64,000 nt of DNA from Candidatus Korarchaeum sp. (GTDB taxonomy: Archaea > Korarchaeota > Korarchaeia > Korarchaeales > Korarchaeaceae): positions 301,141 to 365,140 of the forward strand of contig JAJHQZ010000001.1 in the NCBI GenBank assembly GCA_020833055.1, read 5' to 3'. Positions within the stretch are counted from its first letter, which is position 1. The number at the start of each line of letters is the position of its first letter. The notes beneath the pieces were generated by a model. The model searched no databases and was not told where the DNA came from. It saw nothing but the letters and a program-made list of their open reading frames with translations. Shown here in pieces: positions 1 to 64,000 of the stretch. The position numbers and the translations under genes are program-made.

Positions 1-280
1 AATGCTTGACTTCATCTATCCCCGCGAGGACGTCGAGGAGCTCCCTATAGAACGGATCTACTTCATCTATATTTGGAAAATTTTTAACAAAATTCTCTAA
101 TTTAGATGATATTATATCAGTTATTGATTGTATTCTCCCCATTTCTTTCTCTCTTATCGCTAGCATTTTATCTCTCCTCTTCTTGGGGGGCTTCCCCTTA
201 GAGAAAGCCCTCTTGAAGGAGATGTCGATTAGGTCCTCGATGGCAGGGGGCTCCACGATAGATGAGAATGGATTCCCCAA
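1..280 (-). CDS. nog1: Nog1-family GTPase, N-terminal part (runs off the left edge; not in ORF track)
   Basis: Manual translation from TTG at 280 gives LGNPFSSIVEPPAIEDLIDISFKRAFS...EMGRIQSITDIISSKLENFVKNFPNIDEVDPFYRELLDVLAGIDEVKH. This matches the Nog1 N-terminal helical domain (NPF...DELID.AF.RA...FP.l...PFY.EL). Confidence 0.85.
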   Translation of the reverse strand, partial: MGNPFSSIVEPPAIEDLIDISFKRAFSKGKPPKKRRDKMLAIREKEMGRIQSITDIISSKLENFVKNFPNIDEVDPFYRELLDVLAGIDEVKH

Positions 281-284
281 ATTA

Positions 285-1415
285 TCATCCCAAGAAGAAT
301 AAGAGAGCATTATAAATCAGTATTAAGGCGAAGGGTGCGGATATAGTCCAAGTGAGCTTCCTAGCTAATTTATCATCTATATAGGAGCTCAGGATCTCCG
401 AGAGTATGAGACCACCGTCGAGAGGTAGCATAGGCAATGAGTTTATCGCAGCGAGCCCTATACTGAATACCATTGTCAGAAGGAGAAACTCGAGTAATCG
501 AACTGAGAATCCACTGGGCATGGGAATGGAGGGATCGAAGTAGGGGATAGGTTGAACGCCCAAATAGGGAAACCTCGGATCATCAGGTCTGGAGCCGAGT
601 TTGACTCTGAAGTTACCTTTATCAGTCACTATGTACACTTCATCCCCCGGCTTAAACTTCCTCAATGCTTCTGAGAGGCTGTTGACATCCTTGACGCTGT
701 AACCATCTACAGCTCTTATCACCACGCCCTCGGGTAATAAGCCCTCGGAAGGCCCCCCCTGGAGCACCTTCTCAACGTAGACGCCAGAGGGCCTAGCTGA
801 ACTCAAGTCTAATGAGAAACCCGGGAAGATGAGTATAGTTACCAGTAAAAAAATCAAAAAGGTCATGAAATTCGAGAAGATACCTGCAGAATAGATCCCC
901 ATTTTCTTTGAGCGATCGAGTTTCCTCAGATATTCTTCATCCGGTTCAACGAAAGCCCCTAAGATGAAGAAGAGGATGAAAAATGCTATCTTTTTAACAG
1001 GGACTCCGAAACGGTAACTCATAACGGCATGTCCTAAGACCTCATGTGCTAATAGCACGACGAATATCGAGAGGAGAGAGGGTATCGTTATATCTAAGGT
1101 GAGCCCGGGTATTATTGGGACTATTTGAGCGACTTTAGGACCGAATAATGAGTCTATAGTTATCTTCACTAAGTAGATAGATGATATAATGGATAAAACT
1201 ATTGTGATAATAACCGATAGTTTGTATAATGGTCCAATGAGTCTCGATATGAGACCGATGAACTTAGATAAGAGCTTAGAGTCCGTAGATATCTCTAGAT
1301 AGAAGAAACCGACTTTGAAGTGCTTAACTCTCTTTCTCTCAAGTAAGATGCCGATCACGAATAGGATTAACCAAAAGAGGATTAGGTTCCTCATGAAAGT
1401 GGGTAAATCTGTCAT
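285..1415 (-). CDS. Site-2 protease (M50 family) intramembrane metalloprotease with PDZ domain
   Basis: Multiple TM segments, HEVLGH zinc motif, GAFVEPDEE, a PDZ-like segment (GVYVEKV...GPSEGLL...IRAVDG) and C-terminal NSLPMLPLDGG. Confidence 0.85.
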   Translation of the reverse strand: MTDLPTFMRNLILFWLILFVIGILLERKRVKHFKVGFFYLEISTDSKLLSKFIGLISRLIGPLYKLSVIITIVLSIISSIYLVKITIDSLFGPKVAQIVPIIPGLTLDITIPSLLSIFVVLLAHEVLGHAVMSYRFGVPVKKIAFFILFFILGAFVEPDEEYLRKLDRSKKMGIYSAGIFSNFMTFLIFLLVTILIFPGFSLDLSSARPSGVYVEKVLQGGPSEGLLPEGVVIRAVDGYSVKDVNSLSEALRKFKPGDEVYIVTDKGNFRVKLGSRPDDPRFPYLGVQPIPYFDPSIPMPSGFSVRLLEFLLLTMVFSIGLAAINSLPMLPLDGGLILSEILSSYIDDKLARKLTWTISAPFALILIYNALLFFLG

Positions 1416-1418
1416 GGG

Positions 1419-2522
1419 CTAGCCCCTCAATATCGCACTGAGTATCTCCGCGAGTGCGTAAACTGATGGTATATGGACATACTCATCTGGAGAATGGTGA
1501 TTCCCACCGGATGGTCCCATTATGACTGCCTTTATGTTCCCCAGTTTGTTCAAGTAATTCGCATCGGATACCGTCCAATAAACGGAGGTCTCGAGCCTCC
1601 TCCCGATAGTCCTCTCACAAACTTCCTGAACGTACTCCAAGAATTCATCGTTTTCAGGCAATTCGTAAGGTTCCATGAAGGGAGTGGGTCTCTTCATGAG
1701 GGAGATAGAGATCTTAGCTTTGAGTTCCGGGGTCTTCCTGAGGTACTCCATGAACCTCTTCCTTATCACCCCGGGATCCTGACCGGGTGGGTAGTGCCTA
1801 TCTAACCTGACTAAGCACCTATCCGGATGTGCTATTACCAGTTCAGGGGACTTTATAGTCAGAGGAGCGACACTTCCACCTATACCATCTACTTTAGGAA
1901 GCTCTATAGCCCATAGTATTATCTTAGCTGCCTCTATTATAGCATTGACACCGGCTTCCTCAGTCCCTAACGACGAGACCCCTATGACATCTACATCGAA
2001 CACGAACCTCCCGTAAGCTCCTCTGAATAACCTCATGTTCGTTGGTCCTGCAACTATTGCGCCCCTCACTTTCGGAAGCAAATTGCTCCTCAGGAGCTCA
2101 TAAGTCCCCCTGCTAAATCCCTCAGCATCGCAGACAGCGGCTAATACAACTCCTTTCCCCTCGCCCTCCGGGAGGCTCATGATAGCTTCTACCATCGCTG
2201 CCAAGGTACTCTTATCGTCATAAGCCCCGAGCCCATAGAAGATGTCACCCTCTAGCTCCCCCCACGGGTTCTTCGTCCAATCTGAATAGAGTTCGAAGGT
2301 ATCCGTGTGGGCTAAAAAGAGGATATTGTCTTCTTTCAAGTTCTTGAATGCTATCAAGTTCCCTGCGCAATCTCTAACTGGTTGATGTACAACTTTATCT
2401 ACATATTTAGCTAATAAGTCCTGGAGGTAGTATATGAGCTCCCCTTCCCTCCCTCTGAAGCTCTTTATCCCTACTAGATCGATTAAAATATTCTTCAGTC
2501 TCTCCTTGTCTATCGGGCCCAT
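1419..2522 (-). CDS. M20/ArgE/DapE-family metallohydrolase-like protein with degenerate active site
   Basis: HTDT, GLGAYDDKS, SDANYL and HHSPDEYV motifs are present. DEE is replaced by DAE and EPT by GPT. ATG 2522 follows a GTGAGGAG SD-like site; the ORF track uses GTG 2537. Confidence 0.8.
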   Translation of the reverse strand: MGPIDKERLKNILIDLVGIKSFRGREGELIYYLQDLLAKYVDKVVHQPVRDCAGNLIAFKNLKEDNILFLAHTDTFELYSDWTKNPWGELEGDIFYGLGAYDDKSTLAAMVEAIMSLPEGEGKGVVLAAVCDAEGFSRGTYELLRSNLLPKVRGAIVAGPTNMRLFRGAYGRFVFDVDVIGVSSLGTEEAGVNAIIEAAKIILWAIELPKVDGIGGSVAPLTIKSPELVIAHPDRCLVRLDRHYPPGQDPGVIRKRFMEYLRKTPELKAKISISLMKRPTPFMEPYELPENDEFLEYVQEVCERTIGRRLETSVYWTVSDANYLNKLGNIKAVIMGPSGGNHHSPDEYVHIPSVYALAEILSAILRG

Positions 2523-2533
2523 TCGAAATCTCC

Positions 2534-3130
2534 TCACGCGGTCCTAATGGGTATGAACTCCATCCTATTGCCCCTATTCGTTATAATAAGGAGATCTATT
2601 CCATCGCCCGAGAGGGCGTCCCTAGATATAGCTTCTCTCATAGCCCTCTCAGCGAGTTCAACAGCCTCCTTCTCACTCATACCTTCCTTAAAGAACCTCT
2701 CCAATATTCCCGTCGCTATCTGAGCGCCGCTCCCAACGGCTGAGAAGCTCTCCTCCATCAGGCCTCCTGCAGGATCTAGGACGAATATCTTGGGACCGCT
2801 ATTATCTATCCCCCCGACTATGAGCTCGGCATAATATATCCCGCTGAATCTCCCTTGATATAACATTATCGAGAGCAATTTCGCTACATTAGTTGGGGTA
2901 GCGATTCTCTCGCTCTCGAGCTCATACATCGTTATGTTGTATTTCAGGACATCCACTAGCTCTTGGAAATCACCGGGCAGACCAGCTGTAGATACGCCCA
3001 CTCTCTCATTTATCAGGAAGACCTTCCTAGCGGACTTACTTAAGATGAATCCATTGTAAGAGACTCTCCTATCTGCAGCTAAGACAACTCCTCCATCGAA
3101 TCTGAGCCCTAAAGCTGTCGCTAGTACCAC
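2534..3130 (-). CDS. psmB: Proteasome beta subunit, probably the non-catalytic type
   Basis: ATALGLRFDGGVVLAADRR, KV, GLPGDFQ, GSGAQ and RDALSGDG give the Ntn-hydrolase beta-subunit pattern. Ala sits at the Thr1 position. Confidence 0.9.
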   Translation of the reverse strand: MVLATALGLRFDGGVVLAADRRVSYNGFILSKSARKVFLINERVGVSTAGLPGDFQELVDVLKYNITMYELESERIATPTNVAKLLSIMLYQGRFSGIYYAELIVGGIDNSGPKIFVLDPAGGLMEESFSAVGSGAQIATGILERFFKEGMSEKEAVELAERAMREAISRDALSGDGIDLLIITNRGNRMEFIPIRTA

Positions 3131-3153
3131 CTTAACACCCCTCTTTCATATTA

Positions 3154-3228
3154 AGCCCCGGGCGGGATTCGAACCCGCGCCCTCCGCCTTACCAAGGCGG
3201 CGCTCCGACCGGGCTGAGCTACCGGGGC
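3154..3228 (-). tRNA. tRNA-Thr(GGT), no intron, CCA not encoded
   Basis: Reverse complement GCCCCGGTAGCTCAG...CCGCC-TTGGTAA-GGCGG...GGTTCGAATCCCGCCCGGGGC folds as a full cloverleaf. Confidence 0.95.
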
Positions 3229-3239
3229 CCCCACTTAGG

Positions 3240-4907
3240 TCAACTCGACTCATTTATAAAAATACTTAGATCCCTACAGGACTTGAATAGGATCGATATT
3301 GTGAATAATGTGATAACTAAAATCGAGATATACGGAAGAAGCTTCATGAAATCAAAGCTCTTCCCTATCTTAACTTCAATATTATCTCCCGGACTGAAGT
3401 AGCCAGCGTAAGCAGTCGATAGTGTAGTTATATATATGAAGGTCCCTTCTTCATCTTCAAACCAATTTGAGTATATGCTTGGCTTATCGGAATTGATAGA
3501 TGGAGGTCCTCTCTCAGGTACCCTTAAGAATATTGTAGGCGTCTCATTCAATATACTCACCCGATAAACCCCTCTCCCCTCTCTAACTCCGAAGGGGAGG
3601 TCACTAGGCCTTAACTTAATGGTAGGATCCCCTAGAAGTAGTTCGTTTGCCGCTCTGTCATCAGATATGCCTCCTGATTCCCTTATGCGTAAGTTGTTCA
3701 CTATCCTGACGGCATCCCCTAAGCTCTCCCCACTCATCAATAGCATGAGAATCAGATCCGGATAAGAAGTCCCGAACTCTGAACTGACGCTGAATTCCAC
3801 TTTTGTAGATCCAACGTATGCGAGAGCACCGGAATCTAGGAAAGAGTATGCGATGGATTCCTCTGGGTTCACTAGCTCTTCGAACTTAAGGGTATCGCAT
3901 GAGAGCGTGATGATAATAGATCCGGGGATTGCAGAGCCCCTGATAGTAGAAGCTGTGATCACAGGATGACTATCTGATTTCAATGCCATAACATAGGGGT
4001 TCCCGTGAAGCGATAGGTATATAATGCTCCTGCCCCTCAATAAGGATTTTACGAGATCTCCCGTTAAGTTAGAGTAACTGATATCGGGGTGGTAGATCTT
4101 AGAGGGGATGCCCATGAGGGAGGAGATCCACTCGACTTTCCTAGCTAGGGGGAGATCCTCTATTAGTGAGATCCCGATGAATTCCTGAGGTCTCTGGGAT
4201 GACTCACTAGCTAGGAGCATGAGGAAGGGTGTTTCTATATAGTTCCCGGTGATCAAGCCGAAGGAGGCATCTATATATGGATCTTCATCTATCTCCGTCA
4301 AAATCTCCAGTAGATGCTTGTATCTCTGATAGCTATCCTTAGTGATGGGTCTCGTTACCACGATAACGTATGAGACGTTCCTCAGGAGCGAGGGATCGAA
4401 GTTATAATCAGCATCCAAGAGAGATGCGTTCTTTAACAAAGCCGTGTAACTCGCTAGGAAGGAGTATTCGACCCCATCAGAGCTGTAGAATATTACGGAA
4501 ACGTCCCTTCCTCTCGAAAGTTTGTCCTCAAATTCGTCAGTTTGATTCACTAAAGTTAGTACGTCATGGACTGAGATATCCTCGAGGGATTCTGAGGCGT
4601 ATAGGAGCGCGTAAGCTAGCTTATGCGGATCCAACTTTTCCAAAAGCTTATCATTATATTCATCTTTAGGTATTATACTAAATGAAATATTGTAATTATA
4701 GATTACATTTTTCAACCTTTCGATATCTTTCGTTAATATAATTCTCACATTTCCCTCTTTGACATGCGGGAGCATCGGGATTAAGCTAGCTAGACTCTCA
4801 GATAATATTATGTTAGATCCTCGCTCAGATGATAACGGGATGCATTGTAGTATCATCAGTATCAGTAATATTAGGATTTGAGCTCTCAAACTCTCACTTC
4901 TCTTCAC
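3240..4907 (-). CDS. Secreted, membrane-anchored C25 (gingipain-like) cysteine peptidase-like protein
   Basis: N-terminal signal-like hydrophobic segment, DEDPYIDASFG, SLHGNP (His-Gly), LSCDT (Cys), AYVGST, LLGDP and a C-terminal TM helix. Confidence 0.6.
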   Translation of the reverse strand: MKRSESLRAQILILLILMILQCIPLSSERGSNIILSESLASLIPMLPHVKEGNVRIILTKDIERLKNVIYNYNISFSIIPKDEYNDKLLEKLDPHKLAYALLYASESLEDISVHDVLTLVNQTDEFEDKLSRGRDVSVIFYSSDGVEYSFLASYTALLKNASLLDADYNFDPSLLRNVSYVIVVTRPITKDSYQRYKHLLEILTEIDEDPYIDASFGLITGNYIETPFLMLLASESSQRPQEFIGISLIEDLPLARKVEWISSLMGIPSKIYHPDISYSNLTGDLVKSLLRGRSIIYLSLHGNPYVMALKSDSHPVITASTIRGSAIPGSIIITLSCDTLKFEELVNPEESIAYSFLDSGALAYVGSTKVEFSVSSEFGTSYPDLILMLLMSGESLGDAVRIVNNLRIRESGGISDDRAANELLLGDPTIKLRPSDLPFGVREGRGVYRVSILNETPTIFLRVPERGPPSINSDKPSIYSNWFEDEEGTFIYITTLSTAYAGYFSPGDNIEVKIGKSFDFMKLLPYISILVITLFTISILFKSCRDLSIFINESS

Positions 4908-5325
4908 ACATCTTCTTGAGCATGATTATGTAGTGCGAGTTCCCGAAACCGTACTCCCTGATTATCCCCTCTAGATCGTGAGAGATGAAACATGGACTAT
5001 TGCAAGTAGGAGTTCTCTTCACATAGAAGGCCACTATCCTCCACTCCTCATCCCCCTTCATGATCTCAGAGAGTTCTGGGAACTTCTGCTTAGATGAGAG
5101 GATCCCCCTGAGGAATGTTATCGTAAGGTCTGATATGAATTTTAATGATTTCTCCGACGAATATCCGTAAAGTTTTGCTAAATCCCTAACAGCAGAAGAG
5201 ATTACTCCCTCTAAATCCCCCGTTTCCCTCCTCATAGAGCACCTCATCATCGAGTGCCACGCACTTAAAACAGTACCTCCACTATCAATCGATAAGTTGT
5301 CAGGAGGGATTGAGCTATATCTCAT
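4894..5325 (-). CDS. Hypothetical protein (143 aa)
   Basis: ORF with host-like codon usage that overlaps the start of the downstream C25-like gene. No motif recognised. Confidence 0.5.
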   Translation of the reverse strand: MRYSSIPPDNLSIDSGGTVLSAWHSMMRCSMRRETGDLEGVISSAVRDLAKLYGYSSEKSLKFISDLTITFLRGILSSKQKFPELSEIMKGDEEWRIVAFYVKRTPTCNSPCFISHDLEGIIREYGFGNSHYIIMLKKMCEEK

Positions 5326-5326
5326 A

Positions 5327-5400
5327 TGCGGCCGCCGGGATTTGAACCCGGGTCTCCGGCTTGGAGGGCCGGCATCCTGTCCAGGCTAGACTACGGCCGC
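5327..5400 (-). tRNA. tRNA-Gly(TCC), no intron, CCA not encoded
   Basis: Reverse complement GCGGCCGTAGTCTAG...CCGGC-CCTCCAA-GCCGG...GGTTCAAATCCCGGCGGCCGCA. Confidence 0.95.
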
Positions 5401-5621
5401 CCTCTTACGTTGGAGTATCGATCTAAAAAACATTACGACTGAAGTAATCTCCAGAGGGTCTCCGAGAAGTATTATTACTGAGTTTTAGGTAAAAAATATT
5501 ATGATATCCACTAAATTAAATAAAACATTTCCTCATCTTCTCTTCTCTATAAATATTCTACAGAGAAATGTGAAATAATTATTAAAATTTTTCTGCAACT
5601 TTGATTCATCTATAAGCTTGA

Positions 5622-5636
5622 CGAAAGATTTATATA
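5622..5636 (+). promoter_or_regulatory. BRE/TATA promoter of tfb
   Basis: CGAAAG-A-TTTATATA about 33 nt upstream of the tfb ATG. Confidence 0.6.
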
Positions 5637-5669
5637 TAATACTTTCGGAATATCTTCGGCAATACGCTA

Positions 5670-6689
5670 ATGGGGTGGGTGAGTCGACTGCCTAAAGGGC
5701 TCGAGGGGCGGGATGCCCCGGATTATTCGGGTGAGGAGATCAGGTGTCCTAGATGTGGTAGTAAGAATATCGTCGAGGATCCAAATACTGGGGACTTAGT
5801 TTGCCAGAACTGCGGGTTGATACTGGATTCAAGTGCGCTGGACTTCTCTAAGGACTGGAGAGCCTTCGATTCGGATGAGTACGTTGAGAGGGCTCATGCT
5901 GGTGCTCCTGTAACTCCTCTAAGGCCTGGGTTCGGTCTAGATACCGATATAGTCCTCACTAAGGGGGCCAGTAAGAAGTCCGTGAATCTACTGAAGAGAG
6001 CTCAGAAGCATGCTGCTGACTCCAAGGAGAAGACGATAGAGCCGGCCCTTAGGAAGATAAGAGATGCAGCTGATTCCTTAGTCCTCCCGCAGGAGACTAT
6101 AGAGGATGCAGCAACCCTCTACAGGATGGCTGCTAGAGCAGGTCTCGTTAAGGGGAGGAGTATGGATGCGATGGTAGCTGCTGTCATTTACGCTGCCTGT
6201 AGGAGGACGGATGTCCCAAAGACTCTGGAGGAGATATCTAAATTCTTCGCTCTGGAGGAGAAGGAGATCGGAAGGAGCTTCAGGTTCCTCTTCAGGAAAT
6301 TGGGGATACAGATCCCCCCGCCCAAGCCTGAGAACTTCGTCTACCTGATAGCATCAAAGCTCTCGTTACCGGAGGAAGTAGCGACGCAAGCAATCAGGAT
6401 AATAAAGATAGCGAAGAGGAACGGAGCTACTATGGGGAGGGAACCAGTTGGAGTAGCGGCAGCAGCTGTATACATGGCATGTCAGGAGCTGGGACTTCAC
6501 AGGACGCAGAGGGAGTTAGCACAGGCAGCTAATGTCACGGAAGTCACAGTGAGGAACAGATATAAGGAGCTTATAGCGAGGGCTAGGAACGATTGGCTCG
6601 AGGAGATAGGAGAGGAGAAGCTGAACGAACTGAAGAGGAGAGTAGCTGAGTACATGAAAGTCTCGCAGGCCACTCAACCCGTTAAGTAA
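5670..6689 (+). CDS. tfb: Transcription initiation factor IIB (TFB)
   Basis: CPRCG...CQNCG zinc ribbon, DWRAF B-reader, and two cyclin repeats (KGRS...AAVIYAACR; GREPVGVAAAAVY...EVTVRNRYKEL). Confidence 0.97.
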   Translation: MGWVSRLPKGLEGRDAPDYSGEEIRCPRCGSKNIVEDPNTGDLVCQNCGLILDSSALDFSKDWRAFDSDEYVERAHAGAPVTPLRPGFGLDTDIVLTKGASKKSVNLLKRAQKHAADSKEKTIEPALRKIRDAADSLVLPQETIEDAATLYRMAARAGLVKGRSMDAMVAAVIYAACRRTDVPKTLEEISKFFALEEKEIGRSFRFLFRKLGIQIPPPKPENFVYLIASKLSLPEEVATQAIRIIKIAKRNGATMGREPVGVAAAAVYMACQELGLHRTQRELAQAANVTEVTVRNRYKELIARARNDWLEEIGEEKLNELKRRVAEYMKVSQATQPVK

Positions 6690-6732
6690 CGTATAAAAAG
6701 GGAGAGTTCGACTCGAGCCCGGGGGTGCCCGG

Positions 6733-6876
6733 TTGTATCAGTGCTTGAGGTGCGGCTATATCTTCACTAAGGAGGAGATGGAGGAGTACTTTAAGGATTT
6801 CAAGTGCCCTAGGTGCGGTTATAGGATACTTAGGAAAGTGAGGAAGGAGGAGCCTAAGGTGGTGAAGGCGATCTGA
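6733..6876 (+). CDS. rpo12: RNA polymerase subunit Rpo12/P (47 aa; not in ORF track)
   Basis: TTG start after a GGGGGTG SD site. Translation YQCLRCGYIF...FKCPRCGYRILRKVRKEEPKVVKAI is the two-CxxC Rpo12 pattern. Confidence 0.92.
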   Translation: MYQCLRCGYIFTKEEMEEYFKDFKCPRCGYRILRKVRKEEPKVVKAI

Positions 6877-6877
6877 A

Positions 6878-7414
6878 ATGAGTAGTGGGAAGTCTATAAA
6901 GAGAGAGATAATATCCTTAATCGCGGTACTGATATTATTCCTGCTGATATTTCAAGTGGTAATCCCGAGTATCTCAGGGGTACCTACACCGTTCACTGTA
7001 GTGACTTCAGGTTCTATGAGGCCCACTTTAGAGCCGGGGGATTTCATAATAGTAGTTGGTTGCGATCCCTATAAACTCAAGGAAGGAGATATAATAGTTT
7101 TCAAGGTCCCTTGGTCTGAGAACATGATAGTTCATAGGATAATTAAGATAGAGAGAGGGCCGGATGGACTTATCTTCTATACTAAGGGAGATAATAATCT
7201 AATAGCGGATCCAGGGTATAGGAAGCCATCAGATATATATGGGAAGGTCCTGACGGATGAGAAGGGGAATGTCCTATTCAGAGTACCATGGATAGGTTAC
7301 TTCCTCGAGGTGCTTCAGATACTCCCGGTGAAGTTAGCGTTAGCCGGCCTTATCGTAGGTTACTTGATATACGATTACTCGAAGGAGATGAGATTAAAAT
7401 CTGATGAATCTTAA
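6878..7414 (+). CDS. sec11: Signal peptidase I (Sec11/S26B)
   Basis: N-terminal TM, VVTSGSMRPTL (Ser), IVHR (His), TKGDNN and a C-terminal TM. Confidence 0.93.
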   Translation: MSSGKSIKREIISLIAVLILFLLIFQVVIPSISGVPTPFTVVTSGSMRPTLEPGDFIIVVGCDPYKLKEGDIIVFKVPWSENMIVHRIIKIERGPDGLIFYTKGDNNLIADPGYRKPSDIYGKVLTDEKGNVLFRVPWIGYFLEVLQILPVKLALAGLIVGYLIYDYSKEMRLKSDES

Positions 7415-7533
7415 GGGGACTCCTAGTCCCTGAGTGGATGCGAAAATCTCGAGGATCGCTGTTCATGAGAGCACCTATTTATATATAGTGGTGCCGCGCC
7501 TTAAATATGAACGCGGTACATTGGTGAAAAATC

Positions 7534-8169
7534 ATGTCCCTCGAAAGTGATGAGAGGGGGGATTCTTCTGAGATAGTCTCAGAGGAGGAGAGGATCCAGA
7601 GGATCCTGAAGAATATTAGGGAACCTGAGATCGCTATACAGAACGTAGTATCTTCTGCTGATATAAGGCAGAGGCTGGACCTTCATGAGATATCCAGGAG
7701 GATCAAGAAATCTAGATATGATCCAGAAAAGTTCCCTGGGCTTGTTTTAAAGATAGATGAACCAAAAGCAGCTTTATTGCTTTTCAGTAGCGGTAAGTTC
7801 GTTTGTACTGGGACGAAATCTGTCGAAGAGTCGGCTAAAGCTATAAACGCAGCTATAGAAGTGCTTCAGAAGCATGGTATAGAGGTGAAAGGGAGACCTT
7901 TGATAAAAGCGGAGAACATAGTTGCCTCAGCTAAGCTTCATGTCAAAGTGGATATAGAGAGACTCGCTCTCGAGCTCGAAAATACCCTCTATGAACCTGA
8001 GCAGTTCCCCGGTCTCATTTTCAGGATGAGAGATCCCGATGTAGTATTCCTCATATTCGCCTCAGGGAGTCTCGTTTGCACAGGGGCTAAGAAGGAATCC
8101 GATGTGAGGAGAGCTGTATATAAACTCAGGGATATCTTAGCTAGGAAGGGATATCTAGTATTCGAGTGA
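7534..8169 (+). CDS. tbp: TATA-box binding protein
   Basis: Two repeats: IQNVVSS...YDPEKFPGLV...LLFSSGKFVCTGTK and ENIVAS...YEPEQFPGLI...LIFASGSLVCTGAK. Confidence 0.97.
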   Translation: MSLESDERGDSSEIVSEEERIQRILKNIREPEIAIQNVVSSADIRQRLDLHEISRRIKKSRYDPEKFPGLVLKIDEPKAALLLFSSGKFVCTGTKSVEESAKAINAAIEVLQKHGIEVKGRPLIKAENIVASAKLHVKVDIERLALELENTLYEPEQFPGLIFRMRDPDVVFLIFASGSLVCTGAKKESDVRRAVYKLRDILARKGYLVFE

Positions 8170-8215
8170 TACCTCACATTTTTTATTTTTATAGTAGTGA
8201 GTGGGTGGGGATATC

Positions 8216-9313
8216 ATGGTTAGAACGACAGTCTCCGTTATAAAAGCGGATATCGGGAGTCTCGCGGGCCATCATATTGTCCATCCAAAGCTCAAGGAGA
8301 TAGCTGCGAGTGAATTAGCTGAAGCAAAATCCTCTAGAATTATAGAGGATTTCTATGTCACATCCGTTGGGGACGATCTACAGCTAATAATGACGCATAG
8401 GAAGGGAACGGACAGTTCAGAAGTGCATGGACTGGCGTGGAATATATTCAGGAAGTGCGCTGATATAGCTAAGGAGTTAGGTCTCTATGGGGCGGGTCAA
8501 GATCTACTCAAGGAAGCCTTCTCCGGGAACCTCAGAGGGATGGGGCCTGGAGTAGCTGAGATGGAATTCGAGGAAAGGCCCTCTGATCCAATAGTAGTCT
8601 TTATGGCTGATAAAACTGAACCAGGTGCTTTCAATTTGCCGATATTCAGGATATTCGCGGATCCCTTCAATACAGCTGGACTCGTCATAGATCCTAAGCT
8701 TCACTCAGGCTTTATATTCGAGATAATGGACTTGATCGAGAGCAAGGTAGTGGAACTAGCTTCCCCTGAGGATATGTACGATATATTATCGCTAATAGGG
8801 ACTCCCTCGAGGTATGTGATAAGGAGGGTCTTCAGGAAGGTCGATAGAGAAATAGCCGCTTCTATCAGCACGACGAGACTCAGCTTGATAGCTGGGAAGT
8901 ACGTTGGTAAGGATGATCCTGTCGCGATAGTAAGAGCTCAAGCAGGATTCCCGGCATTGGGTGAGATACTCGAGCCTTTCTCCTTCCCCTTCTTAGTGGC
9001 TGGATGGATGAGGGGTTCTCATGCAGGTCCTCTGATGCCAGTGAGTGAGAGGGACGCGAGGCCGACTAGGTTCGATGGTCCTCCTAGGATAGTGGCCTTG
9101 GGATTCCAAGTGAAGGACTCGAAGCTCATAGGACCGAGCGACCTATTCTCAGATGTAGCTTTCGATGAGACTAGGAGGATGGCTAACTTCATAGCTGATT
9201 ACATGAGGAGGCACGGCCCCTTCATGCCTCACAGATTGGGCCCAGAGGAGATGGAGTATACCACGCTCCCAGAGGTCCTGAAGAAATTGGAGGGGAAGTT
9301 CAGGCACGAGTGA
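8216..9313 (+). CDS. fbp: Bifunctional fructose-1,6-bisphosphate aldolase/phosphatase (FBPase class V)
   Basis: SVIKADIGSLAGH, GDD, GAGQDLL, GNLRGMGPG, DKTEPGAFN, YVGKDDP and GWMRGSH. ATG 8216 is preferred over GTG 8201. Confidence 0.97.
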   Translation: MVRTTVSVIKADIGSLAGHHIVHPKLKEIAASELAEAKSSRIIEDFYVTSVGDDLQLIMTHRKGTDSSEVHGLAWNIFRKCADIAKELGLYGAGQDLLKEAFSGNLRGMGPGVAEMEFEERPSDPIVVFMADKTEPGAFNLPIFRIFADPFNTAGLVIDPKLHSGFIFEIMDLIESKVVELASPEDMYDILSLIGTPSRYVIRRVFRKVDREIAASISTTRLSLIAGKYVGKDDPVAIVRAQAGFPALGEILEPFSFPFLVAGWMRGSHAGPLMPVSERDARPTRFDGPPRIVALGFQVKDSKLIGPSDLFSDVAFDETRRMANFIADYMRRHGPFMPHRLGPEEMEYTTLPEVLKKLEGKFRHE

Positions 9314-9986
9314 ATGATGCTATTGGTTCAGCCAGCTCCCTTATTTTTCTTTGAGGGTCCGGACTCTTCGTTACTGCTGAGGCCACGAGGACCCCGTAGC
9401 TCCCTAGCTCTAGGGCCGCTCTGACATCATCACCACTCGATATACCAGCGCCGCAGAGGAGGGGTATCGCTGAATTCACTACTCTAACGGACCTCAGGGA
9501 GCTCAATATCACCTCTGGCTTCGCTTTAGATACGGGAATTCCGCTACCTATGAGTTCAGGCGGCTCCACAGCTATAGCATCTGGCGATAAAGCAGCGACA
9601 GCAGCGGATTCAGACGGGGTCGGTGAGCAGACTATGGAGATGAGCTTCAAATCCCTCATTATACTTATAGATTCGGCTATATGCCTTAAGGGGATCTGCC
9701 TCTCTGAGTGATTCAAGAGGGAGCCTCTCGCACCAGCTTCCTTCACTAAGCTAGGTGGTACATGCCCTGTGTAAGCACCAGCTGGTATAGGGTCCACATG
9801 CTGTGCGAATACTGGTATCTCGACAGATGAGGAGACTTGCCTGAGATCTATTATGTTCGGGGATACCCCTATCAGAACGCCTGTCTCCTTCCAGACCCTC
9901 TCAGCTGACTTAGATATCTCAACTGCTCTATCACCTGATGACTCTACGTAAGCCTTGAAGTTTATCAACAGTCTGGGTATATGCAT
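9300..9986 (-). CDS. tpiA: Triosephosphate isomerase, archaeal type
   Basis: INFKAY, AQHVD, NHSE, VEPPELIGSG, CGAGI and GVLVAS. Likely start is ATG 9986. Confidence 0.96.
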   Translation of the reverse strand: MHIPRLLINFKAYVESSGDRAVEISKSAERVWKETGVLIGVSPNIIDLRQVSSSVEIPVFAQHVDPIPAGAYTGHVPPSLVKEAGARGSLLNHSERQIPLRHIAESISIMRDLKLISIVCSPTPSESAAVAALSPDAIAVEPPELIGSGIPVSKAKPEVILSSLRSVRVVNSAIPLLCGAGISSGDDVRAALELGSYGVLVASAVTKSPDPQRKIRELAEPIASFTRA

Positions 9987-10028
9987 AAGTCGGAGGAGAA
10001 AAGCTAATTTATTAGTGTATCTTATCGT

Positions 10029-10643
10029 ATGATGCACCTCGAGTTAGATGAGGGGTCATTCTTAGTCAGGCTCGCGAGGACTGCTATAGTCTCGTTCTTC
10101 GCTAATAGGGAAGTTCTAGAGATAAAGCCACCTTATCCGAAGCTTGAGGAGAAATCTGGTGCATTCGTAACTCTAAATACGTATCCCGAGGGTGAGCTCA
10201 GGGGATGTATAGGGTTCCCAGAGCCTATATACCCGCTATATAAGGCAGTAGTGAGAGCTGCACTAGCAGCGGCTTTCGAAGACCCGAGGTTCCCTCCCTT
10301 ATCCGAGGATGAGATCGATAAAGTCACCGTCGAGGTCTCAGTTTTGACACCTCCGGAGAGGATAGACACGATGGTGAGCAAGAGGGAGGAGCTTCCAGAG
10401 CTCGTAATCGTGGGGAAACATGGGTTGATAGTCAGGAGAGGCCGCCTCTCTGGGCTCCTCCTCCCTCAAGTGGCCGTTGAGTATTCCTGGAGCCCTGAGG
10501 AGTTCTTAGATCAGACATGCATTAAGGCTTGGATGCGTCCGGGTTGCTGGCTCTCAGAGGGCACTGAGGTCTACAGGTTCTCAGCATTGGTTTTCGCTGA
10601 GGAGAGTCCCAATGGAAAGGTAGTGATCAGGGAATTAGGGTAA
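10029..10643 (+). CDS. AMMECR1-domain protein (TIGR00296 type)
   Basis: GAFVTL, LRGCIG, AAFEDPRFPP, EVSVLTPP, GLLLPQV and C.KA. Confidence 0.92.
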   Translation: MMHLELDEGSFLVRLARTAIVSFFANREVLEIKPPYPKLEEKSGAFVTLNTYPEGELRGCIGFPEPIYPLYKAVVRAALAAAFEDPRFPPLSEDEIDKVTVEVSVLTPPERIDTMVSKREELPELVIVGKHGLIVRRGRLSGLLLPQVAVEYSWSPEEFLDQTCIKAWMRPGCWLSEGTEVYRFSALVFAEESPNGKVVIRELG

Positions 10644-11803
10644 TGTTAAGAGCTTACATATCTCCTCTAGGTATAGGATACGGCCACGCTTCTAGATGCG
10701 CGAACTTAGCTAATAGATTGATCGAGGAGGGGTTCTCAGTCTACTTCTCAGCGAGGGGCGATGCGTATTCCTACCTAAAAGCGAATAAGTTTGAAGTATT
10801 GGGAGGAGGAGAGGAGATCCTATGGAAGAGTAAGGATGATGGATCTCCAGATTTCTGGGGGACGCTCAAGGATCCGAGCATACTCAGGGAATTCATATCT
10901 CAGGTCTTAGAGGAGAAAAAGAATATCGAGGCGATATCCCCGGATGTAGTTATCTCAGATTCTAGGTTGCAGACAATTATAGCGTCGGAGTACTTGGGCC
11001 TTCCCACAGTCTCAGTGCTGAATCAACCTAAGTTATTACTCCATCCCCTGGTAGGTGGGTGGAGGAAGGAGATCTTCGGGAAATCTCTAGCTGAAAAAAT
11101 AGAATTCATAATAAATTTCATGTTGACTAGGTCCTGGGCCCTTTCTCAAGCTACTATAGTTGCAGACTTCCCCCCTCCCTTCAGTATATCTAAGTATCAC
11201 ACATCCGACCTCCCTAAGGCCCTCATGGATAGGCTCGTCTTCACGGGCCCCTTACTCGAGCCTAAATGCAGTGGAGGGAAAGGAGATATAGTGCTAATAA
11301 TGATATCGGGACCGGAAGTAGAGAGGAAGCCTTTTATCTCAGAGATCCTGGATCTCATAAGGGAAGTACCGGGAGATCTCAGGAGGTTAGAGTTCGTTAT
11401 CTCCCTAGGGGATCCCGGGGATCTCAGAGTAGGGAAGTTGTCCGATAATGTCACGATTTACAACTGGCTCCCGGATAAGTGGGACTTCCTCTCTAGAGCT
11501 AGGGTTGTGGTCTCGAGAGCAGGCCATACGATAATCTCAGAGTCTCTCCTCTGCGGGAAACCACTTCTCCTGATCCCAGTCCCGGGTCAGACGGAGAAGA
11601 TCGAGAACGCGAAGAACATCCAAGAATTAGGGTTGGGGATCTGTTTGGAGCAGGGGGAAATTAAGGAGGGATTCTTTAACTATTTGAGGATCCTCCTTGA
11701 GGATGATGGATTCTCAAGAAGGGCTATGGAATTCAGAGAAAGGTTCTCAAGCTGGGATTTCTTGGGAAGAGCTGTGAGTGTAATAGAGGGCGTTATCTAT
11801 TGA
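10643..11803 (+). CDS. GT-B glycosyltransferase (family 28 C-terminal / MJ1255-like)
   Basis: GIGYGHASR, DVVISDS, VVSRAGHTIISE, P.PGQTEKIENA. Confidence 0.8.
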   Translation: MLRAYISPLGIGYGHASRCANLANRLIEEGFSVYFSARGDAYSYLKANKFEVLGGGEEILWKSKDDGSPDFWGTLKDPSILREFISQVLEEKKNIEAISPDVVISDSRLQTIIASEYLGLPTVSVLNQPKLLLHPLVGGWRKEIFGKSLAEKIEFIINFMLTRSWALSQATIVADFPPPFSISKYHTSDLPKALMDRLVFTGPLLEPKCSGGKGDIVLIMISGPEVERKPFISEILDLIREVPGDLRRLEFVISLGDPGDLRVGKLSDNVTIYNWLPDKWDFLSRARVVVSRAGHTIISESLLCGKPLLLIPVPGQTEKIENAKNIQELGLGICLEQGEIKEGFFNYLRILLEDDGFSRRAMEFRERFSSWDFLGRAVSVIEGVIY

Positions 11804-11829
11804 CTTTCCGACGCTAACTTTCCATTGAA

Positions 11830-11914
11830 TGCGGGGGGTGGGATTCGAACCCACGCGAGCCTGATGCTCACCAGCTCCTAAGGCTGGCGCCTTGGACCTC
11901 TCGGCCACCCCCGC
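11830..11914 (-). tRNA. tRNA-Leu(TAG), long variable arm, no intron
   Basis: Reverse complement GCGGGGGTGGCCGAG...CCAGC-CTTAGGA-GCTGG...GGTTCGAATCCCACCCCCCGCA. Confidence 0.95.
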
Positions 11915-11997
11915 CACTCTCACTCAGTCGTACAACTATTTAATCGTTCCCTTTTTAATATTAGCTTTATCGATCGAGATTGGTCGCGTTACTGTTA

Positions 11998-12984
11998 TTA
12001 GTCTAGGATACTCCTCATAACGCGTTGGATCTGCTTTATGTCGTCTATGGAGAAGTATTTATCTCCCCCTATTCTGGCTATCTCCCTACATAAGGCCGAC
12101 CCCTTTGAATCCCTCTTCCCCTTCGTGTGTATGACGCAGAGGTTCTTGAAGCGTTTCGCGATCTTCCTTGGGTCCTCGCCTACGTTATACTCACCATCCG
12201 TTATGAGGAGGTACTTAGGATTCTTGAGGTGATATGATATCTCTAATCCTTTTTTGAGACCATCTGCTATATTTGTATATCCGATCGGAACTAGATCGAG
12301 TATCTCCTCGATTACTCTTATGGAATCCTTATCGTCCATTGGAGATTTTATGATGAAAGCCGTGCTATTGAATCCCACGATACCGTATCTCCCTCCTCTC
12401 AGCTTATGGGATGCTATAGCTGCGATCATCATCGCTAACAGTATCTTCTTCCCAGTCATAGATCCGCTAGAATCTAAGATTATTATGAGGGATTTATCCC
12501 TTTTCCTCTTATCTGAGGCCACTATGTCCTCATATCTTATCTCATCGACGTTCTTACACCTCTCTATAATCCTCTCAATAGTTCTCTCGAGATCGAACTC
12601 CATCCCCGGGGAATAGGCTCTCGAGTATTCCCTAGAATTCACTGAAAAACCTCTTGAGTCTCCAGATGAGATTTTTATCACTATCTTCGCTATTAATCTC
12701 TTGAAGAGGGATCTAGACCTCTCATTGAGCTTCCATCTCACTTGCCTGTATAACTTAACAGCGGCTTCAGGATCCCTCTCCATCGATAGAACTACTCTCT
12801 CAGGGAGACCTTTCTCAGAGATCAATTCAGCTACTAATACTTGGCTGTAGTTCGATAGGGCTAAGAGACCATTCAAATCACCGTTAATCAGATAGTAATT
12901 TGCTATCTCCTTCATCTTATCATAATCTAAACTAATGAACTCCCTCTGTTGTCGATTAGGTATTCTCTCAAATCCGGACGTCAT
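11998..12984 (-). CDS. von Willebrand factor A domain protein (MoxR partner)
   Basis: DLERT, LDSSGSM (MIDAS DxSxS), YTNIADGL and ITDGE. Overlaps the MoxR stop. Confidence 0.85.
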   Translation of the reverse strand: MTSGFERIPNRQQREFISLDYDKMKEIANYYLINGDLNGLLALSNYSQVLVAELISEKGLPERVVLSMERDPEAAVKLYRQVRWKLNERSRSLFKRLIAKIVIKISSGDSRGFSVNSREYSRAYSPGMEFDLERTIERIIERCKNVDEIRYEDIVASDKRKRDKSLIIILDSSGSMTGKKILLAMMIAAIASHKLRGGRYGIVGFNSTAFIIKSPMDDKDSIRVIEEILDLVPIGYTNIADGLKKGLEISYHLKNPKYLLITDGEYNVGEDPRKIAKRFKNLCVIHTKGKRDSKGSALCREIARIGGDKYFSIDDIKQIQRVMRSILD

Positions 12985-13874
12985 CGGGACCTTTGCAGGT
13001 CCCTCTGGACGGGAAAATCCCCTTTATATCCACTTAAGACAGATCTGACGAGCTCCTTCACTAAGCTCTCCTTATCGATACTAGAATCTCCGGTCTCTAT
13101 CCTCTGAGGGAGCGTCATTAAAGCTGAGGTGTACCATTTCTCATCCCCGCCATCCATAAGACTCGTTATCCTCGCTAAATCTATTGAAGAGCGGACGGAG
13201 CATCCCCTGATTATAGCGGGATGCTCTCTAGTCTTTCTGACTATGTCTACGCTTATCTCAGCTATCATATCCTCTACATCGGGTACATGAGTCTTAACTA
13301 TCTCTATCTCCTCCTCTCTACTCGGATACCCGAGCTTTATCAGGACGAACCTGTCCCTCAGTGCTTCAGATAATCTATAGACCCCTATATCCTCCTCAGG
13401 GTTCTGGGTCGCTATTATCAGGAAGCCCTCCTTAGCCCTCAGAGTACCTAAGTGAGGTATCTGGATTATCCCCTCATCCATAGCAGGCAATAATGCATTC
13501 TGAGCGGATTCGGGGAGTCTGTTCAGCTCATTTATGAATAAGATAGATCCGGAGAGAGCGGCCCTCGTGAGCGGTCCTGGTACAAAAGCTTCTTCAACGT
13601 ATCCCATCTTTAAGACGATAGGAGGATCCCAATAACCGAGAAGTTTATTCTCATCAAGCCTCTCATCACCATCTACTCTTATGAAATCTCGACAGAGATA
13701 CTCAGCGAGGGCTTTCGCTAGGAAAGTCTTCCCGACGCCTACTGGACCCTCAAGAAGTATATGCTTCCTCCCTTTAGCAGCTATTAGCATCTTAGCTAAC
13801 TCTTCTCTCCTACCGATTATCCCGAATCTCCTCCTTATCTCCTCGACTTCCCTACTCAGTTCCTTCGTCAGCAT
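12981..13874 (-). CDS. MoxR-family AAA+ ATPase
   Basis: GPVGVGKT Walker A, FINELNR Walker B variant, ATQNP sensor and LSEALRDRF arginine finger. Confidence 0.9.
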   Translation of the reverse strand: MLTKELSREVEEIRRRFGIIGRREELAKMLIAAKGRKHILLEGPVGVGKTFLAKALAEYLCRDFIRVDGDERLDENKLLGYWDPPIVLKMGYVEEAFVPGPLTRAALSGSILFINELNRLPESAQNALLPAMDEGIIQIPHLGTLRAKEGFLIIATQNPEEDIGVYRLSEALRDRFVLIKLGYPSREEEIEIVKTHVPDVEDMIAEISVDIVRKTREHPAIIRGCSVRSSIDLARITSLMDGGDEKWYTSALMTLPQRIETGDSSIDKESLVKELVRSVLSGYKGDFPVQRDLQRSR

Positions 13875-13959
13875 TCCCCGTATATGTACGTCATAGGTAT
13901 TTTAACCTTAAAGTCTAAGTGCGTCCTCATTAATAAAAATTTTAATAATGAATTGGATC

Positions 13960-14550
13960 TTATGGGAAAATATTACCTTTCTTTATCAAGCAATCTATAT
14001 ATGCGCTCACTACATGGAATACATCATCAGGGCTGAGTCCAGTGGTATCTATCACGAGGTGAAATGGACTCAGGTCCTTACCGATATCGAAGCCATATAG
14101 ACCCTTATATATCCTATAACTCCTCTCCTCTTTGATCATTATCCTTCTCTTCGCCTCTTCTATACTTATCTTATCTCTCTCAGCAACTCTAAGCGCTCTA
14201 GCCTCGAAGTCCGCTTTCAGAAATATCTTTATACAGGACTCACAATCTAAAAGGTATGCCATAGTCCAAGAATCTAAGACATATCCTCCTTCTTTAGCGA
14301 GCTCCATTAACCTCCTATCGACCTCTAGATCATACTTTGAGTCCTCTAGTCTACGTTCCAATGCTTCCTCGCCCTGTTCCCTCTCCCACCAACCTGGATC
14401 TCTCAAACTCTCCTCCCCCGCAATTATCTCCTTCAGTATCTCCCCACCGGATACGACTTTCAGACCATATTTCTCAGCTAATTTTCTCGCTAAAGTGCTC
14501 TTTCCCGTCCCAGTCATACCGGAGAGGCATATATTGAACATAATCGACAC
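13960..14550 (-). CDS. cmk: Cytidylate kinase, archaeal type
   Basis: SGMTGTGKST P-loop, DLEVDRRL, RALRVAERD, RYKGLYGFDI-like segment and IDTT. Confidence 0.9.
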   Translation of the reverse strand: MSIMFNICLSGMTGTGKSTLARKLAEKYGLKVVSGGEILKEIIAGEESLRDPGWWEREQGEEALERRLEDSKYDLEVDRRLMELAKEGGYVLDSWTMAYLLDCESCIKIFLKADFEARALRVAERDKISIEEAKRRIMIKEERSYRIYKGLYGFDIGKDLSPFHLVIDTTGLSPDDVFHVVSAYIDCLIKKGNIFP

Positions 14551-14551
14551 C

Positions 14552-15526
14552 CTATATCAAAGGCCATGGTAGATCGTCAGCTCTCCATTCCGGTAATATC
14601 TTGGAGTTCATGGGATCCTCTGGGGGTGAGATCCCGTACTTATAGCAGAGGAAGGCCGTCCAAGCTATCATAGCCCCATTATCTCTAGCTAAATCCGGCG
14701 GAGGTACTTTCAGTCTCGCGCCTCTTTCCTCGCACATCCTCCTCACCTTCTCCCTGAATCTAGGTGATGCAGCCACCCCTCCAACTAATAATAGCTCCTC
14801 CTTACCTGTGAGAGCCAACGCCCTCTCAGCTACCTCGACTGTCATTGAGAAAGCGACTTCCATGAAGCTCCAAACGATATCCTCCTTCTTAAAACCGGCT
14901 CTCAACTTCCTCAGGGATTCCGTGAGTAGGCCGCTGAAGCTGAGATCCATCCCCTTCACTGTGTAGGGGAGTTCCACCCAGTTTCCTACGATCTCATCCA
15001 TGATAGGGCCCGGTGGGAAGGGGAGGCCTATCTCCCTGCCGAGCCTATCTTGAGCGTTCCCCAATCCTATATCTAAGGTCTCTCCCAGGACGACGTATCT
15101 ACTCCCATTGTGTGAGATGACTTGAGTATTCCCTCCGGAGACATAGAGGATAACTGGATCCCTGCTCCCCGTTACAGCCCTCCCTATCTCTATATGAGCT
15201 ATTGGGTGGTTCACGCCGAAGAGAGGCTTCTTAATCTTCAGGGAGAGGGATCTAGCTATGAAGGCCCCTACTGCTAAGGCCTGCCCTATCCCTGGGCCTT
15301 TAGAGAAACCTATAATCGATATATCCTTCGGAGAAACTCCAGCTGAGGATAGAGCTTCCTCTAGGACATCTAAAGCTACATTAAAATGATGCTCAGCTAT
15401 ATCGTGGGGCCTCATCCCCCCGCTCTCTGAGGAGTAAGTACGCCATTTGTTCGCTAAGATCCTCCCTCTCCCATCTACTAAACCGACACCGAAGGTGTGA
15501 GCTGTCGATTCTATGCCAAGAGATAT
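14552..15526 (-). CDS. kae1: tRNA N6-threonylcarbamoyltransferase Kae1; start uncertain (no canonical start codon for the conserved N-terminus)
   Basis: The frame upstream of the track ATG (15415) reads EDKISLGIESTAHTFGVG...GGMRPHD. Also HPIAHIE, LYVSGGNTQ, TLDIGLGN, KGMDLSFSG, GGVAAS and DNGAMIA. ATA at 15526 is a provisional start. Confidence 0.9.
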   Translation of the reverse strand: MSLGIESTAHTFGVGLVDGRGRILANKWRTYSSESGGMRPHDIAEHHFNVALDVLEEALSSAGVSPKDISIIGFSKGPGIGQALAVGAFIARSLSLKIKKPLFGVNHPIAHIEIGRAVTGSRDPVILYVSGGNTQVISHNGSRYVVLGETLDIGLGNAQDRLGREIGLPFPPGPIMDEIVGNWVELPYTVKGMDLSFSGLLTESLRKLRAGFKKEDIVWSFMEVAFSMTVEVAERALALTGKEELLLVGGVAASPRFREKVRRMCEERGARLKVPPPDLARDNGAMIAWTAFLCYKYGISPPEDPMNSKILPEWRADDLPWPLI

Positions 15527-16140
15527 CTTATCCTCGAGTACTCCTTCATCACGAGATCGAATGGTACATCCCCCTCCCTCACTAATACAGGCTCCCCTCT
15601 CGTTAAATCCACTATCGTAGATGGCCTGCTAGGGGGTAGCCTCCCATAATCTAAGAGGAGGTCAGCTTCTACCTCCATAGCAGCTTCTACAGGATCTAAC
15701 TTAGGGGGGCTTCCTGATTTGTTCGCGCTAGTAGCTGTTATAGCTCTCCCGAACTCCCTTATGATCCTCAATACTATGGGGACATTGGGGATCCTTATGC
15801 CTATTGCCTCAGGATTTACTATATCTGGGACCCTCGATGTCTTTTTAAGTATAAAGGTCACTTTTCCTGGCAAAAATTTTTCCATAAGCTTCCTACTGAT
15901 TTCATCTATTACAGCATATCTCTCAGCCATCTCTATATCGCTCACAGCTATCGTGAGTCTCTTCTCCTCAGGCCTTCCCTTCACTTCATACACCCTCTTA
16001 ACGGCATTTATATTCTCAGCATCAGCTCCCAGACCGTAAACAGTATCCGTTGGATAGATTATGAGCTTCCCATTCCTCAGAGCATCGACCACCTCATCTA
16101 TTATACCTTCTCCCCCCTCCCTCAAGTATATCCTCCTCAT
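15511..16140 (-). CDS. sua5: L-threonylcarbamoyladenylate synthase (YrdC/TsaC domain only)
   Basis: YPTDTVYGL, VKGR, TSANKSG, PSTIVD and REG. There is no C-terminal SUA5 domain. Confidence 0.92.
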   Translation of the reverse strand: MRRIYLREGGEGIIDEVVDALRNGKLIIYPTDTVYGLGADAENINAVKRVYEVKGRPEEKRLTIAVSDIEMAERYAVIDEISRKLMEKFLPGKVTFILKKTSRVPDIVNPEAIGIRIPNVPIVLRIIREFGRAITATSANKSGSPPKLDPVEAAMEVEADLLLDYGRLPPSRPSTIVDLTRGEPVLVREGDVPFDLVMKEYSRIRYLLA

Positions 16141-16199
16141 AATCTGATCTCCCGAGATCCATTTTTTAATCCAACGTGGAGGTGGGAGTTGGAAGGCCT

Positions 16200-17105
16200 A
16201 TGGATGAGGATTACATAGATGCTATGATGAGGCTCGGTGAGGCGCACTCCTCCATTCTAGAGGGCTTCGTTAGCAGAGTGAAAGAGGGGGTTAAGCTCAT
16301 CGATATAGCTGAGGAATCCGAGCGTAAGATAAGGGAGATGGGATATGAACCAGCCTTCCCAACTAACATCTCGGTGAATCAGGTAGCAGCCCACTATACT
16401 CCATTCCCCGGTGATGGTAGTTCTATCCCCTCAGGCTCTCTGGTGAAGCTCGATATAGGGGCTCACGATGAAGGGATAATAGTGGATGCTGCGAGGACAG
16501 TAGTATTCGATGATAAGTATGAAGGTATGGTTGAAGTAGCTAGAGAGGCTTTGATGAGAGCTATCGAGAGAATGGCCCCAGGAAGGAAGCTAATAGAAGT
16601 GAGTGAAGCGATATATGAGACGATAGTCTCCTCAGGTTATAAGCCTATAAGCAATCTGACTGGACACAAGATAGAAATCTATAGGTTGCACGCTGGTGTA
16701 GATGTTCCGAACGTCCCGGTAAGGGGAAATTATAGGATCAAGGAGTGGGATGTTTTCGCGATAGAACCTTTCGTCACTACGCCGGACTCTAAAGGTTACG
16801 TAGTATCTCAAGGCGAGCCCCTGATATTCTCCCTCAGGAAGAAGGTCGGGACGAGGGACGAAGTTGAGAGGAAGGTCCTCAAATCTATAGAGAGAAACTA
16901 CAGTAAATTGCCCTTCTGTGAGAGGTGGATCTGGAATGAGATAGGGATGAGGGTGAATGATGCTTTGATCCGCTTGACTAAGAAGGGAGCGCTCTTCCCA
17001 TACCCTCCCCTCATCGAGGTCTCTGGGAGGCCCGTAGCTCAGTATGAGGACACTATATTAGTGACCCCTGAGGGGGCGGTAAATCTGACCGGTGGGGGCA
17101 AATGA
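16200..17105 (+). CDS. map: Methionine aminopeptidase type II
   Basis: AFP.NIS.N.VAAHYTP, KLDIG, DAART, NLTGH, AIEPF and QYEDT. Confidence 0.96.
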   Translation: MDEDYIDAMMRLGEAHSSILEGFVSRVKEGVKLIDIAEESERKIREMGYEPAFPTNISVNQVAAHYTPFPGDGSSIPSGSLVKLDIGAHDEGIIVDAARTVVFDDKYEGMVEVAREALMRAIERMAPGRKLIEVSEAIYETIVSSGYKPISNLTGHKIEIYRLHAGVDVPNVPVRGNYRIKEWDVFAIEPFVTTPDSKGYVVSQGEPLIFSLRKKVGTRDEVERKVLKSIERNYSKLPFCERWIWNEIGMRVNDALIRLTKKGALFPYPPLIEVSGRPVAQYEDTILVTPEGAVNLTGGGK

Positions 17106-17512
17106 AGGTCAAGAGAAAGGGCACTAAGGCTGAGAGAGATCTCCTCGATAAGCTCTGGAGGCTAGGGATAGGGGCCGTGAGGGTCGCGGGGAGCGGTGTA
17201 TCAACTCACCCATCTACGGATATAATAGCTGGCTTCAGGGGGAGGATAGCCGTCATAGAAGTGAAGGTCTCCTCCAAGGAGATCGTATACATCCCCCCGG
17301 AGGAGGTTAAGTCTATAAACTCACTCGCATCCGTTATAGGAGCTGAACCATGGGTCGCCGTGAAGTTCACATCGGAGAGGAGGGGGAACTTCTACATGCT
17401 CAAGATAGACGATGCCAGGGAGCTGAAATCTGGATATCTCGCTATAGATCTCGATCTCGCGAGATCTAAGGGGGTATCTGTTGAGGAATTCGCTAAGAGG
17501 ATCATGGCTTGA
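17102..17512 (+). CDS. hjc: Holliday junction resolvase Hjc
   Basis: KG..AERDL, RVAGSG, DIIA and IEVK (PD-(D/E)xK fold). Confidence 0.93.
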   Translation: MKVKRKGTKAERDLLDKLWRLGIGAVRVAGSGVSTHPSTDIIAGFRGRIAVIEVKVSSKEIVYIPPEEVKSINSLASVIGAEPWVAVKFTSERRGNFYMLKIDDARELKSGYLAIDLDLARSKGVSVEEFAKRIMA

Positions 17513-18578
17513 ACCACCTCAATTTGTAGCTCAGTACTTCTTCTCCAGAGACTAAGGATACTATCAGTTCCTTCCTGACTGAGGTAGCAAGCCTTCCAGC
17601 CCTTATTAGATCTATGGGCCTTATCTTCCCCTCTATATCGCTAGCGATACAGAGGTAAGGTGCGTGCTCGAGGCCGGGCCCCCTCTCGTATATCATGTAA
17701 TCGACCCCGTACTTCGAGCCAGCCTTCGGGATATACCCTAGATCCCTCCAGTAGGAGAATACCTTTTCCTTCACCTCAGCATTATCCCTAACTCCAGAGA
17801 AGACCCTCCTCAATTCTTCTATCCCGATAATATTTCCTCTCGGATCTCTGACTTTTAGCTTCCCCTTGGAGGCTAAGTAGAGGGCCTCTATCAGGGGTAA
17901 CTGGAGCGGTTGCTCGTAATCTCTGAAAGGCTCCGGTTTCTCGATACCTATGGGATGTCCCCAGAAACCCTTAGAGTAAAGTCCAGATGGATCCTCAAAG
18001 ATCAATACTCTATCACCTATAAGAACACCGGATTTCTCTGGGATATCCTTAAGGTTGCTCTCCCTTGGCTTAGGAGAGAACTTCTCTATCTCGTAATATG
18101 TGACGTTCATCTCATCATCCACAACAGCTAATATGAGCTCCTTCCTGAGCCTCATAACTTTCTCGAGAGAGGCCAGTATCTGACTATGTGATATAGGCTG
18201 ATCTTCTGATAGAGGAAGGATCAATTGTTTTGAAGCTTTCTCCCCTATGGATGCCCCCCTCGGGTAGAGCCTCAGGAATTCCGTAGCTCTCTCGTAGACG
18301 ACTAGCCTATTCTTCCTTCTGAGATCGCTATAGACTATATACTTAAGGAACGTTGCTGGGTCAGATATCATTATAGTGAGTAAATTTTCAAGGCTAATAT
18401 TTTTCCCCTTTTCATCAAAAACTTCCATTTTCTGATCCCAAACTAAGTAAGATGCTTCTAGAGGGTGTATCTGGAGGGAGCCACCCACTATCTCCCCATA
18501 ACCCTGTCTGTACAGCTTATCGAAATCCCCCTCGATGTAGACGAACCCGTCCCTGAGGACTCCCCTAACTTTCACCAT
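17502..18578 (-). CDS. endA: tRNA-intron endonuclease, fused two-unit (alpha2-like) form
   Basis: Two EndA units, each with a LEASYL / IEALYL helix. The catalytic Tyr/His/Lys pattern (GSKYGVDY.IY...EHAPY...RK) occurs only in the C-terminal unit. Confidence 0.92.
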   Translation of the reverse strand: MVKVRGVLRDGFVYIEGDFDKLYRQGYGEIVGGSLQIHPLEASYLVWDQKMEVFDEKGKNISLENLLTIMISDPATFLKYIVYSDLRRKNRLVVYERATEFLRLYPRGASIGEKASKQLILPLSEDQPISHSQILASLEKVMRLRKELILAVVDDEMNVTYYEIEKFSPKPRESNLKDIPEKSGVLIGDRVLIFEDPSGLYSKGFWGHPIGIEKPEPFRDYEQPLQLPLIEALYLASKGKLKVRDPRGNIIGIEELRRVFSGVRDNAEVKEKVFSYWRDLGYIPKAGSKYGVDYMIYERGPGLEHAPYLCIASDIEGKIRPIDLIRAGRLATSVRKELIVSLVSGEEVLSYKLRWFKP

Positions 18579-18774
18579 CCGCCCACCTTTAGAACGAGTC
18601 CCAAGGAAATTTAACTTAAAAAATCTTTGAGGTAAAGTGCCTTGAATAAGATTCGTGAACGTACGTATCCATCATTGGAATATAGAGGATTGAGAAAAAC
18701 CCTCAGATAGTATTTAAATCCCTCAGCTCAAGATCTACTCGAATACGAAATCCCTGAGTTCTCCGATAGATAGC

Positions 18775-19722
18775 TCACTTTGGAGTTATCCTCCTCTCCA
18801 TCGCATTGAAGATAGTATTAAGGACACTCTCAGCGAACTCAAACCCTATAATTGGATCCTTCCCTCCCTTAATACTCTCTATGAAGTGCGAGAGCTCCTT
18901 GTATAGGGGTTCCTCCTTCCTAAATCTGGGGATCAGGGAGTGATCCCCCTTCTCCACCCTTATGAACTGATCCGCGTAATCTAGGGATATACTACCACCC
19001 TCCCCAGTGATCGTCATATTCCTTATCCCAGCTGTCGTCAACCAATTAGCTTCTATTATGGCTACAACGCCATTAGGATATGATGAGATCAGTATAGCTA
19101 AATCCTCACCCTCTCCATCGTTTAGGAGTCTAGCGGTGTAGGATAAGGAAGCTAGAGGGTCATCCTCCATGAGGTAGCGGTGGACGTAAACTTCGTGAAT
19201 CCCTAGATCCAAAGTGACCCCTATCTTCCATCCTAGGATCTTCTTAGGGAGTCTACCAGCTCTCTTAGAGGAAATTGAGGAGATCTTACCTATGACCTCC
19301 TCCTCCAGGAGTTCCTTGAGCTTCACTACAGCTGGATTGAAGAGCTCTATGAAGCCCGGCATGAAGATTCCTCCTCTCTTAACGAGAGAAGAGAGGATCG
19401 AGAGTTCATCCCTACTGGTCACGACGGGCTTTTCCGTCAGGACGGAAACTCCGAGCTCTAGGGCCTCTTTAGTGACCTCGAAGAGATACTGCGGGGTCAC
19501 TACTACACTAACCGCATCCAGGGATTCCTTCCTTACCATCTCCTCTACTGATGTGTAATGATTCACGTGATAATATTCCGCGAGCCTCCTCGCAGCGTTC
19601 TCATCTTTATCAGCTACAGCAACTAGTTTAGCATCTCCTATAGCTCTGTAAACCCTAGCATGAGCGGAGCCGAACCAACCGCATCCAACTACCCCGACCC
19701 TGACTTCCAAAGAGGGCACCAC
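18775..19722 (-). CDS. Gfo/Idh/MocA-family NAD(P)-dependent oxidoreductase (UDP-sugar dehydrogenase-like)
   Basis: VGVVGCGWFG, TEKP, GFIELFNP, DLGIHE, NWLT and EEPL.EL.HF. Confidence 0.88.
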   Translation of the reverse strand: MVPSLEVRVGVVGCGWFGSAHARVYRAIGDAKLVAVADKDENAARRLAEYYHVNHYTSVEEMVRKESLDAVSVVVTPQYLFEVTKEALELGVSVLTEKPVVTSRDELSILSSLVKRGGIFMPGFIELFNPAVVKLKELLEEEVIGKISSISSKRAGRLPKKILGWKIGVTLDLGIHEVYVHRYLMEDDPLASLSYTARLLNDGEGEDLAILISSYPNGVVAIIEANWLTTAGIRNMTITGEGGSISLDYADQFIRVEKGDHSLIPRFRKEEPLYKELSHFIESIKGGKDPIIGFEFAESVLNTIFNAMERRITPK

Positions 19723-19764
19723 TCAATTATATTTTTCGCTATATTAAACCGTGAGGTGCTCATC

Positions 19765-20601
19765 ATGGGGAAGTTGAGGGCTTATGTAGAGCTATCCAGA
19801 CCTAAAAATGCGTTGATGTCGATACTAGGGGCCCTGACGGGATGGATGAACTCGTCATCTATTTATGATGAGAGGCTCATCTTGACTTGCCTCGTGCCCC
19901 CCCTCGTCTTGATGGCCGGGAATGCGATAAACGATTATTATGATGCTGAGATAGATGCGATAAATAAGCCTTATAGACCTATACCCTCCGGTAGGATCTC
20001 TAAAATAGAAGCCCTCAATATCTATATAATTTTCTCATTACTTGGGGTGGCTTTAAGCGCACTCCTGGGGCTCCTCGAGTTCTTAATAGCTGCGGCCTTC
20101 TCCCTATCCTGGTATATCTATGCTAGGTGGTTGAAGAGGACAGGGATCCCCGGGAACGCTCTAGTCAGTCTTGGTGTCGCGTTCACCCTCGTGTTCGGTT
20201 CATTAGCTGCTGGTAATCTGACTAATAAGGTGATGATCTTCTCCTCCATAGCATTCACATCGAACCTCATCAGGGAATTCGTGAAAGCAGTTGAAGACCT
20301 GCCTGGAGATAAGGCTTATGGCGTTAAGACGATAGCCGTTAGAATTGGGGTTGAGAGGACCGGTGTCCTCGTATCTTTACTATCCTTAGTGGTCGTAGTG
20401 CTCACAATAATCCCAGTCACCTTAAGATTAACGGGCATAATCTATCTCTCGCTCTCAGTCATCATATCCCTGTCAATACTGATGGTAGCATCCGCTCTAT
20501 GCCTAAAAGGGAAATTGGGGGAGAGAGCTAGAGATGTTAGCAATTTGATAAAGGCATCGATGTTCCTAGGTCTCCTAGGGATGCTTCTGGATCCTATCTA
20601 G
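19765..20601 (+). CDS. Digeranylgeranylglyceryl phosphate synthase (UbiA family)
   Basis: ELSRP.N, NDYYDAEIDAINKPYRPIPSG, GNALVS and EDLPGD; polytopic membrane protein. ATG 19765 follows a GAGGTG SD site. Confidence 0.9.
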   Translation: MGKLRAYVELSRPKNALMSILGALTGWMNSSSIYDERLILTCLVPPLVLMAGNAINDYYDAEIDAINKPYRPIPSGRISKIEALNIYIIFSLLGVALSALLGLLEFLIAAAFSLSWYIYARWLKRTGIPGNALVSLGVAFTLVFGSLAAGNLTNKVMIFSSIAFTSNLIREFVKAVEDLPGDKAYGVKTIAVRIGVERTGVLVSLLSLVVVVLTIIPVTLRLTGIIYLSLSVIISLSILMVASALCLKGKLGERARDVSNLIKASMFLGLLGMLLDPI

Positions 20602-21374
20602 AGTAATCTAAGCAAGCTTTTCCTCTCAATGACACCTAATACTTTCTCATTTGAGTCAACTACTGGGAGAGCTGGGAGTCCGCTGCTCAAGAAGGCATCT
20701 TTCACATTCCTCAGATCGTTGGAGAGCTTCGGGGGTGATTCGAGCATGATATCCTCAACTATGACCCTCCTAGCGACATCATCCATGTAAGTCCCCTCTA
20801 TCCTATCCCTTACCTCAAAGAAAGCTTTTGCAAGCGCCATCTCAGTTACTAAACCAACAAGCTTTCCTGAATCAACTACTGGGAGTATTCTGGCTCCTCT
20901 TTCTAACATTATAGCTCTAGCATGAACTATCCTCTCATTAGGCATTATCCTCGGGTGCTCTCGCTTTATTAAGCTGGATATATCGCCTCTTAATTCCATG
21001 TGCCTTATGATATCGCTCTCTGAGACCAATCCAATGAGCTCCCCATTATTCAACACCGGAAGGAGACCTATCCTCTTATCAAGCATTATCTTCGCTGCAT
21101 CTGAGATATCCGCATCTTGCTCGATAGTTATAGGGGGCTCTGACATCAGAGCGCTGATGTATATCCTTCTAGCAGGTATCCTCTCGAATCTAGATGATCC
21201 CAAGCCATCCATGATGTCCCTTACGCTCAGAACTCCGACTAGCTTACCTCCTGATGTCACGATCAAGTGGTTTATCTTATTCCTCTCCATGAGGTCGATG
21301 GCCCTCTCAACGGTATCGCCCTTATCTATGGAGATGATATCCCTGATGATTATCTCACTAACTTTACGCGGCAT
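20598..21374 (-). CDS. CBS-domain protein (4 CBS, no catalytic domain)
   Basis: Repeated M....I.HL.V....LVGVLS / LPV....LIGLVSESD patterns. Start is ATG 21374; the track extends it into the upstream gene. Confidence 0.88.
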   Translation of the reverse strand: MPRKVSEIIIRDIISIDKGDTVERAIDLMERNKINHLIVTSGGKLVGVLSVRDIMDGLGSSRFERIPARRIYISALMSEPPITIEQDADISDAAKIMLDKRIGLLPVLNNGELIGLVSESDIIRHMELRGDISSLIKREHPRIMPNERIVHARAIMLERGARILPVVDSGKLVGLVTEMALAKAFFEVRDRIEGTYMDDVARRVIVEDIMLESPPKLSNDLRNVKDAFLSSGLPALPVVDSNEKVLGVIERKSLLRLL

Positions 21375-22188
21375 CGGAGACCACCCTGACGATCTCCTTC
21401 TTATCGACGACACCCAACAAACTTTCACCTTCGAAAACAGGAACTGCAGGGAGCCCCCACTCGAGCATAAACCTTGCAGCTTTTCCAGCGTCATCCTCCG
21501 GAGTTACCTTTATCCTCAACTCTTTCATTATGCTGCTAGCGGTCTTGACCTTCGTGCTCAAGCTGACCCTCCTCCCAACTCTGGAGGGTATCAAGACGTA
21601 TCTCTCAGCTAACTCGGGGACCCATAAAGCTAGTTCTCCTTCAGAGATAATCCCCTCATATTTCCCATCTAAGCCAGAGACTAGGATAACTCTCTTTCCA
21701 CTAGCAACCATCCTAGCTACTTTCTTCAAGTTAGTATCATATCTGACTACTCCGTATCTATCGCTCACGAGGTCACCGGCTCTGTAGAGGCCCCTCATCC
21801 TCTCCTCGAAGAACCTCGTCACATCAGTTTCTGAGAGGATCCCAACGAGCTTAGAGTCCTCTACAACGGGGAGCCCTCCTATCATCCTCTCTCTCATTAC
21901 TTTAGATGCTGTGAATATCGATTCATCCGGCCCGATGGTCACAGGGTTCGCTGTCATGAACCTGCTCACGAGCGAGCTCTCAGGATCCCTCCACCTCCAC
22001 GGGGCGCCTCTCCTCGCGAGGGCCTTAGCTATATCTGTAGCTGTTATCACACCAACTACTTCATTCCCTTCAACCACAATGAGCCTCCTAACCCTTCTCT
22101 CGAGCATGAGGTTCCTAGCTTTCCCTATAGTATCGTGAGGAGATACTACAGCCACCTCTTTAGTCATATAATCTCTAACTTTAGCCAA
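21364..22188 (-). CDS. CBS-domain protein (4 CBS)
   Basis: VRDYMTKEV, RLIVV...VVGVITATD, LPVV...LVGILSETD and AVPV...LLGVV. TTG start. Confidence 0.88.
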   Translation of the reverse strand: MAKVRDYMTKEVAVVSPHDTIGKARNLMLERRVRRLIVVEGNEVVGVITATDIAKALARRGAPWRWRDPESSLVSRFMTANPVTIGPDESIFTASKVMRERMIGGLPVVEDSKLVGILSETDVTRFFEERMRGLYRAGDLVSDRYGVVRYDTNLKKVARMVASGKRVILVSGLDGKYEGIISEGELALWVPELAERYVLIPSRVGRRVSLSTKVKTASSIMKELRIKVTPEDDAGKAARFMLEWGLPAVPVFEGESLLGVVDKKEIVRVVSDAA

Positions 22189-22199
22189 AACGCTCCCCC

Positions 22200-22694
22200 C
22201 TATATCAGTCCCCTCACCTTAGATTGAGCTATCCTGAGCTCCTGCAGGAGGAGGAACCATATATGAGGGGCTACCTTCAATATATCCCTAGAGGAGATTA
22301 TACCGACGACCCTCCCATCATAATTCACGACGATGAGTCTCCTGATGTTCCTCTCTATCATTATCCTAGCTGCTTCATCTATATCAGTATTATCCCTTAT
22401 CGTCACAGGGTCCTTCGTCATTATCTCAGATACCTTGACGTCCTCAGGCCTCCTCCCATCCCCAACAGCTATGTATCTAGTTATGAGGTCCCTCTCCGTG
22501 ACTATCCCCTTCAGCTCACTGCCTTCCATGATGACGACAGAGCCTATATTATTCTCCTTCATCAATTTAGCAGCTTCATAGACAGTCCCATCAGGTCTCA
22601 TAGTTATTAAATTCCTATTCATCACTTCAGATACCTTCGTCCTTACCTTAAGCTCCTCCTCCCTCTCGGGTATCAACGACCACATCTTCATCAC
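22200..22694 (-). CDS. CBS-domain protein (2 CBS)
   Basis: KVSEVMN, IGSVVI...GIVTERD, VSEIMTKD and RRLIVV...GIISSRD. Confidence 0.9.
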   Translation of the reverse strand: MMKMWSLIPEREEELKVRTKVSEVMNRNLITMRPDGTVYEAAKLMKENNIGSVVIMEGSELKGIVTERDLITRYIAVGDGRRPEDVKVSEIMTKDPVTIRDNTDIDEAARIMIERNIRRLIVVNYDGRVVGIISSRDILKVAPHIWFLLLQELRIAQSKVRGLI

Positions 22695-24565
22695 TCCTCT
22701 ACCCTCACCTTACCTGGGGGCATCGACCTCACTATGTTATCTATGGTCAACTCATCCGCCGGGACTTCAGCCCCTTCTCCTATTTTAACGTTACTCAAGA
22801 GCTCTATTAGTTTATTTTTTATCTTAATAGCTGCCTCCTCCTTGCTCATAGATCCCGGCTTTATCCTAACGGAGCATATAAAGGGAGCATCGGGAGGGGC
22901 TGCTGTCAGCTTCATACCATCTGGTGTCTCCTGTATCCCTACAGACAGCTCTAACTTAGCCCTCAAATAGTTCCTCTTCCCTGTTATGTAGAAACTGCCC
23001 TTTGGGAGGTACATTCCCGGAGGAGCGTGCTTAGAGACCTGCTCGCCCTTAACGTAATAGACATCCGCATAAGAGAGTCCTTCCTTCCAAGCTCTCGAGA
23101 AAGATGCTGCTGCTATTGCTGCTTGTTCTATAGATCTCTGATCGATCTCCCCCTCTGCCTTCAGGACGACGACAGCTCCTCCGGGCATGTCCACGTGGAA
23201 GAAGAGGTCATCATCGTCCATATACTTACTCACTATCTCAGAGTTCGTTTGAGCGTCCCTTCCGCAGATCACTAGGTTCCCAGAGGATGTATAGAACCAT
23301 CTGAACCTCTCATACCACCTCACCTTCTTCCTGGGCTTAGGTGAGAGTTCGAGTCTCCTCTCCTCTAGCGAGGATTCTATCTGCCTCAGCCTCTCCATTA
23401 TAGTGGATACAGCCTTATCTATCCTCAGGGCCTTTTCTCTCACTTTCTTCGCCCTATCGTAGTACTCTGAAGCATTTTCTGAGGCAGATTTCCTTATATC
23501 AAGCTCTATCTCCTCACCCTCTAGGGATATGATGACCTTACCCGACTCCCGATCTACTCGCTTTATCAAGATGTGTTCTCCTCCTGACCTCGCTTGAGCG
23601 AGGGCATCCTCGACCTCGTGGATATTTGAGAAGATTATATCACCTATCCTCTTCATTTGGGCATAGGACCTCTCATACTCTCCCTTCAAAGAGATCTGTC
23701 TCTCTATCTCCCTCCTGAGTGAGGAGATCCTCTCATCCTCAACGGATATTCCCTTCGATCTATAATAGTCCTCTACAGCGTCCGATAGTAGGTCTCTACT
23801 CACTCTCTCATACTCGAGGTGGGAGAGAGGGAAAGCGGAGTACTCGACTATCTCCTCACCATCTAAGTATAGAGTGGGCTCAGCTCCCTTACTCATGAGC
23901 TCAGAGATCTCATTTGCTAATGCATCTAGATCCAAATCCGATAGCTTCCTCTCAGCATCGATCCCCAACTTCAGGAGTACTTCATTGAGGTAAGGGGGGC
24001 CTAATCCGAAGCCTATAAGGGCCTTCCAAACTTTCTCATCCGGTGATATCCTCCCCAATACTCTAATAACATCTTCTCTGGAGAGACTAGGGGTCTCCTG
24101 CCAGAGGGAAGGGGGTAGCTTATATATCTCTCCCGCTCTTATCTTCCTATCCCTGTACTCAGCTCTGCGTTGAGCAGCTACTATCTCATCGCCCGATAGT
24201 AGTATCAAATTACCTCCGCCGAAAAGCTCCACTATTAACTTCATCCCTCTGGGAAATTCGAAAGAAACTATCCTCTCCAGACCGAGCTGAGATACCCTCT
24301 CTATCCTAGCGTTCTCTAAGTGCTTCCTCAAAACCATCACGAAAGGGGACGGTGTCTGGGGCTTCGTCCATTTGAGCTTCGTGAGGAAGAGGAACCCCCT
24401 AAGATCGATAAAAATCTCCCTCCTTCCATCGACTTCTGGATGGAATGAGAGGGAGAACGAGCTCTCACCGATATTGTAGATCTTCTTTATGAAACTACCC
24501 TCAACCCTTCGTAACTCCCTGATTATATGAGATATCTCGAGACCGGTCATCCCCCTGAGTTTCAT
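22691..24565 (-). CDS. rqcH: Ribosome rescue protein RqcH/Rqc2 (NEMF/NFACT family)
   Basis: FVMVLRKHL, ERIV.F, ELFGGGN, ENAS.YY..AKK, WYERFRWF, GRDA..N and GSF.I.G.R. Confidence 0.93.
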   Translation of the reverse strand: MKLRGMTGLEISHIIRELRRVEGSFIKKIYNIGESSFSLSFHPEVDGRREIFIDLRGFLFLTKLKWTKPQTPSPFVMVLRKHLENARIERVSQLGLERIVSFEFPRGMKLIVELFGGGNLILLSGDEIVAAQRRAEYRDRKIRAGEIYKLPPSLWQETPSLSREDVIRVLGRISPDEKVWKALIGFGLGPPYLNEVLLKLGIDAERKLSDLDLDALANEISELMSKGAEPTLYLDGEEIVEYSAFPLSHLEYERVSRDLLSDAVEDYYRSKGISVEDERISSLRREIERQISLKGEYERSYAQMKRIGDIIFSNIHEVEDALAQARSGGEHILIKRVDRESGKVIISLEGEEIELDIRKSASENASEYYDRAKKVREKALRIDKAVSTIMERLRQIESSLEERRLELSPKPRKKVRWYERFRWFYTSSGNLVICGRDAQTNSEIVSKYMDDDDLFFHVDMPGGAVVVLKAEGEIDQRSIEQAAIAAASFSRAWKEGLSYADVYYVKGEQVSKHAPPGMYLPKGSFYITGKRNYLRAKLELSVGIQETPDGMKLTAAPPDAPFICSVRIKPGSMSKEEAAIKIKNKLIELLSNVKIGEGAEVPADELTIDNIVRSMPPGKVRVEE

Positions 24566-24705
24566 TTAAATCACTGAGTATCTTAAGGGACCCCGCTCTT
24601 AAATGATCTTACTCAAGCGGGATCCTGACTCCGAGTACAATTCAGTGGGTAGCTGAGTCATGCTCCAGCTCAATGTTTTATATTTTGTAGTGATAACTTA
24701 ACCCG

Positions 24706-25557
24706 ATGAGGCCCAAGCATAAAATCTACTACTTCAGGCTCTCAGCTTCCTCCCTAGTAGGGATCCTCAACGGCCTCCTAAGGGTAGATCCAGCAGTAGG
24801 ACTCTCAGCGTTCATCTTCACTTACTTCTTAGTGACTCCGCTCTCGCTCAGGATATGGAAGGATGAGCTCAAAGGAATGGGGCTCATGGAGATATATAAG
24901 GAAGCGATAGGTTCCTCTCTATTAGCCTTGATCTTCTTTTGGTCTCTTACAATGAGCTTTACAGGACAAGGGGTAGCATTAGCTGTTGTTAGGGAGAAGG
25001 GAAGCGGGATATATCCGATAGAGACGTTGGATGGGAGGCATTTACCTCCGGGCAATGAGGAGATGATGGGCTACAGTGTCGTTTATCTCAATATCTCGGA
25101 CCATCTGAGAGATGCGGAATTAGGAGTCTGTCTGAACGGGACCTCTTCATTCAGAATGGGGAGGTATTACTTGACAGTGAGCGATATCATATCACTGAGG
25201 ATCGAGCTGAAGCCATTCGATCCCGGGGATAGGGAGATCTTGAGGAGGATCTTGGGGGACTTCTCCATCTACAGGAATGGGACGATTATTTTCGGTAAAA
25301 ATAGAGCCCATCTGGGTGAGAGTATCAATATGTCATCCAATGGATTGAATATATCCTTGAAATTCTTTGGACCGAATGATATTACCTTAGAGATGAGGTC
25401 GCCTATCAACACCTCTAAGGGCTCTCTCCTCAATTCATTCATTAAGGTCAGGAGTAGTGACTCTCAGTTGTGTTTATTCGATTCAGTCAAGCCTAAGATC
25501 GGGAGGAGGACGATAAGCCTTCAGGGATATCATATAGTGATCCTCCCAGGGGGATGA
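24706..25557 (+). CDS. Membrane protein: N-terminal EMC6/Rab5ip-like 3-TM domain plus a ~200-aa soluble domain
   Basis: IYYFRLSASSLVGILNGLL...GLSAFIFTYFL...SSLLALIFFWSL resembles EMC6 (Y.R...S.L.G...G.LGL.G..GF.FY...LF..VLFWT). The family call is by eye. Confidence 0.55.
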   Translation: MRPKHKIYYFRLSASSLVGILNGLLRVDPAVGLSAFIFTYFLVTPLSLRIWKDELKGMGLMEIYKEAIGSSLLALIFFWSLTMSFTGQGVALAVVREKGSGIYPIETLDGRHLPPGNEEMMGYSVVYLNISDHLRDAELGVCLNGTSSFRMGRYYLTVSDIISLRIELKPFDPGDREILRRILGDFSIYRNGTIIFGKNRAHLGESINMSSNGLNISLKFFGPNDITLEMRSPINTSKGSLLNSFIKVRSSDSQLCLFDSVKPKIGRRTISLQGYHIVILPGG

Positions 25558-25970
25558 AGATGGGTAGGAGGTTCCTAGAGTTAGAAGCGGATGTTGGATT
25601 TGAGGTATGGGCTGAAGATATAAATTCCCTCTTCGAAGAGGCGGCCCTCTCTATGTATGAGATAATGGTGGATGTGGAGAAAGTGGGGAGGAGTGTAGAG
25701 AGGAGTATAAATATAAATGCTCCCGATATAGAGATGCTACTTCACCATTGGTTATCGGAGCTTCTCTTCATCACGGACGTAGAGGGGATAGTGTTCTCCG
25801 ATTTCGAGGTCAAGATATCAGGGAACGATCTCGAGGGGAGGGCATGGGGTGAATTCATAGATATAGAGAAGCACAACCCGAAGACCGAGATAAAGGCTGT
25901 CACTTACCACAAGTTGAGCGTGAGGGAGGAGGGGGGTATCTGGAGGTGTACTGTGGTCTTGGATATATGA
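25554..25970 (+). CDS. Archease
   Basis: ADVG.EV, LFEEAA, LL..WLSELL, EIKAVTYH and C-terminal VLDI. Confidence 0.92.
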   Translation: MKMGRRFLELEADVGFEVWAEDINSLFEEAALSMYEIMVDVEKVGRSVERSININAPDIEMLLHHWLSELLFITDVEGIVFSDFEVKISGNDLEGRAWGEFIDIEKHNPKTEIKAVTYHKLSVREEGGIWRCTVVLDI

Positions 25971-26122
25971 GGGACTACTCTCCGAAATCTTATTAAATTT
26001 CTCTACCCTTTATTCGATTATTTAGAAAAATTTATCTCAAACTTCCCAATCCCGGAGCTCTGCCTTTGAAAGAAACTTTAATAAACGAGGGGAGCATCCC
26101 TCCCCGAAAGAGAGGTGGCCTT

Positions 26123-27121
26123 ATGCCAAGGAGACACGGCTCTCTGCAGTACTACCCTAGGAAGAGAGCAGCTACTCAGAAGGCTCTATTCAGATCTTAC
26201 CCGGAACTCTCGGTTGATAAGCCGACTTTAGTAGCCTTCCCAGGATACAAGGTCGGTATGGTGCACGTCTTACTGAAGGAGGACAGGCCAGGTAAACTGA
26301 ACTTCGGTCAGCAGATAACTCTAGCTTCTACTGTGATAGAGACCCCTCCTATTGAGGTAGTGGGTTTCAGGGCTTATAAAGAGGATTACTACGGTCTCAA
26401 ACCTCTAGTTACCGCAGTGAGGATAGAGAAGAAGGATCCTATATCGAGGCTCTTGACGATAGGCGATGGTGTGGATAACTTTAATGAAGCTCTCCCTAAG
26501 CTTGAAGTTGCTAAAGTGAGTGAGATCAGGATACTATCATACACTAGGCCGGATCTAGCCGGTATCCATAAGAAGAAACCTGAGTTCATGGAGATACCAG
26601 TTAAGGGAGGGGAAATGGAGGAGAGGATAGAGTTCGCTAAGTCGCTAGTCGGCTCCCAGCTGAAGGTAGATAGTGTCTTCAAAGTAGGCCAGCTCGTCGA
26701 TGTGACTGCTGTGACTAAGGGGCACGGTTGGCAGGGGGTCGTGAGGAGGTTCGGGGTAGAGTTGTTGAGGCATAAGGCTGGGAAGGGGAGATGGAGAGTT
26801 GGAAGCCTGGGCTCGAGGCACCCACCTTACGTCACTTGGAGAGTACCGAGAGCTGGGCAGACGGGTTATCAGAAGAGGACAGAGTACAACAAGAGGATAC
26901 TGATGATTGGAGATCTGACTAGAGGCGATATAGACATATCCCCAAGGGGAGGCTTCAAGAATTACGGTATATTGAGGAGCCAATACCTATTGCTATCTGG
27001 CTCCGTCCCAGGACCGGCAAAGCGTTTCGTCTTCATAAGACATCCAATAAGGCCTAAGTACGCCGAATTACCTGCTCCAGAGATATACTACGTGAGCTCG
27101 GTCGGGTGGCTTAGGAGGTGA
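26123..27121 (+). CDS. rpl3: 50S ribosomal protein L3
   Basis: PRRHGSLQYYPRKRA, F.GYK.GM, VTKGHGWQGVV.RFG and PRAGQ.GY..RTEYNK. ATG 26123. Confidence 0.97.
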   Translation: MPRRHGSLQYYPRKRAATQKALFRSYPELSVDKPTLVAFPGYKVGMVHVLLKEDRPGKLNFGQQITLASTVIETPPIEVVGFRAYKEDYYGLKPLVTAVRIEKKDPISRLLTIGDGVDNFNEALPKLEVAKVSEIRILSYTRPDLAGIHKKKPEFMEIPVKGGEMEERIEFAKSLVGSQLKVDSVFKVGQLVDVTAVTKGHGWQGVVRRFGVELLRHKAGKGRWRVGSLGSRHPPYVTWRVPRAGQTGYQKRTEYNKRILMIGDLTRGDIDISPRGGFKNYGILRSQYLLLSGSVPGPAKRFVFIRHPIRPKYAELPAPEIYYVSSVGWLRR

Positions 27122-27126
27122 ATCTA

Positions 27127-27915
27127 ATGGAGGTCCCAATTTATAACTTGAATGGGGAGGTCATCGGGAGTATAGAGCTACCTCCATTGTTCGAACTGGA
27201 CGTTAGGGAGGATGTAATAAGGAGAGTCTATCTATCGCAGCTGACAGCTAGGATACAACCTCAGGGCAGGGATCCTCTAGCCGGCCTCAGGACCTCAGCT
27301 GAGTCCTTAGGTGCTGGTCACGGTATAGCTAGAGTGCCTAGAGTGAAGGGGAGGGGCTATCCAGCAGCGGGCAGAGCTGCTAGAGCTGTCATGGCTGTAG
27401 GAGGGGCTAAGACGAAGGCCCCCAGATCTTGGAAAGTCATATGGGAGAGGGTCAATAGGAAGGAGAGGAGGCTCGCTATAGGGAGCGCTATAGCAGCTAC
27501 TAGCCATCCAGAACTCGTCAGAGCGAGGCACAGGATACCTGAAGGGATCGCTTTGCCTATCGTAGTATCCGATGATATAGAATCGATAAGGAAGACCTCT
27601 GAGCTCTACAAATTGCTCGAGAGGTTGGGTCTCGGGGAGGAGCTAGAGAGGTGCAAGAGGAGGTTCAGGAAGATTAGAGCTGGGAGGGGGAAGATGAGGG
27701 GAAGAGTCAGGCAGAGGGCGAGAGGGCCCCTGATAATATACTTGAGGGAGGACTCTCCCCTGAAGCTGGCGTATAGAAACATACCTGGGGTAGATGCCGT
27801 TTCCGTGAGGAACCTGAGTGTGATGCACTTAGCTCCCGGAGGGAAGCCGGGGAGACTGACTATATGGAGCGAATCCTCAATAAGAGCTCTAGAGGAGGTG
27901 AGGATCATTGCCTAA
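27127..27915 (+). CDS. rpl4: 50S ribosomal protein L4
   Basis: QPQGRDP.AG.RTSAES.G.G.G.ARVPR, KVN.KE-like segment and LAPGG.PGRLTIW. Confidence 0.97.
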   Translation: MEVPIYNLNGEVIGSIELPPLFELDVREDVIRRVYLSQLTARIQPQGRDPLAGLRTSAESLGAGHGIARVPRVKGRGYPAAGRAARAVMAVGGAKTKAPRSWKVIWERVNRKERRLAIGSAIAATSHPELVRARHRIPEGIALPIVVSDDIESIRKTSELYKLLERLGLGEELERCKRRFRKIRAGRGKMRGRVRQRARGPLIIYLREDSPLKLAYRNIPGVDAVSVRNLSVMHLAPGGKPGRLTIWSESSIRALEEVRIIA

Positions 27916-28183
27916 GTTTTTCGATCCATTTAAAATACTAAAAGCTCCTATATCCACTGAGAAGGTAGTCAGAATGATAAATGAGGAGAATAAACTGGCC
28001 TTCTATGTAGATATCAAAGCGAGTAAGTCCGATATAAAGAGGGCAGTCGAGGAAGCATTTGACGTGAAAGTAGTGAGCGTAAGGACCTTAATAACACCCA
28101 CCGGAAGGAAGAAGGCATATGTGAAGCTATCACCTGAGTTCAAAGCATCAGATGTTGCCTCGAAGCTCGGGGTAATAGGGTGA
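27908..28183 (+). CDS. rpl23: 50S ribosomal protein L23
   Basis: TEK, N.L.F.V, K..IK.AVE..F.VKV and KKAYV.L. Confidence 0.97.
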   Translation: MPKFFDPFKILKAPISTEKVVRMINEENKLAFYVDIKASKSDIKRAVEEAFDVKVVSVRTLITPTGRKKAYVKLSPEFKASDVASKLGVIG

Positions 28184-28187
28184 GAGT

Positions 28188-28925
28188 GTGGGTAAGAGGA
28201 TCTTAGTTCAGAGGAAGGGGAGAGGGGGTATTCAGTTCAGATCTAAGGATCACTTGAAGATAGCTCCAGTTCGCTACCCTCAGGACGGGATGGATAATCT
28301 ACTTAGGGGCGTAATAAAGGAGATACTGCATGAGCCGGGCAGGCATACCCCCATATCACTCGTGGAACTTGAGAACGGACAGAAGTTCTATTACATACCT
28401 CCGGAGGGGGTTTATGAGGGTCAGGAGATTCAGATAGGCAAGGGGGCCGAGGTAAGGACGGGTAACATACTGCCTCTATCCGAGATACCTGATGGTAGTC
28501 TCGTCTGTAACGTTGAGATAAGACCTGGAGATGGTGGGAAGATCGCTAGGAGGAGCGGGACTTACGCAATAGTTTTCTCCCATGAGGGAGATAAGGTAAT
28601 ACTTAGGTTACCCTCTAGGAAGGAGAAGATAGTTGATGCGAGGTGCAGAGCAACAATAGGCATAGTAGCTGGCAGCGGGAGGATAGAGAAACCGTTCATG
28701 AAGGCCGGTACCAAGTACTACCACGAGAGGACTCATCCGAAGAGGTGGCCAGTGGTGAGAGGAGTAGCGATGAATCCCGTATCCCATCCGCATGGAGGGG
28801 GATCGCATAAGAGACCTGGGAAGCCGACTACAGTCGCTAGAACGGCTCCTCCTGGTCAGAAAGTTGGTCATATAGCTGCTAGAAAGACCGGAAGGGCTAA
28901 GAGGAGGGTGACGACTCAGAGGTAA
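28188..28925 (+). CDS. rpl2: 50S ribosomal protein L2
   Basis: MGKRI..QR.GRG, HEPGR, PGDGGK..R and VRGVAMNPV.HPHGGG. Confidence 0.97.
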   Translation: MGKRILVQRKGRGGIQFRSKDHLKIAPVRYPQDGMDNLLRGVIKEILHEPGRHTPISLVELENGQKFYYIPPEGVYEGQEIQIGKGAEVRTGNILPLSEIPDGSLVCNVEIRPGDGGKIARRSGTYAIVFSHEGDKVILRLPSRKEKIVDARCRATIGIVAGSGRIEKPFMKAGTKYYHERTHPKRWPVVRGVAMNPVSHPHGGGSHKRPGKPTTVARTAPPGQKVGHIAARKTGRAKRRVTTQR

Positions 28926-28955
28926 AATTATATTTCATGGAGGGAAGATCTCTAG

Positions 28956-29354
28956 ATGTCCTCTAGGGAGTTCAGATACCGTGGGTATACGCTGGAGCAA
29001 CTCCAAGCGATGACATTGGATGAGCTAGCTAATGTCATGCCAGCTAGGATAAGGAGGACGCTGAGGAGAGGGCTTTCCATCGAGAACAAGAAATTCCTAG
29101 ATAAGATCAGGAGATACAAAGCCATGGGGATTGATAAAGTTATAAGGACACATAGGAGGGATATGCCCGTATTACCTGAGATGGTGGGCTCTAAGATAGC
29201 GGTCCATAACGGGAAGGACTTCGTTGAGATCACGATAGTTCCTGAGATGATAGGGCATTATCTCGGTGAGTTCGCGATGACAAACAAGATAGTGAAGCAT
29301 GGGAAACCGGGTAAGGGAGCTACGAGATCTAGCAAGTTCGTACCTCTTAAGTAA
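28956..29354 (+). CDS. rps19: 30S ribosomal protein S19
   Basis: [35 protein letters not shown] and [11 protein letters not shown]. Confidence 0.97.
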
Positions 29355-29356
29355 TT

Positions 29357-29443
29357 GCCGGGGTGGCCGAGATCGGACCAAGGTGCCCGCCTTGAGAGCG
29401 GGTGGCCCTCCGGGCCGCGAGGGTTCAAATCCCTCCCCCGGCG
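29357..29443 (+). tRNA. tRNA-Ser(TGA), long variable arm, no intron
   Basis: GCCGGGGTGGCCGAG...CCCGC-CTTGAGA-GCGGG...GGTTCAAATCCCTCCCCCGGCG. Confidence 0.95.
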
Positions 29444-29464
29444 CTCATTTTATTTTGATTTAAG

Positions 29465-29590
29465 ATAGACATCCTCCCTGCTCTAAAGCGAGTTCCTACT
29501 ATTGCGGGGAGTTCGGGCTATATCCCCTCTTCCCGAGTTTTTAGCCCGGGCCGGTCGGTTCGTCAGCTACTATCAGGACCTTCATCATGC
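29465..29590 (-). ncRNA. Candidate structured small RNA with 5' box C/D-like motifs (unconfirmed)
   Basis: Minus-strand BRE/TATA (GTGAAA-TTTAAATATA, 29627-29612) about 23 nt before ATGATGA, then CTGA twice and GC-rich stems. No plausible long ORF. Confidence 0.3.
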
Positions 29591-29666
29591 CTCGCATAAT
29601 AAACTTGTAACTATATTTAAATTTCACTCAATATCTCTTGAGAATTTAAAAAGAAATACTGAAGTT

Positions 29667-29978
29667 TCACATCAGAACGATACTTATCTTGACATCCTCC
29701 GGGAGCGTTATACCCATTATACTCCTTATATATCTCTCATCCGGGTTCGGGATGTCGATTATCCTCTTGTGGATCCTCAGCTCATATTTATCGTATCTAT
29801 TAGTCCCCTCCCCCGATGGGTTCCTGAGGGCCGTCACTCTGAGCCTCTTCGTGGGTAGGGGTATGGGCCCCTTAACCCTTATCCCCATCTTATCAGCTAT
29901 CTCCTTGAACATCCTGCTCACTCTCTCTAAGCTCTCCGGATTCACGCTCACTAACTCTATCCTCAGGACTTCAGTCAT
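29667..29978 (-). CDS. rps10: 30S ribosomal protein S10
   Basis: RI.L.S, GPIPLPTK.L, GEGT...D.YELRIHKR.IDI. Confidence 0.97.
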   Translation of the reverse strand: MTEVLRIELVSVNPESLERVSRMFKEIADKMGIRVKGPIPLPTKRLRVTALRNPSGEGTNRYDKYELRIHKRIIDIPNPDERYIRSIMGITLPEDVKISIVLM

Positions 29979-30006
29979 TGAGATCACCTAAAAAAGGAGG
30001 GGGTGT

Positions 30007-31278
30007 TCATTTCTTCTTCCTCTCCAGCGGGACTACGTCAAGTACTATGCCAGCAGCCACTGTTATCCCCATATCTCTAACGGCGAACCTCCCGAGGGGC
30101 GGGAACTCGCTGTACTTCTCTATCACGAAAGGTTTAATAGGCTCGAACCTCACTATAGCGGCATCTCCCCTCTTTATGAAGCTAGGTTTCTCCTCGAGGA
30201 CCTGGCCTGTCCTCGGATCTATCTTCTTCTCTATAGAGACCATCTTGCAGGCCATGTGACCTGTGTGCGCATGGACTACTGGGGTGTAACCTGGGGCTAT
30301 CGCTGTCGGGTGTTGTAGCACGACTATCTGAGCTGTGAACTCCTTAGCAACTGTCGGCGGGTTGTTCGGGTGGCCTATGACATCTCCTCTCTTTATCTCC
30401 TTCTTATCTATCCCCTTTATGTTTATACCTATATTATCACCTGGTTCGGCTTTTTCGAGCCTCTCATGGTGCATCTCTATGCTCTTCACTTCAGCCGTCT
30501 TACCCAACGGCTCTATTACTATCGTGTCCCCGGGCTTGAGGACGCCCGTCTCCACTCTACCGACTACTACAGTACCTACACCAGTTATCGAGAACACGTC
30601 TTGGATGGGGATCCTCAAGGGCTTATCTAGAGGCTTCGGTGGGGCGACGAATGTATCTAGGACCTCGTAAAGTGTCGGACCATTATACCAGGGCATATTA
30701 TTGCTCCTATTAACTACGTTATCTCCCAAGAGGCCGCTAGTCGGTACGAAGTATATCTTAGATGGATCATAACCGACTTTCCTGAGGAGATCTGAGACTT
30801 GTTCTTTTATCTCCTCATACCTCTCCTTCTTATAGCTTACTGTCGGGTCATCCATCTTATTTACAGCTACGGCCAGCTGGTTCACTCCCAAGGTCTTTAT
30901 CAGGAAGACGTGCTCTATCGTCTGGGCTTGAACCCCCTCCCCAGACTTAGCTGAGACGACTAGTATAGCTGCATCCGCTTGACTAGCCCCTGTTATCATG
31001 TTCTTAACGAAGTCCCTGTGTCCAGGGGCATCTATCACTGTGATCATCTTATGCGGGGTCTCCACTTTAGTGTGGAAGAGGTCTATGGTCATTCCCCTCT
31101 CTCGCTCCTCCTTGAGCCTATCGACGACCCAAGCGAATCTAGCGTCTCCAGCTAGATCCTCCGGAGGTAGCTCTTCTACGAGTTTTAAGTCGTAGAAGAG
31201 CCTACCGATTATTGTAGACTTCCCATGGTCCACATGGCCGACGAATATCAGGTTCACGTGTTCCTTCTCAGGCATCAT
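30007..31278 (-). CDS. tuf: Translation elongation factor EF-1alpha
   Basis: [43 protein letters not shown] and [10 protein letters not shown]. Confidence 0.98.
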
Positions 31279-31627
31279 ATCACCCTATGAGTGACACCTG
31301 AAATTGGTGCATCGTGTATTTTTAAACCTAAATATCTCCGGGAGATCTCACTGGAGGTCGGTGCTCGAGATAGTGGTACGTATGGTAAAAATTATCAAAA
31401 AATTAGCGACTGTCTAAATATTTTATAGTTGCTGGTCGATATTAATGATAAAAATTCAATGAGTTACTAATAAATTTGCTTAATAGTAATGGGTATTTTA
31501 AATAATCAATAGAGAGGTTTATCTAAAATTTAGCACGTTAAACTGCACTTACTATTTAATATTTTTTGGATGAATATCTCTGATGTGTCGTGGGAGGTTT
31601 TTTAAGTTAATCAAGTAGTGCCGCTAG

Positions 31628-32068
31628 ATGCACGAAGAAGGTATCGTGAGGTATAAGGAAGCTACCGCTTGGTTACTGACCTTCCCCCCACTAATGGCTC
31701 TATTATCAAATATGCTGTCGCTCAATTTCTCGATATTTGATAAAGATACAGGTGCTAGGATAAGCATAATCCTTATGATGACAGCAATGTTCATATTCAT
31801 CATCGGTGATAGGTACATAAGGATACTGATCCCTCTCGAGGAGGGGCAAGTACATCATATGGTTAGGCTCTATAGGAAAGCTGCTATCCTCCTAGGGGTA
31901 GTCATACCTACGCTGGGCCTCCTCTCAGCATTAGCTGTAGGATACCCTGACTCCCCACTGACATCCCTCTCTTTCACAGCTATATCCCTGAGCGGGTTGG
32001 GTTCCGCTTGGAAGAGATTCTACGATAAGCTCACCGGAAAAATAATAGTGGAGAGGACTAAAAGCTAA
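31628..32068 (+). CDS. Hypothetical membrane protein (about 4 TM)
   Basis: 146-aa ORF with four hydrophobic segments and host-like codon usage. Confidence 0.6.
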   Translation: MHEEGIVRYKEATAWLLTFPPLMALLSNMLSLNFSIFDKDTGARISIILMMTAMFIFIIGDRYIRILIPLEEGQVHHMVRLYRKAAILLGVVIPTLGLLSALAVGYPDSPLTSLSFTAISLSGLGSAWKRFYDKLTGKIIVERTKS

Positions 32069-32071
32069 AAC

Positions 32072-33412
32072 TTAGGATAAAGCGTTTATTATCTCATTCA
32101 ATAACTTCCTCGCTTCCTCCTCATCCCTCCCCTCAACTAGGACCCTTATCTTATGCTCCGTTTTAGAGAGCCTAACTAAAGCCCATAGATCATCGGAAAT
32201 CAACCCGATACCATCGAGGAAATCTAAATTCATTCCTCTCTCTTCCCCAATTTTGATTAAAATCCTTTCCACTTCTTTCCATTCCTTCTCCAATGGGAGA
32301 TTCCTCCTCATCGTATGGTACTTGGGGAAATCTCCGATAATATCGCTCAAACTCCTCCCTCTAGTAGCCATTAGTTCCAATATGAGGGCCGCTGCTAAAG
32401 GACCATCTCTACCTAGGTGGAAATCGGGGAGTATCACGCCCCCGCAGCTCCCCTCACCACCGACAGTAGCCCCTACCTCCTTCATCTTATGCGTCACATA
32501 AGCCTCTCCGACGGGGGTTCTGTAGATCTCAGCACCCCTCCTCATCGCTATATGATCGAAGATCCTGGATGATGCCGCGTTCACGACCAGTTTCCCACCG
32601 CCCTTCCTCTCGAGTATATAATCGACGACGAGCGCTAGCGTAACATCTTCAGGCATGACCTCCCCTCTCTCCGTTACTATAGTTAGTCTGTCAGCATCCG
32701 TATCATGAGCGAAGCCCAGATCCGATCCAGTGGCTACTACGATCTTAGAGAGGTCCTCTAGGGTATCTGGTCTCGGCTCCAATTCCCTCACGAATATCCC
32801 AGGGGCTGAGTTTATAGTTAACGTCTTGACACCCAGTTCGTTGAGGAGATAGGGGGTTACATAAGCCCCAGCTCCACCGTTAACATCTAAGCAGACCTTC
32901 AACTTATACCCTCTGACTCTCTCAATATTCACGAACTTGAGGAGGTCCTCCAAGTAGTCCTCTGTAGCGTCATATTGCTCCTCCTTTCCCATCTCGTTCC
33001 AGGGCACTGATTCAAATCTTCCCTTCTCGAACTCAGATCTGAGGAGCTCCATCTCATCAGGGTGGAGGAGGATACCTTCTCTCCCTAATAACTTCAATGC
33101 GTTCCACTCAGGCGGATTGTGGCTCCCAGATATCACTATGCCTCCATCCGCATTGTACTTAGCTGTGGCCCATTCTATCGTAGGTGTTGGAGCTACCCCT
33201 ATGTTGAGCACGTTCACACCAGCTGAGAGGAGCCCTGAGATAACTGCTCTCTCAATAGCTTCTCCACTTGGTCTCGTATCCCTTCCGACGACTACTAGAG
33301 ATCCCTTCCCCAATCTCCTCCCGAAGATATTGGCTATCAACATGGAAGTGTGAGCATCGAAGCCCCTGCCCACGATACCCCTTATCCCTAAGGGAGTGAA
33401 GATGAGGCTCAT
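32072..33412 (-). CDS. glmM: Phosphoglucosamine mutase / phosphomannomutase (alpha-D-phosphohexomutase)
   Basis: GIRG, GRDTR, ISGSHNP (phosphoserine loop), DTDADR (metal loop), GGEGS.G and R.S.TE..IRV.VE. Confidence 0.9.
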   Translation of the reverse strand: MSLIFTPLGIRGIVGRGFDAHTSMLIANIFGRRLGKGSLVVVGRDTRPSGEAIERAVISGLLSAGVNVLNIGVAPTPTIEWATAKYNADGGIVISGSHNPPEWNALKLLGREGILLHPDEMELLRSEFEKGRFESVPWNEMGKEEQYDATEDYLEDLLKFVNIERVRGYKLKVCLDVNGGAGAYVTPYLLNELGVKTLTINSAPGIFVRELEPRPDTLEDLSKIVVATGSDLGFAHDTDADRLTIVTERGEVMPEDVTLALVVDYILERKGGGKLVVNAASSRIFDHIAMRRGAEIYRTPVGEAYVTHKMKEVGATVGGEGSCGGVILPDFHLGRDGPLAAALILELMATRGRSLSDIIGDFPKYHTMRRNLPLEKEWKEVERILIKIGEERGMNLDFLDGIGLISDDLWALVRLSKTEHKIRVLVEGRDEEEARKLLNEIINALS

Positions 33413-35391
33413 ACCCCATCCCCCGAATCCTCGGGAAGTTGAGTGACCCTCTCAAAATCCCCCGATCTCAGGTAAGATCTCATAACCGGGAGTATCACAG
33501 CTAGTATTATCAGAACGCCTAGTGGTCCTGAGATAGGGGAGAGGGGGCTGGATCTCACGATCAAAACTACGCTAGTACCTATCGCATTCAGGACACCGCC
33601 TATCGCGAAACCTGCGAAGAAGGGAACTGCTCTATCTTGGAGGAATTTTTCACCCCCATATCTCTCAGCTAAGAACCTCAATAGACTAGTTAGCATGTAT
33701 AGAGCAGCGTATCCCGGGAGTAAGAGCCCAAGAAGAATACCTATGGCACCTATGCCAAATATAGGGAAGATTCCCTTCACTATGAATGGGATCGCACCTA
33801 TTAGAAATCCCTCGATGAAGTAAATCGGATCCCACCCTTCTAGCTGGTTCATCACAGTGAGGAGTCCCTCCTCTGGATAAGTCGTTACTGCCATCTCCAG
33901 GGGCTTCTTAGCGGCTCCCCATATGTGAAATGAGAGGAGAAGGAGTAAGGAACCTGCTAAAGCTCCGAAGACTATCCCGAAGACTTGAGCCCTGAAAATA
34001 GTCTTAGCCTTTATATTGAGCTCTGATGAGAGCTTGAACCCCTCAGCTGAAGCTGTAGGTTGAGCCGATATGGAGTCAGTCACCATAGCATTAGCGGCTC
34101 CTGAGAAGAAGGTATCTGAAGATGCTCTACTGAAGAAGCCGGAGGAGAAGAATATCTGATCCAAGATACCCCTTATCCCTAGATTGATCGGTACTATCCA
34201 GTTGCTCATCCCGAGGGTCCATATGTAGCCCTGCCAGTAAATTGATTGAAGTATCAGGATAGCTAAAGCTATCGCGGGACTCATCCCCAGGATCGATAGG
34301 AGAAATATGCTAAAGATGAAGGTAAGGGCCCATCCTACGAGGAGCCACTTCCTCGAGAGGGGCTCATCGTCCCACCCCCTGAAGTTCCTCGCTATATACT
34401 TAGCTCCTACGAGGATGGGGATTAGACCTACGGCGACGTAGACCCCTGTGCTGAGATGGTACCATGGCAAAGGGCCATTGAAAGCGGCATTTGATGAATA
34501 GAATGAGAAATCGTGACCGCTCTCATAGGGAAGGAGTCCCATCCTCACTAAGATCGGGGGTATGAGTAAGTATGCGACTATAGCAGTAATCCATATCGAT
34601 ACCTGTATCCCCAATGGTATCAGGAAGGACCACGCAATTAGATCCGGTGTTATCTGAGTCCCCTGGTCCATACCGAAGGCCCCTCCAGGGAAGGAGCTCT
34701 GGAGGTAGGGAGTGAGATCGAACCTCAGGTCCGCTGTTGGGAACTCCTCCCATATAGCTTCCAAGAGATGCCCTCTCTGGAAGAGACTAATTATGAAACC
34801 TGATAATATTCCAATGTATAGTATTTTTAGTTTAATTCCTCTTTCTTTCAATATTTTTGAAAATTTTGCGGCGACAGTAGCGACGGGGAAGACTAACTTC
34901 TCCCTCTCTATGTAGAATCTCCTCAACGGTATCACGTTGAAGTAAGAGAAGAGAGTCAGGATAATCGCGAAGAGGACTACATAAGTTAGTGGAAGGATCC
35001 AGGCTCCCCAGTTTATACTGCCGCCCAGGAGGAGGCTCCTCATAGCGTCCTCATCCCTCGGCACTAGAAAGCTGGGGAGGATCTGCCTCAGTGGGAAGTC
35101 CTTGGAGAGGCCTGCGATAGCCCAGGATGGGAGTATGTACTGCCAACCTATGAAGAGGACTGTCATCACCTCAACAGAACCGAATATGACTCCCATCTCC
35201 CCGAAGGACAGGGGCTTCTTGCTCATACTTGAAAGGGCATATGAGATAGCTAATATGACGAGAGCAGCTTCCCCAGTCCAGCTGTAGCCACCGGCCCCCC
35301 TTATCACAGTCTGACCGAAGAGTATGAGGAGACCGAACGCTATAGAGAGGAGCAGAGCCCTTGGAGTGAATGCCCTCTCATCCTGTTCCAA
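33409..35391 (-). CDS. Polytopic membrane protein, OPT-superfamily / DUF6785-like transporter
   Basis: About 16 hydrophobic segments. RAFTPRALLL.. at the start, and W.AW..PL...R....E.EKL.FP resembles DUF6785/OPT-related proteins (recalled). Confidence 0.55.
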   Translation of the reverse strand: MEQDERAFTPRALLLSIAFGLLILFGQTVIRGAGGYSWTGEAALVILAISYALSSMSKKPLSFGEMGVIFGSVEVMTVLFIGWQYILPSWAIAGLSKDFPLRQILPSFLVPRDEDAMRSLLLGGSINWGAWILPLTYVVLFAIILTLFSYFNVIPLRRFYIEREKLVFPVATVAAKFSKILKERGIKLKILYIGILSGFIISLFQRGHLLEAIWEEFPTADLRFDLTPYLQSSFPGGAFGMDQGTQITPDLIAWSFLIPLGIQVSIWITAIVAYLLIPPILVRMGLLPYESGHDFSFYSSNAAFNGPLPWYHLSTGVYVAVGLIPILVGAKYIARNFRGWDDEPLSRKWLLVGWALTFIFSIFLLSILGMSPAIALAILILQSIYWQGYIWTLGMSNWIVPINLGIRGILDQIFFSSGFFSRASSDTFFSGAANAMVTDSISAQPTASAEGFKLSSELNIKAKTIFRAQVFGIVFGALAGSLLLLLSFHIWGAAKKPLEMAVTTYPEEGLLTVMNQLEGWDPIYFIEGFLIGAIPFIVKGIFPIFGIGAIGILLGLLLPGYAALYMLTSLLRFLAERYGGEKFLQDRAVPFFAGFAIGGVLNAIGTSVVLIVRSSPLSPISGPLGVLIILAVILPVMRSYLRSGDFERVTQLPEDSGDGV

Positions 35392-35399
35392 GGGATCAC

Positions 35400-36152
35400 C
35401 TAAGCGAGGAGGCCGCTCTTCATATTTAAATGGTGATCAGTTATAGATGAGGATACCACCTTATCTATCCCTCTCATCTCTCTAATCGTATCTATAGCTT
35501 CAGGGACCGCTGAGAGGATCCCGTATAGGGAGAAGATATTGATAGAGCTCCCGTCCCTCGATGGCTCGATGGATCTCAGGAATAGGATGATAGAGAATAT
35601 AGTGTATCTCCTGAAGAACGGATAGTAGATGCATATCTCATTCAGATCTACCTCGCGATTTATTGAACTCACCCTTCTAGCGGATATTAAATAGTCTCTC
35701 AGGGTCTCTAAATTGAGCCTCTCCGATAACTCTAGCTCGAGCATAGCTGGTCTGAAGAACGGGCAGCAGTATATATCGGAGACCCATCTGATCCTCAATT
35801 TACTCACGGGAATGTCAGATAACCTTGAAAGGATGATATCTCTCGGATTGAGTTGAATACCAGTGCCCTCGAATGTCAACTTAATGCTCAACTCATTCGG
35901 ATCATACTCGATCAGAAAATCGATGTTCTCGAGGAAATCCTCCAGGAATCCCTGTACCTTAATCCCCCTCTCCTTGAAATATTCAAGGCTCGATTCACTG
36001 CAGAATAAATCAGCCATCTCAGATAGATCCTTGGAAAATGGAGTGGGCTTATGGGAGTAGAGACCTATCACATCTATATCGGGTTGGCTCCTCAGCGCAT
36101 CCATTAAGTGAGCTGCATAAGGGTCCTGACCTATGATCCCTATCCTTATCAT
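35400..36152 (-). CDS. Degenerate archaeal (type II) GAPDH-like protein lacking catalytic and NAD-binding motifs
   Basis: N-terminus IRIGIIG...DAL.SQPDIDVIG...E.F.ERGI.V.G.LED.LE.ID and C-terminus VPEAIDTIR.M...S...TD..L match GAPDH-II. GxGxxG and SCNT are absent. The start overlaps the pgk stop. Confidence 0.7.
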   Translation of the reverse strand: MIRIGIIGQDPYAAHLMDALRSQPDIDVIGLYSHKPTPFSKDLSEMADLFCSESSLEYFKERGIKVQGFLEDFLENIDFLIEYDPNELSIKLTFEGTGIQLNPRDIILSRLSDIPVSKLRIRWVSDIYCCPFFRPAMLELELSERLNLETLRDYLISARRVSSINREVDLNEICIYYPFFRRYTIFSIILFLRSIEPSRDGSSINIFSLYGILSAVPEAIDTIREMRGIDKVVSSSITDHHLNMKSGLLA

Positions 36153-37357
36153 CTAGATGAGCTCTCCCTCAGGGCATCGACAGCGGGCAAGGGGAGGCCA
36201 GCGAGACCGTACATAACAGCGCCTCCAGCTGTGTAAACTTTGCTCCCTTTGACCCCTACCATATCGGCTGCTGCGCTGAGATGTCCCCCGCAGAGGACTG
36301 ATTCTTTAGCATATTTCTCCATCGCACTCACTATCTCGAGAGTCCCTCTCCTAGATTCCGGCTTCTCAAATATCCCCATCGGTCCGTTAGCTATAGCTAT
36401 ATCGGCGCCCTTCAACTTCTCCTTGTATAACTCTATCGTACCGACGCCTATATCTATTATCTCGGAATTCTCAGGTATTGCGTAGACTGGGAAGTTCTCG
36501 ATCCTACCATCCTCTAGCTTCACTAGGAAATCGACTGGATAGAGGATCCTACCGGGCGCTTCATTCAAGATCTCCCTGGCTGCTGGGAGTAAGAGGTCCA
36601 GATCCTTCATCTTCTTCATCTTCCCGTTAAGTCTATGACCAGCTGCTAGGGCTAGGAGCATGCCGACAAGCCCCCCTGTCAGGACCTCCGCTGCTTTATT
36701 GTTCCTGATAGCGTGAACCATTACTTTCAGCTTATCGGGGACCTTAGCCCCTCCTAATATGAGTATCCTCCTTCCCTTTATCGAATCTAATTCCATCATC
36801 TCACTTAGCATTTTCTGCATGTTCCTCCCGGCCGCAGAGGGCAGGAGATATGGGAAAGCTACTAAAGAAGGTTGGCTCCTATGAGCAGCTTGAAAAGCAT
36901 CATTAACATAAGCATCGAATAGAGGAGCTAGCTTCTGAACTAAATGTGTCTTTATTAAATCCTTTGGATCTCCTTCTATGTTTTCTTCAGCCATAAATCT
37001 CAAATTCTCGAGCATTATGACTTCTCCCTTCTTCATCTTCTTTATCTTCTCCCTGACTTCGCTGGAGAAGACTCCATCCACGTATTCCACATCTATGCCG
37101 AGCTCCTTAGAGAGCTCTCTCGCATGAGGTTCCGTAGTTATGAAATCGCTGCTTCCAGGTCTTCCCTGATGTGTCCCAACGACTACAGAAGCTCCCCTCT
37201 CAATCAACTCCTTTAGAGTCTTAGCAGCTTGCTTTATCTTCTCAATTTCCATTATTTCACCGTTCTCTCCTATTGGAACGTTCATATCAGCTCTTAAAAA
37301 GACCCTCTTGTTCTCGACATAGAGATCATCGAGAGTAGGTACCCTTCTCGCCTTCAT
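36149..37357 (-). CDS. pgk: Phosphoglycerate kinase
   Basis: RADMNVP, THQGRPG, LENLRF, NDAF.AAHRSQPS, LGGAK..DK, NGPMG.FE and GGHL. ATG 37357. Confidence 0.95.
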   Translation of the reverse strand: MKARRVPTLDDLYVENKRVFLRADMNVPIGENGEIMEIEKIKQAAKTLKELIERGASVVVGTHQGRPGSSDFITTEPHARELSKELGIDVEYVDGVFSSEVREKIKKMKKGEVIMLENLRFMAEENIEGDPKDLIKTHLVQKLAPLFDAYVNDAFQAAHRSQPSLVAFPYLLPSAAGRNMQKMLSEMMELDSIKGRRILILGGAKVPDKLKVMVHAIRNNKAAEVLTGGLVGMLLALAAGHRLNGKMKKMKDLDLLLPAAREILNEAPGRILYPVDFLVKLEDGRIENFPVYAIPENSEIIDIGVGTIELYKEKLKGADIAIANGPMGIFEKPESRRGTLEIVSAMEKYAKESVLCGGHLSAAADMVGVKGSKVYTAGGAVMYGLAGLPLPAVDALRESSSR

Positions 37358-37447
37358 AGAGCACCCCCCGCTCATGCCCTCTGAAAAATTAAATTTTTAT
37401 CTCTTCAACGGAGTGGGCTCGCTAAATAATGGAAAAATTTTTGATAA

Positions 37448-38260
37448 TTACTTCAGGTACTCAGAGAGAGCATCCTTACAGGGACATCCCCTCTCCTTAG
37501 GTACTCTTCTTATAGTTTCCTCAATAAGCCTTGATATATCTTGGATTTTCCTTGAGAATATCTCAATTACTTCTTCTTGTGTCAATTTAACAGCTCCTGA
37601 AACTCCTGCTGCATAATTGGTGACTACTGAAATGCTCGCATAACAGATAGCGAGTTCCCTAGCTAGGGAGGCCTCTGGGCATCCCGTCATACCGACGATA
37701 TCTCCCCCGAGTATTGAGAACGCTCTGATCTCAGCGGGGGTCTCGAACCTATTCCCCTCAGTGCAGACGTAAACACCACTATCCCTGACCCTCAAGCCTA
37801 TACTCTCCGCCGCTTCAATTATGGAAGCTCTTATCTCGGGGCAGTACGTGTATGGAGTCATTGAGACATGTACTACACCGCTTATCTCCCTTCCTCTGAC
37901 TTTGATTGTAGTCTCCCCATCGTAAAATGTCATATCCCTGCATTTCGTCATATCTATGAAATCGTGAGGTATTACTATCGTCCCTGGCTCTAGATCCGGA
38001 TTTATCGATCCTACTGCATTCGTGGCGATTATCCTCTCAACTTCAAGCATGTTGAGGGCGTAGAGATTCGCCTTATAGTTCACTTTGAAGGGAGGGAACT
38101 TATGCGAGGTCCCATGCCTCGGTATGAAGGCGACCTCCTCTCCAGCTAGCTCGCCCAATTGTACATCGCAGTAGCCGAAGGGAGTGTCTAATCTCAGTGT
38201 TTTAGGATTTTCTAGGAGCTTATATAATCCACTCCCACCTATTATGCCTACTCTCACCAT
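37448..38260 (-). CDS. mtnP: S-methyl-5'-thioadenosine phosphorylase (PNP/MTAP family)
   Basis: GIIGGSG, PRHG..H, NAVGS, HVSMT, EG.RFET.AE, GMT..PE..LAREL and TNYAAG. Confidence 0.93.
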   Translation of the reverse strand: MVRVGIIGGSGLYKLLENPKTLRLDTPFGYCDVQLGELAGEEVAFIPRHGTSHKFPPFKVNYKANLYALNMLEVERIIATNAVGSINPDLEPGTIVIPHDFIDMTKCRDMTFYDGETTIKVRGREISGVVHVSMTPYTYCPEIRASIIEAAESIGLRVRDSGVYVCTEGNRFETPAEIRAFSILGGDIVGMTGCPEASLARELAICYASISVVTNYAAGVSGAVKLTQEEVIEIFSRKIQDISRLIEETIRRVPKERGCPCKDALSEYLK

Positions 38261-38358
38261 GAAGGTCCCTCTATATACTCCCGTCGATGGAGGTAATTTT
38301 TATAACTCATGCGCGTAAGTACTCGCGCCTAGAGCAAAGTTTCTAAGGGGGTGTAAGT

Positions 38359-40023
38359 ATGGCCCTAGCCACAGTCGGTGGGAGACCAGTCCTGATATTG
38401 AAAGAAGGAACTACGAGGACGAGAGGAGATGAGGCTAGGAGGATAAATATAATGGCAGCGAGGGCAATAGCTGATGCCGTTAAGACGACGCTAGGCCCTA
38501 AGGGAATGGATAAGATGATAGTGGATTCTATCGGCGATATAACGGTTAGCAACGATGGGGCCACGATACTACAGGAGATGGAAGTCGCCCATCCAGCTGC
38601 GAAATTGATGGTAAACTTAGCTAAAGCTCAGGATAAGGAGGTAGGGGACGGGACGACAACTAGCGTAGTTCTCGCAGGGGAGCTTTTGATAGAGGCTGAG
38701 TCGTTACTGCAGAAGGACATACATCCGACTGTCATAGTCGAGGGGTATGAGAGAGCTCTGAAGTTCGTGGAGCAGGAGTTGGAGAAGCTCGCTATAAAAG
38801 TCAACCCTGATGATGAGGAATGGCTCATGAAGGTCGCTGAGACAGCTATGAGTAGCAAGCTCGTGAGTGGTGAGAAGAGGAAGCTAGCTGAGATAGCTGT
38901 CAAGGCTGTGAAAGCTGTCGAGGAGATGAAAGGGGATAAGAGGTACGTAGATATAGATAACGTGAAGATAGTGAAGAAGAAGGGCAAGAGTTTAGCTGAG
39001 ACAGAGTTCGTCAAGGGGATAATATTGGACAAGGAAGTCGTCCATGGGGACATGCCGAAGAGCGTGAGGAACGCTAAGATAGCGATTCTAAATGTACCGC
39101 TAGAGATAAAGAAGCCCGAGATAGACATGGAGGTTCAGATATCGTCCCCGCAAGAGCTGAGGGAGTTCATAGAGCAGGAGACCAGGATCCTGAGGGAGAA
39201 GGTAGAGAAAATACATTCTGTGGGTGCTAACGTTGTCTTCTGCCAGAAGGGGATAGATGAAGTAGCTCAGCACTTCTTAGCGAAGTACGGCATAATGGCA
39301 GTCAGGAGGGTAAGCGAGAAAGACATGCAGAGGATAGAGAAGGCTACTGGAGGAAAAATAGTCAACAACTTGGATGATTTGACTGAGAATGAGCTTGGAA
39401 GGGCTGGGCTCGTTGAGGAGAGGAAGATAGGAGATGATAAGATGATATTCATTGAGGAGTGCGAGAACCCGAGGGCTGTCACGATATTACTGAGGGCTGG
39501 AGCCGATACGATACTTGATGAGGCTGAGAGAGGGCTCAAGGATGCCCTATACGTCATAAGGAATGTAGTTGAGGATGGGAAGGTATTCTACGGAGGCGGC
39601 TCCATACAGGAGGAGCTAGCGATAAGGTTGAGGGAGTATGCTCACTCAGAGAGAGGGAAGGAGCAGCTCGCAATGGAGTCTTTCGCTAATGCTTTAGAGA
39701 GCATCCCCAGGATATTAGCTGAGAACGCTGGCATGGACGCTGTGGATGCGATAGTCGAGTTGAGGAACGCTCACAAGTCAGGGAAGATATCCGCGGGGAT
39801 AGATGTCCTCAACGGTAAGGTCGGAGATATGGCTGAGCTCGGAGTCGTCGATACTTACAGAGGAGTGAAGAACGCTATAGCTGCAGCCACTGAGACAGCT
39901 ATCCTGATAATAAAGACGGACGATATAATAGCCGCTAAGCCATACGAGGAGAAGGGGAAGGAGAAGGGCAAGGGCGGAGAGGAAGAGGAGGGTGGCGGTG
40001 AGTTTAAATCTGAGTTCGACTGA
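38359..40023 (+). CDS. ths: Thermosome (group II chaperonin) subunit
   Basis: TLGPKGMDKM, NDGATIL, GDGTTT, QKGID and GGGS; acidic C-terminal tail. Confidence 0.98.
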   Translation: MALATVGGRPVLILKEGTTRTRGDEARRINIMAARAIADAVKTTLGPKGMDKMIVDSIGDITVSNDGATILQEMEVAHPAAKLMVNLAKAQDKEVGDGTTTSVVLAGELLIEAESLLQKDIHPTVIVEGYERALKFVEQELEKLAIKVNPDDEEWLMKVAETAMSSKLVSGEKRKLAEIAVKAVKAVEEMKGDKRYVDIDNVKIVKKKGKSLAETEFVKGIILDKEVVHGDMPKSVRNAKIAILNVPLEIKKPEIDMEVQISSPQELREFIEQETRILREKVEKIHSVGANVVFCQKGIDEVAQHFLAKYGIMAVRRVSEKDMQRIEKATGGKIVNNLDDLTENELGRAGLVEERKIGDDKMIFIEECENPRAVTILLRAGADTILDEAERGLKDALYVIRNVVEDGKVFYGGGSIQEELAIRLREYAHSERGKEQLAMESFANALESIPRILAENAGMDAVDAIVELRNAHKSGKISAGIDVLNGKVGDMAELGVVDTYRGVKNAIAAATETAILIIKTDDIIAAKPYEEKGKEKGKGGEEEEGGGEFKSEFD

Positions 40024-40038
40024 TGGTCCCCGATAGGA

Positions 40039-40923
40039 ATGAAATGGATCGATAGGGAAGCCGGGAAGATCCTCGGGATAAATGCCTTCGATCTTTTTTT
40101 ACTACTCATAATTTTGTGTGCTGGCGGCTATTATGCCTATGAGAACTTAGTTCCGCCGCCTCAAGAGGTCAGCTCATTCTCCGGGTTGAACATAAGGAAT
40201 GCGGCTCTGGAGTACAGTAGGCTCTCGGGTCTGGGCTATCTAGTTTACGCTAGAGTGGATGGTACTTGGACTATGAACGGCACGGAGCTTCATGACGATA
40301 TTCTAATAACCTGGGCTTATGAGACAAGGCTATTCGGATGGTATAAGGGGAGCAGGGTCACGATAGGGGGGCCGAATGCCTACGTTGAGGACATCGCTGC
40401 TACCCAAATAACATTCAAGACAGCCACGCCCTCCGTAATAAGGATTTATGTGACTCAGATAAATGGAAGCACATTGTCCGAAATATCGGATAGGTTAGAG
40501 GAAATTTCGAGAAATGTGGCAGGTAGATATGGAGTAGGCAATGTCCTGATCAGATCATCTCTCGTCATAAGAGTCCCCGGGTTGAAGCCAGACGCCTTCA
40601 TCTACAGCCAGCTCAGGAATAAGATATACAGTAGGGTACCCTGGGGCTACCCATATTTCAATCTAGGGGATTCCTACATAACGGTGATATTCGATTACAC
40701 TCAGAGGAATTTCCTCACTACAGATGACCTGAGGACGATAGACTCCATACTGAGGGAGCTGAACATAAGTTACAGTGGCGTGATCCTTTACGATGGATAT
40801 GTCTTCATAGGGACCGAGAAGCCCCTGACCGGTGTCTCGGTCTACGCCGAACTTCTGGAGAACGCTAGGAAGTACTCGAATACGATAGATCTAACGAAGT
40901 TGACGTATACGGTGAAGCCGTGA
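40039..40923 (+). CDS. Membrane-anchored extracytoplasmic protein with DUF4330-like N-terminus
   Basis: WIDREAGKILGINAFDL plus one TM resembles the DUF4330 N-terminal motif (ID..GK.FG.IN..D), followed by a ~260-aa soluble domain. Confidence 0.5.
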   Translation: MKWIDREAGKILGINAFDLFLLLIILCAGGYYAYENLVPPPQEVSSFSGLNIRNAALEYSRLSGLGYLVYARVDGTWTMNGTELHDDILITWAYETRLFGWYKGSRVTIGGPNAYVEDIAATQITFKTATPSVIRIYVTQINGSTLSEISDRLEEISRNVAGRYGVGNVLIRSSLVIRVPGLKPDAFIYSQLRNKIYSRVPWGYPYFNLGDSYITVIFDYTQRNFLTTDDLRTIDSILRELNISYSGVILYDGYVFIGTEKPLTGVSVYAELLENARKYSNTIDLTKLTYTVKP

Positions 40924-40924
40924 G

Positions 40925-42226
40925 GTGCCCCGTTTGATCCTCTCTATACTGATCAGATCCTTTAAGAGCTCTCTCATAGGGAGAAAGTTGATTAGATTAA
41001 GGCCATCGATAATAAAGGGGAGCCTCACATATAGAGCTTTAATTTTAATCTATAAGACTCTCAGCGATTCATATGATAGATCTTTCATTGTGAGATTACT
41101 CAGGAAGCTCTGCTACCCGATCGAGAGCAAAGTCACACTCCAAAAATTCCAATTTAAGGAAGGAAGTTTACTGAAAAGGGCTTTAGATATCTTTCTATCA
41201 CCATTCATCCTCCCCATAGGCTTCTTATTCTTCTTTATGGTCTCCTTGGTGAGGGTGTGCGAGGGCACCGTCCTCCTACTCCTCCTGACCGTGATATCGA
41301 TGCTACTGGGAATAGCTTTAGCCAGGGCCGAGGAGGAAATGGAGGTGATAGATCCGAGGGGTTTCGTCCTCTTCCTAGGAGCCTCGATGTTCCTCATAGG
41401 TTACGCTGCTTTCATCGTCCAGATAGCGAATGCAGGCGGGATCCCTCTGCTAGATGAGCAAGTTAGGCGGAAGCTCCCAGCGGAGCTCAACTACCTCTCA
41501 TGGACGACGGTCCCGGGTGCTGCATTCATACTCTCTTCATCGAGAGTGAGGAGATGCGAGGCTATTCTATTCTCCATAATAGGGTTCATACCATCTTTCC
41601 TGCTCGCTTTCAGGACTGAGATGATAGCATACATACTCGCGGTCCTCGTAGTACTATACAATAGGAAGTTGATAGGACCTGTGTTCATAACGACTGCGTT
41701 CATAACGCTGATAATATCCTTCATAGGGGTTGGGGCGTTCAGATCCATAGCGACGGGGCTAGTCCAGAACCCAATAACCTCTGTCCTCTATAGACCGACT
41801 ATAACTGTCGCAGCTCTAGATACTATCGTTAGACTCTATGGCTTCAGGCCAATTACGAATGGTTACATTCATCTAGCTGCGATATCCTCCCTTGGGCTCA
41901 TAAGCGGGCCTAGATACGGACCCAGGAACCTCATAGGCAGGTACACCCTTGGGAGGACCGATGTATCTACGACAGCTACGCTCATAGGGGGGCCGCTCTT
42001 AGATTGGGGGATCCTAGGGGTCTTTGCATCCTCTCTAATATACTCCTATATTTTAGCACTATCCCACAGGTTCTCCAGGGGGAGGGAGGCGCTCCTAGGT
42101 CCCTACGCAGTCATATATTCGTACTTAGTCGTGGGGATCGAGACAGGGATATTGGATCTCAATGTCTACATCTACCTTTTAATCTCGATCCTCATCACAA
42201 TATTCTCGCTGAGGCCTAGAAGATGA
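40925..42226 (+). CDS. Oligosaccharide repeat unit polymerase (Wzy-like, archaeal O-antigen polymerase family)
   Basis: Polytopic; GGIPLLD...RR, AFRT, GPR..IG and T.TL.G...LD.G..G. Confidence 0.75.
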   Translation: MPRLILSILIRSFKSSLIGRKLIRLRPSIIKGSLTYRALILIYKTLSDSYDRSFIVRLLRKLCYPIESKVTLQKFQFKEGSLLKRALDIFLSPFILPIGFLFFFMVSLVRVCEGTVLLLLLTVISMLLGIALARAEEEMEVIDPRGFVLFLGASMFLIGYAAFIVQIANAGGIPLLDEQVRRKLPAELNYLSWTTVPGAAFILSSSRVRRCEAILFSIIGFIPSFLLAFRTEMIAYILAVLVVLYNRKLIGPVFITTAFITLIISFIGVGAFRSIATGLVQNPITSVLYRPTITVAALDTIVRLYGFRPITNGYIHLAAISSLGLISGPRYGPRNLIGRYTLGRTDVSTTATLIGGPLLDWGILGVFASSLIYSYILALSHRFSRGREALLGPYAVIYSYLVVGIETGILDLNVYIYLLISILITIFSLRPRR

Positions 42227-43371
42227 AAGTTCGAGAGGTAATAATACATCCCTCCTCAGGGATTTTTATAATTTTAGTCTCTATAATGATCTCCGGTTCA
42301 ATTAAATTCGGTATATCTTATCAATGGCTCCTCTCATCACTCTCAGGCCTAGCGTCATTCACATTGGGCGTCATCTCAGCGAACCGCTTGGGCATCAAGT
42401 TCCTGATGATATCATCAGAGATAGCCCTATTCATCATAATATTTTTCTCATTTTTAAGGATAGCGGGCTATTACTCATTCTTAATATCACTTCTATGGTT
42501 GGCAGTCGCGAACATCTCCTCGTTACTCATCAGAGCGAAGGAAGTGAGGGTACCTGTATATTCGATCATTACATATATCCTAGGCTCGTCCCTCGTCATT
42601 TACTCCTACCTCAAGATACCGGATATCGCGGAGCTGAGGGCCTCACCCAGCGTACCGGTTGAGGGTGCGTTCGGGATGTTCTTAATTTTCATATCATATC
42701 CAAGTATCTTCTCCTGGCTTTTGAAATCAAATTCAATTTATTCAGCATTATTCTCAGTATTTAGCATATCCCTCATGCTCCTCCACGGCTTCAGAGCTGA
42801 CGCCATTCTAGTGCTACTCTCTACGTTCCTCCTAGTATGGAGGAGGAGCAGGCATCTCTCATACCTCCTCTTGTTATCAGCACTGCTCCTCTACATAGGA
42901 ATAGATATTATTAGAGCTAAACTCGCGATATCAGCATTGGAGAGGCCTATCTTCCGGCTCAGTACGACTTACTATTACTCGAAGGAGTTAGCATCGTATT
43001 TCCTCAAGTTAATACCTATAGAACCATTCTGGCTTACTTCCATACCGTTGCATCAATCCCAGACTATAGGAAGAGGTATCTTCGGTAAGGATTTCGGGAT
43101 AACTCCGACTATATTCATCGGGATGCTGATGGACCTAGGTTTCATCGGGATGCTTCTCTTATCCTTCTTCATAGGTTCCGCGACTAGTTACTCCTATGGG
43201 AAGTTCATCTCAGGGGATGACGAATTTTCGTACACTGTAATATGGCCCATCATAATAACTAGAACGGAGATAGGGTTGACTCAGCTCGACCTCGCTCTGA
43301 TATTCGGGTCCACTATATTCTCCCTCTTACTCAACTTTTTTAATGGGTCTCGTGACTTGAGAGGAGGGTAA
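42223..43371 (+). CDS. Second oligosaccharide repeat unit polymerase paralogue (Wzy-like)
   Basis: Polytopic; GFRADA, RP.FRL.TT, IG...FG...GITPTIF.G...DLG..G and E.G..QLD. Confidence 0.7.
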   Translation: MKVREVIIHPSSGIFIILVSIMISGSIKFGISYQWLLSSLSGLASFTLGVISANRLGIKFLMISSEIALFIIIFFSFLRIAGYYSFLISLLWLAVANISSLLIRAKEVRVPVYSIITYILGSSLVIYSYLKIPDIAELRASPSVPVEGAFGMFLIFISYPSIFSWLLKSNSIYSALFSVFSISLMLLHGFRADAILVLLSTFLLVWRRSRHLSYLLLLSALLLYIGIDIIRAKLAISALERPIFRLSTTYYYSKELASYFLKLIPIEPFWLTSIPLHQSQTIGRGIFGKDFGITPTIFIGMLMDLGFIGMLLLSFFIGSATSYSYGKFISGDDEFSYTVIWPIIITRTEIGLTQLDLALIFGSTIFSLLLNFFNGSRDLRGG

Positions 43372-43375
43372 GAGA

Positions 43376-43780
43376 ATGCCGTACTACTACCACGGTCCCG
43401 TGATGCCTGGGGGCAGGAAGCCGACAGGCGGGAAGATAAGAGTGAGTAGAGGGAAGAGGAAGAGAGAAGCGGGGAGGCATCCAGCTTTCACAACGATAGG
43501 TGAGAGGAGACTCAAGCTAGTGAGGATAAGGGGAGGAGGGATAAAGTTGAGGCTCATATCAGGTAATGAAGTGAACGTAGCGGTAGGGGGAGGTCTGACG
43601 AAGAGAGCTAAGATACTGAGCTTCATAGAGAATCCATCCGATAAGACTTTGAGTAGGAGGGGTATAATAACTAAGGGAGCTCTAGTTAAGACCGACTTAG
43701 GGATTGTGAGGATCACTTCGAGAGCCGGTCAGCACGGCGTACTGAACGGAGTCCTAGTGAGTGGGGATGTCGCATCGTAG
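43376..43780 (+). CDS. rps8e: 30S ribosomal protein S8e
   Basis: RKPTGG, KRK.E.GR.P..T, R.RGG..K.RL, ITKGAL..T..G...ITSR.GQ.GV.NGVL. Confidence 0.96.
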   Translation: MPYYYHGPVMPGGRKPTGGKIRVSRGKRKREAGRHPAFTTIGERRLKLVRIRGGGIKLRLISGNEVNVAVGGGLTKRAKILSFIENPSDKTLSRRGIITKGALVKTDLGIVRITSRAGQHGVLNGVLVSGDVAS

Positions 43781-44084
43781 GGAGAGGAAGGTGATATATC
43801 CCTCTTACTTCGACTCCAGATTAAGCAGGAAGGATGGGAGGAGGGTTCCTAGGAGTCTAGCAATAAGGGGACCGACTCTCCAAGACCTAGTGAACGCCCT
43901 AAAATCCCTCTCAATTAGATTCTATGTAGAGAAGGATAAGGGGAGACCTTCTAGATGGTATAAATTTGAGGGACGCGTTTTAGTCCATTATGAGGGGAAA
44001 AAGGAGGAACTCCTCAAGACATTAGCTAGGGAGATGGTGAGGCAGAGGCGTGAGGTTTCTGGGGGAAGTAGTCAGAGTAACTAG
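43767..44084 (+). CDS. srp19: Signal recognition particle protein SRP19
   Basis: VIYP.YFDS..SR..GRRVP, K..PS.W...GRV and K..LL..LA. Confidence 0.93.
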   Translation: MSHRRERKVIYPSYFDSRLSRKDGRRVPRSLAIRGPTLQDLVNALKSLSIRFYVEKDKGRPSRWYKFEGRVLVHYEGKKEELLKTLAREMVRQRREVSGGSSQSN

Positions 44085-44337
44085 ATCGAGGAACTTCCTA
44101 GTTAGATTGAAGCCTCCCTTAAAAGAGGATTTAAAGGGGTCCAAAGTTCTACTTGAAGATCTATCCTTAGTAGGGATCGTTAGTGATATAATAGGGCCTG
44201 TCCATGAGCCTTATGCTTTAGTCAAGATATTGATTCCCTTGGATAGAGCTAAGGAGCTCATAGGTAAGAGGGTTTATCTAGCGGAGAGGGGCGATGAGAA
44301 GATCCTGAGGTCCGGAGAAGGTCTATTATCTTATTGA
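44050..44337 (+). CDS. gar1: H/ACA RNP protein Gar1/Naf1
   Basis: LG.V, VGIVSDIIGPV.EPYA.VK. Confidence 0.88.
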   Translation: MRFLGEVVRVTRSRNFLVRLKPPLKEDLKGSKVLLEDLSLVGIVSDIIGPVHEPYALVKILIPLDRAKELIGKRVYLAERGDEKILRSGEGLLSY

Positions 44338-44845
44338 ATAGATAGTTAGATATCCTCTCAGAATCCCCTCTCTCGATAGTCACGACCTCTGAGGAGCTCT
44401 TCAGCCTCTCTATCTCTCCTATCTTAACTAAGGGCGCTGTACCAACAGAAATAGTATCAGATTCCCATATATCCCTAACTATCTCGAGGAACTTCCCTGA
44501 GAGGAGCTCCATCTTCCCTATCTCATCTATTATCACGACATCGCATTCCTCTAAAGCCCTTCTCAATGCGGGTATGGCTATAGACTCGAATCTCATCACA
44601 TCCACTCTATACTTCGATATAGAGGGACCCTCCTTGAAATCAGTCGATGCGAAGACATCAGTCCATCCCGTGAGTATATCCTCGACAGCGAATCCCTTTC
44701 TCACCCCCCTCTCCCTCAGCTCCGGTGTCCTTATACCTCCGACCTTGATACCGCTGGCTCTCAGTTTCTCGAGGAGGAGCTTGATGCAAGTGGACTTCCC
44801 AGACCCGGGCCTCCCTATTATAATGAACTTCCCCTCCTTCCTCAT
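44258..44845 (-). CDS. Nucleoside-triphosphatase (THEP1 / NTPase_1 family)
   Basis: GRPGSGKST, GGI.TPE.RE.G.R.GF, KY.V and IIDEIGKMEL. Confidence 0.9.
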   Translation of the reverse strand: MRKEGKFIIIGRPGSGKSTCIKLLLEKLRASGIKVGGIRTPELRERGVRKGFAVEDILTGWTDVFASTDFKEGPSISKYRVDVMRFESIAIPALRRALEECDVVIIDEIGKMELLSGKFLEIVRDIWESDTISVGTAPLVKIGEIERLKSSSEVVTIERGDSERISNYLFNKIIDLLRTSGSSHRPSPLDKPSYL

Positions 44846-45967
44846 GTGAGCTCGAGATTAATGCTAGCCTTACGCTTATATAGTGAGGGTAAGGTCTCGT
44901 TCTACTCCACGGATCTCGAAGAACTAGCTAAGATGGGGTTACCTTATACTAAGGCCCCTATCTTCTATAATCCGAGGATGAAGCTCAATAGGGATGTGGC
45001 TATCTCAATATTCTCATCCCTGTCCCTTAAGAGCGCAGCTGATCTAATGGCGGCATCGGGTGTCAGGGCACTGAGGCTTAAAGCTGAGGGCGGTGCGGAG
45101 GAAGTATTGGCTTGCGATTCCAATTGCCTATCAGTTCAAATAATAAGGATGAATGTGAAACTAAATAATCTGAGCGGTATCAGAGTGAAATGTTCTGATG
45201 CGAGGCTCGAAGCTGAGAGGATGGCTTGGGAAAATGAGAGAGTAGATTACTTAGACCTAGATCCCTTCGGGTCTCCAGCACCCTTCCTAGACTCCTTCCT
45301 GAGGGCAGTGAGACGCGGGGGTATAATAGGGGTCACTGCTACAGACGAGCCCCCTCTATTCGGTATATATCCCGATAAACTGTTTAGATATTACGGGGTT
45401 TGGGGCAAGAAATTACCATTTTGTAAGGAATTTGGGATAAGATCTCTGATATCCTTCACTATTAGAACCGCGGCGAGATTAGATCTAGCAGCCGAGCCCC
45501 TCTTATCCTACGGGGAGGGGCACTATGTGAGAGCTTACTTCAAGATTGAGAGGGGGGCTGAGAGATCTAAGCGCCTCCTGAAGGAGCTAGGATGGGTCCT
45601 TTACAGAGAGGGAGATTTTGAGATCTTAAGAGGGATAGATGAGATACCTAAGGGGGCGATGGGGCCTATTTGGATTGGAAAGATAATTGAACCCGAATTC
45701 CTCGGGAGATTGAGTCCTCTGAATGATGATGTTAGGAAGCTCTTCGAGAAGCTCAAGGAGGAAGCTGAAGGCCCTCCATTCTACCAAAGACTAGATCTCA
45801 TATGTTCTAAGCTAAATGTTAGGATCCCTAAGCCCAAAATTGTGATAGAATCCCTCAGGGAAATGGGTCACTTCGCAGCTAGATCCCACTTAGATCCCCT
45901 CGGTATTAAGACGACAGCTAAGAGAGAGGAGTTAGAGGATCTAGTCAGGAAACTCACTTCTTCCTGA
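44846..45967 (+). CDS. trm1: tRNA (guanine(26)-N2)-dimethyltransferase
   Basis: FYNPRM..NRD, AASGVRALR, DLDPFGSP.PF, TATD, E.GIR and GP.W.G. Confidence 0.93.
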   Translation: MSSRLMLALRLYSEGKVSFYSTDLEELAKMGLPYTKAPIFYNPRMKLNRDVAISIFSSLSLKSAADLMAASGVRALRLKAEGGAEEVLACDSNCLSVQIIRMNVKLNNLSGIRVKCSDARLEAERMAWENERVDYLDLDPFGSPAPFLDSFLRAVRRGGIIGVTATDEPPLFGIYPDKLFRYYGVWGKKLPFCKEFGIRSLISFTIRTAARLDLAAEPLLSYGEGHYVRAYFKIERGAERSKRLLKELGWVLYREGDFEILRGIDEIPKGAMGPIWIGKIIEPEFLGRLSPLNDDVRKLFEKLKEEAEGPPFYQRLDLICSKLNVRIPKPKIVIESLREMGHFAARSHLDPLGIKTTAKREELEDLVRKLTSS

Positions 45968-46637
45968 AGAGGATCATGGCATGCTTAGGATCGTATGGGG
46001 AGAGGTCTATGGATTCGAGGAGCTCATATCTACCGGTTTCTAAGACCTCCCTCTCAACTCTCTTGTATATCTTCTTGGGGGAGAGTGTGACATCTATACT
46101 GCTCGCCTTGACAGCTATGATAGCTACCCCACCGCTCTTCAGGAATAAGTCAGAGTTCTTGAGCAAGATATCTACTTGATCCGGTTGAGCGACATCCTCA
46201 TAGATGACATCGACCTCTGTAACGAGCCAACTATAGTTGTAAGGTCTCCTAGCGCTCTCCAATATCGGAACGATATTCTTCCTGAATTCGGCTACTCTAA
46301 GAAGATCTCTCATCACCCAGTGCGCTACCTCTACTCCGAATATCACCCCGCTCTCCTCTATAATATCGCTTATATGAGAGGCAGTCGTGCCAGAGGCTAT
46401 GCCGAGGTAGAGGACCTTGGATCCCCTCCTGAACGGGAAGTTCTTCAATCCATTGTATATCGCTGCAGCTAACTTCGATCTCTTCGGGTTCCATATCCTG
46501 TATTCCACACCCTGAACTTCCCTCAATGTCTCATCGTATACTTTGATCCCGGGAGTTAAGTTCCTCGTGGCCAAAAGCTTCTTCCCGTCCAAAATCCAGT
46601 AAACATTCTTAAAATTTTCATCCTCCTTTACTCTCAC
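45954..46637 (-). CDS. flpA: Fibrillarin-like rRNA/tRNA 2'-O-methyltransferase
   Basis: YR.WNP.RSKLAAA, VLYLG.ASGTT.SH.SD, DVAQPDQ and L.PY...HA. Confidence 0.96.
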   Translation of the reverse strand: MRVKEDENFKNVYWILDGKKLLATRNLTPGIKVYDETLREVQGVEYRIWNPKRSKLAAAIYNGLKNFPFRRGSKVLYLGIASGTTASHISDIIEESGVIFGVEVAHWVMRDLLRVAEFRKNIVPILESARRPYNYSWLVTEVDVIYEDVAQPDQVDILLKNSDLFLKSGGVAIIAVKASSIDVTLSPKKIYKRVEREVLETGRYELLESIDLSPYDPKHAMILFRKK

Positions 46638-47769
46638 TCTTAACAGCCTCCAACAGTTTCTTAATTTTCTCTTCTATCTCCATCCTCAAGCGATCCCCTA
46701 TGTACTTCCCATTCCCATAGACATCGACTCTGGCAGCTATCGCTATCTTAGTAGCTAGAAGCCTGGATATCTTCCCTCTCAAGCTCCTCGGGGCTCCTCT
46801 CACCTCCTTAGCTTGGAAGATGACGCCGTGTTTCGGGGGTTTCGTCCCCTTAGTTAAGTGCATGAATATCGCCTTATGAGCGCCTAATATCTGTATTGAG
46901 CTAGCAGGAAGACTAGCAAGCCTCTCAAGACTTCCCGCAATAGCTATCAATCTAGCACCAACCATAGGATGAACTACAGCTGATAGATTCGGGGCAGCTC
47001 TCTTCATTAGGTCTTCTATATAGAGCTCCATTTCTCTTTTAGCCTCATAAAGCTCAAGCCAACTTAATGCTGCTCTCCTTATCGCTTGAAGATCTGTATC
47101 ACTCAAATCAGCTCCAATAGAATCTCTTGAAGCCTTAATTATCTTCTTAATGGTCTTCTCATCGAAACCCGCTTCCTCAAGAACTCTCTGATTCAACTTC
47201 CTCCTATCTGGTTCTATGGATATGAGCTTCATGAAATCGTAGTGATCCTCTATTAGTTCATCGAGCTCAGGGAAGTGTATAGAGTACCACTCCCTTATAG
47301 TAGGCGCTATTATATTCAACGCTTTGTTCGAATGGTCGACGAAATCAATAGCCTTTATAACTTGTTGATCTAGGGAGCTGAGCCTCTCCCTAACGCCAGA
47401 CTTCGAGAGCAGGATGCCTAACTCATTCAGGATCTGGAAGTACTCTTTCTGCTTGATCTCTCCCCAAGCTTGGGAGGCGTATTTCAGAGGGGAGCTCCTG
47501 ATCGCGGAGAAGGGCTTCTCACTCGGTGATAATACAGAAGCTCTCCCCATCCCATCTAAGACCTCCTTGAGGATAGAATCGTTGACTACTATCTCATCGG
47601 CATCTACACCCGATAATATCTTACTCACCGCTTCCCTTACGAATACCCTCCTCTCTAGTATACTCGCGATAGCCCCCACATCCCTAGGGAAGGGTACGAG
47701 CTCTAGCAACTTCCCATTCTCATCGAGCAATAAGATACCGTAAGGTTGTATCGCTAAGAATACTCTCAA
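46618..47769 (-). CDS. nop5: C/D box RNP protein Nop5 (Nop56/58)
   Basis: REWY..HFPEL, APNL..V.....GARLI..AG.LE.LA.LPAS.IQ.LGA and PKHGVIF. Confidence 0.95.
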   Translation of the reverse strand: MRVFLAIQPYGILLLDENGKLLELVPFPRDVGAIASILERRVFVREAVSKILSGVDADEIVVNDSILKEVLDGMGRASVLSPSEKPFSAIRSSPLKYASQAWGEIKQKEYFQILNELGILLSKSGVRERLSSLDQQVIKAIDFVDHSNKALNIIAPTIREWYSIHFPELDELIEDHYDFMKLISIEPDRRKLNQRVLEEAGFDEKTIKKIIKASRDSIGADLSDTDLQAIRRAALSWLELYEAKREMELYIEDLMKRAAPNLSAVVHPMVGARLIAIAGSLERLASLPASSIQILGAHKAIFMHLTKGTKPPKHGVIFQAKEVRGAPRSLRGKISRLLATKIAIAARVDVYGNGKYIGDRLRMEIEEKIKKLLEAVKSESKGG

Positions 47770-47778
47770 GAGGACCCC

Positions 47779-47946
47779 TCATATCGGATGTTGTCCGGGT
47801 TTCCTATTGAGCACATACCTCTTATAGTACAGGAGCTTCATCCTGACTCTAGGTGGGGGGCTCCTCCTCTCCCTAGCCTCTACTTTGGGAGTGAGCGATC
47901 TAACTTTACCCGCTTTATTTAGGGCACCGTGAGTTCCCCTGGGCAT
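47779..47946 (-). CDS. rps30e: 30S ribosomal protein S30e (55 aa; not in ORF track)
   Basis: Manual translation MPRGTHGALNKAGKVRSLTPKVEARERRSPPPRVRMKLLYYKRYVLNRKPGQHPI contains the HG.L.KAGKVR..TPK signature. Confidence 0.95.
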   Translation of the reverse strand: MPRGTHGALNKAGKVRSLTPKVEARERRSPPPRVRMKLLYYKRYVLNRKPGQHPI

Positions 47947-48072
47947 CCTCTCACTATGGCTAAGTGGGGCTCCCCATTAATATACGTTTGCATGAGTTAC
48001 GTGCCAACATTTACATGTGATCCATGGACTTAGGGACATTCGACCTTTCGAAGCCCCGAATATACCACGTAG

Positions 48073-50067
48073 CTATTGGAAGAGCTCCGATGTCTCTCTC
48101 TTTTCATCTCTCTTCATCAGTAATTGCCTATAGTCCTCTATCAAACTCACTATATCGAACTCAGTGCCTCTCTTCAACTCCTTATTTTCTCCGCTTCTAG
48201 CTAGCAACTTCAGGGCTTCATCCATCGGTATCACTGGTGTTATCCCATTCCAAGCTATCCTATAATTCTCCTCAGAGTCGACGAATATGCCTTCCTCTGA
48301 AGCTCTCATCAGGAAATCCGGGGGAGGGGGCCTACCCCTATAGAGTAAGATCTTGACCCCAATGCTCTTAAGTTTCTTGACGACGCTACTACTAGCTCCT
48401 GAAGCATCTAAAACTAATATGACCTCAGCGTTCTCATTCATAGAATCTATCTTTTCCTTAGCCAGTGAGGAGAGTACCTTGATCTTTATCCCAGGTATCT
48501 CGCTCCTCTCAGATAATGCCTTCAACTGGGATCTTAGGAGTTCGTTCTGCCACCTCTCCCTCTCTAACTCCTTCTCCAACTCCCTTATCCTAGAATCCCT
48601 AGCGGATATCCTCCTGTCTATCTCTATCTCCAAGTTCCTCATCTCCTCTAGGTACTCTATCCTCCTCCGGAGATCTGATATCTCCTCATCCTTCTTCCTT
48701 ATCATCTCTTTGTACCTCTCTATCTCCTCCTTTAGCTCCCTTATCTTCAAAATAAGCCTCTTAACGTAATTATCCGCTCTAGCCAACTCCTTCCTCAACT
48801 CGAAGTACTTAGATTCCCTCCCGACTTCCTTAGAGGAGAACTCCTCTAAAGCTGCGGATATAGGTGTCCCCTTCAGGACTCTGCTCAATATGAGATCAGC
48901 GTCCTTCCCGAGGCCCGCTTCCTCAATTCTAGCCCTCGCTTTAGCTATAAGATTCTTAACTCTCTGGTATGCCTTCAAGGCTGCGGCGAGCGAATCCCTC
49001 TCATGCGAGCTCTCCACCCTTATCCCCTTCCTCTCCTCGAACTCCATAACTATTTTCCTCTTCTCTTCAGCTTTCATATCATATTTAGCAACAATAAGCT
49101 TAGAATCGAACATATTAGCTATCCTAACTACGCTTTTCGGGGGAGGATTTACATCTGTCGCTATTATGACGGGGTATCCGTAATTCAGTATCTCCTCAAT
49201 TATCTCAGATCTGGAAGCTCTCCTCATCGTTCTGAGGGAGAGCAATTCGCCATTCAAGTCCATTATCGCTAGGCCAATGGACATACCGGGATCTATGCCC
49301 ACTATCAGTGGCCTGGATTTAGGCAGAGTTGAGAACTGCTCTCCAGGGAACTTCACTTTGCTCTTCCAGGAATGCGATATTATTATCCTGAAGGGCGACC
49401 ACTCGCTGCTCTCCTTTATCACTTTCTTCACTTCCTCAGGATCCGCGTAAACTATGAATTCAGCCCTCCTAAGCCCTCCTGAAGCCCTCTCAACGTAAAG
49501 ATCATAGTCTAAATTAGCTTTATCGAGCTCAGTAGCTATCCTATTCGCCTCGCTCAATATACTAGCTTCTATAGACCTCCTCCACCTATCGCTCCCAGAT
49601 CCCCCTTGCTTAACGCTCCTGTTCCTCGTGACCAATATCCTGGTCTCCGGGTACATAGCGATAGCTTCCATCCCGATGCCGAGCATAGCTAAGTTTGCTA
49701 CTACCCTAGCTGTGCCCAGGGGATCGGAGTGAGATGGCGAGGGTAGTCCTGCTTCCTTAGCTATCGAGGACAAGGGCCTTATACCGTTAGGCGATCCAGT
49801 GACTTGGACGAGCTTGCACTTAGGTGGTAACTTCTCCATCACCCTCCTGAGGTCACTAGAATCCGAGGCTATCTCGAAAACGTTATCTGTCGCTAAAATA
49901 TTCACATCATACTTCCTCAGGAGATCAAGCACATCATCCAGAGTCACCTCATCAGCTTCGAATAGGACCCCTCCCTCACCGAGGATAGAGATCGAATATA
50001 AGGGCTTCTTACTGGACCTCGGAGACCCTGACTTTATATCTATCCCAGCTACCCTCAAATCCGCCAT
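48073..50067 (-). CDS. DUF460-domain protein (COG2433-like; RNase H-like domains plus coiled coil)
   Basis: IVGIDPG...GLA..DL.G, P.I.ATDV.P.P..V, H.RD.LAAA.KAY and a long coiled coil. Confidence 0.85.
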   Translation of the reverse strand: MADLRVAGIDIKSGSPRSSKKPLYSISILGEGGVLFEADEVTLDDVLDLLRKYDVNILATDNVFEIASDSSDLRRVMEKLPPKCKLVQVTGSPNGIRPLSSIAKEAGLPSPSHSDPLGTARVVANLAMLGIGMEAIAMYPETRILVTRNRSVKQGGSGSDRWRRSIEASILSEANRIATELDKANLDYDLYVERASGGLRRAEFIVYADPEEVKKVIKESSEWSPFRIIISHSWKSKVKFPGEQFSTLPKSRPLIVGIDPGMSIGLAIMDLNGELLSLRTMRRASRSEIIEEILNYGYPVIIATDVNPPPKSVVRIANMFDSKLIVAKYDMKAEEKRKIVMEFEERKGIRVESSHERDSLAAALKAYQRVKNLIAKARARIEEAGLGKDADLILSRVLKGTPISAALEEFSSKEVGRESKYFELRKELARADNYVKRLILKIRELKEEIERYKEMIRKKDEEISDLRRRIEYLEEMRNLEIEIDRRISARDSRIRELEKELERERWQNELLRSQLKALSERSEIPGIKIKVLSSLAKEKIDSMNENAEVILVLDASGASSSVVKKLKSIGVKILLYRGRPPPPDFLMRASEEGIFVDSEENYRIAWNGITPVIPMDEALKLLARSGENKELKRGTEFDIVSLIEDYRQLLMKRDEKRETSELFQ

Positions 50068-50121
50068 TCAGTTTGATGCTGGATAGTTGCTTTATTAAAG
50101 TTTACCCTAAATCGATCGTGG

Positions 50122-51408
50122 ATGAGAGGTAAGTTGATAGTCCCGATCCTCATGTTGCTCCAGCTCAACCCCCTGCCTTTGCTATCACAAGGAGGGGTCT
50201 ATGTCCAGATAGAGCCGAGGGAACCATGCATAGCAGGATTTCCCTGTAAGATAAATGTCTCCATATCCAATAGCGATGGAACTATATTGCTGCATAAACT
50301 TAGGCTCATAACACCTTGGGGGGGATTCGTGAAGGACTTGGGACTGAGGGAAGTGAGAACTGGTGAGTCCCTGAGAGTACAAGTAATCGTGAATGTGAGC
50401 ATAGACTCCCTGGAGGGCCCGAACTTCCTGAGACCGGAGCTCATATACTTCCTCAGGGGGGAGATAGGGATGAAGAGCACTCAAGGGAATTCCTCAGCTA
50501 TCTTAATTCAACGTCCCAAGATCGTAACTAGCCTCTTAGCCTCTCCCCTGAGTTATCAGATCTCCTTAGGTGAGCCTCTGATCTTAGAGGGGAGCTTCAG
50601 GGTTGATGGGATTCCAAGCGACTTTTACCCAACGATGAGCGTTTATGTAGATGGTGTTCCAGTTATAGAGAAGAGAATGGACTCATCGAGTGGACTCTTC
50701 TCGATACAAGTTCCATTAGCTAAACCAGGCATTCATGAGGTCAATTTGAGTCTCTGCTACTTGATAGGATGCGAATCCAGGACTTTCAGTGTTGTAGTTG
50801 TTGAGGCTCCCAAGGAACAGTTATCGATCGAATTGAACTCAACGAAGAGGTACTTCCAGGATCTCCTGAACTACTATAGGACCGCAGTCAATGATACGAT
50901 ACCAATCTCGAGTTATGTGCTCTCCAATATATCGGCGATAGATTCCTTGATCAGTGAAGCTGAGGGTATCTTGAGTAAGAATATATCGGGAGGTGATCAG
51001 AGAGCTAAGGATCTCCTCAACAGATCGAGGGAGCTCATCTCCCTCACTATGGGGGAGATCACCAAAGCATACAGGGAAACTCTTTTATCAAAATTACATG
51101 ATTTAAGAAATGAGCTGGATTCAATTTCTAAAATAATAGATGAGAAGACCTACAGGGAGATCAACACCAGCTTGGGTGAACTCGAGAATGAGGTGATATC
51201 GATATCCCCGAGCAATGCCTCGAAAACTTATCGGGATGTCATGAGCGAGATCGAGAGTATAAAGAAGATAATAAATTCCAAGAGGGAGAGTCTAATGAGC
51301 GATGTCGCTAAACTATCCTTAGTCCTAGTGACCCTCCTCCTGATTTCAATCGTTTCTATAACAATGCTTATCTTGAGGGCTTGGAGAGGGGAGGTTAGGC
51401 CAGGGTGA
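50122..51408 (+). CDS. Hypothetical secreted/membrane-anchored protein
   Basis: Signal-like N-terminus, beta-rich (Ig-like) region, helical region and C-terminal TM followed by basic residues. Confidence 0.6.
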   Translation: MRGKLIVPILMLLQLNPLPLLSQGGVYVQIEPREPCIAGFPCKINVSISNSDGTILLHKLRLITPWGGFVKDLGLREVRTGESLRVQVIVNVSIDSLEGPNFLRPELIYFLRGEIGMKSTQGNSSAILIQRPKIVTSLLASPLSYQISLGEPLILEGSFRVDGIPSDFYPTMSVYVDGVPVIEKRMDSSSGLFSIQVPLAKPGIHEVNLSLCYLIGCESRTFSVVVVEAPKEQLSIELNSTKRYFQDLLNYYRTAVNDTIPISSYVLSNISAIDSLISEAEGILSKNISGGDQRAKDLLNRSRELISLTMGEITKAYRETLLSKLHDLRNELDSISKIIDEKTYREINTSLGELENEVISISPSNASKTYRDVMSEIESIKKIINSKRESLMSDVAKLSLVLVTLLLISIVSITMLILRAWRGEVRPG

Positions 51409-51412
51409 TCAA

Positions 51413-53206
51413 ATGTGCGGGATAGTGGGGATCATCAGGAGCAAACAGGGGGTGCTCTCAGATCTACTCAAATCCCTTAAGAGCCTCGAATACAGAGGCT
51501 ATGACTCCGCTGGGATCGCGATCTCGCTCGGAGAGGAGATATTCATCGTGAAGGGAGTCGGGACGATAGATCAAGTCATAAGAGGCGTTGAGATACCCGA
51601 TGGGAGTATAGGGATAGGGCACACTAGATGGGCGACTCACGGTGGTGTGAGTTTTGAGAACGCTCATCCTCATACATCTTGCGATGGGAAGATAGCGGTA
51701 GTTCACAACGGTACCTTGGATGGGTTCGAGCAGTTGAGGGATTATCTGAGAGCGAGGGGTCACGTATTCAGATCCGAGACAGATACTGAAGTGATAGCTC
51801 ACTTAGTCGAGGAGGGGATGAGGGAGGGATTGGATCCCCTACTATCGCTCCACAGAGCTGTGAGTATGCTGGAGGGAAGTTACGCTATAGCGATGATCCT
51901 AGTCGGGTATAACTCGATATATCTAGCTAGGAGGAAGAGCCCTCTCGTGATAGGGCTGGGAAAGGGGGAGAATTACTGCGCATCCGATGTATCGGCTTTA
52001 TTGCATCTCACTAAGGAGTTCATATTCCTTGAGGATGGGGAGCTCGCTGAGATAACTCCTGAGGGTGTGAGGATCTGGGGAGGGGATGGGGAGCTCGTAG
52101 CTGTAGAGAGGGGGGTCGAGGTAATCGACTGGTCCCCTCAACAGATGGAAAAGGGGAAGTATGAGTACTTCATGCTGAAGGAGATAAATGAGCAACCTCA
52201 TATACTCAGGAAAATAGCTGATACTATAGAGTACTATAAGAAGTTCTCCGAGAGACTCGGATCGATGCTAAAGAGGGGATCTCTATCGATAGTAGCTGCA
52301 GGGACATCTATGCATGCTGGCCTCATAGGTAAATTCTACCTCTCAACACTAGCCGGGTTCGGATCTGATGTGATTATAGCATCCGAATTCCCGGAGTGGT
52401 CGAACCATATCTCGGAGGGGGACGTGATACTAGCCATAAGCCAATCGGGGGAGACTGCTGACGTATTAGAAGCAGTTAGGATAGCTAAGAGTAAGGGAGC
52501 TAAGGTGTTCTCAATAGTTAACGTCCCGGGAAGCACTCTCACGAGGCTCTCGGATGAGTACGTTTTCATACAAGCGGGCCCTGAGATTGGAGTAGCTGCT
52601 ACGAAGACATTCACAGCGCAAGTCGCCTCCCTCTATGTGATATCCTCCATCATCTCAGATCCCAGTTCCTTGGGGGATCTCAGGAGGAAGCTCCTCAGTA
52701 TCTCTGACTCGATCTTGAGGAACATGGGGAGGATCGATGAGGAATCTAAGGAAGTAGCTGTTTTATTGAGGTCGAAGGAGCATGTCTTCTTCCTGGGCAG
52801 GGGTGTGAACTATCCCACGGCTTTAGAAGGGGCCCTCAAACTCAAGGAGATAAGTTACATACATGCGGAGGGTTATGCGGCAGGCGAGTATAAGCACGGG
52901 CCCCTCGCATTAATAGAGAGGGGAGTTCCCGTAATAGCTTTGATACCGAAGGAGAGGTCCCTGCTAAATAAGATAATATATAACTTGATGGAAGTTAAGG
53001 CCAGAGGTTCGTTCACAATAACTATACAGCCACAAGGTCTGAGCTTACCCTCCGATAGGCAACTCGCATTAGATGTAGAAGACGAGCTCACATCACCTCT
53101 GATTTACGCAATTCCTCTCCAGTTAATAGCTTACTACACAGCTCTAGAGCTAGGAAGGAATCCTGATAAGCCTAGGAACTTAGCTAAGAGCGTTACAGTA
53201 GAGTGA
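51413..53206 (+). CDS. glmS: Glutamine-fructose-6-phosphate transaminase (isomerizing)
   Basis: MCGIVG, LEYRGYDSAG, GHTRWATHG, SQSGETAD, EGALKLKEISY.HAEG and PRNLAKSVTVE. Confidence 0.98.
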   Translation: MCGIVGIIRSKQGVLSDLLKSLKSLEYRGYDSAGIAISLGEEIFIVKGVGTIDQVIRGVEIPDGSIGIGHTRWATHGGVSFENAHPHTSCDGKIAVVHNGTLDGFEQLRDYLRARGHVFRSETDTEVIAHLVEEGMREGLDPLLSLHRAVSMLEGSYAIAMILVGYNSIYLARRKSPLVIGLGKGENYCASDVSALLHLTKEFIFLEDGELAEITPEGVRIWGGDGELVAVERGVEVIDWSPQQMEKGKYEYFMLKEINEQPHILRKIADTIEYYKKFSERLGSMLKRGSLSIVAAGTSMHAGLIGKFYLSTLAGFGSDVIIASEFPEWSNHISEGDVILAISQSGETADVLEAVRIAKSKGAKVFSIVNVPGSTLTRLSDEYVFIQAGPEIGVAATKTFTAQVASLYVISSIISDPSSLGDLRRKLLSISDSILRNMGRIDEESKEVAVLLRSKEHVFFLGRGVNYPTALEGALKLKEISYIHAEGYAAGEYKHGPLALIERGVPVIALIPKERSLLNKIIYNLMEVKARGSFTITIQPQGLSLPSDRQLALDVEDELTSPLIYAIPLQLIAYYTALELGRNPDKPRNLAKSVTVE

Positions 53207-53446
53207 TCACTCCAACGTCACGAATAACACATTATTTCCCCTTATGAAGAGAGTTCCCACACTCCTCTTAACTTCTCCAGATGCCGGATCAACTTCTCTC
53301 GCAGAATCTAGCACTAAGTTCATCATCTCATCATAAACAATGAGCTTCCCAACTATCTGGCTTCCGTTCTTCAATCTCACAGTCACTTCTGCACCATGGG
53401 ACTTCTTGAGATGAGATAGGGGGAGTTCCTTACTGGAGCTATCCAT
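53207..53446 (-). CDS. lsm: Sm-like (Lsm/SmAP) RNA-binding protein
   Basis: V.V.LKNG....G.L..YD..MNLVL and G..FIRG.NV.F. Confidence 0.93.
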   Translation of the reverse strand: MDSSSKELPLSHLKKSHGAEVTVRLKNGSQIVGKLIVYDEMMNLVLDSAREVDPASGEVKRSVGTLFIRGNNVLFVTLE

Positions 53447-53490
53447 ATAGATCTACCTCCACCTCCAGTATCAAAAATAAATGCATTTCC

Positions 53491-54123
53491 TCACCTACTG
53501 CTGAGGGCTATCCTCTCTATCTCCTCCTTCCTCCTTATAGCGAAACTCCTGTTCCTATCATACTCTGCAGCTGCAATTATCTCCTCAGCGAGAGCCTCCG
53601 CTAGGCTTCTGGGACTTCTGAAGGCCTTCATAGCAGCTCCTTGTGCTATATGCCTTATAGCCAGATCAACCATCCTACTGGGGGATGTATCAACAGCGTG
53701 GAAGTAACTCACGCCTCCGTACATAATCCTCGTGACCTCCTCCCTTATTATAGAGTTCTCTATAGCATCGAGGAACACTTGAATAGGATTTCTTCCAGTC
53801 CTCAATTCTATTATCTCAAATGCGTACTTTACAGTCCTCAGGGCTTTCAATTTCTTCCCTTGGTTCTTGCTATTGACGTGGTCTTTCTTACTCCCAGCGT
53901 TGATCGCCTGCCCCATCAATCTGTTCACTAACCTCTCTACTATGGGTAGCTCCAGCTTCCCGAACTTCTTATGCTCATGCCTACCTCCCGTATGCGGTAA
54001 GTAAACTGGCTTGAGCGATATGACATTCTTCAATGCTATGTTCTCTATCTTCAAATCATCATAACTCCATTTCCCAAATAATTTTATCTGAGGCCCCGGA
54101 TTGGATCCACTCTCACTACTCAT
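53491..54123 (-). CDS. rps7: 30S ribosomal protein S7
   Basis: KLFGKWS, PHTGGRH..K.F.K...PIVERL.N.LM, NPIQV, VD.SP.R..D and LAEE. Confidence 0.97.
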
Positions 54124-54128
54124 CCCGA

Positions 54129-54569
54129 TCACCTACTAGGCTTCTCCTTCTTCCCCCTGAGTATAGCTTCTAGAGAGACCCCGTTCACCTTTATCACTTT
54201 GAACCTGACCCCCGGTATATCTCCCATAGACCTACCTTTAGATCCACCTATCCCTTCCACGATCACTTCATCGTGCTCATTTATCACGTTGAGGGCTCCA
54301 TCTCCCGGAGCAAATGCTGTTATTATAACACCGTTCTTCGCTAACTGGACTTTAACAGCTTTTCTGAGTCCTGAGTGCGGCTGCCTGGCCTCGAGACCTA
54401 CTTTCTCGAGCACTATGCCTCTAGCCATAGGGGCCCCCTCGAGAGGATCGAACTTCTCCTTGAGTCTATAGAGCCTCCTCTTCACCCTCCAGCTGTGCAG
54501 CCTCTTCTCCTTATACTTCTCCCTGAGTATCCTAGCAGCGTAAAGGCCCATAGGTGATTTCTTACCCAT
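54129..54569 (-). CDS. rps12: 30S ribosomal protein S12 (uS12)
   Basis: [36 protein letters not shown] and [10 protein letters not shown]. The decoding loop reads QPHSGLRK. Confidence 0.97.
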
Positions 54570-54573
54570 ACCA

Positions 54574-55050
54574 TCACCTCGAATCATGAGGTACCCACGT
54601 AGCTATTTTAACGTTGTCTATATCGTACCACCTCTTAGCTAGTAACCTAGTCCTCTTTATCCTCCTCCCGTTCCTCCCGATAGCTAGGCTCTTATCTTCA
54701 TCTGGGACGTAAGCTATTGCCGTGATACCGTCATCTTGATGAACTATTTTCACTTTCTGAACTCTAGCTGGGCTCAAAAGATTAGCTATGAATCCCTCGG
54801 GACTATCGTCGAACTCGACGACCTCTATGTCATAATCTAAATCCCCCTTTAGGAACTTCTTCATAGCTTTCAACTTCCTGCCCCCCTTCCCGACGGCTCT
54901 TCCGAGATCCCCTTTCTCGACGACGAATATCAGCCTGTTCTCATCTCTGTCCTCGACTACGTCCCTAGGGCTGACTCCCAGCATATCCTGGAAGAGCTTT
55001 ATATACCTCAATTGCTCTGGAGCTATAGTGACCTTCCTCCTAGTTATCAT
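54574..55050 (-). CDS. nusA: Archaeal NusA (KH-domain) transcription factor
   Basis: LRYI.LF, V..G..G.A.GKGG, IEVVE, F..N...PA and AIG.NG; lies in the RNAP operon. Confidence 0.92.
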
Positions 55051-55370
55051 CTCGACTCCTCCAGCTCCCTCAAGACCTCAACTATCCTTGACTCCCCCTC
55101 TTCCATGATAGCAGCAGCTGATACGAAGAAGGGCTTCTTGAAGGCCCTCCCCAGGTCCAATGACTTCCCCGGATATTTGTAGATAGGAACTCCAGCTAAT
55201 TTAGAGAGGTACTCCAGCTCCATCCCTAGTTCCTCAGGTATGTTACTCGCTAGGACAACTAGCTTCGGGTTGCTTCCAGACTTAAGCTGTTTTATCACTT
55301 TCTTCGCCCCTAATATCACTTTTCCTGATTTAAGGGCGAGGTAGAGCTCGGATTCTACTTCGCTACTCAT
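55047..55370 (-). CDS. rpl30e: 50S ribosomal protein L30e
   Basis: SGKV.LG.K, KLV..ASN.P and LG....KPF.VS...I...GES.I. Confidence 0.95.
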   Translation of the reverse strand: MSSEVESELYLALKSGKVILGAKKVIKQLKSGSNPKLVVLASNIPEELGMELEYLSKLAGVPIYKYPGKSLDLGRAFKKPFFVSAAAIMEEGESRIVEVLRELEESR

Positions 55371-58300
55371 TCCTCAACATCTCCCCCATTTTCCCACTCA
55401 AGTCCCATAGTACTGCTACTTTGCCCGTCCCTATAGGTGGGGTCTGTCCCATTATTAAGGCATCGAGTGGGCCCAGTATCCTATTCACCTCCCCCTTCCT
55501 AGCCGTATTTAGTATCACATGAGTAGTCCACTCGAAGGCCATCTTGCTCAAGGGGGTCTTCATCTCACTGAAGAAGCCAGAGGGCACACCAGCGGCCTGA
55601 AGCCTTATAGCTTCTATCGTCCCTGAGTACGTCATTATATCGGCTACGAGTGAGATGTACCTCCTATCTACCTCTAGTCCCTGCTCCTCAAGGATACTAG
55701 CGAGCTCATTGAATATACAGTTCCTCGCGGCCTCTATACCGAGCACCCTCTCTATCTCCTTACAATCATTCGTGATAGTCCTCGCTATATCTACGCAACT
55801 CATACTCAATACAGCTGCTAAATTAGATCCAGAGGTCCTTATAACGTACTCCTTCTTTCCATTTGTCTCAACTGTCTCTACCCATGCTCTCTTTATTCCC
55901 CTGACGCCAGATACGGGCTTATCCAGTATCCTATAAGCCCAAGATCTGAGGGTTTGGAGGGGCTTATCCCTCCCCGCCGCTTCGTAAAGGTCCACTATTA
56001 TCTTATCGCCCTCCACTTCGACTTCCCCCTTCATCCCCTTCACTGTAGTTCTTATTATATTCAAGAACCTATCCATAGGTATCATGTTGTTCTCTAAAGC
56101 CCTCTTATCTGGTTTTATCGTTAACCTATAATTGAAGTTATCAATAGCGTATTCCTCTATGAGATCCCTCACTCTTAGCTCCCTCAAGTTCCTGAGCAAC
56201 TTCCTGAGGTTCGATAGGTCCTCTTGACACTTTGGTTTGAGATATATCTTCATCGTCGGCGTGCTAGTCGATGCGTAGAAGACCAGCTCCTTGAACCTCT
56301 CTACACCGTGGGTCACATCCATAGCTAAGAGGCCCGGCGCATGGAAAGTCCTGAGGACCATCTGTGTAGTGGGTTCAGCGATACTTTGAGCGCTTATCAG
56401 ACCTATAGGCGTGAGGACCTCTACCTTAGCCCTCTCGAATCCCTCCTTCAGCTCAGCTATTATCTCCTTCAACTCACTCTCCTTAGGCCTCGCTTTATAT
56501 ATAGTATCAGCTAGGGAGAGAGGGAGGTTCTCTTCCTTCAGTAATTCCTCAATTCTATCCTTCGAGACCCCTCTCTTCCTCTCCTCCTTCACATACTTCC
56601 TTATTATCCTCTCCAAATTGACTGGCTCGTTCCTGAAGAGCTTCGTGGGGTCGTAACCATCGCCCCCGAACTTGAACTGGATTATATGTCCCATCGAATC
56701 CCTGACTGTCTCATCGTAGGAGACGTATACGTCCTTCAGGGAGTTAGCCACCCTCCTGTAGAAGTATCCACTATCCTCAGTCCTCCTGCCCTTATCTATC
56801 AGGGACTCCCTGCTCGACATAGCGTGGAAGATGAACTCAGCTGGGGTCAAACCGCTCACGTAACTGTTCTTAACGAAACCTCTAGCTTCAGGGCTCAGAT
56901 CCCCTCTCTGGAAGTAAGAGAGGACCCTGTCCTTATATCCCTTCCTCGGCCTCCCGCTCGTTAGCACGAACCCTATCCTAGTCTTGACTTTCTGCTGGCC
57001 GACTTGACCCATTATCTGAGCTAAGTTCGCCATAGAACCTCTCGCTCCAGTCTTAGCCATTATGCTCACATTCGACTTCGGGTCCACGTACTTCGATATC
57101 ACACTGCTAACTTTACTCCAGAAGCTATCTATGGACTGGACTATATCGAACTCAAGCATCTGCTCCTCTCTCAATATCCTTAAGAGCTCCTCCTTCGTCC
57201 TGTAGATCGTGATCTTCCTCGTTATCGGTCTGCTCCTTATCAATCTCATAACTTCTTCCTTCATATTGGAGTATATTTCCTCTATCTCCTTCTTAGCTTC
57301 CTCGGGTACCATGAGCTCCTTCGGTGAGTTAGTTATACCGTAAAGGAGCACTTCTTTCGATGCTATCTTCAAGAGCTTATTTAGGAAATCCATCGCAACG
57401 TCCTCGCCGTAATCCCTTATCAGGACATCTATCAGAGTCAATCTCCCCTTAACGAGAGTACCAACTATATTATCATCCAGGACTCCTGAGAGGAGCTCCC
57501 CATTCCTTATAAGCACGTATCCATCTCCTAAGCAGAAGGGATCATTGCATTCCGAAGCCTTGACCGCTGACTTTGCTATACTCTCGAAGTTCAAGTCCTT
57601 GGGGAGCAATGTCGAGATGAGCTGCTTCCCTGTCCAGAGTCTCTTAGGCCTCTTTATAGCGGGCTCAGGTAATTGAGTTATACCCGCTCTTGAGAGGATC
57701 CTAGTGGCCTCATTCTTATCGAATAGGGAGTCCTTCTTCGTTATCATGTAGAGAGCAGTTATGAAGTCCTGCCTAGCTCCTATTATGGAGCCCCCGGTCC
57801 TGGGGGAGAGCATGTTGTACTTCACTCCCATGAGCTCCCTCACTTCAACGCTACCGTCCAGTATCTGGGGCACGTGTAAGTTCATCTCATCTCCATCGAA
57901 GTCAGCATTATAGGGGACGCAGACAGCTGGATGGAGCCTGAAAGTAGCTCCTGGCAGTACTTTAACCCTATGACCTAACATTGAGAGCTTGTGGAGGGAG
58001 GGCTGCCTGTTGAATATGACGTAATCACCATCCATGAGGTGCCTCTCAACTATATCTCCCGGTTCCAATTGCTCAGCCGCTTCCCTCAGAGCGTCCTTCC
58101 CCTTCCTCTGAAGTATCTTCAAGCTTATGGGCGTGACCCCTCCCTTCCTTATGGCATTAGCGCCCGGGTACTCATCAGGCCCCCTCATGACCAATTCCTT
58201 CAGCTTCTCTATGTTGTTCTCATTAACGTACTCTGGGACAGTGAGGACCATCGCTATCTCAATGGGGACACCGACTTCATCGATATCTATCATGGGATCA

Positions 58301-59337
58301 GGGGATATCACAGTTCTAGCTGAGAAATTGACCCTTTTACCTATCAAATTCTTCCTGAGCCTTCCCTCCTTCCCGCTGAGCCTCTGGAATAGTGATTTGA
58401 GCGGCCTCCTAGTCCCCTTCTGCATAGCTACAGGCATGCCCGCTGTAGCGTTATTGAAGAAGACGCTCACCCAGTATTGTAGATGGTCCCATTCACTCTC
58501 AACCATACTCACGGGAGCACCTACTTTCTTAGAATTATTCAGCTTCCTGTTGGCCTTCAGGATCTCAACTAATATGTGAGTCAGATCGTCCTCAGACCTC
58601 TCACCGGTCTCGAGGTATATCGAGGGCCTAGCTGTCAGAGGGGGGACCAATAGGACTGTGAGAACTGTCCACTCAGGTCTAGCTTTCTTAGGGTCAAATC
58701 CCACTAGAAGGGAATCATCATCACTGATTTTCTCCAATATGTCCCTTATCTCATTGGGCCACAGTCTCCTAGGCTCTGGTTCCTTGATAATGAATTTGTA
58801 GACTTCCTCTAACTCGACTCTATGGATGGGAGCTCCGCAATGAGGGCACTTCTTATGCTTCTTAACGTAAAGCTTGACTTGCTCCCTCACTTCCCTCACG
58901 AGTTCATCATCGATCACTTTCTCTGGGTTGTCCCTAGCGTACTCATGAGCTCTCTCAATGAAATGAGATCTCCTCTCTTGGGGCAGCAGGACCTTCCCGC
59001 ACTTGTGACAGACAGTATTGAGGACGTCCTTTATCCTCTTCACGTAACCTATGTGTATCACGGGCATCGCTAACTCTATCCTTCCGAAGTGCCCAGGGCA
59101 GTTCTTAGGGAGGTTCCCACATACAGGACACCTCTGCCTCGGATTTATAGTCCCGAGCCTAGGATCGAGGACGCCTCCTTGGACTGGGAGGCCTCCCTCA
59201 TCGTAAGCAGTAGGTTCAGTTATCTCTATGAACCCTATCTTCCTAGCGTCAGCTGGCGATATTAACCCGAAGATGACTTTATCGAGTTTACAAGGCAGGA
59301 TCTCCTCCTCAGGCACTGGCTCCCATATCAAAGCCAA
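55363..59337 (-). CDS. rpo1: DNA-directed RNA polymerase largest subunit, fused A'+A'' (Rpo1)
   Basis: C..C......CPGHFG, GKEGR.R.NL.GKRV.FSARTVI, NRQPSLH and NADFDGDEMN, with A''-type C-terminal motifs in one 1324-aa ORF. TTG start. Confidence 0.98.
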   Translation of the reverse strand: MALIWEPVPEEEILPCKLDKVIFGLISPADARKIGFIEITEPTAYDEGGLPVQGGVLDPRLGTINPRQRCPVCGNLPKNCPGHFGRIELAMPVIHIGYVKRIKDVLNTVCHKCGKVLLPQERRSHFIERAHEYARDNPEKVIDDELVREVREQVKLYVKKHKKCPHCGAPIHRVELEEVYKFIIKEPEPRRLWPNEIRDILEKISDDDSLLVGFDPKKARPEWTVLTVLLVPPLTARPSIYLETGERSEDDLTHILVEILKANRKLNNSKKVGAPVSMVESEWDHLQYWVSVFFNNATAGMPVAMQKGTRRPLKSLFQRLSGKEGRLRKNLIGKRVNFSARTVISPDPMIDIDEVGVPIEIAMVLTVPEYVNENNIEKLKELVMRGPDEYPGANAIRKGGVTPISLKILQRKGKDALREAAEQLEPGDIVERHLMDGDYVIFNRQPSLHKLSMLGHRVKVLPGATFRLHPAVCVPYNADFDGDEMNLHVPQILDGSVEVRELMGVKYNMLSPRTGGSIIGARQDFITALYMITKKDSLFDKNEATRILSRAGITQLPEPAIKRPKRLWTGKQLISTLLPKDLNFESIAKSAVKASECNDPFCLGDGYVLIRNGELLSGVLDDNIVGTLVKGRLTLIDVLIRDYGEDVAMDFLNKLLKIASKEVLLYGITNSPKELMVPEEAKKEIEEIYSNMKEEVMRLIRSRPITRKITIYRTKEELLRILREEQMLEFDIVQSIDSFWSKVSSVISKYVDPKSNVSIMAKTGARGSMANLAQIMGQVGQQKVKTRIGFVLTSGRPRKGYKDRVLSYFQRGDLSPEARGFVKNSYVSGLTPAEFIFHAMSSRESLIDKGRRTEDSGYFYRRVANSLKDVYVSYDETVRDSMGHIIQFKFGGDGYDPTKLFRNEPVNLERIIRKYVKEERKRGVSKDRIEELLKEENLPLSLADTIYKARPKESELKEIIAELKEGFERAKVEVLTPIGLISAQSIAEPTTQMVLRTFHAPGLLAMDVTHGVERFKELVFYASTSTPTMKIYLKPKCQEDLSNLRKLLRNLRELRVRDLIEEYAIDNFNYRLTIKPDKRALENNMIPMDRFLNIIRTTVKGMKGEVEVEGDKIIVDLYEAAGRDKPLQTLRSWAYRILDKPVSGVRGIKRAWVETVETNGKKEYVIRTSGSNLAAVLSMSCVDIARTITNDCKEIERVLGIEAARNCIFNELASILEEQGLEVDRRYISLVADIMTYSGTIEAIRLQAAGVPSGFFSEMKTPLSKMAFEWTTHVILNTARKGEVNRILGPLDALIMGQTPPIGTGKVAVLWDLSGKMGEMLRNE

Positions 59338-59347
59338 ATTCCCACCC

Positions 59348-62300
59348 CTATATCTCCTCCTTAACGCTCAGCCTCACATCTATGTGCCCGCTCATCAGCT
59401 CCTCTATGAATAACTTCGAAGCGTAACTAGTTATCAGGGGCTTGACTTCAACTGAGGACTGGCACCTCGGGCAGAAGAACTCATTAGTCTTCTGGTTGAA
59501 GAAAGCTATAGTTCCGCATTCCTTGCAGACGTAAATAACAGTCTTATCGGACTGATCTATGTACCTATCCCTTATGACAGAAGCGGCTCCATGGGATATC
59601 AAAACTTCGCCCTCCATCTCACCGAGCCTGAGCCCTCCTCCCCTGGCCCTCCCCTCAACTGGCTGCCTCGTGAGGAGTTGCATCTGCCCCCTAGCTCTAG
59701 CGTGTATCTTATCCCTCACCATGTGCTTGAGCCTCTGGTAGTAGCTTATCCCTATGAAGACGGGGGCCTTCAACATCCTCCCAGTCCTCCCATCGTACAT
59801 TATCTCCTCTCCACTGTACTCGAATCCCAGCTTGACCAATGCCTCCATCAAATCCTCAACGGGCTCTGACATGAATGGAGTCGCATCCACGAACCTCCCC
59901 TCCAGAGCTCCGACTTTTCCAGCTATTATCTCGTAGAGCTGGCCTATAGTCATCCTCGAAGGTATCGTGTGAGGATCTAAGACTATATCGGGTACTATCC
60001 CCTGAGCTGTGAAGGGCATGTCCTCATGCCTGTATATCATCCCAAGCACTCCTTTCTGCCCATGCCTAGTAGCGAACTTATCACCTAGTTCAGGAGGCCT
60101 CGTATCTCTCACATTCACTCTTACGAGCTTCTCCCCACCCGTCTTAGTAGCTAGTAATACGTCTGTGACTACTCCCCTCTCCCAAGCCCTCATCGAGATA
60201 GATGTGTCCCTCCTCTCGAATGTGTACTGAGGATACCCGCTCCCCACGGTCAGCTCTGGTGAGAACCTCGGGGGGCTAGTCTTCCCTATGAGGATATCCC
60301 CTCCCTCTACGTAAGTCTCGGGATCCACTATGCCATCCTCACCCAGCTTCTGGTAGTACTGCTCCTCCTTCTTACCTGAGACCTTCTTCAGGGCTACTGG
60401 ATTCTCGAACTTATCTCCCTCTATTATAGCATGCCTCCTCGCCTCAGTCTCGTAAGTCCTGAAGAACACAGCTCTAGCAGCCCCCCTATCTATAGCTCCC
60501 TTCGACATCACTAGTGCGTCGTCCATGTTATACCCGTCCATTGGGAGGAGGGCGACGACTAAGTTCTGGCCCGCTGGTCTGTAATTGTAACCAGTTATCT
60601 CAGCTCCCCTAGTCTGGACTATGGGCTTCTGGGGGTAGAACATTAAGAATGCCCTACTATCGAATCTGAGCCTCCAATTCGCTAAATACTCCCCTAACCC
60701 TTGCCTCACCATATTCGCTCCTATTATGTCCCTAGGTATGTTATTGTGCTCAGCGTAAGGTATCTGTGAAGCAGCTACGCCGAACATAGTGTAAGGAGCG
60801 AAATCGAGGTGCGTGTGCTTATCGGTTATCTCCTCTATGCTCTGCGCAACTACAGCATACTCCTCCTCATCTGGGTCTAATAGCTCAACTATCCCCATTT
60901 TCACGAGATCAGTGAAGCTTATCTCACCGGAATCTACCTTCGGGAGGAGCTCTATAGCTTCCTTCAACTTGCTGACTGGGATGAGGGGCCTCCTCATCCT
61001 CCCAGCATCGGCGTTTATGAATACAGCCCCCTCCTCCTTATTGTATATGAAGTTGACCTCTGTGCTCAGTTCAGCTCTCTTCCCCTTCAGGAACCTTATA
61101 AGTTCCTCTGGCTTATCTGTGAAAGCTATGAGCCTCCCATTGACATATATCGGGGTTAAACTCCCGACTTCCTTAGGTTTAGCTTCCTTAGCTGGTTTCG
61201 CGCCCCAATCGAGCACTAACTCTATTATGGGCTCGGGATCCGTCCCGAACGTCACATCGCAGAATATAGCTAAGCTCCTCACTAGACCTACGTTCGTCCC
61301 CTCCGGAGTCTCTAATGGGCACAACCTCCCTATGCTAGTCCCGTGGGTCTGCCTAACTTCATGGAGCGGGAGGCCGGCGGGGAGGGGGGAATTGACCCTC
61401 CTCAAGTGATGAAGTGTAGCTATGTAATTCGTCCTCTCTAGGTTCTGACTCACTCCCAGATCCCCTCCTGGCCAAGCACCTGTAGCTACAGCCCTTATTA
61501 TCCTCTGGGTGACGAGCTTCTGGCTCTGAATTATCCTCCTTATATCCAAGTCATAGACGCCGCTGCTCAATTGCTCATCAGCTTTCTCCTTTAGCTTCCT
61601 GACTAGTTGATAGAAAGCGTCCCTGAATACTTCCTGCATTAGAGTACCCGATAGCCTCAGCCTCTTGTTGGAGAAGTGATCCTTATCGTCCGGCTCTAAC
61701 TTGCCCCTGACGACCTTTAGTAACTTCTCTATCATCTTAGCTAGGAAGTAAGCCTTGACTATGTTATCCTCCTCAGTCACCCCTATGTGAGGGAGGAAGT
61801 TGTTCTTCAAGTACTCCTTAGCGTACCTTATCCTATCGGCCTTCGGGACAGCTTGAACGAGTCTCCTGCCTATGTAATCTAATGCCTCCTCTCTCGTTAT
61901 TATCTGCGTCCCTTCCTCCTCAGCTCTCCTCTGGACGTCATCTAAACTGTAGAGGAACTCGTTCCTTATCTCATCGTCCACAGAGGATATAGCGTCCACT
62001 ATATCCTCGTCCCTCTCCAACCCCAATGCCTTCAAGAGCATCGCTACAGGGATCCCTCTGAGAGCTCCCGTAGATGCTTTTATCGTCCCGTCCCTCATGT
62101 AGTACTCTAAGTAAAGCCTGGTCCTCAGACCAGCTCTAGCTGAGACTATCTGAGCTACATGCGAATAGGGTTTGTTCTCAGCTACTGTCTGCTCGACTAT
62201 CACTTTATTGGGTGCTATATCATCCCTCATGACGAGGACTCTCTCAGAGCCGTTTATTATGAAGTAGCCACCCGGATCCCTGGGATCCTCCCCCTTGCTT

Positions 62301-62713
62301 ATCAACTTCTTCTCATCTAACCCATATAAGTAGCATCCCTTCGATTTCACCATTATGGGGAGGTGGCCTATCCTCACCCTCTCAGTCTTGAGCTCCATAC
62401 CTCCAGCGTATACCTTGATCTCCAGCTCGATGGGAGCTATGTAATCCGCGTTCCTCAACCTTATCTCATTGGGCATCGCTGGGAGTGAGGAACCATCGTA
62501 CTCATCTATCTCGGGCCTTCCAACGTATACCTTGCTGAGTATCAGCTTGTAATTCTCGACTAACTCTATCTCCTTGAAAGCATCGACTACTTCCTGTATG
62601 CCCCTCTCCAAGAACCTGTTGAACGACTCTATCTGGACATCGGCTAAGTTCCTCTCCCTGAAGTAAGCCTTGACTATCGGATAGAAATCAACCCCATTCC
62701 TCTTAGATAGCAA
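59348..62713 (-). CDS. rpo2: DNA-directed RNA polymerase subunit B (Rpo2), unsplit
   Basis: GGYFIINGSERV, CP.ETPEG, GDKFATRHGQKG, PSRMT.GQ, KHMV.DK.HAR, GGLR.GEME and a C-terminal zinc ribbon. Confidence 0.98.
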   Translation of the reverse strand: MLSKRNGVDFYPIVKAYFRERNLADVQIESFNRFLERGIQEVVDAFKEIELVENYKLILSKVYVGRPEIDEYDGSSLPAMPNEIRLRNADYIAPIELEIKVYAGGMELKTERVRIGHLPIMVKSKGCYLYGLDEKKLISKGEDPRDPGGYFIINGSERVLVMRDDIAPNKVIVEQTVAENKPYSHVAQIVSARAGLRTRLYLEYYMRDGTIKASTGALRGIPVAMLLKALGLERDEDIVDAISSVDDEIRNEFLYSLDDVQRRAEEEGTQIITREEALDYIGRRLVQAVPKADRIRYAKEYLKNNFLPHIGVTEEDNIVKAYFLAKMIEKLLKVVRGKLEPDDKDHFSNKRLRLSGTLMQEVFRDAFYQLVRKLKEKADEQLSSGVYDLDIRRIIQSQKLVTQRIIRAVATGAWPGGDLGVSQNLERTNYIATLHHLRRVNSPLPAGLPLHEVRQTHGTSIGRLCPLETPEGTNVGLVRSLAIFCDVTFGTDPEPIIELVLDWGAKPAKEAKPKEVGSLTPIYVNGRLIAFTDKPEELIRFLKGKRAELSTEVNFIYNKEEGAVFINADAGRMRRPLIPVSKLKEAIELLPKVDSGEISFTDLVKMGIVELLDPDEEEYAVVAQSIEEITDKHTHLDFAPYTMFGVAASQIPYAEHNNIPRDIIGANMVRQGLGEYLANWRLRFDSRAFLMFYPQKPIVQTRGAEITGYNYRPAGQNLVVALLPMDGYNMDDALVMSKGAIDRGAARAVFFRTYETEARRHAIIEGDKFENPVALKKVSGKKEEQYYQKLGEDGIVDPETYVEGGDILIGKTSPPRFSPELTVGSGYPQYTFERRDTSISMRAWERGVVTDVLLATKTGGEKLVRVNVRDTRPPELGDKFATRHGQKGVLGMIYRHEDMPFTAQGIVPDIVLDPHTIPSRMTIGQLYEIIAGKVGALEGRFVDATPFMSEPVEDLMEALVKLGFEYSGEEIMYDGRTGRMLKAPVFIGISYYQRLKHMVRDKIHARARGQMQLLTRQPVEGRARGGGLRLGEMEGEVLISHGAASVIRDRYIDQSDKTVIYVCKECGTIAFFNQKTNEFFCPRCQSSVEVKPLITSYASKLFIEELMSGHIDVRLSVKEEI

Positions 62714-62716
62714 GAT

Positions 62717-63076
62717 TCACCCCTCCTGAACTTCCTGAAGATGCCTTTCCCTCACTACGTACCTGTAATAGATCCCCTCATCCCTATATATCTTTATCAG
62801 ATCCCCCGGTTTCGCCCCCAACCTCTCGACCATAGGATCGCTCTCCAATATCTTCGGGAAGAGATCTAGAGGGCCGTACTTCTGGATGAGAGCTATCTTC
62901 TCCTCTTCGCTCACTATCTCATGCTTCGGGACCATCAAGCTCTCCTCTATGTTTACCTTCAGGGGCTTCCTTAACTTCTTCCCCTTCTTCTCCTCGACTT
63001 CTATAAGGGACTCCTCTTCAGTCTCGTAATCCAGGGGGGCGCCAGCCCCCCGTAGGATATCTTCCTCCTCTACCAA
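62717..63076 (-). CDS. rpo5: RNA polymerase subunit Rpo5/H with N-terminal extension
   Basis: VPKHEI..EEE, PKI..SDP....GAKPGD.IKI.R and YYR.VV. Confidence 0.93.
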   Translation of the reverse strand: MVEEEDILRGAGAPLDYETEEESLIEVEEKKGKKLRKPLKVNIEESLMVPKHEIVSEEEKIALIQKYGPLDLFPKILESDPMVERLGAKPGDLIKIYRDEGIYYRYVVRERHLQEVQEG

Positions 63077-63335
63077 TCAGGCACCCCCATAGGGAAAGCT
63101 CTCCGTATATGATCGTCCCTCCTTACCGCTCCACTTTTTAAACATATGCCTAGATGCGATAGAGCTCATGCCAGCTCAGAGGTCCCTAAAAAGAATTAAC
63201 TGATGCTACTCCAGCCAGAAGAGACTAAACATAACTAATTTCTCGTCAGTAGATATATCTTATCTCTCAACTCAATCGAGCGGGGTGATCCGAGGGCAAT
63301 CGTTTTTAATTTTCGGGCCTCAGATACAGGGGGTA

Positions 63336-63932
63336 ATGTTGGAGGAGGTCATAGAGATAAGGTGGCACGGTAGAGGTGGTCAGGGGGCTGTTTTAGCTTC
63401 TAGGATAGCTGCTGGAGCTGCTTTCCTCGAGGGGAAGTGGTCTCAAGCTTTCCCCTTCTTCGGGGCTGAGAGGAGGGGGGCTCCGGTCACTGCTTTCACT
63501 AGGATAGGGAACTCCCCGATAAGGTTGAGGAGCCAGGTATATGAGCCGGATGTATTGGTCTTAATGGACCCCATGTTCCTCAACATGGAGCTAGCTTGGA
63601 GGGGGGTAAAGCCTAGCACTATAGTGATAGCGAACACACCGAAGGCCCCGGAGGAGGTGTCCCTCCCAGTGAGAGTGAAGAGGCTCGCTTGCGTAGATGC
63701 TACTGCTATAAGCATGGAGCTAGGTCTCAAAGTAGCTGGGCTCCCCGTCCCTAATTCCCCGATGGTAGGGGCTCTGATAAAGGGAACCTCCCTCTTCTCA
63801 ATCGAGAGCGCTGAGAGAGCTGTAAGGGACATACTCCGCAGGGCTGCTGATGTGAATATCGAAGCTATGAGGAGGGCTTATGAGGAGACATCGGTAGTTG
63901 AGGAGCCGGAGGTAAGCGGATCTCAGACTTGA
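63336..63932 (+). CDS. porG: 2-oxoacid:ferredoxin oxidoreductase gamma subunit
   Basis: EIRWHGRGGQGAV, FG.ERRGAPV.AF.R, VDAT.I.......P.PN..M.GA. ATG 63336. Confidence 0.93.
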   Translation: MLEEVIEIRWHGRGGQGAVLASRIAAGAAFLEGKWSQAFPFFGAERRGAPVTAFTRIGNSPIRLRSQVYEPDVLVLMDPMFLNMELAWRGVKPSTIVIANTPKAPEEVSLPVRVKRLACVDATAISMELGLKVAGLPVPNSPMVGALIKGTSLFSIESAERAVRDILRRAADVNIEAMRRAYEETSVVEEPEVSGSQT

Positions 63933-64000
63933 CCCTCTATGAATGCATCGAAGAACCTAGTATAAGCGTCTATTTTACCTTCTCCAGGCTTCATCTCTAT
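63923..64000 (-). CDS. C-terminal end of an unidentified CDS entering from the right edge
   Basis: Open frame IEMKPGEGKIDAYTRFFDAFIEGQV-stop with host-like codons, convergent on porG. Confidence 0.5.
   Translation of the reverse strand: MEMKPGEGKIDAYTRFFDAFIEGQV

What the first reader, a model, noticed from the sequence alone, without database searches (positions are those of the whole stretch)
15415..15630. kae1 has no canonical start codon and overlaps sua5 in the -1 frame: non-AUG start or Sua5-Kae1 fusion
The essential Kae1 N-terminal motif (LGIESTAHTFGVG) lies upstream of the first in-frame ATG (15415). Reading that frame back to the previous stop near 15630, I found no ATG, GTG or TTG. 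The junction reads ...AGA TAT CTC TTG GCA TAG in the sua5 frame and ATA TCT CTT GGC ATA GAA in the kae1 frame. One extra base (e.g. TTG GGC) or a -1 shift would give a continuous protein ...KEYSRIRYLLGIESTAH..., fusing the two consecutive t6A enzymes. This sua5 is YrdC-only, lacking the domain that helps shield the labile TC-AMP intermediate, so a fusion could channel it. Alternatives are initiation at ATA 15526 or an assembly indel. t6A is essential, so a true pseudogene is unlikely.
Basis: partly seen in the sequence, partly recalled or inferred. Interest (0 to 1): 0.7.

Follow-up and report, generated by a model that had tools for sequence, protein, structure and literature searches.

The report
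kae1 starts at an ATA codon
The essential tRNA-modification gene kae1 of this Korarchaeum genome has no ATG/GTG/TTG start and most likely begins at an ATA codon inside the end of the upstream sua5 gene; it is a rare but known type of start codon that public annotation already uses here, not a fused Sua5-Kae1 enzyme.

Summary
The kae1 frame (minus strand, open 15628-14552) has no ATG, GTG or TTG before 15415. The conserved N-terminus (S-L-G-I-E-S-T-A-H) lies upstream of that ATG. The sua5 stop (TAG 15513-15511) lies inside kae1, in the other frame.

The Sua5-Kae1 fusion reading is not supported.
- More distant relatives carry the classic 4-nt overlap (ATGA, GTGA or TTGA), so these are two separate cistrons.
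- Twelve of 21 Korarchaeum genomes, in three independent clades, have lost the canonical start. All 12 keep an intact kae1 with ATA or ATC at the first or second codon.
- No slippery heptamer exists in any of the 21, and the sua5 tail varies in length.

An assembly error is excluded, because the closed K. cryptofilum OPF8 genome shows the same state.

NCBI already holds the 324-aa proteins that start at this ATA (this contig) and at ATC (OPF8, WP_052568499.1). JGI and Logan gene callers truncate the protein to 287 aa.

The case is not unique. About 10 of 998 orthologue pairs have conserved coding sequence upstream of any canonical start, and radA begins at ATC, ATA or ATT in all 17 genus genomes read.

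The most likely mechanism is initiator-tRNA initiation at AUA, coupled to sua5 translation.

The parts
14552..15526 (-). kae1 coding sequence as inferred here: 324 codons plus the TAG stop, starting at ATA
   Evidence: TIGR03722 arch_KAE1 scores 406.4 bits (cut-off 375), with residues 3-319 on model positions 2-319. PDB 2ivn matches at E = 4e-101 from residue 2. The exact 324-aa protein with M at the ATA is in NCBI on a 389,235-bp contig, which is this contig.
15524..15526 (-). ATA, the inferred non-canonical start codon of kae1
   Evidence: It sits at the position of the second codon (Ile) of relatives that start with ATG, GTG or TTG. All 12 genus members without a canonical start have ATA or ATC at this codon or the one before it.
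15530..15535 (-). Weak Shine-Dalgarno-like GAGGAT, with the GAGG core 5 nt before ATA
   Evidence: The 16S 3' end reads ...GGATCACCTCCC, giving an SD of GGGAGGTGATC. Of 300 confident starts, 47% have an SD match of at least 5 nt, with a modal spacing of 7 nt. kae1 has only a 4-nt core at spacing 5, which is weak.
15511..16140 (-). sua5/tsaC: single-domain YrdC-type L-threonylcarbamoyladenylate synthase, 209 aa plus TAG
   Evidence: PF01300 at 177.5 bits and TIGR00057 at 191.8 bits (cut-off 123.2). No PF03481 anywhere in the genome. The only other PF01300 hit lies in a 774-aa ORF on another contig; by its length I take it to be HypF-like (not scanned).
15511..15526 (-). 16-nt overlap of the sua5 3' end and the kae1 5' end. 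The sua5 stop TAG (15513-15511) lies 13 nt after the A of ATA.
   Evidence: The ancestral state in relatives is a 4-nt NTGA overlap.
15413..15415 (-). First in-frame ATG (codon 38 of Kae1). This is the false start used by ATG/GTG/TTG-only gene callers and gives a 287-aa truncated protein.
   Evidence: The 287-aa sequence is held by JGI/IMG, Logan and ENA.
15629..15631 (-). In-frame TAG that closes the kae1 frame upstream
15560..15562 (-). In-frame ATT 12 codons upstream of ATA, a possible but unlikely alternative near-cognate start
   Evidence: It is fixed by the conserved Pro-Phe codons of the sua5 frame and is also present in the genus relatives that have a canonical kae1 start, so it carries no specific signal.
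15480..15511 (-). Possible hairpin starting at the G of the sua5 stop, 16 nt after the A of ATA. Status uncertain.
   Evidence: Predicted. On 28 relatives, 73% of cells pair against 70.8% in shuffles (12 of 500 shuffles reach the observed value), and the covariation score is reached by 8 of 500. This is weak and within the tool's stated false-positive range.
13960..14541 (-). Archaeal (d)CMP kinase gene, 10 nt after the kae1 stop on the same strand, behind a GGTG motif
   Evidence: TIGR02173 at 108.1 bits (cut-off 102.1).
16176..17105 (+). Type II methionine aminopeptidase gene, divergent from sua5
   Evidence: TIGR00501 at 275.2 bits (cut-off 222.65).

Best explanation
kae1 is a separate, intact cistron. 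Its translation starts at the near-cognate codon AUA (15526-15524), read by the ordinary initiator tRNA (anticodon CAU), and gives Met-Ser-Leu-Gly-Ile-Glu-Ser-Thr-Ala-His... (324 aa).

The ancestral arrangement was a 4-nt start/stop overlap, sua5-NTGA-kae1. In that overlap the G is both the third base of the kae1 start and the second base of the sua5 TGA stop. The alignments are consistent with a G-to-C change there in each losing lineage (NTG to NTC). Such a change removes the start and the stop at once. Sua5 then runs on for a few codons to the next TAG, and kae1 is left with an ATH codon.

Initiation at the weak codon is most likely helped by two things. One is the SD-like GAGG 5 nt upstream. 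The other is ribosomes finishing sua5 only 13 nt downstream (translational coupling or termination-reinitiation). Together these would tie a low Kae1 output to Sua5 synthesis.

What is shown:
- No canonical start exists in the frame.
- The N-terminal coding sequence is conserved.
- The canonical start was lost three times independently in the genus.
- Other genes in this genus also start at ATH or CTG codons.

What is inferred: which exact codon is used, that Met is inserted, and that translation is coupled to sua5.
For: 1. Relatives. At the codon before I/L-S/A-L-G-I-E-S-T-A-H, nine genus members and the outgroups of the same family, order and class carry ATG, GTG or TTG. In most it overlaps the sua5 stop as ATGA, GTGA or TTGA; three carry TAGTG instead. 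Twelve genus members have AAG-ATA/ATC, ATC-ATC, ATC-CTC, GTC-ATC or CTC/TTC-ATA instead. None of the twelve has a canonical codon back to the upstream stop.
2. The Kae1 tree needs exactly 3 independent changes of state (bootstrap range 3-3). One of the clades has 8 members at 84-95% identity, so the state persists through speciation.
3. The 37 codons between ATA and the first ATG differ from G016 by 6/3/17 substitutions at codon positions 1/2/3, with 13 synonymous and 7 non-synonymous codon changes. That is the pattern of coding sequence under purifying selection.
4. The Kae1 family model and solved structures align from residue 2-3.
5. NCBI holds exactly this 324-aa protein for this contig, and the ATC-started WP_052568499.1 for K. 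cryptofilum OPF8.
6. The lineage uses such starts elsewhere. radA has ATC, ATA or ATT 5-6 nt after AGGTGAT in 17 of 17 genus genomes read. In two of them an in-frame stop directly precedes the ATT.
7. Further cases in this genome include PFOR-gamma at CTG (G016 has TTG-ATG there), rpp29 at ATC (G016 has GTG) and a ubiD-like gene at CTG (G016 has ATG). In total about 10 of 998 orthologue pairs qualify. Four of these starts are also in NCBI's annotation of this contig.
8. The initiator tRNA is ordinary: CAU anticodon, A1 and three G-C pairs in the anticodon stem.
9. ATA and ATT starts are functional but weak in bacteria (ATG > ATA > ATT in a reporter assay). Fixed non-canonical starts occur in 6 of 2265 Listeria core genes (PMC13068326).
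10. Tight coupling of overlapping gene pairs by termination-reinitiation has been shown in an archaeon (PMC6728339).
Against: - There is no direct evidence: no N-terminal peptide, no ribosome profiling and no RNA data.
- The SD in front of ATA is weak, a 4-nt core at an uncommon spacing of 5 nt.
- AUA is expected to be an inefficient start for an essential gene.
- Which ATH codon is used cannot be told from sequence in genomes that have two. In G016 and G005 (GTC-ATC), and in G019, G004 and G014 (CTC/TTC-ATA), the inference rests on the second codon.
- NCBI's agreement is not independent experimental evidence. I assume its pipeline picks starts partly by homology and allows the table-11 alternative start codons.
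- The roughly 1% genome-wide rate comes from a hand-curated screen of 70% of one comparison genome, with no control genome pair.
Confidence: 0.75

Rival explanations
1. Programmed -1 ribosomal frameshift near CUC-UUG-G produces a Sua5-Kae1 fusion protein (...KEYSRIRYLL-GIESTAH...) that channels TC-AMP.
For: The kae1 frame is the sua5 frame shifted by -1, and the two overlap by 16 nt. A predicted hairpin begins 6-7 nt after the hypothetical shift site. YrdC-like and Kae1-like domains are fused in HypF, TobZ and pandoravirus TsaN (PMC10321239, PMC10484737), so fusion is chemically sensible.
Against: - No X XXY YYZ heptamer occurs in the last 60 nt of sua5 in any of the 21 genus members.
- Re-pairing of tRNA-Leu from UUG onto CUU would be unfavourable (my inference from the codons).
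- The place where a shift would have to occur differs between clades. In G019, G004 and G014 the sua5 stop overlaps the ATA itself (TCATAG).
- Nine genus relatives have plain NTGA or TAGTG overlaps with canonical starts.
- The region folds no better than shuffles (z = +1.24), and the covariation of the hairpin is weak.
- Other genes lacking canonical starts, such as radA, have an in-frame stop directly upstream and nothing to fuse with.
Confidence: 0.03
2. Sequencing or assembly error (a missing base or a miscalled start codon) in this assembly.
For: None was found.
Against: The same AAG-ATA/ATC junction is present in four assemblies of this clade, including the closed OPF8 genome. Eight further genomes lack a canonical start in other ways.
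Confidence: 0.01
3. kae1 is translated from the first ATG (15415) as a 287-aa protein, or is a decaying pseudogene.
For: ATG/GTG/TTG-only gene callers produce this 287-aa model.
Against: That model removes the first 37 residues, including the conserved G-I-E-S-T-A-H hairpin. From my knowledge of the ASKHA fold, this is the phosphate-1 motif. Those 37 codons are under purifying selection (6/3/17 differences by codon position) and are conserved throughout the class. kae1 is single-copy in a genome that is 99.5% complete. There are no internal stops in any of the 21 genus genomes.
Confidence: 0.03
4. Initiation occurs at a different near-cognate codon in the kae1 frame, for example ATT 15562-15560, giving a 12-residue N-terminal extension.
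For: ATT is an allowed table-11 start, and it is conserved in the genus members.
Against: Its conservation is explained by the Pro-Phe codons of the sua5 frame. It is equally present in the genus relatives with canonical kae1 starts, where it is clearly not used. The extension would not match the Kae1 family N-terminus. No SD precedes it.
Confidence: 0.07

Closest known systems
Genes with fixed near-cognate start codons in prokaryotes (infC AUU and rnhC AUC in Listeria, PMC13068326; E. coli infC and pcnB AUU from my own knowledge; NCBI table 11 lists ATA, ATC, ATT and CTG as starts)
   Same: An intact, conserved gene with no ATG/GTG/TTG. An AUH codon sits at the homologous start position. The state is stable over evolutionary time. 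Output is presumably lowered.
   Different: Here the host is an archaeon. The start was lost three times independently in one genus, at the same gene. The start lies inside the upstream gene, and the SD is weak. No regulatory loop like infC-IF3 is known.
Translational coupling by termination-reinitiation at overlapping gene pairs (ATGA, TGATG), shown in Haloferax volcanii and E. coli (Huber et al. 2019, PMC6728339)
   Same: The sua5-kae1 pair has the 4-nt NTGA overlap in most relatives. The two products act in consecutive steps of one pathway.
   Different: In this genome the overlap has grown to 16 nt and the restart codon is AUA. Whether reinitiation tolerates non-canonical codons in archaea has not been tested, to my knowledge.
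Natural fusions of YrdC/TsaC-like and Kae1/TsaD-like domains: HypF, TobZ (PMC10321239) and pandoravirus TsaN (PMC10484737)
   Same: The same two catalytic domain families are involved, with hand-over of an acyl-adenylate intermediate.
   Different: Those are single ORFs. Here the two ORFs are in different frames with a stop between them and no frameshift signal.
Programmed -1 frameshifting in archaea (Saccharolobus solfataricus fucA, from my own knowledge)
   Same: Two overlapping ORFs offset by -1.
   Different: fucA has a classical slippery heptamer. None exists here.

Membership tests
Kae1 (KEOPS N6-L-threonylcarbamoyladenine synthase, TIGR03722 / PF00814) | Full-length match above the curated cut-off, including the N-terminal hairpin | tested here: met
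   406.4 bits against a cut-off of 375, with residues 3-319 on model positions 2-319. PF00814 at 234 bits. PDB 2ivn at E = 4e-101 from residue 2.
TsaC/Sua5 (TIGR00057 / PF01300) | YrdC-type catalytic domain above the cut-off, and presence or absence of the SUA5 C-terminal domain | tested here: met
   TIGR00057 at 191.8 bits against 123.2, and PF01300 at 177.5 bits. PF03481 is absent from the genome, although the control genomes do hit it. This is therefore the single-domain TsaC type.
Gene with a non-canonical (near-cognate) start codon | No ATG/GTG/TTG between the upstream in-frame stop and the conserved N-terminus, with the N-terminal codons under purifying selection | tested here: met
   (6/3/17 differences by codon position).
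Gene with a non-canonical (near-cognate) start codon | A near-cognate codon at the position homologous to the canonical start of relatives | tested here: met
   All 12 genus members without a canonical start have ATA or ATC at the first or second homologous codon.
Gene with a non-canonical (near-cognate) start codon | A ribosome-binding site at functional spacing | tested here: inconclusive
   Only GAGG(AT) at 5 nt. The genome's modal arrangement is GGAGG followed by 7 nt.
Gene with a non-canonical (near-cognate) start codon | Experimentally determined N-terminus or initiation site | not testable with these tools
Programmed -1 ribosomal frameshift site | Slippery heptamer X XXY YYZ in the upstream frame | tested here: not met
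   None in the last 60 nt of sua5 in any of the 21 genus genomes.
Programmed -1 ribosomal frameshift site | Conserved stimulatory RNA structure 5-9 nt downstream | tested here: inconclusive
   A hairpin is predicted at 15511-15480, but the region's fold has z = +1.24. Pairing and covariation are barely above shuffles, reached by 12 of 500 and 8 of 500 shuffles.
Termination-reinitiation coupled gene pair | Stop and start codons overlapping or within a few nt | tested here: met
   Relatives have NTGA or TAGTG overlaps. Here the start lies 13 nt upstream of the stop.
Termination-reinitiation coupled gene pair | Translation of the downstream gene depends on translation of the upstream gene | not testable with these tools
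   This needs a reporter with a premature stop in sua5.

The most novel reading that the evidence does not exclude
Korarchaeum may have a lineage-wide relaxed start-codon rule, with AUH and CUG starts at about 1% of genes and at radA in every genus genome read.

At kae1 the weak AUH start could act as a sensor. Output of the t6A synthase would depend on how stringently the initiator tRNA and ribosome select start codons, which in yeast depends on t6A itself (loss of t6A doubles non-AUG initiation, PMC4717488). That would make a feedback loop analogous to infC-AUU/IF3.

Caveats: t6A37 mainly supports the first codon base, whereas AUA and AUC mismatch at the third base. Other genes that are not involved in t6A share the same kind of start.
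Probability: 0.07. Interest if true: 0.7.

Novelty: new member of a known kind. Interest (0 to 1): 0.3.

Why it matters
Practical value. Gene callers limited to ATG, GTG and TTG cut off the catalytic N-terminus of an essential enzyme. They give 287 or 308 aa instead of 324 aa in the JGI/IMG, Logan and ENA collections and in the original GenBank record of K. cryptofilum OPF8. The same truncation affects radA, rpp29, a ubiD-like gene and others, so proteomes of this lineage built with such callers are systematically clipped.

Biological value. The sua5-kae1 junction shows how a single base change could remove a stop and a start together and still be tolerated, three times independently. This points to a translation apparatus, or a coupling mechanism, that accepts AUH restart codons.

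What it is not. It is not a new enzyme architecture. There is no evidence for a Sua5-Kae1 fusion.

Tried and rejected
- **Fusion by -1 frameshift:** rejected.
- **Assembly error:** rejected on the evidence of 12 independent assemblies.
- **Unusual initiator tRNA:** aragorn finds an ordinary CAU initiator. Elongator Met and Ile2 tRNAs were not found without intron search and were not pursued.
- **Conserved RNA hairpin after the start:** weak and inconclusive. By my own reading of alignment A1, variable pair 18:39 is paired in 10 of 12 genomes without a canonical start against 6 of 16 with one. However, the 12 fall in only 3 clades, so I draw no conclusion.
- **SD strength compensating for the weak codon:** by eye on the junctions, there is no consistent difference between genomes with and without a canonical start.
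- **Genome-wide screen:** many apparent upstream extensions were artefacts and were discarded by eye. These were shadows of rRNA and tRNA genes, contig ends, split genes and conserved 5' leaders. pyrF, the HD-domain gene, the membrane protein, the aCPSF-like gene and an unknown gene remain candidates, but my guessed starts for them are not the ones in NCBI.
- **Literature:** no paper was found linking Korarchaeum to non-canonical start codons.
Full report
**What is in the sequence**

On the minus strand, a 209-aa single-domain YrdC/TsaC-type gene (sua5, 16140-15511) is followed by kae1. The kae1 frame is open from 15628 to the TAG at 14554-14552. Its first ATG, GTG or TTG is the ATG at 15415, which is codon 72 of the open frame.

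The conserved N-terminus ...I-S-L-G-I-E-S-T-A-H-T-F-G-V-G... starts at ATA 15526-15524. The sua5 stop, TAG 15513-15511, lies 13 nt further on in the other frame, and the kae1 frame is the sua5 frame shifted by -1.

A 37-codon coding stretch without a canonical start codon is not rare in itself (P about 0.10 at this genome's codon usage). The anomaly rests on homology. TIGR03722 (406 bits, cut-off 375) and the P. abyssi Kae1 structure 2ivn both align from residue 2-3 of the ATA-started protein.

**Relatives**

The genome search found one kae1 per genome in 40 of 41 relatives. I oriented and read the sua5-kae1 junction in 30 loci.

The gene order sua5-kae1 is conserved in most relatives of the same family, order and class. 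Those relatives and nine members of the genus have ATG, GTG or TTG one codon before I/L-S/A-L-G-I-E-S, or GTG at that codon. It usually overlaps the sua5 stop as ATGA, GTGA, TTGA or TAGTG, which is the classic arrangement of two translationally coupled cistrons.

Twelve of the 21 genus members have no canonical start anywhere between the upstream in-frame stop and the motif:
- G000 (this window), G017 and G001: AAG-ATA
- G013: AAG-ATC
- G015 and G006: ATC-ATC
- G007: ATC-CTC
- G016 and G005: GTC-ATC
- G019 and G004: CTC-ATA
- G014: TTC-ATA

G013 is a single 1,590,757-bp contig. Its Kae1 is the protein NCBI names for Candidatus Korarchaeum cryptofilum OPF8. An assembly error is therefore excluded.

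A maximum-likelihood tree of Kae1 needs exactly three independent changes of state (bootstrap range 3-3). One clade has eight members at 84-95% identity, so the state has persisted through speciation.

Kae1 has no internal stop in any of the 21 genus genomes. Between G000 and G016, the 37 codons upstream of the first ATG differ at codon positions 1/2/3 by 6/3/17. They are translated and under purifying selection.

**How the start was lost (inference from the alignments)**

In NTGA the G is both the third base of the start codon and the second base of the TGA stop. The codon in front of the ATH in eight of the twelve genomes is NTC (ATC, GTC, CTC or TTC), which is consistent with a G-to-C change. 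Such a change removes both signals at once. Sua5 then reads on for one to five codons to a TAG created by the Kae1 codons CTA-GGN, ATA-GAR or ATA-GCC.

In the window's own sub-clade the preceding codon is AAG and a single ATH codon remains. A single-base event that the organism survived three times implies that kae1 can be translated from the remaining AUH codon.

**Fusion by frameshifting**

The evidence is against it.
- No X XXY YYZ heptamer is present in the last 60 nt of sua5 in any genus member.
- The place where a shift would have to happen is not conserved. The overlap is 16, 10, 4 or 2 nt in different clades.
- The 121-nt region folds no better than shuffled sequence (z = +1.24).
- A hairpin predicted right after the sua5 stop (15511-15480) shows only marginal support on 28 sequences. 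Cells paired are 73% against 70.8% in shuffles, and 8-12 of 500 shuffles do as well. That is within the tool's stated false-positive range.

Fusions of YrdC-like and Kae1-like domains do exist in HypF, TobZ and pandoravirus TsaN (PMC10321239, PMC10484737), but they are single ORFs.

**Public annotation**

An exact-sequence look-up shows that NCBI already holds the 324-aa protein that begins at this ATA, on a 389,235-bp contig (this contig). It also holds the ATC-started WP_052568499.1, named 'KEOPS complex N(6)-L-threonylcarbamoyladenine synthase Kae1', for OPF8.

The original GenBank model ACB08220.1 is 308 aa. It starts at a GTG at codon 17 that this window lacks. JGI/IMG, Logan and ENA hold the 287-aa truncation.

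**Is kae1 special in this genome?**

I fetched 1.19 Mb of G016 and laid the G000 genome in the Python box. I then compared all stop-to-stop ORFs by blastp.

Of 998 orthologue pairs, about ten have conserved, third-position-biased coding sequence upstream of any canonical start in G000.
- PFOR-gamma: CTG-ATA where G016 has TTG-ATG; 2/1/41 differences by codon position over 88 codons.
- radA: ATC in both genomes.
- rpp29: ATC against GTG.
- A ubiD-like gene: CTG against ATG.
- A membrane protein: ATA against ATG.
- An aCPSF-like gene: ATC against ATG.
- Less certain: pyrF, an HD-domain gene and an unknown gene (ATT in both).

G016 has its own set, with CTG where G000 has ATG, GTG or TTG in three genes and ATT in a Rossmann-fold gene.

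radA was then read across the genus. All 17 readable genomes have ATC, ATA or ATT 5-6 nt after AGGTGAT. In two of them an in-frame stop immediately precedes the ATT.

NCBI's annotation of this contig uses the same non-canonical starts for radA, PFOR-gamma, rpp29 and the ubiD-like gene.

For scale, Listeria has 6 fixed non-canonical starts among 2265 core genes (PMC13068326). The Korarchaeum rate of about 1% looks higher, but my screen is hand-curated and has no control pair.

**Mechanism**

The 16S 3' end (...GGATCACCTCCC) predicts an SD of GGGAGGTGATC. Of 300 confident starts, 47% have an SD match of at least 5 nt, against 21% at control positions, with a modal spacing of 7 nt. radA has a strong SD.

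kae1 has only GAGG(AT) at 5 nt. I therefore think initiation at its AUA relies substantially on ribosomes that are translating or terminating sua5 13 nt downstream. Strict coupling of overlapping pairs by termination-reinitiation has been demonstrated in Haloferax (PMC6728339). The initiator tRNA is ordinary, so Met is expected at position 1. These last steps are inference.

**A speculative extension**

In yeast, loss of t6A doubles non-AUG initiation (PMC4717488). A t6A synthase gene with a weak start could therefore be self-regulating. I rate this as unlikely. The mismatch here is at the third codon base, and unrelated genes share the same kind of start.

**Context from earlier notes of this scan (unchecked leads)**

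Notes on several other archaeal lineages report ATA, ATC, ATT or CTG starts behind SD motifs or at stop/start overlaps. One note on this genome names the genus. They agree with my reading but are not independent evidence.

**Verdict**

The fusion and the artefact readings are rejected. A non-canonical AUA start is well supported by comparison and is already present in RefSeq-type annotation. The case is an ordinary member of a known class, with a modestly interesting lineage-level pattern.

Noticed in passing
G000 contig C13:113528-114556 (minus strand; outside the window); loci L091-L109: radA has no canonical start. All 17 Korarchaeum genomes read have ATC, ATA or ATT 5-6 nt after AGGTGAT. 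In G019 and G004 an in-frame stop directly precedes the ATT. This is a genus-wide AUH start on a core recombination gene.
   Followed up: yes
G000 genome, several contigs (coordinates on the oriented strand are): About 10 of 998 G000/G016 orthologue pairs have conserved coding sequence upstream of any ATG, GTG or TTG. They include PFOR-gamma at CTG, rpp29 at ATC, a ubiD-like gene at CTG, a membrane protein at ATA and an aCPSF-like gene at ATC. G016 has CTG or ATT starts in four further genes. JGI/Logan gene calls for radA, rpp29 and the ubiD-like gene are truncated.
   Followed up: partly
window 15480-15511 (minus strand): A 9-10 bp hairpin starts at the G of the sua5 stop, 16 nt after the A of ATA. 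By my own reading of alignment A1, variable pair 18:39 is paired in 10 of 12 genomes without a canonical start but in only 6 of 16 with one. Overall covariation is weak, and the 12 genomes form only 3 clades.
   Followed up: partly
G000 contig C10:3382-3903 (plus strand): A second PF01300 (YrdC-like) domain lies inside a 774-aa open frame. By its length this is probably HypF, a natural fusion of YrdC-like and Kae1-like domains in the same genome.
   Followed up: no
G000 contig C24, plus-strand open frame at 77235-77874: This ORF aligns only from residue 101 of a longer G016 ORF. The gene is possibly split or frameshifted in G000.
   Followed up: no
window 14542-14551: kae1 is followed after 10 nt (GGTGTCGATT) by an archaeal (d)CMP kinase gene, not by bud32 as in many archaea. 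A type II methionine aminopeptidase gene diverges from sua5 at 16176.
   Followed up: partly

Follow-up and report, generated by a model that had tools for sequence, protein, structure and literature searches.

Does an archaeal EMC6-like protein that carries some 200 residues behind its third transmembrane (TM) helix preserve a forerunner of the lumenal parts of the eukaryotic EMC, or does it represent an elaboration of its own lineage? The eukaryotic EMC, GET and TMCO1 insertases are considered descendants of archaeal YidC and its EMC6-like partner. An earlier note, made from the letters of the sequence alone, had read the gene analysed here as an EMC6-like insertase subunit fused to a large soluble domain and had suggested that it might be a component of an archaeal "proto-EMC". 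The gene lies in a stretch of 64,000 nucleotides of Candidatus Korarchaeum DNA, which is the whole stretch that was analysed and is referred to as the window; coordinates count from its first letter. The gene and its two parts are as follows.

24706 to 25557, plus strand: EMC6-like gene (ORF, stop included) for a protein of 283 aa with a C-terminal domain predicted to be extracellular
24706 to 24963, plus strand: three-TM domain of EMC6/OPTI type, residues 1-86, assigned by a PF07019 match and by a profile against the PDB
24964 to 25554, plus strand: C-terminal all-beta domain, predicted to be extracellular, residues 87-283, with six N-x-S/T sequons and Cys142-Cys256

The ORF at 24706-25557 on the plus strand is intact, encodes 283 aa and is confirmed as a real gene. 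It resides in a genome of 1.39 Mb with a completeness of 99.5%, which contains exactly one EMC6-like gene. A collection of 5.8 billion proteins holds 24 full-length homologues (35-100% identity, 237-291 aa), all of them korarchaeal and, where named, annotated as "hypothetical protein" from Candidatus Korarchaeum or Korarchaeota MAGs. NCBIfam has no model for the 283-aa protein, and a word-based homologue search with its N-terminal 90 aa alone returned no matches.

The membrane domain and the EMC6 family

Hydropathy and a full-length AlphaFold2 (AF2) model place helices at residues 3-24, 29-50 and 60-85. The domain begins with a basic cytoplasmic tail, followed by TM1 (~12-25), a short outer loop, TM2 (~31-48), a basic cytoplasmic loop (49-66) and TM3 (~67-85), which carries an invariant Trp79. 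The profile of the Pfam family PF07019 (EMC6, formerly Rab5ip) aligns its positions 2-79 (of 81) with residues 7-81. The first 90 aa score 25.5 bits against a curated cut-off of 23.3, the whole protein scores 22.2 bits and thus lies slightly under it, and when the genome is searched in six frames the score is 24.9 bits, again above the cut-off. Throughout the phylum PF07019 has a match in 41 of 43 genomes, nearly always a single one; the score exceeds the curated cut-off in 39 of these and reaches 44.7 bits (E 3e-11) in the best orthologue. Outside the phylum the cut-off is exceeded in only 5 of 158 genomes. Korarchaeal sequences, with scores of up to 44.7 bits, thereby outscore most other archaea on a Pfam model that was built from eukaryotes.

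Standalone relatives were located by six-frame genome searches with Pfam and custom profiles, and a joint N-domain profile (A4) was built from 12 korarchaeal and 7 standalone domains. In the underlying alignment the TM3 Trp (W79) is invariant and the TM1 Gly is nearly invariant, and both EMC6 and OPTI have their Trp at the position of W79. The "FW at the end of TM3" to which the earlier note had pointed is therefore real. Against the PDB, the A4 profile matches OPTI (7tut_9; E 4e-12, 49.5 bits), yeast EMC6 (6wb9_6; E 1.7e-7) and human EMC6 (6ww7_F; E 5.5e-7), in each case over the whole length, and nothing else significantly, the next and unrelated match having an E value of 0.28. The solved structure closest to this profile is OPTI (E 4e-12), not EMC6 (E 2e-7).

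These matches bear on the possibility that the likeness to EMC6 is an artefact arising from the composition of three hydrophobic helices, in which case the protein would be an unrelated surface protein anchored in the membrane. Such an artefact would be in line with the borderline Pfam score of the whole protein (22.2 bits) and with the family-only profile, which matched EMC6 in the PDB at only E 0.07. However, orthologues score up to 44.7 bits, the A4 profile selects just OPTI and EMC6 (E 4e-12 to 6e-7), and the N-domain HMM of the phylum finds the standalone EMC6-like proteins of other archaea (E 1e-12 to 2e-5). Moreover, a head-to-head arrangement with the NFACT gene (see below) is common to korarchaeal and standalone genes, which shows that they are orthologous. 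The HMM matches, the A4 matches in the PDB and the NFACT synteny together refute the compositional explanation, to which we assign a vanishingly small probability. We are highly confident that the N-terminal domain belongs to the EMC6-like family, as judged from its profile matches. The earlier assignment of the first ~85 residues to a three-TM EMC6 family is thus borne out for residues 1-86, both by the PF07019 score and by the A4 matches to EMC6 and OPTI, and the comparison with EMC6 profiles that it had called for is significant (PF07019; 6wb9_6, 6ww7_F). The identification as an EMC6-like insertase subunit is correct, yet it is already known biology, archaeal EMC6-like proteins having been described in 2021.

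In eukaryotic EMC6, three helices form a bundle and the N-tail lies in the cytosol (PMC7292650). The korarchaeal protein shares with it the Pfam family, the cytosolic N-tail and the exoplasmic C-terminus as predicted here, but has 283 aa where EMC6 has ~110. OPTI (RAB5IF/C20orf24), the obligate partner of TMCO1 (PDB 7tut, chain 9), has the same three-TM architecture but is a eukaryotic ER protein of 129 aa that works within the multipass translocon and lacks an exoplasmic domain. Closest in kind are the archaeal EMC6-like proteins (MJ0606, Lokiarch_50810; Lewis & Hegde 2021), which are alike in the three-TM bundle with its TM1 Gly and TM3 Trp, in occurring as one copy per genome, in the presence of a YidC/DUF106 gene beside secY and, in many of them, in the head-to-head NFACT neighbour. 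The known ones have ~85-185 aa and end 0-20 residues past TM3, whereas the korarchaeal protein adds a domain of ~200 aa that is predicted to be extracellular.

Distribution, fold and location of the domain behind TM3

The A4 profile detected EMC6-like genes in 126 non-korarchaeal genomes. Among the matches listed, the non-korarchaeal frames span 73-211 aa, save for one weak partial match, and at 27 loci from many other archaeal families the protein stops 0-20 residues past TM3. With 283 aa, the korarchaeal protein is not a small standalone protein of ~90-130 aa that ends just after TM3, and precisely this departure is what defines the korarchaeal variant. The gene was extracted from 33 genomes that cover all sampled families of the phylum; every product has 278-321 aa and follows a common plan, an EMC6-like part of ~85 aa and then ~200 aa more. 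The C-terminal domain of the korarchaeal EMC6-like protein appears to be new.

In a phylum-wide alignment of 37 C-domains (A3), identity to the domain in the window is 11-42% for all sequences except the closest relative; the N-domains of the phylum have identities of 18-51%. Even the divergent C-domains still align throughout, with a strand directly after TM3, a G-Y/F-N motif, an invariant Gly and a C-terminal "YxF...RTxRV..YxVV" block as landmarks. A narrow C-domain profile (A2) retrieved only three clusters from 1.84 billion representative proteins, all of them fused (proteins about 290 aa long, matched over residues ~88-290). Because A2 missed divergent members of the phylum and is on its own too insensitive to establish restriction, the search was repeated with the wider A3 profile on 401 genomes, 43 from the phylum and 358 from other archaea. 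With A3, the C-domain was found in 42 of the 43 phylum genomes (six-frame search; E 1e-28 to 9e-72) and directly after the N-domain match, in frame with it, wherever the gene is unbroken by a contig end, while the 358 other archaeal genomes yielded just four partial matches (E 0.0015-0.008), roughly as many as chance would produce. The survey of the fusion that the earlier note had proposed thus separates 42 of 43 Korarchaeota from 358 other archaea with no convincing case. As the domain is confined to Korarchaeota and absent from the 358 others, we interpret it as a lineage-specific accretion and not as an ancestor of EMC parts.

The full-length AF2 model was of low confidence (pLDDT 64.6), and Foldseek searches with it returned noise only. 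It was replaced by a model of the domain only, computed with the 37-sequence alignment, which has a mean pLDDT of 89.7 and a pTM of 0.84 and contains 19 strands and two short helices, in agreement with the earlier description of a beta-rich domain of ~200 aa after TM3. Among 350,542 PDB chains, Foldseek found none at E <= 0.001 for this model (best E 0.13, TM-scores <=0.23), and the viral BFVD library gave no significant match (best E 0.04). The C-domain of the window protein matches nothing in Pfam or NCBIfam, the C-domain profile matches no PDB sequence below E 0.3, and hhalign on sub-alignments gave a probability of 6% at best for an internal repeat. Scattered single-member Pfam matches among the 37 C-domains (RnlA_toxin in two members, best E 5e-4) were judged to be due to chance. 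The predicted fold of the outer domain is without a known relative among PDB and BFVD structures.

In the eukaryotic EMC the lumenal mass is supplied by separate subunits, EMC1, EMC7 and EMC10 (PMC7292650), and the earlier note had seen a resemblance between these and the korarchaeal domain. One reading would accordingly make the outer domain a remote homologue or ancestor of EMC1/7/10 or of the P1 domain of YidC, that is, part of a "proto-EMC". It draws on the same topological position, the exoplasmic face of an Oxa1-superfamily insertase complex, on a beta-rich composition like that of EMC7/10 and P1, and on the occurrence of the P1 chains 3blc and 3bs6 in the Foldseek list. However, the P1 matches (3blc_A and 3bs6_A; E 0.72, probability 0.06-0.08, TM-scores 0.20-0.21) are noise, and EMC1/4/7/10 chains are missing from the best 50, though EMC structures are in the library. 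In the comparison with the EMC1/7/10 lumenal folds for which the note had asked, the korarchaeal domain is without fold similarity to the beta-propeller and beta-sandwich domains of these subunits, nor does it resemble the beta-supersandwich of P1 by the values just given. The outer domain also lacks sequence-profile matches in Pfam and among PDB sequences and is restricted to Korarchaeota, the other sampled archaeal lineages having the short form. Common descent with the lumenal parts of the EMC or with P1 is, in our judgement, very improbable; neither the suggested resemblance to EMC lumenal subunits (best E 0.13, TM <=0.23) nor the "proto-EMC" label has held up against the fold comparison and the distribution in 358 other archaeal genomes. 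The correction is of some consequence, as it turns the elaboration into one that is lineage-specific and analogous, not ancestral.

On which side of the membrane does the domain lie? In 39 non-redundant sequences the N-tail contains a mean of 2.8 Lys and Arg residues, loop 1 contains 0.4 and loop 2 contains 4.1, a positive-inside pattern that implies an N-in, C-out orientation. The predicted topology, with three TM helices, a cytoplasmic N-terminus and an exoplasmic C-terminus, is that of the EMC6 family. Consistently, the C-domains contain 5.95 sequons on average where shuffled sequences lead one to expect 1.66, a 3.6-fold excess, with enrichment in every one of the 39 C-domains; only 0-2 sequons occur in the membrane domain. 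The sequon at N191 (N-G-T/S, in a YRNGT motif) is invariant across the closer family. The only cysteines of the window protein, C142 (25129-25131) and C256 (25471-25473), co-vary within the closer family: Korarchaeum-type sequences have the two of them, whereas a sister group (P0021-P0024) has Tyr at each position, and such joint retention or joint replacement is as expected for a disulfide. The paired replacement by Tyr suggests that a disulfide may have been lost as a pair in one lineage. On the strength of the positive-inside rule, the sequon enrichment and the co-varying Cys pair, the C-domain is very likely extracellular, and the same three features agree with the earlier prediction that the beta-rich domain faces away from the N-terminus, to the outside.

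For orthologues with unsaturated dS, dN/dS is 0.09-0.15 in the C-domain and 0.07-0.31 in the TM domain; the C-domain is under purifying selection. By its dN/dS, its confidently predicted fold and its retention in 42 of 43 genomes, it is a real functional domain. Its first strand begins ~4 residues past TM3 with no linker, and the best-conserved positions (G89, G101, G110, P115, Y123 and the N124-equivalent) fall within the membrane-proximal first 40 residues. The missing linker and the membrane-proximal conservation together suggest that the domain adjoins the TM bundle at the membrane surface and does not stand on a stalk. Columns that reach 75% conservation contain only G, P, Y, N, F or R, and the domain thus lacks a catalytic signature.

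A proposed role on the YidC/DUF106 insertase

The genome contains exactly one DUF106/EMC3_TMCO1 gene (PF01956, 82.4 bits, 167 aa), which lies directly downstream of secY on a contig other than that of the EMC6-like gene. This locus occupies positions 133762-137217 of contig 2 of the genome, with DUF106 at 135262-135717 on the minus strand (ORF at 1489-1992 of the locus) and small ribosomal-protein-like ORFs downstream of DUF106, and the predicted outer loop between the last two helices of the DUF106 protein contains one N-x-T sequon (NQT). Lewis & Hegde (2021, BMC Biol 19:266) found one EMC6-like protein per archaeal proteome queried, obtained a high-confidence AF2 heterodimer for MJ0480/MJ0606 of M. 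jannaschii and predicted that the EMC6-like protein contacts the distal face of helix 5 of archaeal YidC, as EMC6 does with EMC3; they also stated that, as of 2021, there were no published biochemical data on archaeal YidC in cells (PMC8675477). The predicted heterodimer has since been restated (PMC13734099). One EMC6-like and one DUF106 gene in the genome studied here match their picture of one per proteome. From homology and from these published predictions for other archaea, we infer that the korarchaeal EMC6-like protein pairs with YidC.

In our model, which relies on homology with EMC3-EMC6, TMCO1-OPTI and GET1-GET2, the korarchaeal EMC6-like protein would be a small subunit of three helices, packed against helix 5 of YidC/DUF106, and the two proteins would together make up a heterodimer that inserts membrane proteins. 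The N-terminus and the TM2-TM3 loop would point toward the cytoplasm, and TM3 would leave the membrane and continue, without a linker, as a compact domain of ~200 residues, all-beta and N-glycosylated, that sits on the outer membrane face and that, in the genus Korarchaeum, may be braced by a disulfide. We suggest that this domain could serve as a non-enzymatic cap or platform, which might stabilise the YidC/EMC6-like pair or receive short translocated segments of substrates. The outer module would then be analogous, not homologous, to the lumenal cap formed by EMC1/7/10 and to P1 of Gram-negative YidC. P1 (3blc, 3bs6) is likewise a large beta-rich exoplasmic domain, and the analogy is one of function and position only; moreover, P1 is part of the YidC chain, where it separates TM1 from TM2, whereas the korarchaeal domain belongs to the partner subunit.

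The main rival view is that the job of the outer domain has nothing to do with insertion, and that the EMC6-like bundle is an N-in/C-out anchor for a module that contacts the envelope or S-layer, acts as an adhesin or receptor, or is a component of a surface structure. In its favour, the C-domain evolves much faster than the TM domain (11-42% against 18-51% identity); it is prone to glycosylation like surface proteins, and it is without similarity to any insertase accessory domain. Yet 42 of 43 phylum genomes retain the fusion, with neither a split nor a loss, no stalk or linker follows TM3, and the most conserved part of the domain is the membrane-proximal one. Furthermore, the gene is the sole EMC6-like gene in the genome, so that a further function would have to be carried out alongside that in the insertase. 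Taking both sides together, we regard a role as mere anchor for an unrelated surface function as rather unlikely.

We therefore return to the reading as an insertase subunit, whose parts differ in strength. As a whole, a korarchaeal EMC6-like insertase subunit with a lineage-specific, glycosylated and non-catalytic module at its outer face is the reading that we favour with moderate confidence. For the outer domain itself, a non-catalytic role linked to the insertase is a tentative proposal for a domain that has no detectable relatives. It is conceivable, though less likely than not, that Korarchaeota independently added an exoplasmic, glycosylated domain of novel fold, which would engage substrates, or work together with them, on the outside of the membrane; if so, the domain would be the third convergent outer "cap" on an Oxa1-superfamily insertase, after YidC P1 and the EMC lumenal module, and the cap would here sit on the EMC6-type subunit. 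The outer domain exemplifies how insertases may acquire exoplasmic modules and is a candidate for a new protein fold, and as a natural variant that occurs throughout a phylum, the protein, with its large and well-folded outer domain, might make it easier to purify and image the heterodimer of archaea.

Gene neighbourhood and promoters

The following features flank the EMC6-like gene.

22691 to 24565, minus strand: NFACT (Rqc2/NEMF-type) gene, PF05833 E 6e-53 and PF05670 E 3e-31
24677 to 24684, plus strand: TATA-like box TTTATATT, with its midpoint ~26 nt ahead of the ATG
25554 to 25970, plus strand: archease gene, PF01951 E 3e-45 and NF001617 E 1e-40

The NFACT gene stands head-to-head with the EMC6-like gene across a spacer of 140 bp. 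This divergent pairing is conserved throughout Korarchaeota, and NFACT is also head-to-head with the short standalone EMC6-like gene at 14 of the 27 loci from other archaeal families. The link between the two genes is not mentioned in PMC8675477, PMC4075521 or PMC5898192. Lewis & Hegde remark on gene location only that the EMC6-like gene is distant from the ribosomal/SecY/YidC cluster (PMC8675477), Burroughs & Aravind give Mut7-C and AMMECR1 as archaeal NFACT neighbours and list no membrane protein, and Makarova et al. (2015) make no mention of an NFACT/EMC6-like pairing. The conserved pairing hints at co-regulation of membrane-protein insertion and ribosome rescue in archaea.

On the other side, the stop codon of the EMC6-like gene overlaps the ATG of archease by 4 nt (ATGA), making archease the probable second cistron. 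The TATA-like box TTTATATT was read by eye from the sequence, and its centre ~26 nt before the ATG fits a leaderless mRNA; it is the probable promoter of a leaderless EMC6-like/archease transcript. In the taxonomic family of the window the order is NFACT (divergent), EMC6-like gene, archease and L3, and the link to archease is tight, the distance being 5-20 nt elsewhere. Within the flanks that were fetched, adjacency to archease was not seen in the most distant families, where the NFACT pairing persists.

Archease is followed, after an AT-rich gap, by L3/L4/L23/L2/S19. The gene is tightly coupled to archease, with which the earlier note had taken it to be co-transcribed, and it lies upstream of the ribosomal-protein operon, as described there. 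The gap between archease and L3 (25970-26123) measures ~150 nt and contains TATA-like runs, making it likely that the ribosomal-protein operon has a promoter of its own; the operon is probably transcribed from there and not by simple read-through from the EMC6-like/archease pair. Finally, we note that the listed L3 ORF starts with TTG (26066), whereas an internal ATG near 26123 is where the conserved L3 N-terminus "MPRRHGSLQYYPRKRA" starts.

Follow-up and report, generated by a model that had tools for sequence, protein, structure and literature searches.

Pseudoenzymes, the homologues of enzymes whose activity is dead, are retained for regulatory or scaffolding roles according to the references cited in PMC7729029. 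Most of those described are paralogues that sit beside an active copy. The protein reported here, for which we use the working name gapX, is like them in its homology to an enzyme, the absence of catalytic residues, purifying selection and a stable (predicted) fold. It differs in being the original orthologue, displaced by a xenologue of another GAPDH class, and unlike pseudoenzymes that are merely mutated, it has lost parts of its structure as well. A second related case is found in the haloarchaea, into which a bacterial type I GAPDH was transferred (stated in a passage of PMC12525153 that cites Tastensen and Schonheit 2018). Korarchaeum, an archaeon of hot springs, likewise carries a bacterial-type gene. 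In haloarchaea, however, a functional type II GAPDH was presumably retained alongside type I, whereas in Korarchaeum the type II gene has turned into a non-catalytic relic, and in a more distant group of the same class (g7) it has been lost outright. As far as we can tell, the conversion of a displaced archaeal GAPDH into a conserved, down-sized pseudoenzyme is new. Full-text literature searches brought up no account of a catalytically dead GAPDH from Korarchaeia or from any other archaeon, and the gapX proteins, annotated in public records as "hypothetical protein", are an undescribed pseudoenzyme family.

The window analysed is a stretch of 64,000 nucleotides from Candidatus Korarchaeum sp. 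(assembly GCA_020833055.1, contig JAJHQZ010000001.1, positions 301,141 to 365,140). In it, gapX occupies 35400..36152 on the minus strand, and translation gives an uninterrupted ORF of 250 codons with zero internal stops. Its start codon overlaps the stop codon of pgk in the tetranucleotide ATGA (36149..36152, minus strand), read directly from the sequence; the open frame and the overlap are thus as the sequence-only reading of this DNA had described them. Orthologous loci likewise overlap or abut pgk. Judging from this arrangement, pgk and gapX are likely to be co-transcribed, with translational coupling of the two.

The phosphoglycerate kinase gene pgk itself (36149..37375, minus strand; Pfam PGK, 327 bits) may be slightly shorter than its ORF. 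The frame opening at 37375 begins MSGGCSMKARR..., and orthologues align only from residues 4–7 on. A TATA-like A/T-rich box is visible at 37389-37400, about 20–25 nt upstream of the pgk ATG. Because this box lies too close to the ATG at 37375, and because of the orthologue alignment, the second ATG at 37357 (MKARR) is probably the true start, and a leaderless or very short-leader mRNA would then be the likelier product. Given the box, the transcription unit probably starts at pgk. All TATA-like boxes mentioned here were read by eye, a bacterial promoter and terminator scan being unsuited to archaea.

Only 8 nt separate the gapX stop from the gene for an OPT/DUF6785-type membrane protein of 660 aa (33409..35391, minus strand; Pfam DUF6785 82 bits, OPT 27 bits), subsequently referred to as OPT. 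Its stop is overlapped by 4 nt by a phosphoglucomutase/phosphomannomutase gene (32072..33412, minus strand; Pfam PGM_PMM domains I–IV), the last gene of the same-strand cluster. The window also holds fbp, encoding the class V FBP aldolase/phosphatase (8201-9313, plus strand), and tpiA (9300-10037, minus strand), which together with pgk had been listed in the first reading. The genes tpiA and fbp are convergent and overlap by 14 nt at their 3' ends; a TBP gene with two TBP repeats (7534-8169, plus strand) lies directly 5' of fbp.

That both ends of gapX are recognisably type II GAPDH had been claimed from the letters alone. Profile and structure searches bear this out. The NCBIfam type II GAPDH models NF003251 (E=1.2e-11, 44.2 bits, cut-off 185) and TIGR01546 (E=2.8e-9, 36.6 bits, cut-off 232.9) both match, and in the genome search the gapX proteins of all genus members scored 24–39 bits with the type II GAPDH HMM. 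These scores are 4–6 times under the family cut-offs, so gapX is not a type II GAPDH by the curated whole-protein HMM standard; no Pfam family matched it. In a phmmer search of the PDB, residues 1–89 align to residues 1–90 of the S. solfataricus GAPDH (1b7g), and residues 183–248 align weakly to 273–338. An AF2 model built from 27 orthologues reached a pLDDT of 93.2 and a pTM of 0.90. The comparison with GAPDH-II by Foldseek, proposed earlier as a check, placed type II GAPDH structures in all six top positions among PDB entries (1b7g, 2czc, 1cf2, 2yyy; E 1e-14 to 2e-12, TMq 0.71–0.78), with ArgC and the type I GAPDHs far below. We reject the idea that gapX belongs to a different Rossmann family and uses catalytic residues of its own, since there was no Pfam match, NCBIfam and PDB give GAPDH-II only, and ArgC ranked far lower. 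gapX is therefore confirmed as a real homologue of type II GAPDH, though far under the family thresholds. A tree built from the columns that gapX and GAPDH-II share joins it to the korarchaeal GAPDH-II sequences through a stem of 1.9 substitutions per site; support for the precise node is weak.

With the type II enzymes of known structure (1b7g, 2czc, 1cf2, 2yyy), gapX thus has in common its ancestry, the slot downstream of pgk and the overall fold, comprising the N-terminal beta1-alphaA-beta2...beta4 half-Rossmann, the catalytic-domain beta-sheet and the C-terminal PE-x-ID-x-IR helix. Unlike them, it is about 90 residues shorter and lacks the GxGxxG loop, the Cys/His pair, the phosphate sites and the Asn of PEN. 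An alignment of the family with ten full-length type II GAPDHs showed each of these losses. The dinucleotide loop GYGTIG, which had been noted to read GQDPYA in the window, is G(Q/H)(D/N/G)P(Y/H)(A/T) across gapX, and in a 209-aa form described below it contains no glycine at all. The segment VVSCNTTG is replaced by LTFEGTG or SYGSSG (SCNTTG becoming FEGTG, YGSSG or FGSAG), so the catalytic Cys is gone, and the catalytic-His strand TTHxH reads (Y/C)CP(F/Y)F. VRRAADP and SHH, which we take to be the phosphate-binding segments (in 1b7g and 1cf2), fall into gaps or are replaced. PEN, reported as PEA in the window, varies as PE(A/T/V). The loss of about 90 residues from the middle, also stated in the first reading along with that of the VVSCNTT segment, resolves into four main gaps of 45, 23, about 11 and 5 residues. 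The largest removes the stretch from beta4 to the catalytic-Cys strand and leaves the Rossmann domain incomplete; the 23-residue gap deletes the helix after the Cys along with VRRAADP. The losses described in the first reading are thus all borne out. By the GxGxxG loop with a complete Rossmann domain, by the Cys/His pair and by the phosphate segments, gapX is in each case outside type II GAPDH.

The sequence-only reading had held that the 1,3-BPG/GAP step must be served by another gene, and had suggested searching the genome for a canonical gap and for GAPN or GAPOR. We searched the whole assembly (1.39 Mb, 99.5% complete). A profile search detected no full type II GAPDH in it, but another gene for the step was found: contig C24 encodes a type I GAPDH (66580-67548; TIGR01534, 410 bits, cut-off 367) with intact INGFGRIGR, SNSSCTTN and TIHAYT motifs. 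Its closest relatives outside Korarchaeia are bacterial, at 61–68% identity (WOR-3, Dadabacteria and Thermodesulfobacteriota). The same genome contains several AFOR-family genes as GAPOR candidates and one aldehyde dehydrogenase as a GAPN candidate. One AFOR-family gene on C24 (11559-12742, plus strand; L009 and L011 in G000) appears as two adjacent ORFs of 346 and 262 aa that cover AFOR_C positions 2–161 and 156–385; a frameshift, a split gene or a sequencing error could account for this.

A survey of 41 genomes revealed that the two GAPDH types are distributed in a complementary manner. Full type II GAPDH is absent from all 21 Korarchaeum genomes, while type I scores above the cut-off in 19 of them, the two without it being only 63% and 70% complete, so that a type I enzyme is available throughout the genus. 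A recognisable gapX of 250–254 aa is present in 20 of the 21, and the remaining genome (G003) has a 209-aa ORF in the same slot. The sister genera g2–g6, of the same family and order, encode a normal 340-aa type II GAPDH and neither type I nor gapX; in four of them the 340-aa gene lies directly 3' of pgk. Since these relatives have type II gap in the pgk slot and no type I, gapX is the positional orthologue of the displaced enzyme. In g7 (G027/G028; L032/L033, L051/L052) type I is present and both type II and gapX are missing, which illustrates complete loss as the other outcome of the same displacement. The g7 pgk shares only 31% identity with that of the window.

The order pgk-gapX-OPT was found in 20 of 20 genus genomes with a recognisable gapX and at three further loci (L050, L053 and L065). 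When the 209-aa ORF of G003 is counted, a relic between pgk and OPT/DUF6785 is present in all 21 Korarchaeum genomes. This ORF is related to the gapX family by hhalign (E 1.3e-4), and two other assemblies encode homologues of the same length, 209 aa, that are 74% and 65% identical to it. Its predicted model has a pLDDT of 89.8, and Foldseek again ranks type II GAPDH highest. When 1.84 billion representative proteins were searched with a profile, only three clusters of about 250 aa came back, all other matches being full-length GAPDH-II hit through the N-terminus. One of the three includes a protein of 249 aa (P0012), which comes from a hydrothermal-vent metagenome and has pgk-X-OPT synteny. 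The three gapX subfamilies (the main clade, the vent form and the 209-aa form) share only about 20% identity.

Whether gapX is decaying or selected can be judged from its substitution pattern, and dN/dS across orthologues had been named as a decisive comparison. The ML omega (IQ-TREE, GY+F3X4) was 0.106 for gapX, on a tree length of roughly 20 substitutions per codon site, as against 0.023 for pgk and 0.060 for OPT. For all pairs with unsaturated dS, NG86 values were 0.05–0.17, 0.01–0.09 and 0.02–0.10, respectively, and the 209-aa subfamily gave 0.12–0.17; between gapX clades dS is saturated. All 20 recognisable genus copies are intact at 40–91% identity, and no internal stop was found among the 20 genus, three 209-aa and one hydrothermal-vent sequences. 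The frame is thus undisrupted and omega is far from 1, which sets gapX apart from a pseudogene; descent from an enzyme, loss of the catalytic apparatus and purifying selection together make it a pseudoenzyme. Its non-synonymous rate is 2–5 times that of pgk.

In the main clade 41 columns are invariant. Conservation is strongest in the N-terminal half-Rossmann (beta1, QPD and FK-x-RG-I-K-V-x-G-F-L) and in the C-terminal L-PE-x-ID-T-x-RE-S-x-G helix, which is expected to pack on it. Across the three subfamilies M1, P24, G63, G68, R110, R160, E218, D221, E225 and G247 are invariant, K60 and S52 nearly so. Of these, E218, D221 and R160 are conserved in true GAPDH-II too, and several of the invariants are therefore probably structural. 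Taken together, the low omega, the intact copies, the pLDDT of 93 and the loss of motifs support the earlier proposal of a selected non-enzymatic role rather than decay, and we regard it as very probable that gapX is both non-catalytic and selected.

The simplest history we can suggest from the sequences is that the redundant pgk-linked type II gene was remodelled, not lost, after type I was acquired. The ancestral pgk-gap operon contained a GAPDH gene of type II, the archaeal and anabolic class, from which gapX descends vertically and in place. On the Korarchaeum stem, a bacterial-type type I GAPDH was acquired and became responsible for the 1,3-BPG/GAP step. The type II gene already there then lost its dinucleotide loop, the second Rossmann half, the Cys/His pair and both phosphate sites, and shrank to about 250 aa, in one deep branch to 209 aa, without disappearing. 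Since then purifying selection has acted on it as a protein with a compact fold of two lobes.

gapX offers a clean natural case of the fate of a core metabolic gene after xenologous displacement, in which the displaced gap gene was neither lost nor duplicated; instead its fold was trimmed and selected for a new non-catalytic job. The size classes of 340, 250/249 and 209 aa, with their shared synteny, form a stepwise series for studying the minimisation of an oxidoreductase fold. Metabolic reconstructions of Korarchaeia should leave gapX out of their GAPDH count; the real enzyme is encoded by the type I gene, at another place in the genome.

What gapX does is a matter of more graded confidence. 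No NAD(P)- or triose-phosphate-binding residue is conserved across the three subfamilies. The family is acidic (pI 4.8–6.0 in all members), and with a GRAVY of +0.04 against -0.10 for the parent it is more hydrophobic and aromatic, chiefly beside the deleted elements. gapX could thus work by protein-protein contact, a proposition to which we give about an even chance. The best overall explanation, in which we place roughly as much belief as doubt, is a pseudoenzyme that serves the PGK/GAPDH step of gluconeogenesis as a partner, structural or regulatory but not catalytic, possibly by retaining the old contact of GAPDH-II with PGK. We rank this step first because gapX would be co-translated with PGK and because the parent enzyme shared a labile intermediate with PGK. 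1,3-Bisphosphoglycerate is extremely heat-labile, and a partner of PGK and/or GAPDH would bear on how it is handled in hyperthermophile gluconeogenesis.

The specific naming of PGK and/or type I GAPDH as the partner is tentative. Adjacency to pgk was inherited from the ancestral pgk-gap operon and therefore provides no independent evidence for a PGK-related role. The elevated rate relative to pgk and the low identity between subfamilies are not what one would expect of a protein bound tightly to so conserved an enzyme, and the strict adjacency to OPT offers an alternative partner. A further point against this explanation is that the polar residues R110, R160, E218, D221 and E225 are invariant (K60 and S52 nearly so) and could form a small-ligand site. 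A bolder version, in which gapX is an obligatory adaptor tethering archaeal PGK to the acquired type I GAPDH, appears improbable to us. Were it true, the heat-labile 1,3-bisphosphoglycerate would pass between the two enzymes at about 85 °C without being set free, and the displaced enzyme would have been recycled as the glue that makes its own replacement workable.

Apart from a partner in the PGK/GAPDH step, gapX might be a ligand or redox sensor, or newly catalytic, its remodelled active-site cleft binding a metabolite or metal and regulating gluconeogenesis. The residues lining such a site in the main clade would be C51, C129/C130 and C174, with E82/Y83. Three of these Cys (C51, C130 and C174) are invariant and the fourth nearly so in 27 main-clade sequences, while the parent enzymes have none there, and the polar residues listed above are invariant in all subfamilies. 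Yet the Cys are absent from both the 249-aa vent member and the 209-aa subfamily, which have the same synteny, and the 209-aa form is itself under purifying selection. E218, D221 and R160 are probably structural, being shared with GAPDH-II, and no other enzyme family was matched by HMM or fold. We consider a sensor or new enzyme unlikely. The same distribution of Cys weakens the metal role once suggested for the YCCP motif, and we reject a metal or FeS site as a function of the whole family. RNA or other nucleic-acid binding, also raised in the sequence-only reading, is disfavoured by the acidic pI of all members.

The main alternative partner would be OPT. Some transporters have Rossmann-type gating subunits, and gapX may have become a similar cytoplasmic accessory to the membrane protein encoded downstream. 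The two genes are adjacent (from 8 nt apart to overlapping) in every gapX genome, including those of the vent and 209-aa forms. The sister genera g2–g5, which keep the true type II enzyme, are without OPT, and the gain in hydrophobic and aromatic residues over the parent would suit an interaction of this kind. On the other hand, the OPT homologues of g6, g7 and g8 have no gapX relative alongside. Upstream of the g6 copy no such relative was detected, the 212-aa ORF there being unrelated (hhalign probability 0.2%), and on this ground we reject the idea that OPT homologues of other lineages are preceded by a conserved small partner. In one g7 genome (G027) the OPT homologue lies 7 kb from the type I gap and carries four in-frame stops.

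A further point against an accessory role is that OPT may be transcribed separately, as suggested by a TATA-box-like element within the 3' end of gapX, TTTAAATA (35423..35430, minus strand), where the gapX codons specify H-L-N-M. An A/T-rich box (TTTAAATA, TAAATATAAA or TAAGTATTAAA) occurs at the matching place in 20 of 20 orthologues (the window and L012-L031), in the codons for L-(N/S)-I-(K/R) and about 30–55 nt ahead of the OPT start. In these 20 orthologues the third positions of the box codons are always A or T: Asn is always AAT, Ser always AGT, and Ile never ATC. Between the box and the OPT start there is a conserved SD-like GGTGATCC or GAGGTGG. The box may be an internal OPT promoter embedded in coding sequence. 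On balance, we judge a dedicated OPT accessory to be distinctly unlikely.

The same elements allow a reading in which the gapX protein is idle and its ORF is kept open for ribosome run-through from pgk (through coupling or polarity) and for the OPT promoter and SD, the constraint on the protein, which is translated of necessity, being against misfolding only. Besides the ATGA overlap, the conserved SD-like GGTGATCC and the embedded box, the high rate relative to the neighbours and the progressive shrinkage from 250 to 209 aa would fit. We think this very improbable, as an omega of about 0.11 is as low as that of many working proteins and near that of OPT, 41 columns are invariant, and the displaced gene can simply be deleted, as g7 shows. 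Finally, a young decaying pseudogene, although it would fit the loss of all catalytic motifs, is refuted by dN/dS and by intact frames at this divergence with saturated dS, and a still-working GAPDH with unusual residues, for which only the weak HMM similarity to GAPDH-II speaks, is hardly credible either with Cys, His, GxGxxG and both phosphate sites missing and a canonical type I enzyme present.

Two further entries from the representative library deserve mention. P0025 (228 aa), an unrelated GAPDH-II and likewise short, has retained GYGTIG and PEN, but some 100 residues are missing from its centre, the Cys among them. Independent shrinkage, a pseudogene or an assembly artefact could each explain it. 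P0029 (608 aa) is a full-length type II GAPDH with an N-terminal extension of about 270 residues, and its C-terminal part is matched by the gapX profile.

Follow-up and report, generated by a model that had tools for sequence, protein, structure and literature searches.

Lineage-fixed and probably compensated remodelling of mobile active-centre elements in the sole RNA polymerase of Korarchaeaceae

The window, i.e. the whole stretch of 64,000 nucleotides from a Candidatus Korarchaeum genome that was analysed, carries an RNA polymerase (RNAP) operon with the gene order rpoH-rpoB-rpoA-L30e-nusA-S12-S7. The genes and the elements discussed below are as follows:

62717-63076, minus strand: rpoH (Rpo5), the first gene of the operon (Pfam match RNA_pol_Rpb5_C)
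59348-62713, minus strand: rpo2 (rpoB), unsplit, 1121 aa, with all seven Rpb2 Pfam domains
61328-61390, minus strand: fork loop 2 region of Rpo2, SPLPAGLPLHEVRQTHGTSIG, residues 442-462 (sequence comparison)
55363-59337, minus strand: rpo1 (rpoA), largest RNAP subunit with A' and A'' unsplit, 1324 aa from a TTG start codon (ORF translation)
57889-57909, minus strand: intact NADFDGD metal-A catalytic loop, Rpo1 residues 477-483
56953-56976, minus strand: 8-aa insertion IGFVLTSG, residues 788-795, at the F-loop equivalent just N-terminal of the bridge helix
56731-56838, minus strand: bridge helix EFIFHAMSSRESLIDKGRRTEDSGYFYRRVANSLKD, residues 834-869, fixed in the family and under purifying selection
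56272-56391, minus strand: trigger loop with base helices, AQSIAEPTTQMVLRTFHAPGLLAMDVTHGVERFKELVFYA, residues 983-1022 (sequence comparison)
55579-55602, minus strand: LQAAGVPS, a 6-aa insertion in the A'' C-terminal segment, residues 1246-1253 (multiple alignment)
53491-55370, minus strand: L30e, NusA-KH, S12 and S7, the downstream genes of the operon (Pfam)

Rpb1 domains 1-5 follow one another in order in Rpo1 (PF04997, PF00623, PF04983, PF05000 and PF04998, with E-values from 1e-83 to 3e-16), and the best Foldseek matches of an AF2 model of residues 420-1324 (pLDDT 78.6) are the largest subunits of Pol III and Pol II (E ~1e-53, TM ~0.75). The host genome, which is 99.5% complete, contains a single rpo1, and one copy per genome was found in 37 of 40 Korarchaeia genomes, including a closed one of 1.59 Mb; a second, canonical rpo1 was absent from the host genome and from the 40 Korarchaeia genomes searched. 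The gene is unsplit, with one ORF for A'+A'', in all 37 genomes and likewise in the sampled Bathyarchaeia and Nitrososphaeria loci; an unsplit ‘A-type’ RpoA is described for Thaumarchaeota, Aigarchaeota, Bathyarchaeota and Korarchaeota (PMC3082918). Altogether, the single gene, its operon context and the intact catalytic loop bear out the first-pass annotation, which took this subunit for the working enzyme: Rpo1 is the largest subunit of the sole housekeeping RNAP in Korarchaeum.

Translation of positions 56725-56835 (minus strand) reproduces the sequence formerly given for the bridge helix, FIFHAMSSRESLIDKGRRTEDSGYFYRRVANSLKDVY, with the codon of the preceding Glu at 56836-56838; the motif EFIFHAMSSRESLIDKGRRTEDSGYFYRRV corresponds to residues 834-863 of the full ORF, and helix positions such as G810 and V819 are numbered here after Methanocaldococcus jannaschii. 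The Gly-Gly pair of the N-terminal hinge (BH-HN, 809-810) is not present, and Ser-Ser stands there instead. A misalignment of Ser-Ser against Gly-Gly is ruled out by the absence of indels from the helix alignment of 290 sequences together with the near-invariant flanks (the anchors E802, R811, G825, Y826 and R829 are each conserved in 99.5-100% of the sampled helices and H806 in 90%). AF2 predicts the bridge helix as one continuous helix, with a pLDDT of 54-63 in its centre.

The rarity of the substitutions was assessed by alignment against 190 non-Korarchaeal bridge helices, a sample that includes the best 150 of 3720 matches among 1.84 billion representative proteins and is biased toward query-like sequences. 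In this sample the states G810S (1.1%), T817K (2.6%), A818G (2.6%), V819R (0%) and A822E (0%) are rare, as are M827F (1.1%), L831V (1.1%) and F804I (3.7%), whereas G809S (13%), G813S (10.5%), Q823D (10%) and Q828Y (14%) are common. The reported change of DTAV to DKGR comprises T817K, A818G and V819R. An earlier claim that three near-invariant hinge glycines had become Ser holds for position 810, which is Gly in 186 of the 190 other helices and in 73 of 73 named archaeal outgroups, but not for 809 and 813, where Ser is common among other archaea and the remaining largest subunits sampled. The Glu beside the template-facing Thr, also singled out in the first-pass annotation, is indeed absent from the sample, yet position 822 itself varies among archaea (A, S, P, Q, K and R). 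A profile of the non-Korarchaeal helices gives the 30-mer a score of -76 bits, compared with a median of -23 and a 5th percentile of -48. Residues T821, G825, Y826 and R829 (Rpo1 T853, G857, Y858 and R861) are kept. The second-ranked match of the representative search (P0067), a 953-aa tandem-repeat protein whose score was summed from 13 weak repeats, was rejected as spurious.

The changes extend to other elements of the active centre. The F-loop insertion occurs in every aligned member of the family, is nearly invariant across 31 genomes and has an AF2 confidence below 50; it was not found in the two deeper Korarchaeia families or in the 73 outgroups, as judged from the outgroup consensus. 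The trigger loop, in its segment TTQMVLRTFH, keeps the nucleotide-interacting Gln, Leu and His of TQM.L.TFH, but not the Ala-Gly linker (FHAPG, with Pro for an Ala found in 97% of the outgroups) or the G-x-P hinge (GVERF, with Glu for a Pro found in 100% of them); in a word search of 5.8 billion proteins its sequence was common to Korarchaeota proteins only. In the A'' segment the conserved ‘IGR-HG’ motif has Leu in place of Arg and Ser in place of His, according to a multiple alignment with which solved archaeal A'' chains agree. By alignment the replaced residues would be the equivalents of yeast Rpb1 R1386 and H1387, positions deduced from the coordinate range 1312-1445 of the match 1i3q_A. 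Additionally, the fork loop 2 region of Rpo2, for which the archaeal consensus is SPLsrsQphFeARdLH.TqwG, has changed in a family-specific manner, the two deeper Korarchaeia families being nearer to this consensus.

To place these substitutions against the background of the whole protein, we used 323 Rpo1 sites, each at least 90% conserved in the 73 named archaeal outgroups. Korarchaeaceae deviate at about 73 of them (23%) and every other sampled lineage at 40 or fewer, which makes the Korarchaeal Rpo1 the most divergent archaeal Rpo1 among those sampled. Rpo2 of the window deviates at 43 of 273 outgroup-conserved sites (16%), and S12 and S7, which served as divergence controls, at 10-12%; the z-scores of mean identity to the outgroups follow the same order (Rpo1 -3.7, Rpo2 -2.0, S12 -1.6, S7 -1.4). 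Family signatures are concentrated in the four mobile regions of Rpo1 when these are pooled (23/86 conserved sites vs 16/237 elsewhere, an odds ratio of 5), being enriched in the trigger loop (8/24, p=0.004) and in the A'' C-terminal segment, residues 1215-1300 (10/26, p=0.0003), and depleted in the catalytic region 440-520 (1/45); in Rpo2 they account for 16 of 274 conserved sites. The bridge helix taken alone shows no enrichment (4/19 vs 35/304 conserved sites, p=0.26), and its status as a statistical hot spot inside Rpo1 is therefore unsupported; nor is it the chief anomaly of this polymerase. Since the helix by itself is not enriched and Rpo1 is divergent as a whole, with Rpo2 and the ribosomal proteins less so, the pattern may in part be plain lineage-wide acceleration.

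A progression of helix states is visible across three families and seven genera. DKG is found throughout the class Korarchaeia, whereas G810S, R819 and E822 are limited to Korarchaeaceae; the substitutions are fixed in this family and not widespread outside Korarchaeota. A tree calculated after masking the columns of the helix, the F-loop and the trigger loop has long stems to both the class and the family. We suggest that the present state arose in two bursts. The one at the base of the class would have turned helix DTA into DKG and the trigger-loop linker Ala into Pro; the other, at the base of Korarchaeaceae, would have brought G810S, R819, E/Q822, D823 and F827 in the helix, along with the two insertions, a trigger loop deprived of its G-x-P hinge, and the changes in fork loop 2. 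Purifying selection would subsequently have frozen the new state. Such selection on the helix is strong in Korarchaeaceae: its 30 codons show 71 extra codon variants vs 9 extra amino-acid variants across 31 genomes (549 vs 197 in the flanking codons). One nested lineage of the family (P0022) has Gly again at 810, which means that the Korarchaeaceae background does not strictly demand G810S.

Many of the affected positions have been mutated in other enzymes. In M. jannaschii RNAP every change of G809 or G810 severely lowers activity, while G813 is tolerant (PMC2988716); V819K and Q823D are superactive, A822 accepts large side chains, and T821, G825, Y826 and R829 are essential (PMC2776397). In the A'' subunit of the same enzyme, residues other than Gly or Ala at G72 produce superactivity, and I98K is wild-type-like (PMC2776397). 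In yeast, A1087 and G1088 are nearly unsubstitutable, variants of F1086, V1089 and P1099 lose function, and A1076T is faster; the pocket of the open trigger loop is formed by A1076, M1079, T1080, G1097 and L1101 together with helix residues I837 and L841 (PMC5127505). By this comparison the substituted Korarchaeal sites coincide with published rate-tuning positions, some of the slowing and some of the accelerating type. Both the compensation proposed below and its direction are derived from single-mutant phenotypes of these two distant enzymes, and epistasis may make such phenotypes non-transferable to the Korarchaeal RNAP.

On balance we favour the interpretation that the bridge helix is one part of a lineage-fixed, co-evolved and compensated remodelling of the mobile active-centre elements, its kinetic side being read from the mutants just described. 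The remodelling would include the bridge helix, the trigger loop, the F-loop, the switch-1-like A'' segment and fork loop 2 of Rpo2, and would spare the catalytic loop as well as the DNA-, RNA- or NTP-contacting residues of helix and loop. The N-terminal Gly hinge would have been stiffened, a kind of change that cripples the M. jannaschii enzyme, and this could be offset by changes of the kinds that speed the M. jannaschii or yeast enzymes: Arg819 would resemble the superactive V819K, Asp823 could pair with R829 and so hold the C-terminal hinge kinked, as happens in Thermus, and Thr at the trigger-loop position of G72/A1076 may act as an accelerating-type change. The hydrophobic pocket of the open trigger loop appears to be re-packed by F827 and V831 of the helix and by T1080V and L1101F of the loop, and the new Gly818 would lie within the intrinsically labile centre of the helix. 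The net outcome may be an active enzyme that reaches its open/closed balance through different contacts. The elongation kinetics of the Korarchaeal RNAP are probably shifted to some degree, in either direction.

We also put forward, quite tentatively, a stronger version: with hinge flexibility moved to the new central Gly and an Asp-Arg lock, and with the trigger-loop pocket re-packed, the Korarchaeal enzyme might embody an alternative solution to nucleotide addition with measurably different translocation and pausing. The joint loss of features regarded as essential, namely the Gly-Gly hinge, the Ala-Gly linker, the G-x-P hinge and the Arg-His pair with which switch 1 begins, could conceivably be read in the same way. 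If this were true, the hinge architecture of multisubunit RNAPs would be evolvable as a module.

Compared with canonical archaeal Rpo1 (M. jannaschii and the Saccharolobus, Thermococcus and Pyrococcus structures), the Korarchaeal subunit has the same fold, domain order, catalytic loop and operon, and shares the DNA- or NTP-contacting helix residues T821, G825, Y826, R829 and R830, the D816-R820 pair and the trigger-loop Gln, Leu and His. It differs by G809S, G810S, G813S, T817K, A818G, V819R, A822E, Q823D, M827F, Q828Y and L831V in the helix, by Pro for the linker Ala, Glu for the Pro of G-x-P and Thr for the G72 equivalent in the trigger loop, and by being unsplit, with the 8-aa F-loop insert and the 6-aa insert accompanied by loss of the ‘IGR-HG’ Arg and His. 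The substitutions are not accounted for by A' and A'' being fused, because in the unsplit Bathyarchaeia and Nitrososphaeria subunits displayed, unlike the Korarchaeal one, both helix and trigger loop are fully canonical.

The first-pass annotation had seen comparable divergence mainly in plant Pol IV/V, a view at odds with Nanoarchaeota and other ‘DPANN’ archaea, which also have strongly diverged bridge helices and include an active enzyme (PMC8204694). Plant Pol IV/V do share a bridge helix that has strongly diverged from that of Pol II, but they are extra specialised paralogues beside Pol II, while Korarchaeum is without a paralogue; in both, Pro replaces S824, and the Pol IV helix has a 2-aa deletion (PMC2988716), whereas the Korarchaeal helix has Ser at 824, no Pro and no deletion. 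The closest precedent for the Korarchaeal active centre is the Nanoarchaeal RNAP. Nanoarchaeum equitans and other ‘DPANN’ resemble Korarchaeaceae in that the only RNAP of the cell has radical changes at normally invariant helix, trigger-loop and fork-loop positions (PMC8204694); changes in the helix occur together with those in the loop within a single archaeal lineage, and Ser813 and Tyr828 are common to both. The ‘DPANN’ helix has Pro822 (RTPKSGYLY; loci L043 and L088) and keeps G810, A818 and mostly T817, whereas that of Korarchaeaceae is without Pro, has lost G810 and has gained K817, G818, R819 and, in place of Pro822, E822. The Nanoarchaeal RNAP was reconstituted and is active despite its diverged active centre (PMC8204694); activity of the Korarchaeal RNAP, known here from its sequence, is therefore plausible.

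A further comparison concerns the C-terminal hinge. In the β' subunit of Thermus thermophilus the pair D1090-R1096 stabilises a kinked hinge, and M. jannaschii Q823D mimics this pair (PMC2776397). The Korarchaeal helix likewise combines Asp at the Q823 equivalent with the invariant Arg829. Asp at 823 is, however, not rare (10% of the sampled helices). We know of no kinked bridge-helix structure for any archaeal enzyme.

Several other explanations have to be weighed against compensated remodelling. That the divergent helix is an artefact, a pseudogene or part of an auxiliary second polymerase beside a canonical enzyme has a negligible probability: the reading frame runs unbroken through 1324 codons, a single match was found in the 99.5%-complete genome and in every rpo1-bearing Korarchaeia genome, one of them closed, independent assemblies from several sources contain the same sequence, and codon variation in the helix is mostly synonymous. 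Adaptation to a target site or factor, by which the lineage would have escaped a natural inhibitor or fitted its polymerase to a lineage-specific regulator whose binding site would be the secondary channel or the helix cap, is improbable. The two surface-loop insertions did arise at the same node, but AF2 gives the inserts no confident structure, and many of the changes would be buried packing residues rather than surface ones, as judged from the yeast description of the pocket. Circumstantially, the altered elements overlap a region targeted by bacterial inhibitors, the bridge helix with its second-largest-subunit contacts (PMC3959191). Other examples of such inhibitors exist.

Two broader interpretations are each possible, though in our view doubtful. 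One is adaptive re-tuning, the view of the first-pass annotation, in which the substitutions would have been selected for unusual translocation, pausing or fidelity suited to Korarchaeal life; published mutagenesis makes such properties plausible. It agrees with the location of the changes at experimentally defined rate-controlling positions, with the burst followed by a freeze under strong purifying selection, and with an acceleration that is stronger in Rpo1 than in Rpo2 or in the operon's ribosomal proteins; the mixture of slowing- and accelerating-type changes, however, fits compensation equally well, and the burst and freeze are also expected from compensated drift across a fitness valley. 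Nor is heat alone the driver, because the other hyperthermophiles sampled, Thermococcus (L069) and Desulfurococcales (L091 and L102), keep a canonical helix and trigger loop; thermoadaptation as a cause was rejected for that reason. The other is neutral compensated drift in a small-population, host- or community-dependent lineage, where second-site changes would have repaired the damage and the enzyme would be an ordinary one with functionally meaningless helix changes; we are no more inclined to this reading than to re-tuning. The raised divergence of the whole of Rpo1 (23%), of Rpo2 (16%) and mildly of S12 and S7 (10-12%), the lack of enrichment in the helix alone and the reversion of G810 in one lineage would be in keeping with drift, as would the fact that the other known diverged active centre belongs to ‘DPANN’, also with reduced genomes (PMC8204694). 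It is less easily reconciled with the five-fold concentration of changes in mobile active-centre elements and their depletion in the catalytic region, with the roughly two-fold greater deviation of Rpo1 than of the ribosomal proteins from adjacent genes, and with the large kinetic effects of single changes at the affected positions in two model enzymes.

A literature search found no paper describing bridge-helix remodelling in Korarchaeota, the matches for Korarchaeum or Korarchaeota being unrelated. The type genome, that of a hyperthermophile, became public in 2008. Current models of the polymerase are built on supposedly invariant residues and on single-mutant data from a few model enzymes. 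The sole RNAP of Korarchaeaceae has fixed and conserved changes that, taken singly, cause severe defects in the M. jannaschii enzyme or kill yeast, together with candidate compensators, and thus provides a natural test of which ‘invariant’ residues are truly indispensable. The residue set bears on how the two helix hinges are coupled to the trigger loop as it shifts between open and closed states, on the dependence of mutant phenotypes on background and on the crossing of fitness valleys by a conserved machine. Finally, the strong rate acceleration of Rpo1 must be allowed for wherever this subunit serves as a phylogenetic marker for Korarchaeia, and calls for caution in such use.

The rpo1 gene of the window encodes a single, conserved housekeeping enzyme under selection, in which the whole mobile module, beyond the bridge helix alone, has been remodelled. 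All five Rpb1 Pfam domains lie in order in one frame, which identifies the product as an unsplit A'+A'' Rpo1, an arrangement already known in Korarchaeota (PMC3082918).

Rpo1 features in the window
55363-59337, minus strand: rpo1, unsplit A'+A'', 1324-codon open reading frame
Residues 477-483, minus strand: NADFDGD
Residues 834-863, minus strand: full bridge-helix motif EFIFHAMSSRESLIDKGRRTEDSGYFYRRV

Minus-strand translation of 56725-56835 gives FIFHAMSSRESLIDKGRRTEDSGYFYRRVANSLKDVY, confirming the divergent bridge helix reported in the first-pass annotation. The gene order at the locus (rpoH, unsplit rpoB, rpo1, L30e, NusA-type KH protein, S12 and S7) is that of the standard archaeal RNA polymerase operon, and the source assembly (1.39 Mb, 25 contigs, 99.5% complete) contains exactly one rpo1 match, as expected of the working enzyme that the annotation took it to be. 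The second canonical rpo1 that it had named as grounds against its reading was absent from this genome, and of 40 Korarchaeia genomes scanned (3 families, 7 genera) 37 had a single match each, among them all 23 high-quality genomes. These genes are all unsplit, with frames of 1269-1346 codons where the contig permits. The closest database proteins carry the label Candidatus Korarchaeum, and the helix is identical in L004, a same-genus genome in a single 1,590,757-bp contig. The rpo/str operon ends at S7 without a following EF-2 or EF-1alpha gene (53206-53491), the next gene being a convergent GlmS-like amidotransferase with GATase and SIS domains (51413-53206, plus strand). A 428-aa frame without Pfam match (50122-51408, plus strand) adjoins a 664-aa DUF460 protein (48073-50067, minus strand).

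The helix substitutions are rare. A phmmer search of 1.84 billion representative proteins with a 66-residue piece around the helix returned 3720 matches, among which one representative only, a Korarchaeaceae protein, fell below 1e-30; the next genuine matches were at most 65% identical. The second-ranked match, P0067, was rejected as spurious, this 953-aa protein having about 13 tandem repeats (…QSSGWFYGNGKTSIKPII…) whose weak scores are summed. The best 150 of the 3720 matches and 64 word-search proteins yielded 190 non-Korarchaeal helices, a sample skewed towards query-like sequences, so the frequencies are conservative. Numbered by M. jannaschii A' (M808 being the Met of HAM), R819 (elsewhere V, L, I, C or M apart from a single Ser) and E822 occur in 0% of them, S810, F827 and V831 in 1.1% each, K817 and G818 in 2.6% each and I804 in 3.7%; S809 (13%), S813 (10.5%), D823 (10%) and Y828 (14%) are ordinary. 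Of the hinge-glycine changes stressed in the first-pass annotation, G810S is thus rare, but the uniqueness of the other two was overstated, positions 809 and 813 being variable in DPANN archaea and other sampled largest subunits. Likewise, Glu at 822 is exceptional, but the position itself varies, other archaea having A, S, P, Q, K or R there. Scored with a profile made from the non-Korarchaeal helices, the Korarchaeal 30-mer reaches only about -76 bits (median -23, 5th percentile -48), and only two other rare types score comparably low. One of these, the proteins P0040/P0043, has Ser-Gln in place of Gly-Gly and shares a DKSLRT motif with the Aenigmatarchaeota locus L108. Lys817 (MDKSLRT) arose independently in this unrelated DPANN-type lineage, so archaea have lost G810 and T817 at least twice.

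Within Korarchaeia the rare substitutions are fixed by lineage, a point on which the first-pass annotation had sought a check, and they arose stepwise.

Bridge helix in Korarchaeia
Genera 1-4 of the window's family: HAM[ST]SRESL[IV]DKGRRTEDSGYFYRRVAN
Genus 5 of the window's family: HSMASRDSLIDKGRRTQDSGYFYRRIAN
Second family of the same order: HAMAGRDSLVDKGLRTAESGYTYRKLAN
Family in the other order: HAIAGRETLVDKGLRTAESGYAYRR[VI]VN

T817K and A818G are class-wide, and G810S, R819, E/Q822, D823 and F827 are restricted to a single family. An Rpo1 tree built with the helix, F-loop and trigger-loop columns masked recovers the class-then-family order, with long stems to both. In this tree P0022, a nested family lineage, has Gly at 810 again and so is an exception to family-wide G810S. 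This 1326-aa protein has the helix HAMSGRESL and Arg for the catalytic His of the trigger loop (LRTFRAPG); in a relative, P0023, the linker Gly is replaced by Ser (FHAPS). Across 31 family genomes, the 30 helix codons show 71 extra codon variants and only 9 extra amino-acid variants (120 flanking codons: 549 and 197, respectively); variation being mostly at the codon level, the derived helix is under strong purifying selection.

The bridge helix is not the main anomaly of this Rpo1. Complete Rpo1 sequences for 73 outgroups spanning Asgard, Thermoproteota, Euryarchaeota and DPANN were obtained from 79 named archaeal loci, split A' and A'' being joined. Two loci, L047 and L051, bear the titles 'Candidatus Methylomirabilota bacterium' and 'Proteobacteria bacterium', yet carry archaeal rpoB-rpoA operons (Rpo1 of L047 is unsplit); these contigs were probably mis-binned in public MAGs. 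At 323 positions at least 90% conserved in the 73 outgroups, the family deviates at about 73, deeper Korarchaeia at 57-77 and any other sampled lineage at no more than 40. Mean identity of the window Rpo1 to outgroups is 39%, against an outgroup average of 53% and 45% for the next most divergent lineage (z = -3.7; Rpo2 -2.0, S12 -1.6, S7 -1.4), and conserved-site deviation is 24% in Rpo1, 16% in Rpo2, 12% in S12 and 10% in S7. Family signatures (one residue in at least 90% of outgroups, another in at least 80% of the family, the latter in at most 3% of outgroups) number 39 in Rpo1. They occupy 4 of 19 conserved sites in the bridge helix (p = 0.26), 8 of 24 in the trigger loop (p = 0.004) and 10 of 26 in the A'' C-terminal segment (1215-1300; p = 0.0003), and are depleted in the catalytic region (440-520; 1 of 45). 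Four mobile regions pooled hold 23 of 86, versus 16 of 237 elsewhere (odds ratio 5). The changes concentrate in mobile active-centre elements and spare contact and catalytic residues; the earlier emphasis on the helix captured a real divergence but understated the phenomenon, since significant enrichment falls on the trigger loop and on the switch-1-like C-terminal segment of A''.

Accompanying changes in mobile elements
F-loop equivalent: 8-aa insertion IGFVLTSG in the loop directly N-terminal of the helix
Trigger loop: SIAEPTTQMVLRTFHAPGLLAMDVTHGVERFKELV versus consensus SiGEPgTQmTlrTFHyAGVaE.nVTlGLPRlIEiv
Switch-1-like segment: 6-aa insertion within the conserved IGR-HG motif; Arg and His replaced by Leu and Ser
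Rpo2 fork loop 2: SPLPAGLPLHEVRQTHGTSIG versus SPLsrsQphFeARdLH.TqwG

All these changes are confined to the family, except that Ala of the Ala-Gly linker is replaced by Pro throughout the class. The F-loop region has LSYF for the usual LPHF. The trigger loop retains the nucleotide-interacting Gln, Leu and His, has Glu for Pro (100% in outgroups) in the G-x-P hinge, and carries Thr at the site matching M. jannaschii A'' G72 and yeast A1076. In the switch-1-like segment the insertion is directly visible against archaeal A'' chains of known structure, and the coordinates spanned by the 1i3q_A match place the lost Arg and His at yeast Rpb1 R1386/H1387, the start of switch 1; upstream, RH is changed to RY and G.xENV to GPLDAL. 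When 5.8 billion proteins were searched by words with a query the size of A'' and the trigger loop alone was scored, only Korarchaeota fragments came back. A further family-specific alteration at otherwise conserved glycines lies in Rpo2 (~759-766, window about 60416-60439), where YpGGqeD is HAIIEGD, Gly-Gly becoming Ile-Ile.

In M. jannaschii, any substitution of G809 or G810 severely reduces activity, an effect ascribed to a stiffer N-terminal hinge, and G813 is far less sensitive (PMC2988716). T821, G825, Y826 and R829 are intolerant of change (PMC2776397); all four equivalents are kept in the Korarchaeal helix. Superactive substitutions cluster at D816, Q817, V819, Q823 and S824, on the trigger-loop-facing side; among the named examples V819K and Q823D, the latter is proposed to imitate the Thermus Asp-Arg lock stabilising the kinked C-terminal hinge, and A822 tolerates bulky residues (PMC2776397). 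In A'', with a conserved G-x-P hinge near the I98/G72 region, wild-type activity at G72 requires Gly or Ala, all others being superactive, and Lys at I98 is wild-type-like (PMC2776397). In yeast Pol II, nearly every substitution of A1087 or G1088 is lethal, loss of function is the outcome for most variants at F1086, V1089, V1094 and P1099, and the A1076T enzyme is faster; a hydrophobic pocket of A1076, M1079, T1080, G1097 and L1101 with helix I837 and L841 holds the trigger loop in its open state (PMC5127505). Five of these seven pocket residues differ in Korarchaeaceae, where the loop has T, V and F and the helix has F827 and V831. Slowing-type changes (S809/S810, linker Pro, Glu replacing the hinge Pro, Ala at the F1086 position) and accelerating-type changes (R819, D823, Thr at G72/A1076, the pocket changes) are both present, so the natural sequence mixes the two types.

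Fusion of the subunit does not explain the substitutions, since sampled unsplit Bathyarchaeia and Nitrososphaeria Rpo1 are canonical. Plant Pol IV/V, which the first-pass annotation named for comparable divergence, differ in kind, being additional paralogues whose helix carries a proline and a deletion. The closest precedent is the Nanoarchaeum/DPANN enzyme, described as diverged in its helix (Pro at 822), in its trigger loop and in fork loop 3, and active when reconstituted (PMC8204694); its substitution set differs from the Korarchaeal one. Literature searches found no paper mentioning the Korarchaeal helix or trigger loop, and we consider this polymerase of moderate interest to polymerase specialists.

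We infer mutual compensation among the changes, with a stiffened N-terminal hinge: on the Pace-Scholtz helix-propensity scale, M-S-S-R-E-S is ~1.5 kcal/mol more helix-favouring than M-G-G-R-E-G. Flexibility may be supplied instead by the new Gly818, in a region called labile in Weinzierl's simulations, and by a putative D823-R829 lock; judging from residue spacing, R819 could pair with D816, E822 and D823 in i/i+3 and i/i+4 salt bridges. Such compensation would be common to two readings that we hold about equally probable, an adaptive re-tuning of kinetics and a neutral compensated walk. From a 102-row alignment, AF2 predicted for residues 420-1324 a structure matching Pol III and Pol II largest subunits, in which the helix is continuous, with pLDDT of only 54-63 at its centre and below 50 in the two inserts and the trigger-loop tip.
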